Positions 1-64,000 of a DNA stretch of 64,000 bases are shown here, one piece after another. Under the pieces are notes generated by a model. The model was given only the letters and a program-made list of their open reading frames with translations, made no database searches and was not told the origin of the DNA. Source of the DNA: Escherichia coli. GTDB taxonomy: Bacteria > Pseudomonadota > Gammaproteobacteria > Enterobacterales > Enterobacteriaceae. The stretch lies in assembly GCF_024502345.1 (NCBI RefSeq), contig NZ_JALDNN010000001.1; one strand, written 5' to 3'. Each line of letters starts with the position of its first letter. Within the stretch, counting starts at the first letter, position 1. Both the position numbers and the translations under genes were made by a program.

Positions 1-16980: not shown

Positions 16981-17450
16981 CGGCTGTCAGCGAAGCCAAC
17001 ATTCTGAGCACATTTGAGCAACTGCATCAGAGCAAAGGCGAGGTGTTTGAGCGTGGCGTGATTAACGTGTTTAAAGGTCTGAGCTGGGATTTTAAGAGTA
17101 ACAGCCCGTGTAAGTTCGGGAAAAAGATCATCGTGATAGGGCTGGTGAAACATGACCGATGGGGATTTGGGCTTAACTGGGGCTGGCAACGTGATCGTCT
17201 GGCGGATCTTGAACGCATGCTGATACTGCTTGATGGCAAACCCGTTCCCGACAACCGCGCTGACATTACCCGTAGGCTGGGCGATCATATTCATGAGAAC
17301 AGGCACAGTAACCGTTACGAGGATGAGATGCTTGTGATTAAGTATTTTCAGAAGGGAACGGCACACATCGTATTCAAGCGACCTGAGCTGGTCGATAAGC
17401 TGAACGACATCATCGCCCGGCACTATCCGGGAGCCCTGGCTGCGATGTGA
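16981..17450 (+). pseudogene. C-terminal part of the IS3-interrupted 277-aa gene
   Basis: in-frame continuation of 15355..15718 once IS3 + 4-bp duplication is removed (junction ...EDI|PAVSEAN...). Confidence 0.65.
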
Positions 17451-17552
17451 AGAGGGCTGGAAATAAAATTCTTACCTGACCCATTACCTGACCCAATCTA
17501 CGTCCAAAGAACAAGGAGTTAGATGATTTCTCATCTAACTCCTTGTTTTATT

Positions 17553-17628
17553 TGGTGGCCCCTCCCCGGCTTGAACGGGGGACCAAGCGATTATGAGTCG
17601 CCTGCTCTAACCACTGAGCTAAGGGGCC
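17553..17628 (-). tRNA. ileX: tRNA-Ile(CAU) (ileX-type, lysidine tRNA) with island-derived T-arm
   Basis: 76 nt incl. CCA; anticodon loop CTCATAA; acceptor/D/anticodon arms match K-12 ileX as recalled; T-stem CCCCG/CGGGG differs. Confidence 0.9.
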
Positions 17629-17752
17629 ATGGTAGCGGATTATAAAGTAACTCCGTGTCGCAATCCAGCCATTACCGCGCGCCTGCTGTTTTTATAAACA
17701 ATGTATTTTCAATCCGTTATACTTTTCCTGGTGATGTTAGAAAGGAGTAAAT

Positions 17753-18259
17753 ATGGTTGAGGATATTTTGGCTCCAGGGTTACGGGTCGTGTTTTGCGGT
17801 ATCAACCCTGGGCTTTCATCCGCCGGGACTGGTTTTCCCTTTGCTCATCCGGCAAATCGCTTCTGGAAGGTGATATATCAGGCCGGGTTTACCGACCGTC
17901 AGTTGAAGCCGCAGGAGGCACAGCATCTGCTGGATTATCGTTGTGGCGTCACCAAACTGGTAGACCGTCCAACGGTGCAAGCCAATGAAATTTCAAAGCA
18001 AGAGCTACACGCAGGTGGGCGTAAGCTGATTGAAAAAATTGAAGATTATCAGCCGCAAGCGTTGGCGATTCTGGGCAAACAAGCATATGAACAGGGATTC
18101 AGCCAGCGCGGTGCACAGTGGGGGAAACAAACGCTCAGCATTGGTTCGACGCAGATTTGGGTGCTGCCAAATCCCAGCGGTTTAAGTCGCGTTTCACTGG
18201 AGAAACTGGTTGAAGCGTATCGCGAGCTGGACCAGGCGCTGGTGGTGCGTGGGCGATAA
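17753..18259 (+). CDS. mug: G/U mismatch-specific DNA glycosylase Mug
   Basis: 168 aa, matches Mug. Confidence 0.95.
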
Positions 18260-18260
18260 A

Positions 18261-18286
18261 AAACGCCACCGAAAAGGTGGCGTTTG
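18261..18286. terminator. bidirectional rho-independent terminator (mug / rpoD)
   Basis: aaaacgccacc gaaa aggtggcgttt. Confidence 0.8.
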
Positions 18287-18294
18287 TGCAAAGG

Positions 18295-18335
18295 GACAGG
18301 TGCCGGGTGCGGCGTAACGCCTGATCCGGCCTACC
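18295..18335. repeat. REP-like unit
   Basis: ggcgtaacgcctgatccggcctac. Confidence 0.6.
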
Positions 18336-18337
18336 GA

Positions 18338-20179
<1,842 letters not shown>

Positions 20180-20373
20180 AAGACGGTATCCACACTTATT
20201 TCATGAGGTTGGTGTTGGGCGATTGACCCGATGTCCTTCAGCCGTTAACGCTGAAATCCAACGGTTGTTTACCGCCAACGATAATTACGAGGGCGTACTT
20301 ATATATTTGCCGCTGCCTCTCAGTGCGGCTGTCGGGGGCTTCCCGATCGCTCTTCGGCACTTAAGCCGTTAAA

Positions 20374-22119
20374 TCACTTTTTCGCCAGCTCCTGGTTTAA
20401 TGTCCAGAGCTCCAGGCGTTCTTCGTTGCTTAAACCATGCGTGCGCTCACGAGCGATTAACTCTTCCTGGCGCAGTTCAAGCAGCGAATCAAACATATGG
20501 TTGAGTGAGTCGGTGAAGGTTTGCTCAGCAATATTCTTATCTGCTATATCGTCCCACATCGACAGTTTTTCAAGGGTGGCAGCATTATTTGTACCACGAT
20601 AGTGCTCTAAAAGTTGCCCGGTGGTCAGACCTGGCTGGGAGAGACAAGTGTTGACCAGTTCTCTGAATAAGCCAAGTCCAGGGAGCTTATTTTCATCCAG
20701 ATTCTCAAGCGGCGGGACCAACGTCGCTAATTCTGGATTTTGCACCAGCAACCCTATAAGTATACGCATGGTCGTGCGTTTTAGCTGCGGAACAGGGCGA
20801 GAAACGCCGCTCTCTGCCGCTTTTGGCATTAATCGTTCAAGCTGGCTGTCATCAAGTATGCCTAATTTGTTGCCTAATTCCTGACGAAGATATATTCGCA
20901 GCGTTTCGCCCGGCACTTGCGATATCAATGGCAGTGCCAGCGTACTCAAACGTGCGCGCCCGTCAGGGGTACTCAGATCAACTTGCGGCATCAGGCTGTT
21001 AAACAGAAATGCGGAAAGCGGCATCGCCTGCTCCATCCGCGCTTCAAACGCTTCTTTACCTTCTTTTCGTACCAGCGTGTCAGGGTCTTCGCCATCCGGC
21101 AAAAACATAAAGCGTAGCTGACGGCCGTCTGTCATGTAAGGCAGCGCCGTTTCCAGCGCTCGCCATGCGGCATCGCGGCCTGCACGGTCGCCGTCATAAC
21201 AGCAAATGACATTGTTGGTCGCGCGGAACAACAGTTGTATGTGATCGGCGGTGGTTGACGTACCTAACGACGCAACGGCGTAATTAATGCCGTATTGCGC
21301 CAGCGCCACCACGTCCATATAGCCTTCGACCACAAGCAGACGATTGGGTTCAGCGTTATCCTGCTGCGCTTCATAAAGACCGTAAAGCTGGCGGCCTTTA
21401 TGGAAAATGTCTGTTTCCGGCGAGTTCAGGTATTTGGGGGTATCGTTGCCCAGCACGCGCCCGCCAAAACCAATCACCCGACCGCGTTTATCGCGAATGG
21501 GGAACATCACCCGCTCGCGGAAACGATCGTAACTGCGTCCCTGATCGTTAGTGACCAACATCCCCGCATCAATCAATGACTGGCGATTTTCTGGATTGCC
21601 GCCAAACCGCTTCAGGACGTTGTCCCAGCCGGGGGGCGCAAAACCAATCGCAAAGCGAGCGATAACCTCGTGGCTTAATCCGCGTTTTTCCAGATACTGG
21701 CGCGCAGACGTGGCAACAGGTTGTTGTAAAGATTGTTGGTAAAACGTATTCAGACCGTCCATCAACTGATAAAGCGTTTGCCTCTGATGGCGCTCGATCT
21801 GGCTGGGGCCGCTGCCTGCTTCAAATGGCACTTCAAGATTGTGCATTGCTGCCAGCTCTTCGACCGTTTCAACGAACTCGAGCTTGTCGTAGTTCATCAG
21901 GAAGTCGATCGCGTTGCCGTGCGCGCCACATCCAAAGCAGTGGTAAAACTGTTTCTCACCGTTAACGGTGAATGACGGGGTTTTCTCGTTGTGGAATGGA
22001 CAACACGCGTGGAAATTCTTGCCCTGCTTTTTCAGCTTCACACGGGCATCGATCAGATCGACGATGTCAGTGCGTGCCAGCAGATCATTAATGAATACGC
22101 GTGGGATTCGTCCAGCCAT
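20374..22119 (-). CDS. dnaG: DNA primase DnaG
   Basis: 581 aa, zinc ribbon CCPFHNEKTPSF. Confidence 0.98.
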   Translation of the reverse strand: MAGRIPRVFINDLLARTDIVDLIDARVKLKKQGKNFHACCPFHNEKTPSFTVNGEKQFYHCFGCGAHGNAIDFLMNYDKLEFVETVEELAAMHNLEVPFEAGSGPSQIERHQRQTLYQLMDGLNTFYQQSLQQPVATSARQYLEKRGLSHEVIARFAIGFAPPGWDNVLKRFGGNPENRQSLIDAGMLVTNDQGRSYDRFRERVMFPIRDKRGRVIGFGGRVLGNDTPKYLNSPETDIFHKGRQLYGLYEAQQDNAEPNRLLVVEGYMDVVALAQYGINYAVASLGTSTTADHIQLLFRATNNVICCYDGDRAGRDAAWRALETALPYMTDGRQLRFMFLPDGEDPDTLVRKEGKEAFEARMEQAMPLSAFLFNSLMPQVDLSTPDGRARLSTLALPLISQVPGETLRIYLRQELGNKLGILDDSQLERLMPKAAESGVSRPVPQLKRTTMRILIGLLVQNPELATLVPPLENLDENKLPGLGLFRELVNTCLSQPGLTTGQLLEHYRGTNNAATLEKLSMWDDIADKNIAEQTFTDSLNHMFDSLLELRQEELIARERTHGLSNEERLELWTLNQELAKK

Positions 22120-22159
22120 AGGCCCCGATTTTTAGCAATTCATAAACGAAAATAAGCCG

Positions 22160-22195
22160 CGCATTCCTTTCGGAAGCACGGCCTTACAACTACAA
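22160..22195 (-). terminator. partial terminator between rpsU and dnaG
   Basis: imperfect hairpin gccgtgcttcc/ggaatgcgcggc followed by T-run on minus strand. Confidence 0.5.
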
Positions 22196-22229
22196 CTCGG
22201 TCTGATCGGAGAGCAACGCTCTCGGGGAA

Positions 22230-22484
<255 letters not shown>

Positions 22485-22682
22485 TCAACGCCAGCTTATT
22501 TCAAAATGGTGCGGAATTTTACTGCAATTGCTGCTGCTTTGTAAAGCACCGCGGCCTTTTTTGAAAGGGACTTTTATAAGGGTGAGGAGTATACACGAGG
22601 CTTTCTCCAGGGGCGAACAAAGTTTTACATCAACCCGCATTGGTCCTACACTGCGCGGTAATAAAGCGAGGTAAAACAAGTC

Positions 22683-23696
22683 ATGCGTGTACTGGGTATT
22701 GAAACTTCCTGCGATGAAACCGGCATCGCCATTTACGACGATGAAAAAGGTTTGTTAGCCAACCAATTGTATAGTCAGGTGAAATTGCACGCTGACTACG
22801 GCGGCGTCGTGCCTGAACTGGCCTCCCGCGATCACGTGCGCAAAACCGTACCGTTGATCCAGGCGGCGCTAAAGGAGTCTGGTTTAACGGCAAAAGACAT
22901 TGATGCTGTGGCCTATACCGCAGGCCCTGGATTAGTCGGCGCACTGCTGGTTGGCGCAACCGTGGGGCGTTCTCTGGCGTTTGCCTGGAACGTTCCGGCA
23001 ATCCCGGTACACCATATGGAAGGGCATCTGTTAGCGCCGATGCTGGAAGATAACCCGCCGGAATTTCCGTTTGTCGCGCTGCTGGTGTCCGGCGGTCATA
23101 CGCAGTTAATCAGCGTGACTGGCATTGGTCAGTACGAGCTGCTCGGCGAGTCTATTGATGATGCCGCCGGTGAAGCGTTTGATAAAACCGCGAAGCTGCT
23201 GGGGCTGGATTATCCTGGCGGACCGTTACTGTCGAAAATGGCGGCTCAGGGTACTGCCGGGCGCTTTGTTTTCCCGCGTCCGATGACCGACCGTCCGGGG
23301 CTGGATTTCAGCTTTTCTGGTCTGAAAACCTTTGCGGCGAACACGATTCGTGACAACGGCACCGACGACCAGACGCGTGCTGATATCGCCCGCGCCTTTG
23401 AAGATGCGGTGGTCGATACGTTGATGATTAAGTGTAAGCGAGCGTTGGATCAGACGGGCTTTAAGCGACTGGTCATGGCGGGCGGCGTGAGTGCTAACCG
23501 CACGTTACGGGCGAAGCTGGCTGAAATGATGAAAAAACGCCGCGGCGAAGTGTTCTACGCGCGTCCGGAGTTTTGTACTGATAACGGCGCGATGATCGCC
23601 TATGCCGGAATGGTGCGGTTTAAAGCAGGCGCGACGGCGGATCTCGGCGTTAGCGTGCGTCCGCGCTGGCCGCTGGCGGAGTTACCGGCTGCGTAA
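22683..23696 (+). CDS. tsaD: tRNA t6A37 threonylcarbamoyltransferase TsaD (YgjD)
   Basis: 337 aa. Confidence 0.97.
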
Positions 23697-23738
23697 AACT
23701 ATTGGGTGCCGGAGAGCAATTTCCGGCACCGTCCTCAC

Positions 23739-25202
23739 TTAAAGCAACACCACGGGCATCCACAGTAAGCCGGTAATCACCAGCAACACGAGGAATATCA
23801 GCCCAAAAATCGCCCCCAGTCGCCAGTAATCCGCCGTTGGCAGATAACCACTACCGTAGTAAATCGGACTGGGTCCGGTGGCGTATGGTGTAAGAATGCT
23901 CCCCAGACCAATTGCCGCACCAACCATCAGGCAGAACACCGGCAGCGGGATTTCCGGCATCGCCAGCGCAGCGGCAATCATCATCGGTGCGAGAGCGGAG
24001 GTATACGCCGTGGCGCTGGCAAAAAAGTAGCGCAGCAGATAAAACACCACAATCAACGCCACCATCACCATCGTCGGCGAATAACCGCTTAAGCTGCCTG
24101 CTAACAGTTTGCCAAACCAGCTAATAAAACCGGTGTTGTTGAGTCCGGTAGCGAGGGTGATAAGCGAGGCCAGCCAGAAGAAAACGTTCCACGCGGCTTT
24201 ATTACTGACAATGTCGTCCCAACTGATAATGCGCAGAAGCAGCATCAGCGCCACCACGCTGTAACCGACCATCGCGGCATCGATATAATCACCGCCGAAA
24301 ATCCACAGCACCAGCGCGCCTACCATCAGCCCCAGCATCCGTTTTTCACGCGAACAGAGCGGGCCCATTGCCTGCAGTTCCTTCTCTGCCCAGCGCGGCA
24401 CCTGATCGCCTGACTTCAGTACAGGCGGGTACAGCACGTAAGCCAGCCAGGGAACCAGCAGGACCAGTAAAATACTGAGCGGCAACATCCCAAGGAACCA
24501 GTCGCCCCAACTCAGCGTGGTGTGAGATGCGCTTTTCATCAGTCCAATTAACAGCAAGTTAGGAGCCATCGCCGTCAGGAAAATGGCGCTGGTCACGCAG
24601 TCGGCAACAATCCCCATCCACATGATGTACGAGCCAATGCTGCGTGAACTGCTGTCGTTTGGTTGTGATTGATAGAGCGGTGGCAGGTTACGGATGATGG
24701 GATAGATAATCCCCGCACCACGCGCCGAGTTGGACGGTGTTACAGGTGCCAGGATCAGCTCGGAGAACATCACCGCATAGCCGAGAAACAGCGTGCGATG
24801 TCCCATCTTTTTCACCAGAATCAGCGCGATACGTCGCCCCAGCCCGGTTTTTTCATAGCCTGTGCCAAACATAAAGGCGGCGAAAATCAGCCAGATAACC
24901 GAATTAGAAAAACCGGAAACCGCCCACGAGAGGGATTTTGCAGTGAATTTAAAGCCTGGCTGGGCGAGCTGTTCGGGGCTGAACAGCAGCCAGGGAGAGA
25001 GTATGGCGATGATGGAGATACCCACCATCGCCACCACGGCACCCGGCACGGGTTCGAGGATCAGTCCAACGATTACGCCAGTAAAAACGGCAAAGTAGAG
25101 CCAGGTATGACTCTCCAGCCCTGCGGGAACCGGAATTAGAGCAATAATGGCGATGACCGCCAGCGGCGCAAGGTATCGCCACCATTCAGTGGAAGGTTTC
25201 AT
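23739..25202 (-). CDS. ttdT: L-tartrate/succinate antiporter TtdT
   Basis: 487 aa polytopic membrane protein. Confidence 0.93.
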   Translation of the reverse strand: MKPSTEWWRYLAPLAVIAIIALIPVPAGLESHTWLYFAVFTGVIVGLILEPVPGAVVAMVGISIIAILSPWLLFSPEQLAQPGFKFTAKSLSWAVSGFSNSVIWLIFAAFMFGTGYEKTGLGRRIALILVKKMGHRTLFLGYAVMFSELILAPVTPSNSARGAGIIYPIIRNLPPLYQSQPNDSSSRSIGSYIMWMGIVADCVTSAIFLTAMAPNLLLIGLMKSASHTTLSWGDWFLGMLPLSILLVLLVPWLAYVLYPPVLKSGDQVPRWAEKELQAMGPLCSREKRMLGLMVGALVLWIFGGDYIDAAMVGYSVVALMLLLRIISWDDIVSNKAAWNVFFWLASLITLATGLNNTGFISWFGKLLAGSLSGYSPTMVMVALIVVFYLLRYFFASATAYTSALAPMMIAAALAMPEIPLPVFCLMVGAAIGLGSILTPYATGPSPIYYGSGYLPTADYWRLGAIFGLIFLVLLVITGLLWMPVVLL

Positions 25203-25249
25203 CGTGTTATGCCTGCGAAAAAGGAGAGGTGCGAGCCTCTCCTTGAGGG

Positions 25250-25855
25250 TTATTTGATGTAATGGACGTGCTCGCAGATCTCTTCCACGATGGGATCGCG
25301 GCGTTCGGCGAACAGCTTTTTGTTTTCGGCTATCAGGTTGTTGCCGTGGGTATCAATAGAGACAATCAGCGGGCCGAACTCTTTGACCCGGCAGACCCAC
25401 AGTGACTCCGGCATCCCGAGTTCTGTCCAGTGCACTTCTTCAATCTCTTCTACTTGGGTTGCCGCCAGCACCGCGCAGCCTGCCGGGAAAATCACATGTA
25501 GCGCCTTGAATTTCTGGCAGCCTTCTTCGGTCAGCGGCCCCATTCCGCCTTTGCCGACCACCAGTTTCACGCCGGTCTGCTCGATAAATTCACGTTCAAA
25601 ACTTTCCATACGCATACTGGTTGTCGGACCGACGGAGACCATCTCCCATTTGTCGCCGTTTTTGCGCACGATGGGGCCAGCGTGGAAAATCGCTTTGCCG
25701 TTGAGATCGTAAGGGATCGGACGTTTCAGTTCGATCAAGCGGCGGTGACAAACGTCGCGGCAGGTCACCAGCGTACCGGTCAGGTAGATCACATCGCCGA
25801 CGCGAATATCTTGCAGATCTTCAGCTTTGATCGGGGTTGTCAGGATCTTTTTCAT
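25250..25855 (-). CDS. ttdB: L(+)-tartrate dehydratase beta subunit
   Basis: 201 aa. Confidence 0.95.
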
Positions 25856-26763
25856 AACGCGCTCCGGGTGTGAGACAGATTTTCAAAGGAGAGATCGGCA
25901 TGAACCAGCAGTGTGCCGCGACGATGCGCCCAGCAGCCTGTAGAAACAGCAACGCCGATGGTTGACGGATGGCGAGCGGCAGATTCGATATGCACGCCCA
26001 TCACTGAACTGTTGCCAGTCAGCCCTTGTGGACCAATCCCCAGACGGTTGAGTCCTTCTTCCAGGCGTAGCTCCAGCTCTGCCGCTTTTGGATTGGGGTG
26101 GCGGCTGCCAATCGGGCGCAAAATGGCTTTTCGCGAGAGCACGGCGGCGGTTTCCACCGAGGTGGCGATGCCCACGCCCACCAGTACCGGTGGACAGGCG
26201 TTTACGGCGAGGGTGGAGATATTTTCGAAGACGAATTTCACTACGCCTTCGTAGCCTTCTGACGGCATTAACACTTTCGAGCGGCCTGGTAGCGTGCAGC
26301 CGCCGCCTGCCATGTAAACTTCGATTTCCGCATCGTCACCGTCGGGGACGATATCCCAGGTGACCCACGGTACGCCGCTGCCGGTATTTTTGCCTGTGTT
26401 CACTTCGTCAAAAATTTCTACCGCATTGTGACGCAGTGGCGCTTTGACGGTTGCCTCTTCCACGGCTTGTTTGAGTATGCTTTGCAGCTCGCCAAGCAGT
26501 GGGAAGCGGGAACCGACTTTAACGAAGAACATAATCTCCCCGGTGTCCTGACAGGCAGGACGATTCAGGTCAATCGCTTTTTGCATGTTGTCGAACATCG
26601 TATGGTAGATGATTTTCCCCATCGACGACGTTTCGGCATCCTTTAGCTGTTTTAGTTTATCCACCACGTCATCAGGCATTCGGGTAGAAATCATGGCGGT
26701 AAAGTTAGCGACAATCTCTGTCAACTTATTCACTGCCTGTTGCTTATTACTTTCGCTCATCAT
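25852..26763 (-). CDS. ttdA: L(+)-tartrate dehydratase alpha subunit
   Basis: trimmed from track ORF to MMSESNK start (303 aa); stop overlaps ttdB start. Confidence 0.93.
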
Positions 26764-26969
26764 GGCAACTCCAGTTTCTGTATTTGTCTGGAAAAATTTA
26801 CCGTCACAAACTACCACTAAAAATGTGGTTTTATATTTTTTGCCACCGTGAATATGTAATTAACAGTTCGTGAATCAACGCGAAAATAAGAATGAATATT
26901 GCGCCAGAGCAGGGAATGGCAATGTTTTGCGAAATACACTGCGCTTATCACAACTGCGGATAATTAACG

Positions 26970-27902
26970 ATGCTGAATAGCTGGCCTTTAGCCAAAGACT
27001 TGCAGGTACTGGTAGAAATCGTCCACAGCGGGAGTTTTAGTGCTGCAGCGGCGACGCTTGGGCAAACGCCTGCATTTGTCACCAAGCGGATCCAAATCCT
27101 TGAAAATACGCTGGCAACAACGCTGCTGAACCGCTCCGCTCGCGGCGTGGCGCTGACTGAAAGTGGCCAACGTTGTTACGAACATGCGCTGGAAATCCTC
27201 ACCCAATATCAGCGACTGGTCGATGACGTCACGCAAATCAAAACGCGCCCGGAGGGGATGATTCGTATTGGTTGCAGTTTTGGTTTTGGGCGCAGCCATA
27301 TTGCGCCAGCCATTACCGAACTGATGCGCAATTATCCTGAGTTACAGGTGCATTTTGAATTGTTCGATCGACAAATTGATTTAGTGCAGGATAATATTGA
27401 TCTGGATATTCGTATTAATGACGAAATTCCTGATTATTATATTGCGCATCTTTTGACAAAAAATAAAAGAATATTATGCGCAGCACCTGAGTATCTGCAA
27501 AAATATCCGCAGCCACAATCCCTACAGGAATTAAGTCGTCATGACTGTCTGGTGACCAAAGAGCGCGATATGACCCACGGAATATGGGAGTTGGGGAACG
27601 GTCAGGAGAAAAAATCGGTGAAGGTTAGCGGGCATCTTTCCTCCAATAGCGGCGAGATAGTGCTGCAATGGGCGCTGGAGGGCAAAGGGATTATGCTGCG
27701 TTCCGAGTGGGATGTGTTGCCGTTTCTGGAGAGTGGCAAACTGGTGCGAGTATTGCCGGAGTATGCACAAAGCGCCAATATCTGGGCTGTTTACCGGGAG
27801 CCGCTCTATCGCAGCATGAAATTACGTGTCTGCGTGGAATTTCTGGCGGCATGGTGCCAGCAACGGCTGGGCAAGCCCGATGAAGGCTATCAGGTCATGT
27901 AG
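26970..27902 (+). CDS. ttdR: LysR-type regulator TtdR
   Basis: 310 aa, divergent from ttdA. Confidence 0.93.
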
Positions 27903-27914
27903 ATCCACCAGAAA

Positions 27915-28532
27915 TCACTCGGGATCCTTTTCGCGCTTTCTTTTGAATTTCGTCCAGATTTTTGTCTCCTGACGACGCCACAGACGCTGGATGTTGTCAT
28001 GATGACGCAGCAGGATCAGGCAAGAGAGCATCGAAACCGGGAAGGTGAATTGTGGCTTAAACCACCAGACATAAAACGGAGCAATCAGTGCACTGACAAT
28101 CGCTCCCAGCGACGAGTATCCGCTCATTAGCACGGTCAGTAACCAGGTTCCCGCCATTACTCCGGTGAGATCCCAGCCAATTGGTGCGATTGCTCCAAAA
28201 GCGGTAGCAACGCCTTTTCCTCCTTTAAAACCGAAGAAAACGGGCCAGATGTGTCCAAGACAGGCGGCGATGGCAATTAAGCCTAGCCAGAAGGGGCTGA
28301 CACCTAATTCATACGCGCCCCAGACAGGCAACATTCCTTTCAGAACGTCGAAAATCAGTACTGCTACGGCTGCTCCCTTGCCACCGATACGTAACACATT
28401 GGTTGCGCCGGGATTGCCGGAGCCGCTGGTTCGCGGATCGGGCAGCCCACACAAGCGGCAAACCAGAATGGCACTGGAAATGGAGCCGCAGAGGTACGCG
28501 ATGAGGATCATTCCAGGCGCGATTGCACTCAT
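27915..28532 (-). CDS. plsY: glycerol-3-phosphate acyltransferase PlsY
   Basis: 205 aa. Confidence 0.95.
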
Positions 28533-28636
28533 AAGCTGTTCCGTTTTGAAAATTCGTGTTCAACGATGAATCTGTGGATAATACGCACATTTCGCCGGAA
28601 GTGGTATCCGGTTAGCCAAAAAGCAGGCAGGACGTG

Positions 28637-29005
28637 ATGGATATTGTATTTATAGAGCAACTTTCGGTAATCACCACTATTGGTGTTTACGACTGGGAAC
28701 AGACCATCGAACAGAAGTTAGTGTTCGATATCGAAATGGCGTGGGATAACCGTAAAGCGGCGAAAAGTGATGATGTGGCGGATTGTCTCAGCTACGCTGA
28801 CATTGCAGAAACGGTGGTCAGCCACGTCGAGGGGGCACGTTTTGCGCTGGTGGAGCGCGTGGCGGAAGAGGTGGCGGAGCTGCTGTTAGCACGCTTCAAC
28901 TCGCCGTGGGTGCGTATCAAACTCAGCAAGCCAGGCGCAGTGGCGCGGGCGGCGAATGTTGGCGTAATCATTGAGCGTGGCAATAATCTGAAAGAAAATA
29001 ATTAA
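28637..29005 (+). CDS. folB: dihydroneopterin aldolase FolB
   Basis: ATG at 28637 (track start 28634 is GTG); 122 aa. Confidence 0.95.
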   Translation: MDIVFIEQLSVITTIGVYDWEQTIEQKLVFDIEMAWDNRKAAKSDDVADCLSYADIAETVVSHVEGARFALVERVAEEVAELLLARFNSPWVRIKLSKPGAVARAANVGVIIERGNNLKENN

Positions 29006-29095
29006 TTTTACAGCTGTTAAACCAAACGGTTATAACCTGGTCATACTGCAGTAGTTCGGACAAGCGGTACATTTTAATAATTTAGGGGTTTATTG

Positions 29096-29917
29096 ATGAG
29101 CGATATGCACTCGCTGCTGATAGCGGCAATATTGGGTGTGGTCGAAGGATTGACAGAATTTCTGCCGGTATCCAGCACGGGCCATATGATTATTGTCGGT
29201 CACTTGTTGGGGTTTGAGGGCGACACGGCGAAAACCTTTGAAGTTGTGATCCAGTTAGGATCAATTCTGGCGGTAGTAGTGATGTTCTGGCGGCGTCTGT
29301 TTGGCCTGATTGGCATCCACTTTGGCCGCCCGTTGCAGCACGAAGGAGAAAGCAAAGGTCGTTTAACGCTGATCCACATTTTGCTGGGGATGATTCCGGC
29401 GGTGGTACTGGGGCTGTTGTTCCACGACACGATTAAGTCATTGTTTAACCCGATAAATGTGATGTATGCGCTGGTCGTTGGCGGTTTGTTGCTGATTGCC
29501 GCCGAATGCCTGAAGCCGAAAGAGCCGCGCGCACCGGGTCTGGATGATATGACCTATCGTCAGGCGTTTATGATTGGCTGCTTCCAGTGTCTGGCGCTGT
29601 GGCCGGGTTTCTCCCGCTCCGGGGCGACCATTTCAGGTGGGATGCTGATGGGCGTGAGCCGTTACGCTGCTTCCGAGTTCTCGTTCCTGCTGGCGGTACC
29701 GATGATGATGGGCGCAACGGCGCTCGATCTCTACAAAAGCTGGGGCTTCCTGACAACCGGCGATATCCCGATGTTTGCCGTTGGGTTTATCACCGCTTTT
29801 GTGGTGGCGCTGATAGCGATTAAAACCTTCCTGCAATTGATTAAGCGCATTTCGTTTATCCCGTTCGCCATTTATCGCTTTATTGTGGCGGCTGCGGTGT
29901 ACGTCGTGTTCTTTTGA
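29096..29917 (+). CDS. uppP: undecaprenyl-diphosphatase UppP (BacA)
   Basis: ATG at 29096; 273 aa. Confidence 0.95.
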
Positions 29918-29929
29918 TTGAGAAAAGGT

Positions 29930-30060
29930 TCGGGAGCAGGCCTGGTTTTCTCCCTCGCTCTGTAGGGAGAGGGCCGGGGTGGGGGTGATTGTTCGCACCG
30001 GTGCTGGTCTGTTCCCCTCACCCTAACCCTCTCCCCGAAGGGGCGAGGGGATGGTTCGTG
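29930..30060. repeat. GC-rich intergenic palindromic units (boxC-like)
   Basis: tctccctcgctctgtagggagagggccgggg ... ccctctccccgaaggggcgagggg. Confidence 0.5.
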
Positions 30061-30079
30061 TTAACGTTTAGTTTTATAC

Positions 30080-31318
30080 TCAGTCAGGCTTTGGGCAACG
30101 TTGTTCCTTCCAACTGGCTACCGCCGCAATCCGCCGTCGGGTCAGCTCCTCGCGAATCTCCACACCTTTAAATCCCGCTTCAACGACCGCTTTTGTCGGC
30201 ACTGACTGCGCCACTTCCCAGGCTTCGCGCAACCAACGGCCTTGCGGGTAGTCCGCTGATTCAAAACCGGTTCTGCCGCGTACGTCAGCCTCGCTGGTCA
30301 GCGCCAGTTGCTCGACACGCTGCGGTTTACGCCAGGCATCGATGGAATCAAATAATTTGACGATGGTTTTTGGGTTCAGCATTGGGAAGGTGTGGATGAG
30401 ATCGTGAAACTCAGCCACCAGTCTGGCTAAATCGCGAATTTCATTTGGCACGCGCAGACGCTGGCATAGTTGTTCCACTAACTTAACACCCGCCGGGCCA
30501 TGCCCATGATGACGCGGCCAAAGTTCTGGCGGCGTCAGTCCTTTACCGAGATCGTGGCATAAAGTTGCGAAACGGACATCAACCTGCGGACTCAGCATCG
30601 CCGCCATTGAGAGCGTCATGAAGGTATGAATACCCGTGTCGATTTCCGGATGCCACCTGGCAGGGGCCGGAACGCCAAACAGGGCGTCAATTTCCGGGAA
30701 TAAAACGCGAAGTGCACCGCAATCGCGCAGTACCTGGAAGAACACCTGGGGATTGCGGGTGGTGAGGGCGCTTTCCGTCTCTTTCCATACCCGTTCAGGC
30801 GTCAGGTGTTCCAGTTCACCCGCATGGGTCATCTCGCGCATCAGCGTCAGAGTTTCATCGGCAATACGAAAACCGAGGTGGGCATAACGCGCAGCAAAAC
30901 GCGCCACGCGCAGAACGCGTAACGGATCTTCGCCAAAAGCGGGGGAAACATGGCGCAACAGACGATTTTGCAGATCGCCCAGACCGTTGTACGGGTCGAT
31001 AATCTCGCCGTTATCGTCCTGGGCCAGCGCATTAATGGTCAGATCGCGACGCTTAAGATCATCTTCCAGCGTGACATCCGGTGCGGCATAGCAAGTAAAA
31101 CCGGTGTAACCGGAACCGGATTTCCGTTCGGTACGTGCCAGCGCATACTCTTCATGCGTTTGCGGATGTAGAAACACAGGAAAATCGCGGCCTACCTGCT
31201 GGTAGCCCGCGTCGAGCATCTCCTGTGGCGTACTGCCGACCACCACCCAATCTCTGTCTTTGACCGGTAGCCCTAACAATGCATCCCGAACAGCACCACC
31301 GACCAGATAAATCTTCAC
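30080..31318 (-). CDS. cca: tRNA CCA-adding enzyme
   Basis: 412 aa; GTG start at 31318..31316 checked. Confidence 0.96.
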
Positions 31319-31381
31319 GCCATCATCCCTTCGTCAAATACACAATTCCTAATAATAAGACAGTGCAACGAAGAAGGCGAT

Positions 31382-32002
31382 TTAGTTCATCCAGCGATCT
31401 TTGCGTTTGCGGCTTGGGATCAGGTGCGGCAGTACCAGACCGAGCAGCAAGCCAAGCCCCAGCACGCCGCCGCCATACATAAACCATTGCATGATGATGG
31501 TGCGCTGTTTGTCATCCAGCTGCACGCTGGCGGCATCGACCTTTTTCTGCGCGACAATCAGCTCGTTTTTCAGTTTCTGATTTTCTTCTTTTAACCCGTT
31601 GATCACGCTGTCGCTCTGCGCTACTTTTTGCTGCATTTCTGCGGTGCGCTGATTCCAGGTGTTATCGATATTGGTGAGTTTATCGGTCAGGGTTTTGACC
31701 TGATTTTCCAGATCTGGCACACGGGAGCGCAGGCTTGGTTCAGTGCTAAGTTGTTTCAACGGGATCCAGGCGGTACGGCCAGAGCTGTCTTTCACCTGGG
31801 CATAATTGGTGTTGGCGTCAGTTTGTAATAAGGTCACTTCCTCGCCGGCGTTAACCGTGCCCACGAGGCGATAATGATCTCCCGGACCGCTACGGACCCA
31901 GGTATTCAGTTCGTCAGAAACATAGCGCGTTTCTTCAGCGTGTGAGACGGCAGTCGCGCTAAGTGCGAGTAAAGTTAATCCGATCAGGCGTAATTTTGGC
32001 AT
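31382..32002 (-). CDS. ygiM: SH3-domain protein YgiM
   Basis: 206 aa, signal peptide, C-terminal TM. Confidence 0.9.
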   Translation of the reverse strand: MPKLRLIGLTLLALSATAVSHAEETRYVSDELNTWVRSGPGDHYRLVGTVNAGEEVTLLQTDANTNYAQVKDSSGRTAWIPLKQLSTEPSLRSRVPDLENQVKTLTDKLTNIDNTWNQRTAEMQQKVAQSDSVINGLKEENQKLKNELIVAQKKVDAASVQLDDKQRTIIMQWFMYGGGVLGLGLLLGLVLPHLIPSRKRKDRWMN

Positions 32003-32243
32003 CAGGCTGTCGTTATTGTCATGGAAAGTGGAACGATAGTAGTGGCATCAGTGTCGCTACGCAAAGCATTCGACATCAATCGGAATCCTCTGTGTCAGGT
32101 CTTGCCACTGCTTCAAACTTTTACGCCCGTCAAATTGCCCGTTGCATGGCAATTTGGCGCAAAATACTATCTACTGACAAAAAAGATCGCATTAAGTTCG
32201 CCGTTCATCGTCACTTATGTGACATAACCGATAAGTAAAGGCC

Positions 32244-33545
32244 ATGGCTCAGGAAATCGAATTAAAGTTTATTGTTAATCACAGTGCCGTTGAGGCGTTG
32301 CGTGACCATCTCAATACGCTGGGCGGCGAGCACCATGACCCCGTGCAGTTGCTGAATATTTACTACGAAACGCCGGATAACTGGCTGCGTGGGCACGATA
32401 TGGGCTTACGTATTCGTGGCGAAAACGGTCGCTATGAGATGACCATGAAAGTTGCAGGAAGAGTGACAGGCGGCTTACACCAGCGCCCGGAATATAACGT
32501 GGCGTTGAGCGAACCGACGCTCGACCTGGCGCAGTTTCCCTCGGAAGTCTGGCCGAACGGCGAATTGCCTGCCGATCTCGCTTCCCGCGTACAACCGCTG
32601 TTCTGCACCGATTTTTATCGCGAAAAATGGCTGGTGGCGGTCGATGGCAGCCGAATTGAAATCGCTCTCGATCAGGGTGAGGTGAAAGCGGGGGAATTTG
32701 CTGAACCTATCTGTGAGCTGGAACTGGAGCTGCTTAGCGGCGACACGCGCGCGGTGCTGAAACTGGCGAACCAACTGGTATCGCAAATCGGATTACGCCA
32801 GGGCAGCCTGAGCAAAGCGGCGCGTGGCTATCATCTGGCGCAGGGCAATCCGGCGCGTGAAATCAAACCGACCACCATTTTGCATGTTGCGGCAAAAGCC
32901 GATGTGGAACAGGGGCTGGAAGCGGCGCTCGAGCTGGCGTTAGCGCAATGGCAGTATCATGAAGAACTGTGGGTACGCGGCAACGATGCGGCGAAAGAAC
33001 AGGTGCTGGCAGCCATTAGCCTGGTCCGTCATACGCTGATGCTGTTCGGTGGTATTGTGCCGCGTAAAGCGAGCACTCACTTACGTGATCTGCTGACTCA
33101 ATGCGAGGCGACCATTGCTTCTGCGGTTTCTGCCGTGACGGCGGTCTACTCTACCGAAACGGCAATGGCGAAGCTGGCGTTGACCGAATGGTTGGTAAGC
33201 AAAGCATGGCAGCCATTTTTAGATGCCAAAGCGCAGGGCAAAATCAGCGACTCCTTCAAACGCTTTGCCGATATCCATCTTTCCCGCCATGCCGCTGAAC
33301 TGAAAAGCGTTTTCTGCCAGCCGTTAGGCGATCGCTACCGTGACCAGTTGCCACGCCTGACGCGTGATATTGACTCAATACTGTTGCTGGCGGGTTACTA
33401 TGATCCTGTCGTCGCGCAAGCCTGGCTGGAGAACTGGCAGGGGCTGCATCACGCTATTGCGACCGGGCAACGCATCGAAATTGAACATTTCCGTAATGAG
33501 GCAAACAATCAGGAACCGTTCTGGTTGCACAGCGGAAAACGTTAA
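32244..33545 (+). CDS. ygiF: inorganic triphosphatase YgiF (CYTH domain)
   Basis: 433 aa. Confidence 0.93.
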
Positions 33546-33567
33546 TCAGGCAAGGATAAAATCGCTT

Positions 33568-36408
33568 ATGAAGCCGCTCTCTTCACCGTTACAGCAGTAC
33601 TGGCAGACCGTTGTTGAGCGGCTGCCAGAGCCTTTAGCCGAGGAATCACTTAGCGCGCAGGCGAAGTCAGTACTTACTTTCAGTGACTTTGTGCAGGACA
33701 GCGTGATTGCGCATCCAGAGTGGCTGACGGAACTGGAAAGCCAACCGCCGCAGGCCGACGAATGGCAGCATTACGTTGCATGGTTGCAGGAGGCGCTCAG
33801 TAATGTGAGTGACGAAGCCGGGTTAATGCGCGAGCTGCGGCTGTTCCGGCGGCGCATTATGGTACGTATCGCCTGGGCGCAAACGCTGGCACTGGTTACT
33901 GAAGAGAGCATATTGCAGCAGCTCAGCTATCTGGCGGAGACACTGATTGTTGCGGCGCGTGACTGGCTATATGACGCCTGCTGCCGCGAGTGGGGAACGC
34001 CGTGCAATGCGCAGGGCGAAGCGCAACCGCTGCTGATTTTAGGCATGGGTAAGCTGGGCGGCGGGGAACTGAATTTCTCCTCAGATATCGATCTGATTTT
34101 TGCCTGGCCGGAACATGGTTGTACGCAGGGTGGACGCCGGGAACTGGATAATGCGCAGTTTTTTACCCGCATGGGGCAGCGGCTGATTAAAGTGCTGGAT
34201 CAACCAACGCAGGATGGCTTTGTCTATCGCGTGGATATGCGACTGCGTCCGTTTGGCGAAAGTGGCCCGCTGGTGCTGAGCTTTGCCGCGTTGGAAGATT
34301 ATTACCAGGAGCAGGGGCGCGACTGGGAGCGTTACGCGATGGTCAAGGCGCGGATTATGGGCGATAGCGAAGGCGTCTATGCTAACGAGTTGCGTGCGAT
34401 GCTGCGCCCGTTTGTTTTCCGTCGTTACATCGATTTCAGCGTGATTCAGTCGCTGCGCAACATGAAAGGGATGATTGCCCGTGAAGTGCGTCGACGTGGT
34501 TTGACCGACAATATCAAACTCGGCGCAGGCGGCATTCGCGAAATTGAATTTATCGTTCAGGTGTTCCAGCTCATTCGCGGTGGGCGCGAACCGTCGCTGC
34601 AGTCGCGCTCTTTACTGCCAACGCTCAGCGTCATTGCCGCGCTGCATCTGCTTTCTGAAAACGATGCTGAACAATTGCGAGTGGCGTATCTGTTCCTGCG
34701 GCGTCTGGAAAACCTGCTGCAAAGCATTAACGACGAACAAACCCAGACGCTTCCTTCTGATGAGCTTAACCGTGCGCGGCTGGCGTGGGCGATGGACTTT
34801 GCTGACTGGCCGCAACTGACCGGGGCGCTGACCGCACATATGACCAATGTGCGCCGGGTGTTTAATGAATTGATTGGCGACGACGAAAGTGAAACTCAGG
34901 AAGAGTCGCTGTCGGAACAGTGGCGTGAGCTGTGGCAGGATGCGTTGCAGGAAGATGACACTACGCCAGTGCTGGCGCATCTTAGCGAGGACGATCGCAA
35001 ACAGGTACTAACGCTGATTGCCGATTTCCGCAAAGAGCTGGATAAGCGCACCATCGGGCCGCGAGGACGTCAGGTGCTCGACCATCTGATGCCGCATCTG
35101 CTAAGTGATGTCTGTGCGCGTGAAGACGCTGCCGTTACGCTGTCGCGCATTACCGCCTTGCTGGTGGGGATTGTTACCCGCACCACCTATTTAGAATTGC
35201 TCAGTGAATTCCCCGCGGCGCTTAAACATTTGATTTCTCTGTGTGCCGCGTCGCCGATGATTGCCAGCCAGCTGGCGCGTTATCCATTATTGCTGGATGA
35301 ATTGCTCGATCCAAACACCCTTTACCAGCCGACGGCGACCGATGCCTACCGCGATGAGTTGCGCCAGTATTTGCTGCGCGTGCCGGAAGATGACGAAGAG
35401 CAACAGCTTGAGGCGCTGCGTCAGTTCAAACAGGCGCAGCTGTTACGCATCGCCGCAGCGGATATCGCCGGTACGCTACCGGTGATGAAAGTGAGCGATC
35501 ACTTAACCTGGCTGGCGGAAGCCATGATAGATGCCGTCGTTCAGCAGGCGTGGGTTCAAATGGTTGCCCGCTACGGTAAGCCGAATCACCTGAACGAACG
35601 CGAAGGGCGTGGTTTTGCAGTGGTCGGCTACGGCAAGCTGGGCGGCTGGGAGTTAGGCTACAGTTCCGATCTTGACCTGATCTTCCTCCATGATTGCCCA
35701 ATGGATGCGATGACTGACGGCGAGCGGGAAATCGACGGGCGGCAGTTTTATCTGCGTCTGGCGCAACGCATTATGCATCTGTTCAGTACGCGTACCTCTT
35801 CCGGCATTTTGTATGAAGTGGATGCTCGACTGCGTCCGTCCGGGGCGGCGGGAATGCTGGTGACATCCGCAGAAGCATTTGCCGATTATCAGAAAAACGA
35901 GGCCTGGACGTGGGAACATCAGGCGCTGGTGCGTGCGCGTGTAGTGTACGGCGATCCGCAGCTCACCGCGCACTTTGACGCGGTGCGTCGTGAGATTATG
36001 GCGCTGCCGCGCGAAGGCAAAACCCTGCAAACAGAAGTGCGGGAAATGCGCGAGAAAATGCGCGCTCATCTCGGCAATAAACATCGCGATCGCTTTGATA
36101 TCAAAGCCGATGAAGGCGGAATTACCGATATCGAATTTATTACCCAATATCTGGTGTTGCGCTACGCTCATGAAAAACCGAAGTTAACGCGCTGGTCAGA
36201 CAACGTGCGCATTCTGGAACTGCTGGCACAAAACGACATTATGGAAGAGCAGGAAGCGATGGCGCTGACCCGTGCTTACACGACGCTTCGCGATGAACTT
36301 CATCATCTGGCATTACAGGAATTGCCGGGCCATGTGTCGGAGGATTGCTTCACCGCAGAGCGTGAACTGGTGCGGGCAAGCTGGCAGAAGTGGCTGGTGG
36401 AAGAATGA
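33568..36408 (+). CDS. glnE: glutamine synthetase adenylyltransferase GlnE
   Basis: track ORF 33364.. trimmed to ATG 33568 ([12 protein letters not shown]), 946 aa. Confidence 0.96.
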
Positions 36409-36455
36409 AGTATGGTATTATCGCGCGCAAATTTTGAATCTCTCAGGAGACAGGA

Positions 36456-37889
36456 ATGAAAGTAACGCTGCCAGAGTTTGAACGTGCAGGAGTGATGGTG
36501 GTTGGTGATGTGATGCTGGATCGTTACTGGTACGGCCCCACCAGTCGTATCTCGCCGGAAGCGCCGGTGCCCGTGGTTAAAGTGAATACCATCGAAGAAC
36601 GTCCGGGCGGCGCGGCTAACGTGGCGATGAATATCGCTTCTCTCGGTGCTAATGCACGCCTGGTCGGGTTGACGGGCATTGACGATGCAGCGCGCGCGCT
36701 GAGTAAATCTCTGGCCGACGTCAACGTCAAATGCGACTTCGTTTCTGTACCGACGCATCCTACCATTACCAAATTACGGGTACTTTCCCGCAACCAACAG
36801 CTGATCCGTCTGGATTTTGAAGAAGGTTTCGAAGGTGTTGATCCGCAGCCGCTGCACGAGCGGATTAATCAGGCGCTGAGTTCGATTGGCGCGCTGGTGC
36901 TTTCTGACTACGCCAAAGGTGCGCTGGCAAGCGTACAGCAGATGATCCAACTGGCGCGTAAAGCGGGCGTTCCGGTGCTGATTGATCCAAAAGGTACCGA
37001 TTTTGAGCGCTACCGCGGCGCTACGCTGTTAACGCCGAATCTCTCGGAATTTGAAGCTGTTGTCGGTAAATGTAAGACCGAAGAAGAGATTGTTGAGCGC
37101 GGCATGAAACTGATTGCCGATTACGAACTCTCGGCTCTGTTAGTGACCCGTTCCGAACAGGGTATGTCGCTGCTGCAACCGGGTAAAGCGCCGCTGCATA
37201 TGCCAACCCAGGCGCAGGAAGTGTATGACGTTACCGGTGCGGGCGACACGGTGATTGGCGTCCTGGCGGCAACGCTGGCAGCGGGTAATTCGCTGGAAGA
37301 AGCCTGCTTCTTTGCCAATGCGGCGGCTGGTGTGGTGGTCGGCAAACTGGGGACGTCCACGGTTTCGCCGATCGAGCTGGAAAACGCTGTACGTGGACGC
37401 GCAGATACCGGCTTTGGCGTGATGACCGAAGAGGAACTGAAGCTGGCCGTAGCGGCAGCGCGTAAACGTGGTGAAAAAGTGGTAATGACCAACGGTGTCT
37501 TCGATATCCTACATGCCGGGCACGTCTCTTATCTGGCAAATGCCCGCAAGCTGGGTGACCGCTTGATTGTTGCCGTCAACAGCGATGCCTCCACCAAACG
37601 GCTGAAAGGGGATTCCCGCCCGGTAAACCCACTCGAACAGCGTATGATTGTGCTGGGCGCACTGGAAGCGGTCGACTGGGTAGTGTCGTTTGAAGAAGAT
37701 ACGCCGCAGCGCCTGATCGCCGGGATCCTGCCAGATCTGCTGGTGAAAGGTGGCGACTATAAACCAGAAGAGATTGCCGGGAGTAAAGAAGTCTGGGCCA
37801 ACGGCGGCGAAGTGCTGGTGCTCAACTTCGAAGACGGTTGCTCGACCACTAACATTATCAAGAAGATCCAACAGGATAAAAAAGGCTAA
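36456..37889 (+). CDS. hldE: bifunctional heptose 7-phosphate kinase/heptose 1-phosphate adenylyltransferase HldE
   Basis: 477 aa. Confidence 0.97.
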
Positions 37890-37969
37890 CCGGAAAGCGG
37901 GTCACAGATCTCGCTTCGTACCTAGCAGGCCTATTGACGCTGTTGCTTTTTCAACCTAGAGTAAAGGAA

Positions 37970-38112
37970 CAAGGGTAAGGGAGGATTTCTCCCCCCTCTG
38001 ATGAGTTGTTAGTAAGTCGGGAAACTTAACAGTAACAACACAACCAGTATGATGACGAGCTTCATCATAACCCTTTCCTTCTATAAGGCCCCTTCCTCGG
38101 GAGGGGCTTTCC
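37970..38112 (+). ncRNA. sibD: SibD antitoxin sRNA (approximate ends)
   Basis: promoter TTGACG-17-TAGAGT at 37934-37962; antisense to ibsD; terminator hairpin ~38088-38112; ends inferred. Confidence 0.7.
38009..38068 (-). CDS. ibsD: type I toxin IbsD (19 aa)
   Basis: reverse strand encodes MMKLVIILVVLLLLSFPTY*; not in the >=60-aa ORF track. Confidence 0.85.
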   Translation of the reverse strand: MMKLVIILVVLLLLSFPTY

Positions 38113-38344
38113 CGTTTCAGCCCCTTGCTGACTCCCCGATTGTTGATGAGCGCCGGACCCCGCGCAACGCTTTCCCTGAAGCAGTTTTGCCTTCCCCGAG
38201 CGGTCACGCAAAACGCTGCAACGTCCTGAGCATTTGCACCTTTTAGCGGAACGCAGATATAAAAAATCCCCGGCTTTTTGGGCCAGGGATATGTGTTAAT
38301 GAAACCTTCTTGACGCTGATTTTTTTTCAACCTAAAGTAAAGGA

Positions 38345-38488
38345 ACAAGGGTAAGGGAGGATTTCTCCCCCCTCTGATTGGCTGTTAATAAGCTGCGAAA
38401 CTTACGAGTAACAACACAATCAGTATGATGACGAGCTTCATCATAACCCTTTCCTTATACAAGGCCCCTTCTTCGGGAGGGGCTTTCC
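38345..38488 (+). ncRNA. sibE: SibE antitoxin sRNA (approximate ends)
   Basis: second copy of the ~375-bp unit; promoter TTGACG-17-TAAAGT at 38310-38338. Confidence 0.7.
38385..38444 (-). CDS. ibsE: type I toxin IbsE (19 aa)
   Basis: reverse strand encodes MMKLVIILIVLLLVSFAAY*. Confidence 0.85.
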   Translation of the reverse strand: MMKLVIILIVLLLVSFAAY

Positions 38489-38682
38489 CGTTTCAGCCCC
38501 TTGCTGACTCCCCGATTGTTGATGAGCGCCGGACCCCGCGCAACGCTTTCCCTGAGGTAGTTTTGCCTTCCCCGAGCGGTCACGCAAAATGCTGCAACAG
38601 CCCGATCATTTGCACTTTTTATCGGAACGCAGATATAAAAAATCCCCGGCTTTTTGGGCCAGGGATGTTCATAGCTGAAAAT

Positions 38683-40344
38683 TTATTCTACGTTTTCGGC
38701 GACGGGAGTTGTTGAGGTTAAGGGTGAAGTCAATGCAGCCAGTGAGCCGCCTGAAACGCCAATTTCATTGAGCAAGGAGTCAATCAGTGGTGCCTGTGTG
38801 CGGTAAGAGAGTGCGGCTGATAATGCTTGTTCCGCCAGGTTTCCGCCCCCCACATTACCCGTGTTTGCATCCCCCGCAGTACCACCACGATTCAGACCAT
38901 CGACCTGAATAATCTTGATACCGTCAATGGACTTCATTGGTTCCACGGATTTCTCTATTACCGCAGGTAGCGCCTGCAACAAGGCCAGTTTGAATTTAAG
39001 GCTGGTTTGTTCGTCAGAAAGTACGTTGATAGCATCGTTCAGCGCACGTTGTGCTTCTGCTTCCGCCAGGCCTTTTTTACGCGTAGCTTCGGCTAACTCA
39101 ACGATCGCCGCCGCCTGCATCTCTGCGGCTTCTTTTTCCGCTTTCGCCCGCACGGTCAGTTCAACCGCTTTGGTTTCTGCATCCTGTGCTGCGGCAATCA
39201 GCGCCACCTGCTTGGCACGATCGGCTTCGGCTGTCTGGCGAGTGGTTTCTACGTTTTGTTGGGCGCTTACTGCTTCTGCGAGTGCAAGGTTAGCACGCGC
39301 TTCTGCCTGGGACTGTTGTTCCGATTTGGCGGCAATAGCGATCGATTTCGTCTGGTTAGCGATTTCGGTGACCTGCTGCTGTTCGATCTCTTTAATGCGA
39401 ACTTCACGTTCAGCTTCAACTTTTCTTGAGCGGACGGCCTGTTCGCGGTCGATTTCTGTTTCCTGAATCTGTCGTTCAGCCAGAATTCGCGTCTGCTCTG
39501 CTTCACGACGACGTTCAGCTTCAAAAGCAGCAATTTTCGCATTTTGTTCAGCGGTACGGGTTTTAACTTGCTGCTCCTGCTCAAGCGTCATAAACGCTTC
39601 TTGTTGTTCAATCTCCAACTTGCGCGAAAGTGCATCACGGTTTTTCTCACGCACCGCAACTTCTACATCCTGTTCAACTTCGTTACGCTCGCGGCGACGG
39701 CGCTCCGTCTCCTGAGTCAGTTTGGTTAAACCTTCGGCGTCAAAGGCATTGTTCGGATTGAAATGTTCTTTCGAGGTCTGGTTAAAGTTGGTAAGTGAAA
39801 CGCTTTCCAGTTCCAGGCCGTTTTTCGACAGATCTTCAGCTACGGTATTTTGTACTCCCTGCACGAAGTTCTCGCGGGTATCCTGTAACTCATGCATGGT
39901 CATTTGCGCAGCTGTTGCACGGAGGGCATCGACAAATTTATCTTCAACCAACATACGTAAGTCTTCAGGCGACAGGGTGCGTTGCCCCAGCGTCTGGGCA
40001 GCGGTGGCAATCCCTTCTACTGAAGGTTTTACCCGCACAAAGAAAGCGACTACTACATCGACGCGCATACGATCTTTCGTAATCAGGCTATCAATGGTTG
40101 AGCGGCTGACTTCCAGCTTCAGAGTATTCATATTGATGGGGATTATTTCATGAAAGATCGGCATCACGATTGCGCCACCGCTCATTACCACTTTTTGCCC
40201 CCCTAAGCCGGTACGGACAAATGCTTGCTCTGCCGAAGCTCGACGATAGAGCCTGGCGAAAATAATTCCAATAATAAACAGAATGCATACGGCAATAATC
40301 GCGGTAAACATCCAGGAGGGCACAGAATTAACAATATCATCCAT
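38683..40344 (-). CDS. yqiK: flotillin-family inner membrane protein YqiK
   Basis: 553 aa, SPFH domain + long coiled coil. Confidence 0.93.
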   Translation of the reverse strand: MDDIVNSVPSWMFTAIIAVCILFIIGIIFARLYRRASAEQAFVRTGLGGQKVVMSGGAIVMPIFHEIIPINMNTLKLEVSRSTIDSLITKDRMRVDVVVAFFVRVKPSVEGIATAAQTLGQRTLSPEDLRMLVEDKFVDALRATAAQMTMHELQDTRENFVQGVQNTVAEDLSKNGLELESVSLTNFNQTSKEHFNPNNAFDAEGLTKLTQETERRRRERNEVEQDVEVAVREKNRDALSRKLEIEQQEAFMTLEQEQQVKTRTAEQNAKIAAFEAERRREAEQTRILAERQIQETEIDREQAVRSRKVEAEREVRIKEIEQQQVTEIANQTKSIAIAAKSEQQSQAEARANLALAEAVSAQQNVETTRQTAEADRAKQVALIAAAQDAETKAVELTVRAKAEKEAAEMQAAAIVELAEATRKKGLAEAEAQRALNDAINVLSDEQTSLKFKLALLQALPAVIEKSVEPMKSIDGIKIIQVDGLNRGGTAGDANTGNVGGGNLAEQALSAALSYRTQAPLIDSLLNEIGVSGGSLAALTSPLTSTTPVAENVE

Positions 40345-40370
40345 TATTAAATTTCCTTTTGATTAATAAA

Positions 40371-41000
40371 TTACAATATTTGGGGCCAGGGATTGTTTTC
40401 CGCCAAATATCGCGTTGCAGAAAGTCGGCAAATAATTAACACTTTGTCTCCTTTAGTGAAAATTTTTCCTTCTTCAGGCTCCAGTAGTAAATAATGTATT
40501 TGGCCAAATTGATCGGTGAGTTTTCCTTCGCAGGGATTACCTGAAGTGGCTTGATGACCGGTAATTAATGCCATGCTACCAATATATTCTTCTTCTGTAA
40601 TAGCTGAACTATGGTCGCGTGGAATCCAGGGCGCAACTATTTTACCGGTATAATGCACCGCAATAATCGTAAACAGTAAACTGACAGGAACCACGAACAG
40701 GTTCGACAGTGGTGATTGCCAGACCATGATGCAGGCATGCTGCAACAGGATGCCAATAAGACCAAAAAAACCAGCCAGCAAGCAGAGAACGACGAGAGCT
40801 GGCAATCTTCCGATATTGAGATAATGAAGTGCCTGGCTAATATGACCTGTGGTTATGGAATCATAATGGTCAAGATGTGCATCAAGAGCACCGGAGAGCA
40901 TGTGACCGCAGATAAGCGCAAAAATTTCTAAAAGGCCGATCAACAGTACAAAGGAAATAGCGAAAAGATAAGGGGTATTATAGTCGGCGAATAAAATCAT
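40371..41000 (-). CDS. yqiJ: inner membrane protein YqiJ
   Basis: 209 aa. Confidence 0.9.
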
Positions 41001-41268
41001 ATGTCACTCCAATGTCCATTTAGTGACGCAATATTCACTTTGGGATAGTTTCCTTGCTTACATTTATCTTTGTTAATAATAACACACGTTAGAGAAGTTC
41101 TGGAAGAGAAAGTCTTTTAATATGGTTTTTTATTTTTCACTAAAAAGTGTGATCGGGGACAATATATTTACGCACGTTATGTTTAAAGGCACTACACTGA
41201 TTGGGGAATACTGAAATCAGAAAAAGCATATGGCCTTAAAAGGTATGCGATAACCGGAGGATGTGCTT

Positions 41269-41469
41269 ATGGATCATAGTCTTAATTCTTTAAATAATTT
41301 CGATTTCCTGGCGCGTAGTTTTGCCAGAATGCACGCAGAAGGTCGCCCGGTCGATATTCTGGCCGTTACTGGTAACATGGATGAAGAACATAGAACCTGG
41401 TTTTGCGCACGTTATGCCTGGTATTGCCAACAGATGATGCAAACCAGAGAACTTGAATTAGAACACTGA
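41269..41469 (+). CDS. glgS: surface composition regulator GlgS
   Basis: ATG at 41269 ([13 protein letters not shown]), 66 aa. Confidence 0.93.
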
Positions 41470-41503
41470 TATTACGGGCCGTCTGGCCCGTTTTTGTGTT
41501 GCT

Positions 41504-41803
41504 TTATTCTGCTTTATCAATAGGCGGGATAGCCGGAGGAGATTGAAGATCTGCTACCGAATTATTGCGCGCCTCCAGTTCACTGATGCGCTGCTCCAGT
41601 AACGCCAGTTTTTCACGAGTCCGTAACAGGACTTGCGTCTGTACGTCGAATTCTTCGCGGCTCACCAGATCGAGACGCGTCAGCTGCGCTTGTAGGGTTT
41701 GGCGGATTTTTTTCTCCACATCTTCCCCGAACTCCCTGATTCCTTTAGGCATTGATTCGTGAACCTGGCGAGCGATTTGCTCAATTTTTTTCGGGTCAAT
41801 CAT
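41504..41803 (-). CDS. ubiK: ubiquinone biosynthesis accessory factor UbiK (YqiC)
   Basis: internal ATG at 41803 with AGGGA RBS; [13 protein letters not shown]... Confidence 0.88.
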
Positions 41804-41924
41804 TGTAGTTTCCCTGTACTGATAGGTGTTGAGTGCCATTGTAGTGCGATAAGGGTAAGTCATAAACCAGAATTATGTGAAGCTATGCGTTGCTGCCGCT
41901 AATCATTAGCGTTATAGTGAATCC

Positions 41925-42080
41925 GCTTATTCTCAGGGCGGGGCGAAATTCCCCACCGGCGGTAAATCAACTCAGTTGAAAGCCCGCGAGCGCTTTGGGT
42001 GCGAACTCAAAGGACAGCAGATCCGGTGTAATTCCGGGGCCGACGGTTAGAGTCCGGATGGGAGAGAGTAACGATTCTGT
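41925..42080 (+). promoter_or_regulatory. FMN riboswitch (RFN element) in ribB leader
   Basis: conserved agggcggggcgaaattccccaccggcggta ... ggatgggagagag motifs upstream of ribB. Confidence 0.85.
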
Positions 42081-42176
42081 CGGGCATGGACCCGCTCACG
42101 TTATTTTGGCTATATGCCGCCACTCCTAAGACTGCCCTGATTCTGGTAACCATAATTTTAGTGAGGTTTTTTTACC

Positions 42177-42830
42177 ATGAATCAGACGCTACTTTCCTCT
42201 TTTGGTACGCCTTTCGAACGTGTTGAAAATGCACTGGCTGCGCTGCGTGAAGGACGCGGTGTAATGGTGCTTGATGATGAAGACCGTGAAAACGAAGGTG
42301 ATATGATCTTCCCGGCAGAAACCATGACCGTTGAGCAGATGGCGCTGACCATTCGCCACGGTAGCGGTATTGTTTGCCTGTGCATTACTGAAGATCGCCG
42401 TAAACAACTCGATCTGCCAATGATGGTAGAAAATAACACCAGCGCCTATGGCACCGGTTTTACCGTGACCATTGAAGCGGCTGAAGGTGTGACTACCGGT
42501 GTTTCTGCCGCTGACCGTATTACGACCGTTCGCGCAGCGATTGCCGATGGCGCAAAACCTTCTGATCTGAATCGCCCGGGCCACGTTTTCCCACTCCGCG
42601 CTCAGGCTGGTGGTGTACTGACGCGTGGCGGTCATACTGAAGCAACTATTGATCTAATGACGCTGGCAGGCTTTAAACCGGCTGGTGTGCTGTGTGAGCT
42701 GACTAATGACGATGGCACGATGGCGCGTGCACCAGAGTGCATTGAGTTTGCCAATAAACACAATATGGCACTCGTGACTATTGAAGACCTGGTGGCATAC
42801 CGTCAGGCACATGAGCGTAAAGCCAGCTGA
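42177..42830 (+). CDS. ribB: 3,4-dihydroxy-2-butanone 4-phosphate synthase RibB
   Basis: 217 aa. Confidence 0.97.
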
Positions 42831-43091
42831 AAACCGCTGCTTAATTTACTGCCTTAATCAAGAAACCGAAGTTGTAGCAGGCTTCGGTTTTTATTTTTCC
42901 CTGCTATGCAAGATGTTAATTCCGCTTCTCTTTCTATGAGAAAATTTCATTAATATCAGGCATTCTTTTTCATTATGATCAAAATCATATAATTGTTCCG
43001 TTATTATGCGACCATATGAATATATCCGAAAAAGGATATGTGAAATTTATGCGCTAAATGTTTAGTATTGTTAAATATTAAGGGTAAAAGG

Positions 43092-43262
43092 ATGTTTATC
43101 GCCTGGTACTGGATTGTATTGATTGCTCTTGTTGTGGTGGGTTATTTCCTGCATTTGAAACGTTATTGTCGGGCGTTTCGCCAGGACAGAGACGCACTGC
43201 TTGAAGCGCGGAACAAATACTTAAACAGTACGAGAGAAGAGACAGCCGAAAAGGTAGAATAA
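43092..43262 (+). CDS. small single-TM membrane protein (56 aa)
   Basis: ATG 43092 with aaaagg RBS; MFIAWYWIVLIALVVVGYFLHL; identity not firmly recalled. Confidence 0.5.
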   Translation: MFIAWYWIVLIALVVVGYFLHLKRYCRAFRQDRDALLEARNKYLNSTREETAEKVE

Positions 43263-43319
43263 GGCTTTAGTGAAGCTAGCAGAAGTTGTCCATGCGCTGG
43301 ACAACTTCTGATGTTGCTT

Positions 43320-44093
43320 TTAACCAATTCCCGCCGTTTGTAGCAGCACTAAACTGAATCCCATCACTGACATTCCACATAGTACGCCATAGCTGGGGTT
43401 ATTATTAGGGTCAATCTCTTTGGCGAGCGGCATTAATTCATCAACCGAGAGCGCCACCATAATTCCTGCAACCGCCGCCATGATTGCCGCCATGACCACC
43501 GGGGAAATCATGCTACCGAGGATTAACCACGCCAGCACACCACCAAGAATTTCTGCCAATCCAGAAATCCCCGCCCACAGAATTGCCGTGCGTTTAGAAC
43601 CCGTTGCTGCATAAACCGGGCCTGCAACCGCCAGACCTTCAGGAATATTGTGCAACGCGACGGCCAGTGCGATGCCAAATCCCAGCTCCAGGTTGCTGCT
43701 CGCCGTGACAAAGGTGGCAATCCCTTCCGGGAAGTTATGCAGACTGATGCCGAGAGTGAGCAGAATGGCTGTGCGCTTGATCGATTTTGGCAACGGCTGC
43801 ACCGATTTTTGCATTAAATCCTGCGGATGCGCATGTGGCAACATGCGGTCCAGGCCAAAATAGCCAAGCAGACCGAAGATAAACATTCCATAACCCAACA
43901 CAGGCGACATTCCTTCAGCTGCTAGTGCGGCAGGAAGCATTTCCATTAATGAGATGAGCAACATGATCCCCGCCGCAAATCCTAGCGAAAACGCCAGTAA
44001 GCGGTTCGAGGGTTTTTGCCCGAGAACGCCGAGAAACGCGCCAATAAACGTGGCTGCCCCCGCCAGTATGGTCAGAATGAGAGGTACTGACAT
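43320..44093 (-). CDS. zupT: zinc transporter ZupT (ZIP family)
   Basis: ATG at 44093 with AAGGAG RBS; 257 aa. Confidence 0.94.
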
Positions 44094-44208
44094 CGACAAC
44101 TCCTTATAAATCTTCACCTTCAGGCAGATCGTCAAAATAACTGATGATCATCATCATTGTTATCCGGGTTCTTACTCCGCCGAACAAGCGTATTGTGAGG
44201 ATATCAAA

Positions 44209-45024
44209 ATGACACCTTTAGTTAAGGATATCATCATGTCTTCAACACGTATGCCAGCATTGTTTTTAGGTCACGGTAGTCCGATGAACGTGCTGGAAGA
44301 TAATTTGTATACCCGCAGCTGGCAGAAGTTGGGGATGACATTGCCACGCCCGCAAGCGATTGTGGTGGTTTCGGCTCATTGGTTTACCCGTGGAACAGGA
44401 GTGACCGCGATGGAGACGCCGCCCACGATTCATGACTTTGGTGGCTTCCCGCAGGTGCTGTACGATACGCATTATCCTGCTCCGGGTTCGCCTGCGCTGG
44501 CACAGCGTCTGGTTGAGCTGTTAGCGCCGGTCCCGGTGACGCTGGATAAAGAAGCCTGGGGCTTTGACCACGGTTCCTGGGGCGTGCTGATTAAGATGTA
44601 TCCTGACGCCGATATCCCGATGGTGCAGTTGAGTATCGATAGTAGCAAACCTGCCGCCTGGCATTTCGAAATGGGGCGAAAACTCGCGGCGCTGCGTGAT
44701 GAAGGAATAATGTTGGTCGCCAGCGGCAACGTGGTGCATAACCTGCGTACAGTGAAGTGGCACGGTGATAGTTCACCGTATCCGTGGGCGACGTCGTTTA
44801 ATGAGTATGTGAAAGCGAATCTGACGTGGCAAGGGCCAGTGGAACAACATCCTCTGGTGAATTACCTCGACCATGAAGGTGGCGCGTTATCGAACCCAAC
44901 GCCAGAGCACTATCTGCCGTTGTTGTATGTGTTAGGTGCGTGGGATGGGCAGGAGCCAATTACCATTCCGGTCGATGGTATAGAAATGGGCAGTTTAAGT
45001 ATGCTGTCGGTGCAGATAGGTTAA
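44209..45024 (+). CDS. ygiD: 4,5-DOPA dioxygenase extradiol-like protein YgiD
   Basis: 271 aa from ATG 44209 (GAGG RBS); alternative start at 44236. Confidence 0.9.
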   Translation: MTPLVKDIIMSSTRMPALFLGHGSPMNVLEDNLYTRSWQKLGMTLPRPQAIVVVSAHWFTRGTGVTAMETPPTIHDFGGFPQVLYDTHYPAPGSPALAQRLVELLAPVPVTLDKEAWGFDHGSWGVLIKMYPDADIPMVQLSIDSSKPAAWHFEMGRKLAALRDEGIMLVASGNVVHNLRTVKWHGDSSPYPWATSFNEYVKANLTWQGPVEQHPLVNYLDHEGGALSNPTPEHYLPLLYVLGAWDGQEPITIPVDGIEMGSLSMLSVQIG

Positions 45025-45061
45025 CAATTACCGGATGGCGAATGCCATCCGGCATCATTGA

Positions 45062-46222
45062 TTACTCAACAAAAATATGCGGATAAAACCGAGACATATC
45101 CTGGGTGATCAATGCACGGTCTTCACGAATGCCAATTCCGGCAGGTTGATCGTTCACCAGCCAGCTACCAATCAGCATATAGCTGTCGCCGAATTTCGGT
45201 AACGGGTGGAATTGCTGAACAATCATCCCTTCTTCGCCATACGGACCTTCCGCTGCTTCAATGGTTTTGCCGTTCTCAATGATCGACACGTTTGCGCCTT
45301 CACGGGAGAAGATCGGTTTAACCACATATTTTTCCATTTGCGGATGATCATCTTCCGCAAAATAAGCGGGCAGCAGGTTCGGGTGATTCGGGAACATCTC
45401 CCACAGTAGCGGTAGAAGTGCCTTGTTGGAGATAATGCTCTTCCACGCCGGTTCCAGCCAGCGTACGCCTGCATCCTCCAGCTTGGTGGAAAACATCTCA
45501 CGCAACATAAATTCCCACGGATACAGCTTGAACAGGTTGGAAATTACCTGATCCTGTAAATCCGTGAACTGACCTTTTTCACCTAACCCGATATCGTCAA
45601 TGTAGAGGAACTCGGTAGCGATTTCAGCTTCCGTCGCGCAGTCCTGCAAATACTGAATGGTTCCGCGATCTTCCACCGTGTCGCGACAGCAGGTGAGATG
45701 CAGCAACTGGAAGCCATACTGTTCACGCAGCTCAACGAAGCGATCGATCAGTTTTTCTTGCAGACTGTTAAACTGGTCGCTGCCCTCCGGCAAGTTACCG
45801 GCGTTAAGCTGATCTTCCAGCCAGATCCACTGAAAGAACGCCGCCTCGTATAGTGACGTTGGCGTATCGGCGTTATTTTCCAGAAGTTTAGGTTCGCCAG
45901 TGCCATCCCACGCCAGATCAAGACGCGAATAAAGCGATGGCTGGTGCGTCAGCCATGACTGGCGCACAAAACTCCAGGTGTGTTTTGGTATGCGGAATTT
46001 GGTCATCAGCTCATCGCTGGCGATCACTTTTTCCACCACTTTCAGGCACATCTGGTGCAGTTCGGCGGTGACTTCTTCCAGCTTTTCAACCTGGGCGAGG
46101 GTCAACTTGTAGTAAGCATCTTCACACCAGTACGGCTCGCCGTACATGGTGTGAAAATTGAAACCGTATTCGTGGGCTTTCTCACGCCAGTCCGGGCGCT
46201 CGGTAATACTGACTCTTTCCAT
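45062..46222 (-). CDS. ygiC: glutathionylspermidine synthase-like ATP-grasp protein YgiC
   Basis: 386 aa. Confidence 0.93.
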
Positions 46223-46227
46223 CGGTA

Positions 46228-46899
46228 TCAGCCACCCATTGAACGAGAAGAGGTACCGGTTGCGCTACGCTGCATAGTGCTTTGTTTGGCAACAGATTCA
46301 CCAAAACCGCCACGGGTAACGGTAGTGGTGGTCGCCGGTTTTGGTGCCATTGCCGTCTTCGGTACGGTCATGGTGCGGCCTGGCTGGGCTGCGCCATAGT
46401 TTTTACCCGTCGCGTCGGTATATTTACCGTAAGCCGGACTGGCTGGGTTTTTCGAGGAGAACAGCGGCTGCTGTGCAAATCCCGCGCCGCCGCCCATCAG
46501 ACGCCCCATCATGTAACCGGCCATCAGCGGCATCCAGAAACTCCCGCTGGATTGCTGAGCCTGCGCCTGGTTTTCTGGTGCCATGCCAGCCTGGGCTGGT
46601 GCTTGCTGGCACTGGCCTTCACCAAATTCAGCAACACAGTCTTCACGGGTGGCGTATTTCGGCGCAGTACGTTCGGCTTCTTTCAGCGCATTGTTGTACG
46701 CGGTGGTACATTCGGCGCTTTTGCCTGGGTTTGCAGCTGAACAGTCGTCAGCATTTTGATAGAGAGACACTGTTTCATCACTCTTTTCACAGCCAGCCAG
46801 CATAAAAACAGTGGCAACCGCGAGAGCGACTGGTGTCAGATGGCGTGCGCTCCAGTTTTTGCGGAACGATGCGTGGCGTATGGATTTTGTCCGTTTCAT
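46228..46899 (-). CDS. ygiB: DUF1190 lipoprotein YgiB
   Basis: trimmed to MKRTKSIRH start (223 aa); LAGC lipobox. Confidence 0.88.
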
Positions 46900-47046
46900 T
46901 TTTGTCTTCCGGGACCAGTGGTAAATACCCATCAGAATAGAGGATGGCTGGTCGAAATTGAAGCGAGAAGGGGGAAGAATGCGGCAGATAACCCGTATCT
47001 TTACGTTGCCTTACGTTCAGACGGGGCCGAAGCCCCGTCGTCGTCA

Positions 47047-48528
47047 TCAGTTACGGAAAGGGTTATGACCGTTACTGGTGGTAGTGCGTGCGGATGTTTG
47101 CTGAACGACGGGGGCCGGGCTATCAGGCGCATAACCATCAGCAATAGCATTCTGTTCCGGCGTTTGCGGGGCAACGTTTTCCGGATTAGTGGAAACCGGT
47201 TTGCTCAGCGCATTGTTCAGTGCCAGCAGATCCTGCTCGTTCAACGTACCCAGGGCTGACTTAATATTCAGCTGATTAATCAGGTAGTTATAACGCGCAT
47301 TCGCCAGCTCTTGCTTGGCGTTGTACAGCGTGGTGGTCGCATCCAACACATCAACAATGGTACGCGTACCGACCGAGTAGCCCGCTTCCATCGCGTCTAA
47401 TGAGCTTTGAGCGGAAACTACGGCTTGTTTGTAGGCGTTAATACTACTGATAGAAGCATTAATGTTGTTGAAGGAGGAACGTACGGTTTGCACGACGCTA
47501 CGATGCGCGCTTTCCAGTTGCTCGCTGGCACCAACAAAGTTGTACTGTGCCTGTTTCACCTGCGAGTTAACCATTCCGCCCTGATAAATCGGCAGCGAGA
47601 AGCTCAGGCCAACTTTGTTCTGGCCCATATTGCTATCGTCATACTGGGTACCAGCGGCACCACGGGTTTTCGAACCGCTATAAGAGGTGTCAGAAATCCC
47701 GGTAGAAGCCGTTAAATCCAGAGTCGGTAAGTGACCATCCTGCGCCTGGCGAATTTGCTCGCGCGCCAGGTCCTGGCTCAAGCGTGCCTGTAACAGCGAC
47801 AGGTTGCGTTTTTCGGCTTCTTTCAGCAGCGCGTTAACCGGCTGTGGTTTGTCGGTTTTAAAGTTTTCGACATTCAGCGCCGCCAGTTCCGGATAGTAGT
47901 TACCGGTGATCTGGCGCAGCTGCTCTACCGCGTTATCAAGGTTATTACGTGCGGTCACTTCGTTCGCCAGCACGGTATCGTACTGCGCGCGGGCGTTCTG
48001 CACGTCGGTGATCGCTACCAGGCCCACGTTAAAACGTTGGGTGGTTTGATCTAATTGACGGTAGATCGCTTCTTTTTGCGCCTGTGTATAGGAAAGAACG
48101 TCAATAGCATTCAACACGTTGAAATAAGCGGTCGCGGTGTTGAGGATCAAGGTTTGCTGATCGGTCTGATACGTGACGTCCTGAATCCCTGCTGCTTTTT
48201 CCTGCAGCGTTAACGCACGCCATTTCGACATATCAAAAATGGATTGAGTTAACTGCAGGGACGCACTGGTCGCGTTAGAGTTGATGCCGTTCGCGTCGCG
48301 GTAGCCGTTGCTATAGGTGTAATCTGCACCTAAACCTAGCTGTGGCAGTAATGGACTGCGCGCTTCATTAATTTTTTCAAAGGCAGCATCACGATCGGCG
48401 GCAGACTTACGCAATTCCGGGTTACTAAGGCGTGCTTGCTGATAAACTTGCATCAGGTTCTCGGCCTGGCTCAACGAACTGAACCCAGAAAGGCTCAGGC
48501 CGATAAGAATGGGGAGCAATTTCTTCAT
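47047..48528 (-). CDS. tolC: outer membrane channel TolC
   Basis: trimmed to MKKLLPILIGLSLSGFSSLSQA signal peptide start; 493 aa. Confidence 0.97.
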   Translation of the reverse strand: MKKLLPILIGLSLSGFSSLSQAENLMQVYQQARLSNPELRKSAADRDAAFEKINEARSPLLPQLGLGADYTYSNGYRDANGINSNATSASLQLTQSIFDMSKWRALTLQEKAAGIQDVTYQTDQQTLILNTATAYFNVLNAIDVLSYTQAQKEAIYRQLDQTTQRFNVGLVAITDVQNARAQYDTVLANEVTARNNLDNAVEQLRQITGNYYPELAALNVENFKTDKPQPVNALLKEAEKRNLSLLQARLSQDLAREQIRQAQDGHLPTLDLTASTGISDTSYSGSKTRGAAGTQYDDSNMGQNKVGLSFSLPIYQGGMVNSQVKQAQYNFVGASEQLESAHRSVVQTVRSSFNNINASISSINAYKQAVVSAQSSLDAMEAGYSVGTRTIVDVLDATTTLYNAKQELANARYNYLINQLNIKSALGTLNEQDLLALNNALSKPVSTNPENVAPQTPEQNAIADGYAPDSPAPVVQQTSARTTTSNGHNPFRN

Positions 48529-48732
48529 TTGCATTCCTTGTGGTGAAGCAGTATTTAGCGCGATCAAACTGTAAAATTATTGCGGATTCTAGCAGAAGCC
48601 GCTACCGCAAAAGGTTGGCGTTACGTGCCATAGGGCGTTAATGTGCCTCAATTTAACACATGACTGCTCAAACGGCAGTCAAACGTCGCTGAAATTCACA
48701 TTTAATTCACTATTAGTGCCAGGACATTAACA
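48529..48732. promoter_or_regulatory. divergent tolC / nudF promoter region (known mar/sox/rob-regulated tolC promoters lie here)
   Basis: position only; individual boxes not resolved by eye. Confidence 0.4.
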
Positions 48733-49362
48733 ATGCTTAAGCCAGACAACCTGCCCGTTACATTTGGCAAAAACGATGTAGAAATTATTGCACGAGAAAC
48801 ACTTTATCGCGGCTTTTTTTCATTAGATCTTTATAGATTTCGTCATCGTCTATTCAACGGGCAAATGAGTCATGAGGTGCGGCGGGAAATTTTTGAGCGC
48901 GGTCACGCCGCAGTCTTGCTACCCTTTGACCCAGTGCGTGATGAAGTTGTGCTGATTGAGCAGATTCGGATTGCCGCATACGACACCAGTGAAACCCCCT
49001 GGCTACTGGAGATGGTTGCCGGGATGATTGAAGAGGGTGAAAGTGTGGAAGATGTTGCCCGTCGCGAAGCGATTGAAGAGGCGGGACTGATAGTCAAACG
49101 GACCAAACCGGTGTTAAGTTTCCTGGCAAGCCCAGGGGGCACCAGTGAGCGTTCGTCAATTATGGTGGGCGAAGTGGACGCCACGACCGCAAGCGGTATT
49201 CATGGTCTGGCTGATGAAAACGAAGATATTCGCGTTCATGTGGTAAGCCGGGAACAGGCATACCAGTGGGTAGAAGAGGGGAAAATCGACAACGCAGCGT
49301 CGGTCATCGCTTTGCAATGGCTGCAGCTGCATCATCAAGCGTTAAAAAATGAGTGGGCATAA
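48733..49362 (+). CDS. nudF: ADP-ribose pyrophosphatase NudF
   Basis: 209 aa, Nudix box. Confidence 0.96.
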
Positions 49363-49785
49363 ATGAAGCGTTACACACCTGACTTTCCTGAAATGATGCG
49401 CCTGTGCGAGATGAACTTTTCACAATTGCGCCGTTTGTTACCGCGCAATGACGCACCCGGCGAAACTGTAAGCTATCAGGTGGCAAACGCACAATATCGG
49501 CTGACGATTGTGGAATCGACCCGATACACTACCCTGGTGACAATAGAACAGACTGCGCCCGCGATCAGTTACTGGAGCCTTCCGTCAATGACGGTGCGTC
49601 TGTATCATGACGCGATGGTGGCTGAAGTGTGTTCAAGCCAGCAGATTTTTCGCTTCAAAGCGCGGTATGATTATCCTAATAAAAAGTTGCATCAACGCGA
49701 CGAAAAGCATCAAATTAACCAGTTTTTAGCGGACTGGTTGCGATACTGTTTAGCACATGGAGCGATGGCGATTCCGGTTTACTAG
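49363..49785 (+). CDS. yqiB: DUF1249 protein YqiB
   Basis: 140 aa, immediately follows nudF. Confidence 0.9.
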
Positions 49786-49809
49786 CGTCGTGAAACCTAA
49801 GGACACCAT

Positions 49810-50637
49810 TTGGAAAGCCTGTTAACCCTTCCTCTGGCTGGTGAGGCCAGAGTCAGGATTTTACAAATTACCGATACTCACCTGTTTGCACAAAAGCACG
49901 AAGCCCTGTTAGGGGTAAACACCTGGGAAAGCTACCAGGCGGTGCTGGAGGCGATTCGTCCACACCAGCACGAATTCGACCTGATTGTCGCGACAGGTGA
50001 TTTAGCGCAGGATCAATCCTCTGCGGCCTATCAGCATTTCGCTGAAGGCATCGCAAGTTTTCGTGCGCCCTGCGTCTGGCTGCCGGGCAACCACGATTTC
50101 CAGCCCGCGATGTACAGCGCGTTACAGGATGCGGGTATCTCCCCGGCGAAGCGCGTGTTTATTGGTGAGCAATGGCAAATCCTGTTGCTGGATAGCCAGG
50201 TGTTTGGCGTGCCGCACGGTGAGCTGAGCGAGTTTCAGCTTGAGTGGCTGGAACGTAAACTGGCCGATGCGCCAGAGCGCCATACGTTGCTGCTGCTGCA
50301 TCATCATCCGCTACCTGCGGGTTGTAGTTGGCTTGATCAACACAGCCTGCGTAACGCGGGCGAACTGGATACCGTGCTGGCGAAGTTTCCGCACGTCAAA
50401 TACTTGCTGTGCGGTCATATTCATCAGGAGCTGGATCTCGACTGGAACGGTCGCCGCCTGCTGGCAACGCCGTCGACCTGTGTGCAGTTTAAGCCGCACT
50501 GTTCCAACTTTACGCTGGATACTATCGCGCCCGGCTGGCGTACTCTCGAGTTACATGCTGATGGCACGCTGACCACCGAGGTGCATCGCCTGGCGGACAC
50601 ACGTTTCCAACCTGATACCGCTTCAGAAGGCTACTGA
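49810..50637 (+). CDS. cpdA: 3',5'-cyclic AMP phosphodiesterase CpdA
   Basis: 275 aa; TTG start at 49810. Confidence 0.93.
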
Positions 50638-51218
50638 TGTCTACGCTTCTTTATTTACACGGTTTCAACAGCTCGCCGCGCTCTGCAAAAGCGAGCTTGT
50701 TAAAAAACTGGCTGGCGGAACATCACCCTGACGTTGAGATGATCATTCCGCAGTTGCCGCCGTATCCTTCCGACGCGGCAGAGCTGCTGGAATCCATTGT
50801 CCTGGAACATGGCGGCGATTCGCTGGGTATTGTCGGTTCGTCACTGGGGGGATATTACGCCACCTGGTTGTCACAATGTTTTATGCTGCCCGCAGTGGTG
50901 GTAAACCCGGCGGTGCGCCCGTTTGAACTGCTGACGGACTATCTCGGTCAGAACGAGAACCCCTACACCGGGCAGCAATATGTGCTAGAGTCACGCCATA
51001 TTTACGATCTCAAAGTCATGCAGATTGACCCGCTGGAAGCGCCGGATTTGATCTGGCTGCTGCAACAGACGGGAGATGAAGTGCTGGATTACCGCCAGGC
51101 GGTGGCGTACTACGCTTCCTGCCGCCAGACTGTCATAGAAGGCGGCAACCACGCATTCACGGGCTTCGAAGATTATTTCAACCCGATCGTCGATTTTCTT
51201 GGTCTGCACCATCTCTGA
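50637..51218 (+). CDS. yqiA: esterase YqiA
   Basis: 193 aa; start overlaps cpdA stop. Confidence 0.92.
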
Positions 51219-51243
51219 CGATCAACTCGAATTGCTAACTTAA

Positions 51244-53139
<1,896 letters not shown>

Positions 53140-53186
53140 AGTAAAGAACATTGCCCGGTCAGGATGGCCGGGCAAACAAGGCAGGT

Positions 53187-53501
53187 TTAAATCCCAGGTT
53201 GCAGGATGCGGATATTCATCTCCAGCACGTCGCCTTTTACGGCTTCGCTGTACGCCTTCATGTGCGGGGTTTGCAGATGCGCTTCAAGATGCGCGATGCT
53301 TTCCCACTGCTCAATCATCACGATAGAATCCGGTGCCATAGACTGGAAACTCACGCCAGCAGCGCAATCCACCATTGGCGCATAGCCGTGGCAACCTTCT
53401 TCTTTCAGTACGGTTGGAACGATTTTAGCAAACTGATCCAATACCGCCTGACGGTGATGTTGACCAGGACGAGTACGGATTTCTGCGATTACGGTAAGCA
53501 T
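53187..53501 (-). CDS. ygiN: quinol monooxygenase YgiN
   Basis: 104 aa. Confidence 0.94.
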   Translation of the reverse strand: MLTVIAEIRTRPGQHHRQAVLDQFAKIVPTVLKEEGCHGYAPMVDCAAGVSFQSMAPDSIVMIEQWESIAHLEAHLQTPHMKAYSEAVKGDVLEMNIRILQPGI

Positions 53502-53531
53502 GGTTAACTCCTTCTAAAGCCTGAGCTCTAG

Positions 53532-54113
53532 TTAACCAAAAATTTCCACAAGATGCTTGCGATATTCTTCAGTATAGCGGGGAACATCAGGCATTTTTAT
53601 CACGTCATTAGCGATAAATGTCGGCAGCGGTTCCATGCCAAGGAATTGGTTTGCTTTATGGAACGGCAGATACACACCGTCGACGCCAACGCCGTGGAAG
53701 AATTGATCTTTTTCGGTGAAGGCTTCCATTGGTGCGTTCCAGGTCAGAGAAAGCATATATTTTTTGCCCTGTACCAGGCCGCCGGAACCGTATTTTTTTG
53801 ACGGATCTTTGCGGGTACGGCCATCGCTGGCATACAGCGTTCCATGACCTTCGGTGAATACATCATCAATATATTTTTTCACTGTCCACGGCGCGCCCAT
53901 CCACCAGCCTGGCATCTGCCAGATCACCACATCAGCCCAGAGAAAGTTTTGTACTTCCGCTTTGACATCGTAGTCGCTGTCGGCGCGAACGATGCGGACA
54001 TCATGCCCGAGGTCGCGCAGTGTGCCATCCGCGACTTCGGTCAGGGTGTCGTTCAGTTGACCATTGGAGTGGGCGAATTTTTTCGCGCCGTTGATAATCA
54101 GGATGTTGCTCAT
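53532..54113 (-). CDS. mdaB: NADPH:quinone oxidoreductase MdaB
   Basis: 193 aa. Confidence 0.95.
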   Translation of the reverse strand: MSNILIINGAKKFAHSNGQLNDTLTEVADGTLRDLGHDVRIVRADSDYDVKAEVQNFLWADVVIWQMPGWWMGAPWTVKKYIDDVFTEGHGTLYASDGRTRKDPSKKYGSGGLVQGKKYMLSLTWNAPMEAFTEKDQFFHGVGVDGVYLPFHKANQFLGMEPLPTFIANDVIKMPDVPRYTEEYRKHLVEIFG

Positions 54114-54431
54114 TTTTTAACCTCAAGGTGAGACGTTTGCCGACTATAGTACGTCACAGAGCGGTACGGTGAAATTAGCAAAATGTGCAAAGTCTTTTGC
54201 GAATTTAGCAAAAGTCTGATCTTGCTCTGACTCACCGATGCAGGATAAATATTTTCTGAAAATGACAATACTGATAGCCATTCCTCATAATTCTTACTCG
54301 CACCGGAATAATTTACACGTTTGGTTCGGTTTTTTTTGGGATTGAAAATATGGCTTTGAATAAGTAAAAGATGAAAATATCAACGTGTCATGTTGATAAT
54401 TATAAATGGATTTTTATGAGCGTACTGATAT

Positions 54432-54764
54432 ATGTTAAAGCATAAAATTCAAACAATATTTGAAGCTCTGTTATACATAATGCTTACTTATTGGTTAATA
54501 GATGCTTTTTTTGCTTTCAATAAGTATGACTGGATGCTTGAGTCGGGAGACAATATTTGCAGTATACCTTCCGTTTCAGGCGAAGATCGTATATTGCAAG
54601 CAATGATTGCAGCATTTTTTCTTCTTACGCCACTTATTATTCTTATCTTAAGAAAACTCTTTATGCGGGAAATGTTCGAGTTTTGGGTATATGTATTCTC
54701 GCTCGGTATTTGTCTGGTTTGTGGTTGGTGGCTTTTTTGGGGACGGTTTATATTTTGCTATTAG
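54432..54764 (+). CDS. ygiZ: inner membrane protein YgiZ
   Basis: 110 aa, AT-rich, several TM segments. Confidence 0.8.
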   Translation: MLKHKIQTIFEALLYIMLTYWLIDAFFAFNKYDWMLESGDNICSIPSVSGEDRILQAMIAAFFLLTPLIILILRKLFMREMFEFWVYVFSLGICLVCGWWLFWGRFIFCY

Positions 54765-54809
54765 TAAAATCTATGAGAGTCGTTTTAACGGCTCTCATAG
54801 ACAGAGAAG

Positions 54810-56159
54810 TTACCAGCTTACCTTCGCCTCAAATCCATCTTGTTCCGCATTCCCAAACTCAACATTCATGCCATGCAATTTGGCGATTCGCTGGACAATC
54901 GATAGCCCAAGTCCACTGCCGGTAGCGGTTTGTCCGGGGGGGCGATAGAAGCGTTCGCCAATTCGCGCCAGAGCCTCTGGCGTCACACCGGGGCCGTTAT
55001 CCCTCACGATGAAATTATCAGCATTCAGCGTGACGTCTATCACGCTGCCCTGTGGACTGTAGCGCACGGCGTTATCCAGCAAATTTCGCACCAACAAACT
55101 TAGCAATAGCGGTTGTCCGGTGCGTTTGATGCCCTGGACATTGAGTGTCAGTCGCACGTCAATTTTCGCCTGCTGCGCTGTGTGGTAAATATCCATCACC
55201 GACGATTGCAGGAGATCTTCAAGCGGGATCTCCGCGACGTCCTGAAGGTTATCCAGTGAGTCCAGCCGCGATAGCATGAGCAGTTGATCAACCAGACGAG
55301 TAGCGCGATCGATCCCGGAATGTAATTGAAGCAGTGCTTTTTTCCGCGCCTGCGGATCATCGTCAGAGAGCTGCGCAACTTCGGTTTGCACTTTCAGCGC
55401 TGTTAACGGGCTACGTAGTTCGTGAGCTGCATCGGAGGTAAAGCGTCGTTCTCGAACCATCATCGCATGTGTGCGGGCGAACAGTTGATTTAGCGACTCA
55501 ACCAACGGACGCACTTCGCTGGGTACGCCAGTCGCGTTTAGTGGTTTTTCCGAGTCAGGGTCACGCATACGCAGCGCCAGCGCCAGTTTGTTCAGCGGCG
55601 CGAGTTCACGACCCAATAGTACCATCATGATGATTAACATAATCGGCAGTGCGACCAGCCACGGGATCAATTGCCCGGCAACAATCGCCAGCGCCATGTC
55701 TTCACGGTATTCCCATTCCTGACCAACAACGATGCGATATTTGCCATCAGGTGAGGTCATCCAGACAAAACGCCATTGATCTTTATCGCCCACCAGTTGC
55801 CCGTCAGCAAAACCTTCCCGTTGATAGCTATAAGGAATATCTTCTCCGTTATCGCCATCGTTAAGGACCATTCTGCCGTCGTGGGTAAAGATGGCAAAGG
55901 TCAGCGCATCGTCATCAACATGACCGTGTTTTAATTTATTTGGCGTCTGTGCCATGCGATCCGCCGCGTTGATTTCGTTGAGATCGAGCGTACTTAACCG
56001 CTTGGCAAACAGCATCAGTTGGGTGTCGAACAATTCATCGACGTTATCCGTTGTTTGTTTCCAGGCGACAAAGCTGGAAAGCAGCCAGGTCACCGAGGCC
56101 AGAATTAAAAAGATTAGTGTCAGCCTGACGCGCAGACTAAGACGTTGGGTAAATTTCAT
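54810..56159 (-). CDS. qseC: quorum-sensing sensor histidine kinase QseC
   Basis: 449 aa. Confidence 0.96.
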
Positions 56160-56815
56160 TTCTCACCTAATGTGTAGCCAATACCATGCACGGTACGAAT
56201 AAAATCACTACCGAGTTTGCGTCGCAGATGATGCACATGCACTTCAACGGCATTACTGGTGACCTCTTCGTCCCAGGTATACAGTTTCTCTTCAATCAGT
56301 TTGCGCGGCAGTACCCGACCAGCGTTACGCATCAGTAATTCCAGCAGGGCAAGTTCTTTTGGTTTCAGTGTTAAGGGTTCGCCAGCCAGCGTGGCGATAC
56401 GTTTGCCGGGGTCGAGCATTACGTTACCGTGGCGCAGTTCGTTGCTGGCCTGGCCGTTGGTTCGGCGCATCAGAGCTTCCAGCCTGGCGGCGACTTCTAT
56501 CAACGCAAAAGGTTTACACAGATAATCGTCAGCTCCCAGACGCAGCCCTTCTACACGTTCCGCCAGCGCATCGCGCGCGGTCAGGATCAGTACAGGCTCA
56601 CGCTGACCTTTTTCTCGCCATTCGCGCAAAATATCGCGACCATCCATGCCTGGTAAGGTTAAATCCAGGATCACCGCATCATAAGGTGCGCTATAAAGCG
56701 CCTCTTTTCCCTGACGACCTTGTGTAAACCAGTCGACGCTAAAACCCATTTTACTAAGGCCCGTTTTGATGCCGTCGCCAATCAGCATGTCATCTTCTAT
56801 CAGTAAAATTCGCAT
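56156..56815 (-). CDS. qseB: response regulator QseB (OmpR family)
   Basis: 219 aa; stop overlaps qseC start. Confidence 0.96.
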
Positions 56816-56966
56816 TTTTTCATCCCTGCGATAACCGTATTTGCTGCCAGTAAACCGTGTTGTAACGCGCTCTGTACAGCACTAAATTTTATTTTTTTCC
56901 CTTAAGAAGTTGTTAAGGACTATCTTGTTAAATGCTCGGAAACAGACATTAAAGGGAGTAATAAAC

Positions 56967-57359
56967 ATGAAAAAATTCGCAGCAGTAATCGCAGTAATGG
57001 CCCTGTGCAGCGCACCGGTGATGGCAGCAGAGCAGGGCGGTTTTTCTGGCCCATCGGCAACGCAAAGTCAGGCCGGAGGATTCCAGGGGCCGAACGGCAG
57101 CGTAACGACTGTAGAAAGCGCAAAATCCCTGCGTGACGACACCTGGGTAACCCTGCGCGGCAATATCGTTGAACGCATCTCTGACGATCTCTACGTGTTC
57201 AAAGATGCCAGCGGTACTATCAATGTTGATATCGATCACAAACGCTGGAACGGCGTGACGGTGACGCCGAAAGATACGGTTGAGATTCAGGGTGAAGTCG
57301 ATAAAGACTGGAATTCTGTTGAAATTGACGTCAAACAGATCCGCAAAGTAAATCCGTAA
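56967..57359 (+). CDS. ygiW: OB-fold periplasmic protein YgiW (VisP)
   Basis: ATG at 56967; signal peptide MKKFAAVIAVMALCSAPVMA; 130 aa. Confidence 0.92.
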   Translation: MKKFAAVIAVMALCSAPVMAAEQGGFSGPSATQSQAGGFQGPNGSVTTVESAKSLRDDTWVTLRGNIVERISDDLYVFKDASGTINVDIDHKRWNGVTVTPKDTVEIQGEVDKDWNSVEIDVKQIRKVNP

Positions 57360-57411
57360 TTGTTACCGCTCCCGGGACGCGTTCCCGGGAATAATTTCGC
57401 AGGGAGGCAAA

Positions 57412-57894
57412 ATGACAAACCTGACACTGGATGTAAACATTATCGATTTCCCATCAATCCCTGTGGCGATGTTGCCGCACCGCTGTAGCCCTGAGTTGCT
57501 CAACTACAGTGTGGCGAAATTTATCATGTGGCGTAAAGAGACGGGGCTTTCTCCTGTTAACCAAAGCCAGACTTTTGGCGTCGCCTGGGACGACCCTGCC
57601 ACCACCGCACCGGAAGCGTTTCGCTTTGATATCTGCGGCAGCGTTAGCGAACCGATTCCCGATAATCGTTATGGTGTGAGCAATGGTGAACTTACCGGTG
57701 GACGTTATGCCGTGGCCCGCCACGTTGGCGAGCTGGACGATATTTCACACACGATATGGGGCATTATTCGCCACTGGCTGCCTGCAAGCGGCGAGAAAAT
57801 GCGTAAAGCACCGATTCTGTTTCACTACACCAATCTTGCCGAAGGGGTGACAGAGCAGCGACTGGAAACGGATGTTTATGTGCCGTTGGCGTGA
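57412..57894 (+). CDS. ygiV: GyrI-like transcriptional repressor YgiV
   Basis: 160 aa. Confidence 0.92.
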   Translation: MTNLTLDVNIIDFPSIPVAMLPHRCSPELLNYSVAKFIMWRKETGLSPVNQSQTFGVAWDDPATTAPEAFRFDICGSVSEPIPDNRYGVSNGELTGGRYAVARHVGELDDISHTIWGIIRHWLPASGEKMRKAPILFHYTNLAEGVTEQRLETDVYVPLA

Positions 57895-58439
57895 TGGGGA
57901 ATCTTTACCGGAGTGTGAGCCAAATCACTCGCGATAAGTTTGAGCGAACAATGCCACAGGCGTATTGTTGTTGGGCTTATAATTTCTCCGGTAAGGAATA
58001 CCATGTATACGCGAAATTTATTATCCGGTGCGCCGTAAGCCGTCTCGGGGGTATCCATGAGCAAGCCGCACTTATGGCAGGAGGCGCGGGGCACTGGTGG
58101 AGACACAGCTAAACTGGGCTGAACCGTATACTTACAGTCGACTACTTTGATGCTTTAGGCTTCCCTGGACTCGCATAACCTCAACTTCTCGAATCGCCCG
58201 GAGCGGACCCCCATGCCGAGTGGTGTGGCATGGGCGCAACCTTGTGCTGCCCTCTATGCCGATCAAGTCTACAGCAAAGAGTTGTATATCAAGGCACATT
58301 GATGCCTTTATCGCCGTCGGAGCACGTCCGGCGGCGCTATTCACGCTGATCTCCTGTGACTCGACGCGGCAGATAATGTAGTATCTCCGGCAATATTGCC
58401 CCTTTGAAGGCTGGCGAATAAGTTGAGGAATCAGAATTA

Positions 58440-60698
58440 ATGAGCGATATGGCAGAGCGCCTTGCGCTACATGAATTTACGGAAAACGCCTACTTAAACT
58501 ACTCCATGTACGTGATCATGGACCGTGCGTTGCCGTTTATTGGCGATGGTCTTAAACCTGTTCAGCGCCGCATTGTGTATGCGATGTCTGAACTGGGCCT
58601 GAATGCCAGCGCCAAATTTAAAAAATCGGCCCGTACCGTCGGTGACGTACTGGGTAAATACCATCCGCACGGCGATAGCGCCTGTTATGAAGCGATGGTC
58701 CTGATGGCGCAGCCGTTCTCTTACCGTTATCCGCTGGTTGATGGTCAGGGGAACTGGGGCGCGCCGGACGATCCGAAATCGTTCGCGGCAATGCGTTACA
58801 CCGAATCCCGGTTGTCGAAATATTCCGAGCTGCTATTGAGCGAGCTGGGGCAGGGGACGGCTGACTGGGTGCCAAACTTCGACGGCACTTTGCAGGAGCC
58901 GAAAATGCTACCCGCCCGTCTGCCAAACATTTTGCTTAACGGCACCACCGGTATTGCCGTCGGCATGGCGACCGATATTCCACCGCATAACCTGCGTGAA
59001 GTGGCTCAGGCGGCAATCGCATTAATCGACCAGCCGAAAACCACGCTCGATCAGCTGCTGGATATCGTGCAGGGGCCGGATTATCCGACTGAAGCGGAAA
59101 TTATCACTTCGCGCGCCGAGATCCGTAAAATCTACGAGAACGGACGTGGTTCAGTGCGTATGCGCGCGGTGTGGAAGAAAGAAGATGGCGCGGTGGTTAT
59201 CAGCGCATTGCCGCATCAGGTTTCAGGTGCGCGCGTACTGGAGCAAATTGCTGCGCAAATGCGCAACAAAAAGCTGCCGATGGTTGACGATCTGCGCGAT
59301 GAATCTGACCACGAGAACCCGACCCGTCTGGTGATTGTGCCGCGTTCCAACCGCGTGGATATGGATCAGGTGATGAACCACCTCTTCGCTACCACCGATC
59401 TGGAAAAGAGCTATCGCATTAACCTCAATATGATCGGTCTGGATGGTCGTCCGGCGGTGAAAAACCTGCTGGAAATCCTCTCCGAATGGCTGGTGTTCCG
59501 TCGCGATACCGTGCGCCGCCGACTGAACTATCGTCTGGAGAAAGTCCTCAAGCGCCTGCATATCCTGGAAGGTTTGCTGGTGGCGTTTCTCAACATCGAC
59601 GAAGTGATTGAGATCATTCGTAACGAAGATGAACCGAAACCGGCGCTGATGTCGCGGTTTGGCCTTACGGAAACCCAGGCGGAAGCGATCCTCGAACTGA
59701 AACTGCGTCATCTTGCCAAACTGGAAGATATGAAGATTCGCGGTGAGCAGAGTGAGCTGGAAAAAGAGCGCGACCAGTTGCAGGGCATTTTGGCTTCCGA
59801 GCGTAAAATGAATAACCTGCTGAAGAAAGAACTGCAGGCAGACGCGCAAGCCTACGGTGACGATCGTCGTTCGCCGTTGCAGGAACGCGAAGAAGCGAAA
59901 GCGATGAGCGAGCACGACATGCTGCCGTCTGAACCTGTCACCATTGTGCTGTCGCAGATGGGCTGGGTACGCAGCGCTAAAGGCCATGATATCGACGCGC
60001 CGGGCCTGAATTATAAAGCGGGTGATAGCTTCAAAGCGGCGGTGAAAGGTAAGAGCAACCAACCGGTAGTGTTTGTTGATTCCACCGGTCGTAGCTATGC
60101 CATCGACCCGATTACGCTGCCGTCGGCGCGTGGTCAGGGCGAACCACTCACCGGCAAATTAACGTTGCCGCCTGGGGCGACCGTTGACCATATGCTGATG
60201 GAAAGCGACGATCAGAAACTGCTGATGGCTTCCGATGCGGGTTACGGTTTCGTCTGCACCTTTAACGATCTGGTGGCGCGTAACCGTGCAGGTAAGGCTT
60301 TGATCACCTTACCGGAAAATGCCCATGTTATGCCGCCGGTGGTGATTGAAGATGCTTCCGATATGCTGCTGGCAATCACTCAGGCAGGCCGTATGTTGAT
60401 GTTCCCGGTAAGTGATCTGCCGCAGCTGTCGAAGGGCAAAGGCAACAAGATTATCAACATTCCATCGGCAGAAGCCGCGCGTGGAGAAGATGGTCTGGCG
60501 CAATTGTACGTTCTGCCGCCGCAAAGCACGCTGACCATTCATGTTGGGAAACGCAAAATTAAACTGCGCCCGGAAGAGTTACAGAAAGTCACTGGCGAAC
60601 GTGGACGCCGCGGTACGTTGATGCGCGGTTTGCAGCGTATCGATCGTGTTGAGATCGACTCTCCTCGCCGTGCCAGCAGCGGTGATAGCGAAGAGTAA
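58440..60698 (+). CDS. parC: DNA topoisomerase IV subunit A ParC
   Basis: 752 aa. Confidence 0.98.
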
Positions 60699-60930
60699 TA
60701 TGCCGGGGAGGGCCTGTTTCCTCCCGCTTGCAAGGAACGCCGGATGAAACGTTAAGTCGTCATCCGGCAGCGTATTCAACCCCCGGAAACGATAAAAATT
60801 CCCTTGAAACCGTTGTTTATTCATGCGTTGCGATTAACAATACGCTTTTCCAGAGAGCGGCTTTTAACAATGCCCTAACCTGATTTCAGGTGACGTACAA
60901 TGCCAGTCTCTCAGACCTTCAGAGGGTGTT

Positions 60931-61668
60931 ATGCTATATATCTTTCGTCTTATTATTACCGTGATTTACAGCATCTTAGTCTGTGTATTCGGCTCCATTT
61001 ACTGCCTTTTCAGCCCGCGTAACCCGAAACATGTGGCCACCTTTGGGCATATGTTTGGCCGTCTTGCGCCGCTGTTCGGCCTGAAAGTTGAGTGCCGCAA
61101 ACCTGCAGATGCTGAAAGCTACGGCAATGCTATCTATATCGCTAACCACCAGAACAACTATGACATGGTGACAGCATCGAACATTGTGCAACCGCCGACG
61201 GTGACGGTAGGTAAAAAGAGCTTGCTGTGGATCCCCTTCTTCGGGCAGTTGTACTGGTTAACCGGCAACTTATTGATCGACAGAAACAATCGCACTAAAG
61301 CTCACGGCACCATTGCGGAAGTCGTGAATCATTTCAAAAAACGCCGTATTTCCATCTGGATGTTCCCGGAAGGAACCCGCAGCCGTGGTCGCGGCCTGCT
61401 ACCGTTCAAGACTGGAGCATTTCACGCGGCAATTGCGGCGGGCGTCCCGATTATTCCCGTGTGCGTCTCTACAACTTCGAATAAGATTAATCTTAATCGA
61501 CTGCACAACGGTCTGGTGATTGTCGAAATGCTGCCGCCAATTGACGTCAGTCAGTATGGCAAAGATCAGGTTCGTGAGCTGGCTGCCCATTGTCGTTCGA
61601 TAATGGAACAAAAAATCGCCGAGCTCGATAAAGAAGTCGCAGAACGCGAAGCCGCCGGAAAAGTTTAA
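60931..61668 (+). CDS. plsC: 1-acyl-sn-glycerol-3-phosphate acyltransferase PlsC
   Basis: 245 aa. Confidence 0.96.
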   Translation: MLYIFRLIITVIYSILVCVFGSIYCLFSPRNPKHVATFGHMFGRLAPLFGLKVECRKPADAESYGNAIYIANHQNNYDMVTASNIVQPPTVTVGKKSLLWIPFFGQLYWLTGNLLIDRNNRTKAHGTIAEVVNHFKKRRISIWMFPEGTRSRGRGLLPFKTGAFHAAIAAGVPIIPVCVSTTSNKINLNRLHNGLVIVEMLPPIDVSQYGKDQVRELAAHCRSIMEQKIAELDKEVAEREAAGKV

Positions 61669-61742
61669 GTCGGCAATCTGTATTTTTGCGGGGAACACTT
61701 TCCTGCACGGTATTACTTTAGCCAGTTTTACATGGAGCAAAT

Positions 61743-63155
61743 ATGTCACTCAGTCGGCGTCAGTTCATTCAGGCATCGGGGATTGCACTTTGTGCAGGCG
61801 CTGTTCCCCTGAAGGCCAGCGCAGCCGGGCAACAGCAACCGCTACCCGTTCCGCCGCTACTTGAATCTCGCCGTGGGCAACCGCTGTTTATGACTGTACA
61901 ACGTGCGCACTGGTCATTTACGCCAGGGACACGCGCGTCGGTCTGGGGAATCAATGGTCGTTACCTGGGGCCGACTATCCGCGTCTGGAAGGGCGACGAT
62001 GTTAAGCTTATTTACAGCAACCGCCTGACAGAAAATGTCTCAATGACGGTGGCCGGGCTACAGGTACCAGGCCCGCTGATGGGCGGTCCGGCACGGATGA
62101 TGTCGCCAAACGCTGACTGGGCACCCGTACTGCCTATTCGCCAGAACGCAGCTACTCTGTGGTATCACGCCAATACTCCCAACCGCACGGCTCAGCAGGT
62201 CTATAACGGCCTTGCCGGAATGTGGCTGGTGGAAGATGAAGTCAGCAAGTCGCTGCCTATCCCCAACCATTATGGTGTGGATGATTTTCCGGTCATTATC
62301 CAGGATAAACGGCTGGATAACTTTGGTACGCCAGAATACAACGAACCGGGAAGCGGCGGCTTTGTTGGTGATACGCTGCTGGTTAACGGTGTACAAAGCC
62401 CGTACGTTGAAGTCTCGCGTGGCTGGGTGCGCTTGCGACTGCTGAACGCGTCGAACTCTCGTCGCTATCAACTACAGATGAGCGATGGTCGCCCGTTACA
62501 TGTGATTTCTGGCGATCAGGGATTCCTGCCTGCTCCTGTATCGGTGAAGCAACTTTCGCTGGCACCGGGCGAGCGCCGCGAGATTCTGGTGGATATGAGC
62601 AACGGCGATGAAGTGTCGATCACCTGTGGCGAAGCGGCGAGCATTGTTGATCGTATTCGCGGCTTCTTTGAGCCATCCAGTATTCTGGTTTCTACCCTGG
62701 TGCTAACGCTGCGCCCAACCGGCCTTCTGCCGCTGGTCACAGACAGTCTTCCGATGCGCTTGCTGCCAACTGAAATCATGGCTGGTTCGCCAATTCGCAG
62801 TCGCGATATCAGTCTGGGTGATGACCCGGGTATTAATGGACAGCTGTGGGACGTCAACCGTATTGATGTCACCGCTCAGCAAGGAACGTGGGAACGCTGG
62901 ACGGTACGCGCGGACGAGCCGCAAGCGTTCCATATTGAAGGCGTAATGTTCCAGATCCGTAACGTGAATGGCGCGATGCCGTTCCCGGAAGACAGAGGCT
63001 GGAAAGATACCGTTTGGGTTGACGGACAAGTGGAGCTGCTTGTTTATTTCGGTCAGCCTTCCTGGGCGCACTTCCCGTTCTACTTCAACAGTCAGACGCT
63101 GGAAATGGCGGACCGTGGCTCGATTGGGCAACTGTTGGTCAATCCGGTACCGTAA
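61743..63155 (+). CDS. ftsP: cell division protein FtsP (SufI), Tat-exported multicopper oxidase-like
   Basis: 470 aa, twin-arginine signal SRRQFIQ. Confidence 0.96.
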   Translation: MSLSRRQFIQASGIALCAGAVPLKASAAGQQQPLPVPPLLESRRGQPLFMTVQRAHWSFTPGTRASVWGINGRYLGPTIRVWKGDDVKLIYSNRLTENVSMTVAGLQVPGPLMGGPARMMSPNADWAPVLPIRQNAATLWYHANTPNRTAQQVYNGLAGMWLVEDEVSKSLPIPNHYGVDDFPVIIQDKRLDNFGTPEYNEPGSGGFVGDTLLVNGVQSPYVEVSRGWVRLRLLNASNSRRYQLQMSDGRPLHVISGDQGFLPAPVSVKQLSLAPGERREILVDMSNGDEVSITCGEAASIVDRIRGFFEPSSILVSTLVLTLRPTGLLPLVTDSLPMRLLPTEIMAGSPIRSRDISLGDDPGINGQLWDVNRIDVTAQQGTWERWTVRADEPQAFHIEGVMFQIRNVNGAMPFPEDRGWKDTVWVDGQVELLVYFGQPSWAHFPFYFNSQTLEMADRGSIGQLLVNPVP

Positions 63156-63205
63156 TGGACCAATTCATCGCCCCACAAAGTGGTGGGGCGATACAAGGAT
63201 GAATC

Positions 63206-64000
63206 ATGGATGGCATGGGATGGATGATTATTTTGGTACTTCCCTTTCTTTGGATGGGGTATGGACTGGCGTTGTTAATCATAATGGGGTGCGCTTTTGA
63301 ATCTAAGGGGATTCGTCGCGTTCTGCTATGGGGTGTTGCACCCCAGTTTATTATTCTTTGTATTACGACCTTATTGCTTTACTGGATTAACTCTCGGTTA
63401 ATTTATGTTTTTGTCTTTTTTCAGCCAGTTTTATGCATCACCACGGCAATTTTTTTGTTTGCTGGTAAAAAAACACAATATTCCAGATTGCTGTTTACTC
63501 TGTCTCATGTGATTTTTCTCGCTGGAGTTTTATATCAGGGGTATAGGGAAAATCTGCAATACATAATTAATAATGACTGGAAGGAATATAAAATAACGCG
63601 TTTATTTGAGCAAGTGCAGGACAATGGGGCGCATGCGCTGAAAAACGATGTAACTTGTTCAGAATTAATGCAACTACTTACACTGGCAGCGGAACGTGAT
63701 GACGTCAAAGAAGAGACGTTACGTACTCTTATTGCAAAGAGAGTATCGCCATTTCTGACAATGTCAGATAATTGTACGGGTGAGAATTCAGTAGAGATTT
63801 ATTCTGTATATACTACGCCTTTTATGGCGGCTATTCAAAATCATAATATACATTCTGTCCGTTTTTTTAGTCAATTGCTTATGGGAAACTCACCAAAAGC
63901 AAAAAATAATCGTGACATTGTGCGCCGGGCAAACCCTTTGATCGAAGTGTATAAATATAGTCATGGTTCAAAAAAACAACGTAAATCAGGGTTAGAAATA
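63206..64000 (+). CDS. AT-rich hypothetical membrane protein, 3'-partial (runs off window end)
   Basis: ATG at 63206; 265 codons without stop, translated by hand; not in ORF track because no stop in window; 3-4 N-terminal hydrophobic segments. Confidence 0.6.
   Translation, partial: MDGMGWMIILVLPFLWMGYGLALLIIMGCAFESKGIRRVLLWGVAPQFIILCITTLLLYWINSRLIYVFVFFQPVLCITTAIFLFAGKKTQYSRLLFTLSHVIFLAGVLYQGYRENLQYIINNDWKEYKITRLFEQVQDNGAHALKNDVTCSELMQLLTLAAERDDVKEETLRTLIAKRVSPFLTMSDNCTGENSVEIYSVYTTPFMAAIQNHNIHSVRFFSQLLMGNSPKAKNNRDIVRRANPLIEVYKYSHGSKKQRKSGLEI

Follow-up and report, generated by a model that had tools for sequence, protein, structure and literature searches.

An island remnant lies between nfeF and mug at ileX

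The window, by which we mean the whole 64-kb stretch of Escherichia coli DNA that was analysed (64,000 nucleotides of contig NZ_JALDNN010000001.1, assembly GCF_024502345.1), contains between the chromosomal genes nfeF and mug an intact copy of ileX, a displaced 3′ fragment of the same gene and, between these two repeats, an insert of ~6.9 kb made up of the N-terminal half of an integrase gene, filler, an IS5 element, and an IS3 element lying within a DUF4942 gene. We annotated the locus as follows, with the basis of each assignment in parentheses.

9745–10509, + strand: nfeF (yqjH), the chromosomal flank on the fragment side (ORF; K-12 and 730V1 annotation)
10520–10552, − strand: native ileX terminator hairpin and T-run, stranded behind the fragment (identical to K-12 downstream of ileX)
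10562–10608, − strand: displaced original 3′ part of ileX, positions 30–76, with T-arm GCTGG TTCAAGT CCAGC and a core copy at 10590–10608 (identical to the K-12 ileX 3′ part)
10609–10805: P arm beside the fragment, and integrase upstream region, with TTACCTGACCC at 10735–10745 and 10747–10757 (+) and at 10770–10780 (−) (identical arm in 730V1 and five IMG/VR contigs)
10806–11474, + strand: truncated tyrosine integrase gene, with arm-binding and central domains and without the catalytic domain (PF13356 and PF22022 the sole Pfam domains; similarity to the complete gene stops at 11462)
11463–15233: internal filler that is not in the 730V1 island, comprising an NDUS4-like fragment, orf238, a Rep3_C fragment, IS5, a lipoprotein gene and orf135 (Pfam, ORFs, alignment)
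13092–14286: IS5, with target duplication CTAA (within the filler)
14411–14863: YfjS/YafY lipoprotein gene (within the filler)
15340–17450, + strand: DUF4942 gene, in halves at 15340–15718 and 16977–17450 split by IS3 (Pfam PF13708 on both halves; breakpoints from the 730V1 alignment)
15719–16976, − strand: IS3, with its transposase genes on the − strand (ORFs, 730V1 alignment)
17451–17552: P′ arm beside the intact tRNA gene, with two tandem TTACCTGACCC at 17472–17494 and a 17-bp hairpin at 17510–17547 (repeats; conserved in 730V1)
17553–17628, − strand: intact tRNA-Ile(CAU) gene ileX, interpreted as a chimera of chromosomal positions 1–29, a shared core at 30–48 and island-derived positions 49–76 (ARAGORN, Rfam, pair counting, K-12 alignment)
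17753–18259, + strand: mug, the chromosomal flank on the side of the intact tRNA gene (ORF; K-12 and 730V1 annotation)

The left (P) arm begins with ATAAAATCGG. The integrase gene that follows it retains the front half of its homologue, 216 of 219 residues being identical to the first 219 of the 438 amino acids of the 730V1 integrase. The arm-binding domain PF13356 was recognized with an E value of 2.7e-13, and the catalytic domain PF00589, which is present in the 99% identical 730V1 homologue, is absent from the integrase in the window. Because the gene is truncated, the element is not expected to excise itself.

The filler has several features of its own. A perfect, very AT-rich 26-nt inverted repeat with a 12-nt loop (11557–11620) stands ~95 bp past the end of the integrase homology; the Rfam miRNA matches at this position were weak, and we dismissed them as chance matches. 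On the minus strand at 11680–11830, the C-terminal part of a 134-amino-acid ORF matched Pfam NDUS4 (NADH dehydrogenase Fe-S protein 4; E 8e-11), in a stretch that is locally GC-rich, had no match in complete E. coli genomes and makes an odd passenger for an E. coli island. A 238-amino-acid ORF (11894–12610), limited among complete E. coli genomes to 12, in which it is chromosomal or plasmid-borne, adjoins the C-terminal fragment of a Rep3 initiator (PF21205; 12663–13106, minus strand), which itself abuts the IS5 copy.

The two copies of ileX differ in their T-arms

ARAGORN called a single tRNA gene in the 64 kb, at 17553–17628 on the minus strand with anticodon CAT, and the Rfam tRNA model scored the same interval at 64.9 bits against a gathering score of 29, so the stretch that the preliminary description had taken for a working tRNA gene is indeed predicted as a tRNA gene. 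Separated by structural element, its minus-strand sequence is GGCCCCT TA GCTC AGTGGTTA GAGC A GGCGA CTCATAA TCGCT TGGTC CCCCG TTCAAGC CGGGG AGGGGCC ACCA. The fragment (10562–10608, minus strand) is 47 nt long, corresponds to tRNA positions 30–76 and reads GA CTCATAA TCGCT TGGTC GCTGG TTCAAGT CCAGC AGGGGCC ACCA; ARAGORN did not call it as a tRNA. The T-arms and coordinates first reported for the two copies were correct in each case.

Both copies lie on the minus strand in direct orientation, 6,991 bp apart, and bracket the element. They form a direct repeat (47/57 nt) with a perfect core of 19 nt, GACTCATAATCGCTTGGTC, which spans tRNA positions 30–48 and is found at 10590–10608 and 17581–17599. 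The seven positions at which the copies differ all fall 3′ of this core, among the 28 bases of positions 49–76. Six of the seven make up the T-stem pairs 49–65, 51–63 and 52–62, each changed on both sides, and the seventh is T-loop position 60, a T in the fragment and a C in the intact gene. The 3′ strand of the acceptor stem, A73 and the CCA end of the intact gene are the same as in the native one. We dropped plain minimum-free-energy folding as evidence because it returned no cloverleaf for any allele, the native one included, and relied instead on ARAGORN, the Rfam model and explicit pair counting. The intact gene divides into three parts.

17600–17628, − strand: chromosomal 5′ part, positions 1–29, continuous with the native mug-ileX intergenic region (identical to K-12, including 40+ nt upstream)
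17581–17599: core copy at the intact-gene junction, GACTCATAATCGCTTGGTC, positions 30–48, which bounds the crossover (direct repeat, allele table)
17553–17580, − strand: 3′ part attributed to the island, positions 49–76, with T-arm CCCCG TTCAAGC CGGGG at 17564–17580 (alignment; contiguous with the island arm at 17451–17552)

The fragment carries the chromosomal T-arm

The ileX gene of K-12 MG1655 (NC_000913.3, 3215598–3215673) has the T-arm GCTGG TTCAAGT CCAGC, the same as the fragment and not CCCCG/CGGGG; the preliminary description had given this arm as the K-12 one, and rightly. In that genome mug, ileX and nfeF are adjacent and the site is unoccupied, as is the ileX site of BS-01. A five-way alignment showed that the K-12 site follows the mug side of the window base for base through tRNA position 48, and that, beginning at position 30, it follows the fragment on the nfeF side past the native terminator and on toward nfeF. 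The unoccupied K-12 mug-ileX-nfeF site is, in other words, the left and right junctions of the window joined. Because the fragment continues into the terminator and nfeF as in K-12, its GCTGG arm is the original chromosomal one; the CCCCG arm of the intact gene is contiguous with inserted DNA. The K-12 alignment of both junctions thus supports the initial proposal that the intact gene carries an island-derived T-arm and the fragment the chromosomal one. A comparison of ileX alleles with and without an island agrees with it: the empty K-12 site has GCTGG, and at the occupied site of 730V1 the fragment has GCTGG and the intact gene a foreign arm. The chromosomal T-arm may also persist beyond the fragment, in a second gene (ileY) outside the 64-kb window.

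The reverse assignment, in which CCCCG/CGGGG would be ancestral in this lineage and the GCTGG fragment island-borne, has in its favour no more than that a direct repeat is formally symmetrical. Several observations speak against it: the continuity of the GCTGG fragment with the native terminator and nfeF, that of the CCCCG arm with island DNA, the absence of the 76-nt CCCCG allele from complete E. coli genomes (0 of 5,426; best full-length match 92.1%), and a flanking chromosome that is ordinary E. coli (best identity among complete genomes 99.2% over 10 kb). The K-12 empty-site alignment refutes CCCCG as the lineage's own allele, and we give the reverse assignment practically no chance of being correct.

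A crossover upstream of the T-arm would explain the chimera

The crossover is bounded to positions 30–48, which comprise the last two 5′ anticodon-stem pairs, the anticodon loop, the 3′ strand of the anticodon stem and the variable loop, and this bears out its earlier placement in the anticodon/variable region. The identity block starts at G30, two pairs before the anticodon loop, and positions 49–76 are tRNA-like, with the seven differences, as far as the CCA end. A crossover in the T-loop is excluded because a native 5′ T-stem strand facing an island 3′ strand would mispair three times, as G.G, U.G and G.G. The tRNA now in use had also been described as a chimera with compensatory T-stem changes. 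The chimera stands; the changes, however, did not evolve in place but were imported as a block, since with the whole T-arm coming from one source all pairs stay Watson-Crick.

Five exact copies of TTACCTGACCC occur in the window, only at 10735–10780 and 17472–17494, which is ~60–170 bp from the tRNA-derived repeats; by chance, ~0.55 matches would be expected in the whole window with one mismatch allowed. These repeats are also kept in the 730V1 arms. We regard them as probable arm-type sites of the integrase, one group on each side of the core, and the layout, as far as sequence can tell, is that of an attP split by integration, with putative arm-type sites on both arms. Where TTACCTGACCC stands in the window, E. 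coli F11, Mangrovibacter and one IMG/VR ileX element have GGATACC-like repeats, pointing to a second integrase specificity for this tRNA gene.

The hairpin next to the intact gene (17510–17552) is homologous to the native ileX terminator (10520–10561), with which it has the GAGAAATC loop and flanks in common, and takes the place of that terminator. By this homology, the attachment site seems to carry the 3′ part of the tRNA together with a terminator copied from some past chromosome. The hairpin is without a strong T-run and received no terminator call in a consensus scan.

Together with the architecture of the locus, we observed an empty site in K-12, a distinctive allele distribution (described below) and a truncated integrase, and we consider it very likely that an island with a heterobivalent tyrosine integrase integrated into ileX and rebuilt the gene as a chimera with the island's T-arm. 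The event would have been a site-specific, Campbell-type recombination into ileX with the crossover in or next to the anticodon loop, the island attachment site carrying its own copy of positions 30–76 and a terminator-like hairpin. Integration would have joined the chromosomal 5′ part (positions 1–29/48) to the island 3′ part (positions 49–76). Because an attP that carries the 3′ portion of a tRNA gene regenerates the gene on integration, a complete tRNA-Ile(CAU) gene would have formed behind the native promoter region, and the original 3′ part and terminator would have been displaced by 6.9 kb to their place beside nfeF. The island T-arm, presumably the native allele of other Enterobacterales genera, would have arrived as a complete self-complementary unit that left the cloverleaf and the acceptor, anticodon and discriminator positions unchanged, so that the tRNA should work. 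Later decay, in which the integrase was truncated, the interior lost or replaced and IS5 and IS3 inserted, would have removed the element's own means of excision and, with that loss, fixed the chimeric allele. As to the exact crossover bases, the donor lineage, and the expression and function of the chimera, we infer rather than observe.

A search for the free or excised form, with the CCCCG arm, the core and the P arm joined, gave no matches in metagenome contigs and none in phage records. The junction of the P′ arm with CCCCG had a sole match in metagenomes, OGWT01000028.1, 100% identical to the window. This public 85-kb contig, 100% identical to window positions 16922–25608 and ending inside the IS3 copy, was probably assembled from short reads of this strain or one very close to it. 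We rejected the IMG/VR matches as free elements, as they are junctions in other hosts, and rejected MK422453.1 as a phage-borne tRNA piece or attP, as it holds host flank with an intact ileX-locus gene.

Foreign T-arms occur at occupied ileX sites in E. coli and are native elsewhere

Because a whole-island megablast was swamped by IS3 and IS5 copies, we searched the two ends of the island separately. The DUF4942-tRNA-mug end matched 42 complete E. coli genomes over at least 80% of the query; the nfeF/integrase end matched 449, and most of the matches listed span both nfeF and the integrase. We read the full layout (nfeF, fragment, integrase ... DUF4942, tRNA, mug) in 730V1, whose 56-kb island has CbtA, DUF5983, DUF957 and DUF4942 genes beside the tRNA, retains GCTGG in the fragment and has GTTGG TTCAAAC CCAAC in the intact gene. 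The GTTGG allele is also present in the O145, O121 and F1022 islands at ileX (the O145 and O121 strains having the DUF4942-tRNA-mug arrangement with a foreign T-arm) and in F11 and E2855, where ileX is occupied by a different element with phage-type genes. It was found exactly in 346 records of complete E. coli genomes, at island- or prophage-occupied ileX, and the native allele was the best match in about 4,950–5,025 complete genomes. L73, ECONIH5 and NCTC9064 have an island at ileX and yet a native-type T-arm in the intact gene; either the piece brought by these islands is itself of E. coli type, or homogenisation has made the two repeats alike. When six distinct alleles were aligned, all 21 cloverleaf pairs were standard in each, with five pairs changed on both sides.

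Two further observations concern E. coli tRNA-Ile(CAU) sequences. The island-rebuilt ileX of F1022 has an additional C72T change that puts a G1.U72 wobble atop the acceptor stem. Complete E. coli assemblies also hold 88 plasmid-borne tRNA-Ile(CAU)-like genes, an example of which (NZ_CP183151.1, 98014–98089) shares 85.5% identity with the chromosomal alleles.

When one genome per species was scanned for exact matches, the CCCCG arm plus core turned up at eight sites, and at seven of these the whole 76-nt tRNA equals the chimera in the window: three Mangrovibacter species, Leminorella grimontii, Prodigiosinella confusarubida, Entomohabitans teleogrylli and an Enterobacteriaceae MAG. The locus proved orthologous wherever its flanks were open to checking, the gene adjoining mug (Entomohabitans and Prodigiosinella) or lying near rpoD (M. 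plantisponsor). In M. phragmitis, Prodigiosinella and the MAG the site is unoccupied and a common conserved, non-island terminator follows the gene, so CCCCG is the native allele in those lineages. The GTTGG allele stands at an unoccupied mug-ileX site, before the same type of conserved terminator, in one K. pneumoniae record (MK422453.1). Each foreign T-arm in E. coli (CCCCG, GTTGG) is therefore an ileX-locus allele seen in another genus and identical over the full 76 nt, a match that would fit the idea that islands and prophages take tRNA pieces along from previous hosts.

Two of these records have peculiarities of their own. MK422453.1, deposited as a Klebsiella phage genome, includes ~6 kb of host chromosome (tsaD, rpsU, dnaG, rpoD, mug and the intact tRNA), and its tRNA (6115–6190 of the examined segment) is annotated as tRNA-Met and is ileX with the GTTGG T-arm. 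On Entomohabitans teleogrylli scaffold3, near-identical host-type sequence of 70 nt lies downstream of both the intact ileX and a displaced fragment; by this sequence, the attachment site of that element seems to include a far longer stretch copied from the host locus.

The two ends of the island in the window have diverged unequally. The integrase/P-arm end is 97.7% identical to 730V1, whereas the DUF4942/tRNA end, including P′, is only ~85% identical to its best match by megablast among complete E. coli genomes, and its T-arm differs from that of 730V1 at 9 positions. The two ends may for this reason not derive from one original island. The T-arm could instead have come from a related ileX island other than the integrase's own, through a tandem array and deletion or through recombination between relatives, with the CCCCG end supplied by a relative that circulated in CCCCG-type hosts. 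Such an origin would suit the unrelated filler that makes up the interior (11463–15233), the occurrence of near-identical integrases with three different T-arms, and the ileX elements of two Mangrovibacter species, in which the first 13 bases directly after the CCCCG-type tRNA (AAATAAAACAAGG) match the island arm in the window. However, just two core copies are present in the window, so that no tandem junction remains, and the arm-type repeats are identical at both ends, as expected for one integrase system. We hold this composite origin to be a possibility worth keeping in mind but not the probable one; it would refine only where the T-arm came from and leave the mechanism of the chimera unchanged.

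The chimeric gene is predicted to function

Judging from its sequence, the chimeric ileX should be functional. Positions 1–48 and 66–76 equal those of K-12 ileX and thereby preserve the CAU anticodon, the anticodon arm, the acceptor stem, A73 and CCA; C4-G69, C5-G68, A73 and the anticodon arm are what we take to be the TilS/IleRS determinants of tRNA-Ile2. Within the exchanged part, G53-C61 and T54-T55-C56 are retained, and the region upstream of the gene is identical to K-12.

If the chimera were instead a non-functional or poorly functional relic, AUA would have to be decoded via a second, ileY-like tRNA-Ile(CAU) gene outside the window. K-12 and many other E. coli genomes do have two copies, the window holds one tRNA in the 64 kb of genome that it covers, and by the consensus scan the replacement hairpin is a weak terminator. 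But the same 76-nt sequence is the ileX-locus gene of several genera, it stands behind an unaltered upstream region with all pairs and the T-loop bases named above intact, and the median number of tRNA-Ile(CAU) genes per E. coli genome is one. Moreover, there are strains whose only tRNA-Ile(CAU) gene has another foreign T-arm: on the chromosome of E2855 the GTTGG allele has no second copy beside it, and CX15 would be another strain with a foreign T-arm as sole copy, on the basis of a single match in the record (88.2% identity). We would be surprised if the gene were a relic, and expect the chimera to serve as a working tRNA.

Implications

The mechanism itself is the textbook outcome of tRNA-targeted integration and is not new. 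What is new is the instance only: a T-arm allele unseen in complete E. coli genomes and native to other Enterobacterales genera. The locus is a clear case of a tRNA-targeting element overwriting part of the gene that it targets, with a precise island boundary and a crossover bounded to 19 bases, and it brings to at least two the foreign ileX T-arm alleles in E. coli, at island- or prophage-occupied sites. Modest practical uses follow: the T-arm can be used as a marker of a former island end, and the displaced fragment can delimit this decayed island in annotation pipelines; differences between ileX alleles are not to be taken for evolution by point mutation.

A more far-reaching idea is that the tRNA pieces in attachment sites are heritable barcodes of earlier hosts, by which T-stem alleles of a tRNA that is essential and single-copy pass from one genus to another (CCCCG of the Mangrovibacter/Leminorella type, GTTGG of the Klebsiella type). 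We put it forward as speculation that will probably prove wrong. Work from the Uhlenbeck laboratory reportedly places T-stem pairs 49-65, 50-64 and 51-63 in contact with EF-Tu, so a swap of the T-arm could alter the affinity for EF-Tu, the decoding of AUA or the response to toxins that target tRNAs; were the barcode idea true, such retuning in the recipient could be measurable.

Comparison with known systems

We found nothing relevant in the literature on chimeric or hybrid tRNAs at islands. In the islands catalogued by Islander, integration restores the tRNA gene by means of a fragment of it in attP (Hudson, Lau and Williams 2015, PMC4383910, citing Reiter et al. 1989 and Williams 2002). The locus described here resembles them in having an intact tRNA gene at one end of the element and a displaced 3′ fragment at the other; of a tyrosine integrase gene, the N-terminal half is present inside the element. 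It differs in that the restoring fragment is visibly non-identical (7 of 28 bases), which makes the chimera recognisable, and in that the island has decayed to 6.9 kb and its integrase is cut short. Integration at an anticodon-loop sublocation has been described (Williams 2002, as cited in a passage of bioRxiv 10.1101/2020.11.02.365908); likewise, the block in the window starts at position 30 and tRNA-like sequence extends to the CCA end. As in heterobivalent integrase systems, the window has an N-terminal PF13356 domain, and repeated putative arm-type sites flank the core on either side.

ileX is a known integration site in E. coli, according to the passages that mention it in reports of an element in STEC O145:H28 (PMC7067040) and of LAA modules beside ileX (PMC5539235, PMC7545054), and those passages do not discuss a change of the tRNA sequence. 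The elements they describe share the chromosomal site with the island in the window; they are tens of kb long and have the GTTGG allele, in contrast to the CCCCG allele here. The native ileX genes of Mangrovibacter, Leminorella, Prodigiosinella and Entomohabitans (CCCCG) and of K. pneumoniae (GTTGG) equal the E. coli chimeras over the full 76 nt. What sets them apart is the sequence that follows: the native alleles (M. phragmitis, Prodigiosinella, the MAG and MK422453.1) stand before a conserved non-island terminator, whereas the E. coli chimeras stand before an island arm.

Follow-up and report, generated by a model that had tools for sequence, protein, structure and literature searches.

Introduction

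Sib/Ibs modules were reportedly described in Escherichia coli K-12 in 2008. They were dissected in 2010 by Han et al. (PMC2943612), who found that the antisense RNA SibC recognises the ibsC mRNA via two independent domains, TRD1 inside the ORF and TRD2 in the region where translation is initiated. Once begun at these TRDs, pairing extends further, the SibC-ibsC duplex is a substrate of RNase III in vitro, and repression ends in degradation of the mRNA (PMC2943612). When the TRDs of SibC were swapped for those of SibD the RNA was retargeted to ibsD, and the TRDs are without exception found in variable parts of the family (PMC2943612). When IbsC is overproduced, the membrane is depolarised within minutes and the cells die, both of which SibC prevents (PMC8309996). 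Toxicity and repression are known for K-12 IbsC/SibC and ibsD/SibD (PMC2943612, PMC8309996).

The ldr/rdl, hok/sok, zor/orz and shoB/ohsC systems resemble Sib/Ibs in that a small hydrophobic membrane toxin is held in check by an antisense RNA repressor, often in tandem duplicates that share an intergenic region (PMC2887945, PMC8309996). Their peptide and RNA families are unrelated to Sib/Ibs, however, and most of them have an antisense RNA that covers just part of the mRNA or acts in trans, whereas Sib spans essentially the whole ibs mRNA.

Here we analysed a 64,000-nucleotide stretch of E. coli DNA (the window), in which we identify positions 37934-38666, with a probability of about 0.97, as the chromosomal sibE/ibsE-sibD/ibsD locus of E. 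coli, made up of two tandem Sib/Ibs type I toxin-antitoxin modules. This is a textbook system that has already been described and is present at this site in essentially all E. coli; the anatomy, family membership, orthology and conservation of this copy are documented below. Its closest counterparts are sibE/ibsE (b4611/b4666) and sibD/ibsD (b4447/b4664) of K-12, with which it shares the order hldE, E, D, yqiK as well as the peptides and the terminators. It is also like K-12 sibC/ibsC (Han et al. 2010, PMC2943612) in having fully overlapping antisense pairs, an ATGATG hairpin and two variable recognition regions, and K-12 IbsC is likewise a 19-aa hydrophobic toxin (MMRLVIILIVLLLISFSAY). The sibC/ibsC module differs in being single-copy at another locus (fau-serA), with unrelated sequence upstream of the ibs promoter and a different TRD1 and TRD2.

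Organisation and naming of the two units

The genes hldE and yqiK are convergent, and the sib/ibs units occupy the 801 bp of intergenic DNA between them (Table 1). A single direct-repeat family was found there, with two 300-nt copies at 37934-38233 and 38310-38609 that are 92% identical and have a start-to-start spacing of 376. In a global alignment the similarity of the units reaches 38290 and 38666, respectively; the 357 aligned positions differ by 26 substitutions, without any gap. The repeat search and a promoter scan recovered what the initial annotation had pointed out at this place, namely two near-identical units with the plus-strand promoters TTGACG-17-TAGAGT and TTGACG-17-TAAAGT.

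Table 1. Features discussed in the text, with positions in the window
Feature	Position	Strand	Basis
hldE, 477-aa ORF	36456-37889	+	name from homologous RefSeq annotation
Repeat unit 1, sibE/ibsE, adjoins hldE	37934-38309		direct repeat, unit alignment, K-12 comparison
sibE promoter, TTGACG (-35)-17-TAGAGT (-10)	37934-37962	+	promoter scan; unpaired 5' positions 1-30 of the Rfam model
SibE RNA, 144 nt, terminator hairpin 38085-38110 plus tail	37969-38112	+	ends mapped from RefSeq K-12 sibE feature
Predicted ibsE mRNA, about 162 nt, almost all within the SibE overlap	37971-38132	-	376-bp offset from ibsD unit
ibsE toxin ORF, 19 codons plus stop, MMKLVIILVVLLLLSFPTY (...SFPTY)	38009-38068	-	translation
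MMTSFIIT... ORF, 65 aa	38049-38246	+	ORF list
Putative ibsE promoter, TTGCGC (38167-38162)-17-AACAAT (38144-38139), start site G 38132	38139-38167	-	identical sequence 376 bp from the ibsD one
Terminator-like hairpin between ibsD and ibsE units, ATCCCTGGCCCAAAAAGCCGGGGAT + TTTTTATATC	38256-38290	-	terminator scan
Repeat unit 2, sibD/ibsD, adjoins yqiK	38310-38666		direct repeat, unit alignment, K-12 comparison
sibD promoter, TTGACG (-35)-17-TAAAGT (-10)	38310-38338	+	promoter scan
SibD RNA, 144 nt, terminator hairpin 38461-38486	38345-38488	+	ends mapped from K-12 sibD feature
Predicted ibsD mRNA, 162 nt (163 nt in K-12)	38347-38508	-	ends from K-12 primers of Han et al. 2010 (PMC2943612)
ibsD toxin ORF, 19 codons plus stop, MMKLVIILIVLLLVSFAAY (...SFAAY)	38385-38444	-	translation
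MMTSFIIT... ORF, 96 aa	38425-38715	+	ORF list
Putative ibsD promoter, TTGCGC (38543-38538)-17-AACAAT (38520-38515), start site G 38508	38515-38543	-	sequence read and published start site
Second hairpin copy, 17 nt past yqiK stop codon	38632-38666	-	terminator scan
yqiK, flotillin gene, 553-aa ORF	38683-40344	-	name from homologous RefSeq annotation
P4-type integrase, truncated	10761-11474
IS5 transposase	13124-14140
YfjS/YafY lipoprotein	14411-14863
DUF4942 gene split by IS3 element (transposase 15749-16615)	15340-15735 and 17043-17450

The two units can be named by comparison with K-12 MG1655, in which the annotated order is yqiK, sibD/ibsD, sibE/ibsE, hldE. The peptides encoded in the window are identical to K-12 IbsE (b4666, MMKLVIILVVLLLLSFPTY) and IbsD (b4664, MMKLVIILIVLLLVSFAAY), the latter of which RefSeq grades in K-12 as merely a 'putative toxic peptide'. 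At the RNA level, unit 1 is identical to K-12 sibE at 141 of 144 positions and to sibD at 131 of 145, while unit 2 matches K-12 sibD at 140 of 145 and sibE at 134 of 144. Because the K-12 peptides, the RNA identities and the flanking genes all agree, unit 1 is sibE/ibsE and unit 2 is sibD/ibsD; the hldE-proximal CDS is also labelled ibsE by RefSeq in the closest genome and in O157:H7. The initial annotation had recognised the pair correctly but listed D before E, and this order is its sole error. Divergence from K-12 is about 4% over the 801-bp intergenic region (K-12 at 96.3%); relative to the window, K-12 has one extra nucleotide in the stem of the sibD terminator and lacks one nucleotide downstream of sibE.

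About 230 bp of each unit lie outside the Sib covariance model, and this part consists of the Sib terminator, the ibs 5' UTR and promoter, and a minus-strand terminator. The whole 376-bp unit is accounted for by known elements. No second RNA family was found in these ~230 bp of either unit in a permissive Rfam scan of 37850-38750 (E up to 1); the weak matches of the same scan, to GadY (19 bits), NsiR1 (18.5 bits) and mir-7 (20.6 bits), were far under their gathering scores and were discarded as noise. Long inverted repeats were also looked for in 37600-39000 and none was found, so the unit is without terminal inverted repeats and is not mobile-element-like.

The Sib antitoxin RNAs

The assignment of both units to the Sib family, proposed in the initial annotation, agrees with an Rfam 15 scan of the whole window. 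Family RF00113 (SIB_RNA) matched the sibE unit at 37934-38083 on the plus strand with 140.4 bits (E = 5.8e-29) and the sibD unit at 38310-38459 on the same strand with 150.8 bits (E = 1.7e-31), in both cases over model positions 1-147 of 147 and against a gathering score of 56. On the minus strand the model reached merely 28.7 and 39.8 bits. We therefore place the small RNAs on the plus strand, where RF00113 scores 140-151 bits as against 29-40 on the other. The model includes the promoter and ends ahead of the terminator, so that it does not give the RNA ends; these were mapped from the K-12 features, and for SibD the SP6-SibD and SibDSmaI primers of Han et al. 2010 (PMC2943612) point to the same 5' and 3' ends.

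SibE and SibD both begin at an A located 7 nt past the -10 element and end in an 11-bp G+C-rich terminator hairpin followed by UUUCC. The predicted folds, which comprise a closing stem, three internal hairpins and the terminator, have a minimum free energy of -51.8 kcal/mol for SibE (z = -3.6 versus shuffled controls) and -52.4 kcal/mol for SibD (z = -4.5). Judged at the level of sequence, each unit would thus encode what is expected of a Sib family member, with a sigma-70-like promoter, a +1 A, an intrinsic terminator and an RNA of 144 nt.

The window sibD promoter is identical to that of K-12 from -35 through +1, and the sibE promoter differs from its K-12 counterpart by one spacer base. A 35-bp minimal promoter of K-12 sibD is a published NAD-capping element and is experimentally active (PMC12956327); SibD carries an NAD cap in K-12, and the same would be expected in the window strain. 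A third promoter-like site on the plus strand, TTAACA-16-TATGAT (38026-38053, 10 of 12 matches), lies within sibE, and the sibD unit is without it. Its -10 overlaps the ATGATG palindrome, and it is probably a chance match arising from that palindrome.

The ibs toxin genes and their mRNAs

On the strand opposite the Sib RNAs, the initial annotation had placed a 19-aa hydrophobic ORF in each unit, and both translate exactly as claimed. Their status as toxin genes is supported by the identity with K-12 IbsE and IbsD described above, by conservation (see below) and by Pfam family PF13956 (Ibs_toxin), which matched the ibsE peptide with 46.3 bits (E = 3.7e-12) and the ibsD peptide with 40.0 bits (E = 3.6e-10), covering profile positions 1-19 of 19 in both against a cut-off of 27. 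As the profile searches need at least 20 aa, the peptides were extended by the 4-6 in-frame residues upstream of them. An NCBIfam scan of the extended peptides returned no Ibs model, yet RefSeq uses the names 'type I toxin-antitoxin system toxin IbsE' and 'Ibs family toxin' for proteins identical to those of the window, a naming that probably comes from a rule other than an NCBIfam model. In FDAARGOS_943 and O157:H7 the ibsE peptide is annotated in the corresponding position as WP_010723221.1, and that of ibsD is annotated as WP_001387081.1 ('Ibs family toxin') in other genomes.

Each ibs ORF, together with its Shine-Dalgarno region, is fully enclosed by the Sib RNA of its unit (37969-38112 for SibE, 38345-38488 for SibD), which is the overlap expected of a type I pair. 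The start codons are held in a palindromic hairpin, UAUGAUGA-loop-UCAUCAUA.

The limits of the ibsD mRNA can be placed by means of published primers. Its 5' end would be the G of GTCAGCA, which matches the ERI-T7-ibsD primer (...GTCAGCAGGGGGCTG), and its 3' end matches the ibsD+163 primer, AAGGGT... (AAGGGTGAGGG...) (PMC2943612). One extra C makes the K-12 mRNA longer, at 163 versus 162 nt. The predicted fold of the window ibsD mRNA has a free energy of -67.3 kcal/mol (z = -4.9). The sequence of 38113-38167 is the same in both units, and the limits of the ibsE mRNA were set by the offset between them.

Conserved promoter elements have been reported to precede the mapped ibsD start site (Han et al. 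2010, PMC2943612), and we take the TTGCGC and AACAAT hexamers of the window to be putative ibs promoters. Both hexamers are weak, and a promoter scan that looked for 9 of 12 consensus positions missed them. On the minus strand, both units carry an identical hairpin with a 9-pair stem (6 G-C) that leads into a T run; the hairpin is conserved across strains. The copy at 38632-38666 is probably the yqiK terminator, and the internal copy at 38256-38290 would insulate ibsE from transcription leaving the ibsD unit.

Distribution and variation among E. coli genomes

The 801-bp intergenic region was present at 80% coverage or more in 5416 of 5426 complete E. coli genomes. In a sample taken at even steps through the ranking, two-unit loci had 95-98% identity to the window, and roughly the last quarter of the ranking consisted of loci of about 410-440 bp, which correspond to a single unit; this was confirmed by annotation in two of them, FCI1 and CREC-U3. 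The surviving single unit can carry varied Ibs alleles, ending in ...SFQAY or reading MMKF...SFPTY. Among 20 sampled D/E-type units (11 sequences), the 19-codon ORF with its ATGATG start was kept in every one, and the Ibs peptides varied only conservatively (L4F, A17Q and A18T).

One further kind of variation concerns a haplotype that spans TRD2 and the terminator loop (38073-38100 and 38449-38476). Its alleles, CTAT, ATAC or CTGT in combination with C or T in the loop, are distributed as a mosaic between the two units among strains. The haplotype CCTTATACAAGG...TCTTC is found in the hldE-proximal unit of K-12, EC590, M505 and PK8261, whereas in the window and in FDAARGOS_943 it is found in the yqiK-proximal unit. 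The other unit of the window has CCTTCTATAAGG, where K-12 sibD has CCTTCTGTAAGG, and LH85-a carries the TRD2 allele CTGT in both units. In this small sample, the mosaic pattern suggests ongoing gene conversion between the tandem copies.

Alternative readings of the units

Of the other explanations for these units, the one that fares best is that they are decayed Sib/Ibs relics, no longer expressed or no longer toxic. Inactive chromosomal type I loci are known, as stated in general terms in PMC2887945, and about one quarter of the sampled E. coli genomes have a single unit at the locus. In the window, however, promoters, start codons, stops, terminators and RNA folds are intact in both units, as is the Shine-Dalgarno-like AAGGAAAGGG. 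The peptides are those of K-12 without a single change, and the sibD promoter through +1 is the one shown to be active by experiment in K-12 (PMC12956327). Decay is therefore very improbable, and a complete pair of modules is the reading that we retain.

Still less credible is the view that the plus-strand MMTSFIIT... ORFs are the real protein genes and the minus-strand mini-ORFs incidental. The plus-strand ORFs do exist, they start at ATGATG, and 12 of the 20 D/E-type units sampled retain the 65-aa version. Yet they have no match in Pfam or NCBIfam, in contrast to the minus-strand peptides, which pass PF13956, and RefSeq annotates them as a CDS in none of the genomes that we fetched. The frame is shifted in both K-12 units, so that 59 and 27 aa remain, and the sibA and sibC counterparts are cut short at 27 and 30 aa. 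Translation would need to traverse the Sib terminator hairpin, and the ATGATG at which the ORFs begin is simply the opposite arm, in reverse complement, of the palindromic hairpin in which the ibs start codons lie. All of this upholds the position of the initial annotation that these ORFs are not genes.

The idea that the tandem direct repeat in this intergenic region is a generic repeat or a recent strain-specific duplication without toxin-antitoxin function can be set aside, since the two-unit arrangement recurs across E. coli lineages, the units (92% identical) have diverged specifically in the recognition regions, and both match curated RNA and protein families of Sib/Ibs.

Proposed mechanism and specificity of pairing

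The account that follows of transcription, toxicity, RNA pairing and mRNA decay at the sibE/ibsE-sibD/ibsD locus draws on the published K-12 work. In each unit, a weak promoter on the minus strand would produce an ibs mRNA of about 162 nt, which would be translated into the 19-residue hydrophobic peptide; in excess, this peptide would depolarise the inner membrane. A stronger sigma-70 promoter on the plus strand would drive the 144-nt Sib RNA, starting at A, which is predicted to be perfectly complementary to almost all of the ibs mRNA, ribosome-binding site and ORF included. Pairing would start at TRD1, within the variable segment that faces the 3' half of the ORF, and at TRD2, opposite the translation-initiation region, and would then spread, with the result that translation is blocked and the ibs mRNA degraded. 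From their sequence identity with K-12, the window Ibs peptides are expected to be toxic and the Sib RNAs to repress them.

The two Sib RNAs of the window differ at 13 positions, of which 10 fall in the 46 nt of 38001-38046 (the TRD1 region), two in the 16-nt TRD2 region and one in the terminator loop, and this is the pattern that has been reported for target discrimination (Han et al. 2010, PMC2943612). No difference between the units falls in the 5' stem, in the ATGATG hairpin, or in the 5' UTR and promoter of ibs. Because the units differ almost solely in the recognition regions, each Sib should silence its own ibs mRNA only. The specificity of cross-talk observed in K-12 is not simply transferable to the window, as both units differ from K-12 at TRD2.

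In SibC chimeras, TRD2 alone was enough for repression (Han et al., PMC2943612). If this holds for the present pair as well, natural strains may vary in cross-repression between SibD and SibE, which would make the cognate-only rule of K-12 dependent on the strain. The combined proposal, that gene conversion between the tandem copies has led to such differences among strains, seems to us an unlikely one. The swapped TRD2 haplotype is the sole feature of the locus with a potential for novelty, and the sample in which it was seen is small. The tandem pair is a small natural experiment on how duplicated antisense pairs are insulated from one another, in that both the number of units and the recognition alleles exchanged between them vary in nature. 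A correct annotation should include both sRNA genes and the 19-codon ibs genes, omit the spurious 65-aa and 96-aa plus-strand ORFs, and name the units as in K-12, with E adjoining hldE and D adjoining yqiK.

Other features of the window

Only one of the complete E. coli genomes matched the locus itself at 99% or more, and the neighbouring 5.9 kb are 99.5% identical to two E. coli assemblies and at least 95% identical to all others, which places the window on a chromosome of the E. coli group. Positions 32000-38690 are identical to none of the 5,426 complete genomes, a collection that holds E. coli only; the best matches were FDAARGOS_943/944 at 99.4-99.5%, followed by four more genomes at 99.0-99.2% and the rest at less than 99%. 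Taken with the IS-rich island described below, this could point to a Shigella or to an E. coli lineage that has rarely been sampled.

A tRNA gene with the anticodon CAU lies at 17553-17628 on the minus strand, at the position of ileX; its RefSeq homologue is annotated as tRNA-Ile, and ARAGORN assigns it to Met. The T-arm is fully substituted but keeps its base pairing, reading CCCCG/TTCAAGC/CGGGG where K-12 and the otherwise closest genome have GCTGG/TTCAAGT/CCAGC; the downstream terminator differs as well. Between nfeF (9745-10509) and this tRNA gene are about 7 kb (10510-17552) that are absent from K-12 and from the otherwise closest genome. None of the complete E. coli genomes holds 80% or more of this stretch in one place. 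With its truncated integrase, IS elements and split gene (Table 1), it looks like a decayed island integrated in the 3' part of the tRNA gene.

On the other side of the sib/ibs locus, an FMN riboswitch (RF00050) was found at 41925-42073 on the plus strand, matching over its full length with 120.9 bits against a gathering score of 66.2. By its position it is presumably the ribB leader.

Follow-up and report, generated by a model that had tools for sequence, protein, structure and literature searches.

The empty glgS-ubiK junction of an Escherichia coli strain as the probable ancestral state of the Yqi-like fimbrial locus

Introduction

The closest described counterpart of the locus analyzed here is the fimbrial operon of K-12 named Yqi-like, which corresponds to ygiL-yqiGHI (b3043-b3048; Wurpel et al. 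2013, PMC3559732); the same naming is used in PMC6033998. Yqi fimbriae, found in phylogroup B2, and Yqi-like fimbriae, found in phylogroups A, B1, D, and E, have been described as related and mutually exclusive (Wurpel et al. 2013, PMC3559732). The Yqi/EA-I cluster, with its 1,050-bp yqi gene, was reported to be present in ExPEC of the B2/ST95 type and to be lacking in both MG1655 and O157:H7 (Antão et al. 2009, PMC2771359).

Here, we examine the region between glgS and ubiK in a 64,000-nucleotide stretch of E. coli DNA (contig NZ_JALDNN010000001.1 of assembly GCF_024502345.1), which is referred to as the window at its full length. Compared to the Yqi-like locus of K-12, the window has the same chromosomal position and holds the bordering genes glgS and ubiK as well as the glgS terminator. 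However, the operon is absent, with 73 bp in the window where K-12 has 6.6 kb, and the window ubiK codes for a presumably ancestral protein of 99 aa instead of the 96-aa form of K-12. The features of the region are collected in Table 1.

Table 1. Features at the glgS-ubiK junction and at the neighboring ribB-yqiD slot, in window coordinates.
Feature	Position	Strand	Details
glgS (scoR) CDS	41269..41469	+	66 aa; NCBIfam NF002793 equivalog, 148 bits vs cut-off 105
Left flank, raised divergence from island-bearing genomes	41420..41500		about 15% in 41400-41500
glgS-ubiK spacer, attachment site of the Yqi-like fimbrial operon (K-12 type), here unoccupied	41470..41503		34 bp
glgS intrinsic terminator (predicted)	41474..41500	+	7-bp stem ACGGGCC/GGCCCGT, loop GTCT, then TTTTGTGTT
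Segment without blastn match in K-12-type genomes	41501..41573		73 bp; covers the final 22 codons of ubiK and its stop
ubiK (yqiC) CDS, presumably ancestral allele	41504..41803	-	99 aa; NCBIfam NF047835 equivalog, 151 bits vs cut-off 100
Right flank in ubiK (codons 36-77)	41574..41700		13.5% diverged from K-12
FMN riboswitch upstream of ribB	41925..42073	+	Rfam RF00050, 120.9 bits
ribB	42177..42830	+	TIGR00506, 288 bits; annotated in ECNB21-M121
Second unoccupied slot, ribB-yqiD spacer	42829..42973		5.5-kb Yqi/EA-I operon here in B2 strains

Results

The window has a contiguous glgS-ubiK junction

In the window, glgS and ubiK are convergent and exactly 34 bp separate their facing stop codons (TGA at 41467-41469 for glgS, TAA at 41504-41506 on the minus strand for ubiK), in agreement with an initial annotation of this DNA that placed the two genes about 35 bp apart without a fimbrial cluster between them. 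A tblastn search of the whole 64-kb window revealed no homologues of an usher, a chaperone, or a fimbrial subunit, and the four proteins of the K-12 Yqi-like operon, used as tblastn queries, had no match in it either, which sets the window outside the Yqi-like locus proper. No remnant of yqi sequence is present in the 34-bp spacer, which is identical, base for base, to that of Escherichia sp. MOD1-EC7003, a non-coli Escherichia, and to that of O157:H7; the spacers of ST131 and of other Escherichia species show one or two differences from it. Neither a promoter-like site nor an Rfam family was found in the spacer.

The RefSeq genome ECNB21-M121 is 100% identical to the window over the 1,201 bases compared (41000-42200) and carries the same annotation there, with the gene order hldE, ibsE, ibsD, yqiK, yqiJ, glgS, ubiK, FMN riboswitch, ribB, yqiD, and zupT. 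Two copies of SIB_RNA (RF00113) occur in the hldE-yqiK interval of the window, at 37934-38083 and 38310-38459 on the plus strand (140 and 151 bits); about 92% alike, they correspond to the tandem sibD/ibsD and sibE/ibsE type I toxin-antitoxin units, while ST131 has a single sib/ibs unit between hldE and yqiK. Elsewhere in the window, the bacA-cca spacer (29926-30075) contains a GC-rich palindromic repeat (…GGGAGAGGGCCGGGGTGGGGGTGA…CCCCTCACCCTAACCCTCTCCCC…). At this position, a REP/BIME-like element is found in K-12 and O157:H7, and the spacer of ST131 is shorter.

The same site carries the Yqi-like operon in K-12 and APEC O78

The initial annotation placed a fimbrial operon (ygiL-yqiGHI, interrupted by IS2) between ubiK and glgS of K-12. 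Comparison with MG1655 confirms this gene order: the two genes are not adjacent in K-12, and the MG1655 annotation reads glgS, yqiI, yqiH, a 5'-truncated usher gene (yqiG), IS2, ygiL, and ubiK. The IS2 copy of 1,331 bp lies inside the usher gene, flanked by a 5-bp target duplication (ATAAC), and is a later insertion; in APEC O78 the same operon is intact, with an usher of 834 aa. This intact island consists of four fimbrial genes only, with no integrase or mobility genes. Its GC content is 40%, against about 50-52% locally, which suggests, from composition, a foreign origin. No direct or inverted repeats of at least 9 bp were found at the island ends, and the site does not have the profile of an integrase- or transposase-borne genomic island (defined by flanking direct repeats, an att site or tRNA target, and a mobility gene).

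The Yqi-like operon occurs in two allele classes, at least 99% and 90-95% identical to APEC O78, respectively. The two classes are about 5.5% apart. The most divergent gene between them is yqiI (8013-9077 of locus L030 compared with 9513-10577 of locus L001); where it codes for the N-terminal half of the adhesin, divergence reaches 18% per 300 bp, as is typical when adhesins diversify. Fragments comprising glgS, yqiI, yqiH, and the usher gene were also retrieved from metagenome bins labelled Collinsella sp. and Bacillota bacterium (L018, L023, L028, and L029), with 93-100% protein identity to E. coli; they are probably E. coli contamination.

A different operon occupies a second slot 1.3 kb away in B2 strains

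Like Yqi-like, Yqi/EA-I is a four-gene operon (subunit, usher, chaperone, and adhesin) in the same neighborhood. However, it sits in the slot between ribB and yqiD, 1.3 kb off, and the protein identity between the two systems ranges from 38% for the adhesin to 59% for the subunit. ST131 has a contiguous glgS-ubiK junction and carries a different chaperone-usher operon between ribB and yqiD, consisting of genes for a fimbrial-like protein, an usher, and a chaperone and of an adhesin gene of 1,050 bp, whose product is annotated as 'pilus protein'. In this it agrees with the Yqi/EA-I cluster that Antão et al. described (PMC2771359). Other carriers include Nissle and APEC O2:K1, and all three of these phylogroup B2 ExPEC strains are empty at glgS-ubiK, their operon lying 1.3 kb away. 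The comparison with ExPEC genomes that the initial annotation had proposed as a check would be misleading, since B2 strains too are empty at this site, and the operon that has been studied functionally, Yqi/EA-I, is the one that they have between ribB and yqiD. E. whittamii and Trabulsiella have orthologous operons in this slot, with ushers that are 89% and 63% identical, respectively.

In the window, no four-gene Yqi/EA-I operon is present between ribB and yqiD. The alignment with ST131 extends up to 42828 and resumes at 42974, leaving 145 bp opposite the 5.5-kb operon, in a ribB-yqiD spacer of about 260 bp in all. The window belongs to a double-empty class with O157:H7, both Yqi-like and Yqi/EA-I being absent. 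Beside this slot, around yqiD, the window and ST131 are 19-24% diverged from each other. In the ygiD-ygiC spacer (~45027-45061 in the window), ST131 has a three-gene insert coding for an aryl-sulfate sulfotransferase, a DsbA/DsbL-like protein, and DsbI; neither the window nor K-12 nor O157:H7 has this insert.

Both states are frequent among complete E. coli genomes

All class counts refer to 5,426 complete E. coli genomes. The contiguous glgS-ubiK junction is present in about 2,062 of them (38%). Where it is missing, the match of a 1-kb junction-spanning probe ends at window position 41500. An operon of the K-12/APEC O78 type gives a match of any length in about 3,366 genomes (62%), and in 3,247 at a coverage of at least 80%. 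The operon at ribB-yqiD (EA/I-type) is found in 994 genomes, and about 1,114 (20.5%), including O157:H7, are contiguous across both sites when searched with a 4-kb probe. The sum of 3,366, 994, and 1,114 is 5,474 and exceeds 5,426, so that the classes are to be read as approximately exclusive, or some matches as partial or plasmid-borne. With 2,062 contiguous against 3,366 operon-bearing genomes, the initial description of a variable adhesin locus at which this strain is empty holds.

The 3' end of ubiK differs between the empty and occupied states

In blastn comparisons of the window with K-12 and APEC O78, homology stops at 41500 and restarts at 41574. The K-12 counterpart of the intervening 73 bp measures 6,638 bp, of which 5,302 bp remain when IS2 and one of the two ATAAC copies are subtracted. 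The same break points are seen in K-12, APEC O78, and every sampled island-bearing genome. By this alignment, the occupied state differs from the empty one by a replacement and not by a clean insertion. The proteins differ accordingly in length: UbiK has 99 aa in the window and 96 aa, with a different C-terminal tail, in both K-12 and APEC O78. The tail of the window type is common to other Escherichia species and resembles those of Citrobacter and Salmonella (…PAPAIPPVDPQE).

Divergence from the island-bearing genomes rises steeply toward the junction. On the glgS side, the 100 bp of the window next to the junction show about 15% divergence from K-12, versus 1% from O157:H7. On the other side, codons 1-35 of ubiK are identical between the window and the island-bearing alleles, while codons 36-77 are 86.5% identical, which is about as far as E. 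albertii (87.3%). In the tail, the identity between the window and K-12 falls to 47% at the DNA level (53% diverged) with the two sequences still aligned in register; because of this in-register alignment, the K-12 tail looks like a very diverged end of ubiK rather than unrelated DNA. The K-12-type ubiK (16079-16369 in locus L001) is a chimera, in which codons 1-35 are native, codons 36-77 are diverged, and the C-terminal tail is a different one.

A search of 5.8 billion proteins with K-12 UbiK as query revealed no donor of the island: among the 120 best homologues, the last 19 residues of the K-12-type UbiK occur in E. coli and Shigella entries only. Two look-alike tails from distant genomes, NRPATPAAPEVLPPTEPHM and NRPAAAPVPAVVPPTEPQM, were discarded as donors, as hldE is the next gene after ubiK on these contigs, and neither glgS nor a fimbrial operon lies beside it. 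The diverged segment of K-12 ubiK has 74-86% identity to all of 14 sampled outgroups, none of which is closer to it than to the window allele; the two look-alike loci are left out of this comparison.

The contiguous arrangement is shared with other species

A scan for GlgS with one genome per species returned 27 loci, and in other species glgS and ubiK are adjacent at every locus that has both genes. These outgroups are E. albertii, E. whittamii, three Escherichia genomes of cryptic clades or without a species name (one of which has E. coli in its record title), nine Citrobacter, three Trabulsiella, and two subspecies of S. enterica, arizonae and diarizonae. The glgS-ubiK spacers measure 28-39 bp in them, except for 73 bp in S. 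arizonae, and their UbiK tails carry the motif of the window type (PPAIPPxD / PAPAIPPVD). Since all outgroups examined have the adjacent arrangement with the same hairpin core, this arrangement predates E. coli, the operon being derived. Judging from the outgroups, the empty glgS-ubiK state is ancestral and not a deletion, which makes K-12 the derived form. The term 'empty-site configuration' in the initial annotation is apt in that the site is unoccupied, and is refined here to an ancestral state instead of a deletion, as indicated by every outgroup examined.

A conserved hairpin follows the glgS stop codon

The initial annotation had noted a short hairpin between the two stops. The string that it quoted, gggccgtctggccc, corresponds to positions 41476-41489, and the full stem-loop (ACGGGCC-GTCT-GGCCCGT) covers 41474-41491, inside the spacer. 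It was called by a terminator scan on the plus strand, and its 51-nt context folds with -18 kcal/mol (z = -3.7), a stability reached by none of 200 shuffles. The stem-loop has the geometry of an intrinsic terminator, with six G-C pairs among its 7 bp and a 4-nt loop, and the tail UUUUGUGUU forms a U-tract on the plus strand. On the minus strand the same stem forms, with the tail AAUAUCAGUG (GUAAUAUCAG), which is a poor U-tract and does not qualify as one for ubiK. The stem begins 4 nt past the glgS stop and lies, on the minus strand, 12 nt beyond that of ubiK.

Each of the 19 spacers examined from loci of the adjacent type, which represent four genera (Escherichia, Citrobacter, Salmonella, and Trabulsiella), contains the core CGGGCC-N4-GGCCCG at the orthologous position just downstream of the stop codon. 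In the island-bearing genomes, the hairpin is kept beside glgS, now between glgS and yqiI, with the loop changed from GTCT to TGAT. From these features we infer that the hairpin and its T-run (41474-41500) terminate glgS transcription, while for ubiK the hairpin may be at best a weak terminator or a stabilizer of the 3' end. Intrinsic terminators common to convergent gene pairs occur in enterobacteria. The window resembles them by its single GC-rich stem-loop between converging stops with a T-run on one side, but differs in having the U-tract on the glgS strand only, which makes a bidirectional function doubtful. In the spacers of Citrobacter sp. NCU1 and Awk 4, a symmetrical succession of A-run, stem, and T-run forms a bidirectional terminator.

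Discussion

Our analysis very probably identifies the 34 bp between glgS and ubiK as the original, never interrupted junction with the ancestral allele, the operon present in about 62% of E. coli being a later, single acquisition. In the scenario that we propose, a 5.3-kb low-GC chaperone-usher operon (ygiL, usher, yqiH, and yqiI) would have entered the glgS-ubiK site once, by homologous recombination with a diverged donor and with crossovers inside glgS and ubiK, not by site-specific integration or transposition, and would have replaced 73 bp including the 3' end of ubiK. A single origin is inferred because the break points 41500 and 41574 are identical in all sampled island-bearing genomes, and the recombination route because the divergence of the flanks is steep and the island has neither end repeats of at least 9 bp nor mobility genes. 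On the plus strand, the stem-loop and U-tract would terminate glgS transcription and would represent the only functional element of the spacer.

Secondary loss, in which an ancestor had the operon and either deleted it or exchanged it, by homologous recombination, for an empty allele from another E. coli, is unlikely, even though the site lies in a stretch of mosaic divergence between lineages, with sharp identity switches on both flanks indicating that recombination moves alleles here, and the presence of the island follows no simple split among named strains (O157:H7 is empty, while O111:H8, K-12, and BL21 are occupied). A simple deletion could not restore the ancestral 22-codon tail of ubiK together with a spacer identical to that of Escherichia sp. 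MOD1-EC7003. Recombinational replacement, for its part, would leave exactly the ancestral allele, so that the identity of the sequence would be unchanged and, from one window, indistinguishable from uninterrupted descent. It is hardly conceivable that the operon is really present and was dropped by an assembly or collapse artefact, as the same contiguous junction is found in 2,062 complete genomes, 1,114 genomes match across 4 kb over both slots, the genome ECNB21-M121 is 100% identical over the 1,201 bases compared, and the ancestral tail of ubiK goes together with the empty state.

A further alternative concerns the hairpin, which could belong to the mobile or repetitive elements, as a REP/BIME-type palindrome, or be an excision scar rather than a dedicated terminator. 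It is indeed GC-rich, palindromic, and intergenic, convergent genes of E. coli often have REP elements between them, and a different palindromic repeat is present in the bacA-cca spacer of the same window. Nevertheless, this origin appears very improbable: the hairpin is a single short 7-bp stem without the REP consensus, it matches no Rfam family, its position and core sequence are conserved across four genera, it is directly followed by a T-run, and it is retained beside glgS in island-bearing genomes.

The variability of this locus has already been published, and the observation of an empty site is correct but ordinary. It places the strain among the roughly 20% of E. coli without Yqi-like and Yqi/EA-I fimbriae, like O157:H7, and the outgroup comparison fixes the polarity of the polymorphism, with K-12 in the derived state. 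For annotators, 'yqi' designates two operons that are distinct and sit in separate slots, 1.3 kb from each other, and the C-terminus of UbiK in the K-12 reference is non-ancestral and would have been made when the operon was acquired. UbiK has been studied in K-12 strains, i.e. in carriers of the chimeric form. A difference in function between the two UbiK forms (such as in how they assemble into UbiJ-UbiK2 or associate with the membrane), or a co-selection of the operon with the ubiK allele, is a rather remote prospect. The only mildly new point is that the chimeric ubiK of K-12-type strains would be a by-product of the acquisition of the operon.

Follow-up and report, generated by a model that had tools for sequence, protein, structure and literature searches.

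The 545 bp between the ygiV stop codon and the parC start codon of this Escherichia coli genome (57895-58439 of the 64,000-nt stretch of DNA analysed here, referred to as the window) are, with a probability that we put at roughly 85%, a non-coding relic of two independent histories, in one of which mqsRA was never acquired and in the other of which ygiS was deleted and the gap was filled by a 3′ fragment of a group II intron. An earlier note, made from the letters of the window, had remarked that mqsR, mqsA and an intact ygiS are missing from this spacer and had stated the K-12 gene order; both statements hold, the annotated K-12 record giving the order ygiV-mqsR-mqsA-ygiS-parC. The short spacer is not shared by K-12, in which parC starts 2,775 bp after the ygiV stop. 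The features of the region are collected in Table 1.

Table 1 Features of the ygiV-parC region, in window coordinates.
Feature	Coordinates	Strand	Basis or remark
ygiV	57412..57894	+	160-aa ORF; 98.97% identity to K-12 ygiV over 485 nt; annotated ygiV in identical genomes
ORF, 73 aa	57891..58112	+	
Ancestral ygiV-ygiS intergenic region, 108 bp, intact, including the ygiS upstream region	57895..58002	+	108 bp also in B2 clone D i14; aligns with E. albertii, E. whittamii and L011
Empty mqsRA site, 5 nt (GGGAA)	57897..57901	.	No K-12 counterpart; replaced by the 927-bp cassette in K-12-type genomes
ygiS 5′ remnant, ATG + 19 nt (22 nt)	58003..58024	+	Identical to K-12, B2 and outgroups up to ...TTATTAT, then diverges
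Group II intron 3′-terminal fragment, 239 nt	58025..58263	+	blastn to 3′ ends of annotated introns; no K-12 match
Reverse transcriptase/maturase C-terminus pseudogene, about 50 codons	58026..58178	+	Premature TAA at 58110-58112; natural stop at 58176-58178
ORF, 70 aa	58132..58344	-	
Domain V-like hairpin	58189..58228	+	RNAalifold consensus of six copies
Domain VI-like hairpin	58230..58255	+	Consensus hairpin with compensatory changes
Orphan CAA, neither intron consensus nor ygiS	58264..58266	.	GAT CAA GTC in the window, GAT TAT GTC in all ygiS-bearing relatives
ygiS 3′ remnant, last 11 codons (VYSKELYIKAH) + stop (36 nt)	58267..58302	+	Identical to K-12, B2 and outgroups
ygiS-parC intergenic region, 137 bp	58303..58439	+	Inside a 98.9% blastn block with K-12; K-12 length also 137 bp
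parC	58440..60698	+	752-aa ORF; annotated parC in identical genomes

A sensitive blastn comparison with the K-12 locus divided the region into matching blocks and a stretch foreign to K-12. The first block (57412-57896) covers ygiV plus 2 nt; window position 57896 corresponds to position 3406 of the K-12 locus and 57902 to position 4334, and K-12 positions 3407-4333 found no match in the window, from which the MqsR/MqsA locus, mqsR and mqsA with their palindromic operator, is absent. The second block (57902-58024) is 100% identical to K-12 from 32 nt past the mqsA stop through nucleotides 1-22 of ygiS. No K-12 match was obtained for 58025-58260, and the alignment resumes at 58261, from where it runs through the ygiS end and the intergenic region behind it into parC. 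Overall, the two loci are 99-100% identical in the flanking genes, upstream of ygiS and between ygiS and parC, whereas K-12 carries a 927-bp cassette (mqsRA promoter, mqsR, mqsA and terminator) and a complete 1,608-bp ygiS, neither of which is present in the window. The same search recovered both ends of ygiS as remnants in the spacer, and no mqsR or mqsA sequence. The spacer is a structural difference between genomes, for which a chance test is not applicable, and PGAP annotates no feature in it in three carriers (E2865, W and RM14516). Both ORFs named in the earlier note do exist, but the label low-complexity is wrong for either; the ORF on the plus strand is a chimera of the intergenic region, out-of-frame ygiS and an intron protein tail that runs to a premature stop. 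Just 3′ of the ygiS stop lies a GC-rich hairpin (GCCGTCGGA...TCCGGCGGC, 58306-58335), common to K-12 and not followed by a T-run, which could be a REP-like or terminator-like element upstream of parC.

For the left junction, outgroup loci were collected with YgiV as the query and one genome per species, which returned five Escherichia loci. In E. albertii, E. whittamii and L011, a divergent 'E. coli', ygiV is followed by a full-length ygiS and then by parC, mqsRA being absent, and the outgroup ygiV-ygiS junctions align with that of the window, GGGAAT motif included. Given these outgroup states, the absence of mqsRA is ancestral and the loss of ygiS derived. Of the 5,426 complete E. coli genomes used for all population counts, 2,298 carry mqsRA, and no copy falls below 99% identity to K-12; because the flanks differ by 1-3% between phylogroups, this uniformity in all carriers suggests that mqsRA spread recently. 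An alternative explanation is that mqsRA was once present and was then precisely deleted, which would make the left junction a scar as well. Such an event would be compatible with a junction that differs by only 5 nt and with a K-12 cassette that has no target-site duplication to mark an insertion. However, the outgroups, three of them with an intact ygiS, share uninterrupted sequence across the junction, the near-identity of mqsRA among its carriers points to recent spread, and blastn against K-12 found no mqsRA remnant in the window, and we consider a precise deletion very improbable. In the preferred reading of a site that was empty from the start, the ancestral Escherichia arrangement would have been ygiV, a 108-bp intergenic region, ygiS and parC, and in K-12-type E. 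coli the 927-bp cassette, bringing its own promoter and terminator, would have taken the place of 5 nt immediately behind the ygiV stop.

The ancestral ygiV-ygiS intergenic region is bracketed by a 17-nt inverted repeat (57897-57913 and 57986-58002; 82% complementary), and the K-12-type cassette is inserted in the left arm of this repeat. Within the carriers, one genome (HUM3355) has an IS1 inside mqsR and another (30EVA1) only a partial mqsA. Patchy chromosomal toxin-antitoxin loci among E. coli phylogroups were already known (PMC7167474; Fiedoruk 2015 and Ramisetty & Santhosh 2016, as cited there), and the presence or absence of mqsRA among E. coli is likewise known. Similar to other patchy type II loci, mqsRA behaves as an accessory cassette between core genes that is missing from many phylogroups, strain W included; to this picture the window adds nothing new, as it shows the empty state only.

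The ygiS part of the spacer is, judged from what remains of the gene, a deletion scar, and its loss is derived. The intact 535-codon ygiS, which encodes an ABC-transporter substrate-binding protein, is not present in the window; about 1,550 bp of it are replaced by the 239-nt filler (58025-58263). The ygiS start now opens an 11-codon ORF (MYTRNLLSGAP*, 58003-58038), and when the bases are compared with those of five relatives that carry ygiS, the gene resumes with certainty at 58267 (GTC TAC AGC ... TGA, ending at 58302). It could be argued that the entire short spacer is an ancestral empty site and that ygiS and mqsRA are both insertions of the K-12 lineage. This would be half true, namely for mqsRA, and it would agree with the frequency of the short spacer, the full 545 bp being conserved in 1,353 of the 5,426 genomes. 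The remnants and the outgroup states nevertheless rule it out, and we give it practically no credence: the 22 nt of the ygiS start and the 36 nt of its end still stand in their proper order and direction, an intact ygiS occurs in E. albertii, E. whittamii, L011 and about 4,000 E. coli genomes, and the middle of the spacer is intron-derived and not ancestral intergenic DNA. Of the two possibilities that the earlier note had offered for the spacer as a whole, the ancestrally empty site fits mqsRA (by the outgroup junctions) and the deletion scar fits ygiS (by the remnants); neither took account of the foreign middle, a 3′ fragment of a group II intron.

Loss of ygiS is recurrent. Two cryptic-clade genomes (MOD1-EC7003 and E1V33) have their own, different internal ygiS deletions without intron filler (L010 6553-6922; L012 3713-4140), independent of the window lineage, and ygiS of E. 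coli wlxctx60 is truncated C-terminally (L002 6102-7595). The practical effect of the scar would be the loss of YgiS, which is reported to promote deoxycholate import in K-12 (Kwan et al. 2015, as summarised in PMC6918082), and its recurrence would fit a selection against YgiS in the gut.

In the population, the mqsRA-free junction was found in 3,122 of the 5,426 genomes and the filler in 1,356; subtracting the 1,353 genomes with the full spacer from the 3,122 leaves about 1,769 with the order ygiV-ygiS-parC, such as B2 clone D i14. E. coli W, a phylogroup B1 strain (PMC7167474), has the same 545-bp spacer. The scar of RM14516 has the same boundaries as that of the window, and its filler differs at 11 of 239 positions (4.6%), compared to 1.5% and 1.1% in the flanking spacer parts (130 nt and 176 nt, respectively), 1.2% in parC and 3.2% at parC third positions. 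Given this divergence with identical boundaries, the ygiS scar is old. The filler would, on this one diverged comparison, drift at roughly the silent-site rate.

The filler is identified by homology as derived from the 3′ end of a group II intron. With blastn against a plasmid collection, it matched the end of a Cupriavidus ltrA (E = 9e-25) as well as the 3′ ends of annotated introns in Stutzerimonas and Sinorhizobium (2e-13), overlapping the ltrA stop. Copies with 83-85% identity occur at about 196 places on E. coli plasmids (blastn), one of them immediately 3′ of a group II intron reverse transcriptase/maturase gene that is annotated as a pseudogene and another preceded by Rfam group-II D1-D4 matches. 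The homology of seven copies in seven insertion contexts ends after ...GCCGAT (CCUAUGCCGAU), which corresponds to window position 58263. Residues 412-454 of the Cupriavidus intron protein align in frame with 58044-58172 by tblastn (49% identity, E = 1e-10), and the Sinorhizobium intron protein also matches (E = 2e-6). The codons that remain belong downstream of the GIIM domain, and the window holds no intact reverse transcriptase/maturase protein; Pfam reports no domain in the 50-residue remnant. Likewise, the Rfam group-II D1-D4 models find nothing in 57300-58600 at E <= 10, and they match the mini intron L007 described below and the complete relatives in Cupriavidus (L008) and Sinorhizobium (pSymA; L009).

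These two introns, whose proteins have no endonuclease domain, are among the closest complete counterparts. The nucleotide identity to the window is 79-87% over the last 70-145 nt, the proteins are 40-49% identical over the last 43 residues, and the 3′ end is the same (...CCUAUGCCGAU). The difference is that L008 and L009 are complete, with D1-D4 matches in Rfam, an upstream protein with RVT_1 and GIIM and fully paired 3′ hairpins, whereas the window copy has none of the roughly 1.7 kb on the 5′ side. Group II intron fragments are known to persist in the genomes of bacteria, one example being FRE652 of Sinorhizobium (PMC5894124). Similar to the window fragment, this RmInt1-like remnant is a long-lived, partial chromosomal intron of many strains that has no intact reverse transcriptase and decays slowly (PMC5894124, PMC4181065). 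However, FRE652 retains the 5′ ribozyme domains I-III and sits in accessory DNA, whereas the window fragment consists of the 3′ end only (protein tail and domain V/VI-like hairpins) and lies inside the deletion scar of a host gene. A search of the available literature library found no paper that names ygiS together with a group II intron, and an intron fragment within a ygiS scar appears to be unreported; it would be a minor relic and a new instance of event kinds that are known.

The part of the filler 3′ of the protein stop folds into two consensus hairpins, located where domains V and VI are expected. Domain V of group II introns usually carries an AGC triad, and the hallmark of domain VI is a bulged A 7-8 nt from the 3′ end of an intron that ends in AY, the 5′ end of the intron being GUGYG. 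In the window, an unpaired A stands at 58256, 8 nt from the intron end; the 3′ end ...GAT occupies 58261-58263, with a terminal AU. A hand-drawn domain V-like hairpin of about 32 nt has a CGC triplet at the place of the AGC triad. Compensatory changes are seen between L008 (GCAGCC/GGCUGC) and L009 (GCGGUC/GACCGC), and all 24 pairs of the two hairpins are intact in both of these introns, compared to 3 of 24 broken in the window copy. The two hairpins are called domain V-like and domain VI-like on the strength of alignment and position. The derivation from a group II intron rests on sequence homology because the Rfam domain V/VI model (Intron_gpII) misses the intact relatives as well as the window, which makes its silence uninformative. 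A GTGCG at 58028 was considered as an intron 5′ end and rejected, given the in-frame protein-tail homology and the lack of D1-D4 after it.

Relatives of the fragment on E. coli plasmids include 5′-truncated 3′ ends of the same intron family (L004, L005, L006), for example beside sopA and a ccdB remnant or beside IS1 and bcsC. An ORF-less 'mini' group II intron was found on NZ_LR890336.1 (L007 3593-4064), a plasmid of E. coli that also encodes tail-fibre and holin proteins; this intron begins with GTGCG, has Rfam D1D4-3 and D1D4-1 matches and keeps only about 10 codons from the beginning of the reverse transcriptase gene, followed directly by a 3′ end of the DV/DVI-like type seen in the window. 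When the longer plasmid fragment L004 was used as the query, no full-length intron of the family was found in the 5,426 E. coli genomes, and a tblastn search of plasmids with the Cupriavidus intron protein returned, among the best matches, only distant complete introns (Ralstonia, Burkholderia and Sinorhizobium).

In the window lineage, about 1,550 bp of ygiS were deleted, and the gap is now occupied by the terminal 239 nt of a group II intron plus 3 orphan nt. Two routes of arrival can be envisaged. The intron may have inserted in ygiS, with a later deletion removing most of both, or a pre-existing intron fragment or an abortive cDNA may have been captured during break repair. An intron that simply inserted into ygiS at this site would not account for the orphan CAA. 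Where related fragments sit on E. coli plasmids, the next bases are CAAG or CAAT, and because CAA represents the first bases after these plasmid fragments and not the TAT of ygiS, it speaks for capture or for a more complex succession of deletions. The strict version of the second route, in which no intron ever resided in ygiS and the filler was taken from plasmid DNA, or from abortive cDNA of an unspliced donor transcript, in the repair of the break that deleted ygiS, would also agree with the roughly 196 5′-truncated family copies on E. coli plasmids and with the absence of a full-length copy from E. coli. However, the shared CAA flank could reflect a target preference of the intron, no high-identity donor is known (best match 85%), and an insertion in situ followed by two deletions would give the same result, and we hold this version tentatively, at somewhat under even odds. 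The main reading, a ygiS deletion filled by an intron 3′ end, is common to both routes.

The intron fragment is probably inert. The earlier note had suggested that the spacer could hold an unannotated small RNA, and this idea finds no support. An Rfam scan of 57300-58600 at E <= 10 gave two chance-level matches (18 bits against a gathering threshold of 58, and 10.6 against 40; E = 2.4 and 7.2), a consensus scan found no sigma-70 promoter and one weak terminator-like site, and 58003-58340 (338 nt) folds no better than its shuffles (z = +0.19). A functional small RNA or cis-regulatory element could nevertheless be imagined, for example as a transcript from the ygiS upstream region that comprises the 11-codon ORF and the intron hairpins and possibly reads through to parC. 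The ygiS upstream region, Shine-Dalgarno sequence and ATG are 100% conserved compared to K-12, RegulonDB lists a putative ygiS promoter (Table 1 in PMC5120126), the spacer flanks diverge less (1.1-1.5%) than the filler, and the scar is fixed in a quarter of the genomes. Set against these points are the lack of any Rfam match better than E = 2.4, of a sigma-70 promoter and of folding beyond that of the shuffles, a filler that diverges at about the silent-site rate (one comparison) and has broken hairpin pairs, and the empty PGAP annotation in the carriers, which makes a functional element improbable. Given an intact ygiS upstream region, ribosome-binding site and ATG, and the putative promoter in RegulonDB, a short transcript with the 11-codon ORF, or read-through toward parC, is possible as a prediction from sequence. 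A more far-reaching version would link the retroelement to the loss itself: an intron cDNA or fragment that still had 3 nt of its prior 3′ exon would have patched the break in ygiS, and the ygiS upstream region and start codon would now drive a short chimeric transcript, with the 11-codon ORF and the intron hairpins, immediately 5′ of parC. We regard this combination as a long shot; if true, the expression of topoisomerase IV or the tolerance to bile salts could be changed by this transcript in one quarter of E. coli.

As a non-coding relic, the spacer is ordinary genome variation and changes no general principle. In practice, a ygiS pseudogene and a group II intron fragment can be annotated in these 545 bp, for which pipelines report no feature, and the three states of the locus offer a convenient lineage marker. 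For the biology of E. coli, about 58% of the complete genomes are without mqsRA and about 25% are also without ygiS, strain W among them, and results on MqsR, YgiS and deoxycholate obtained in K-12 can therefore not be generalised to the species.
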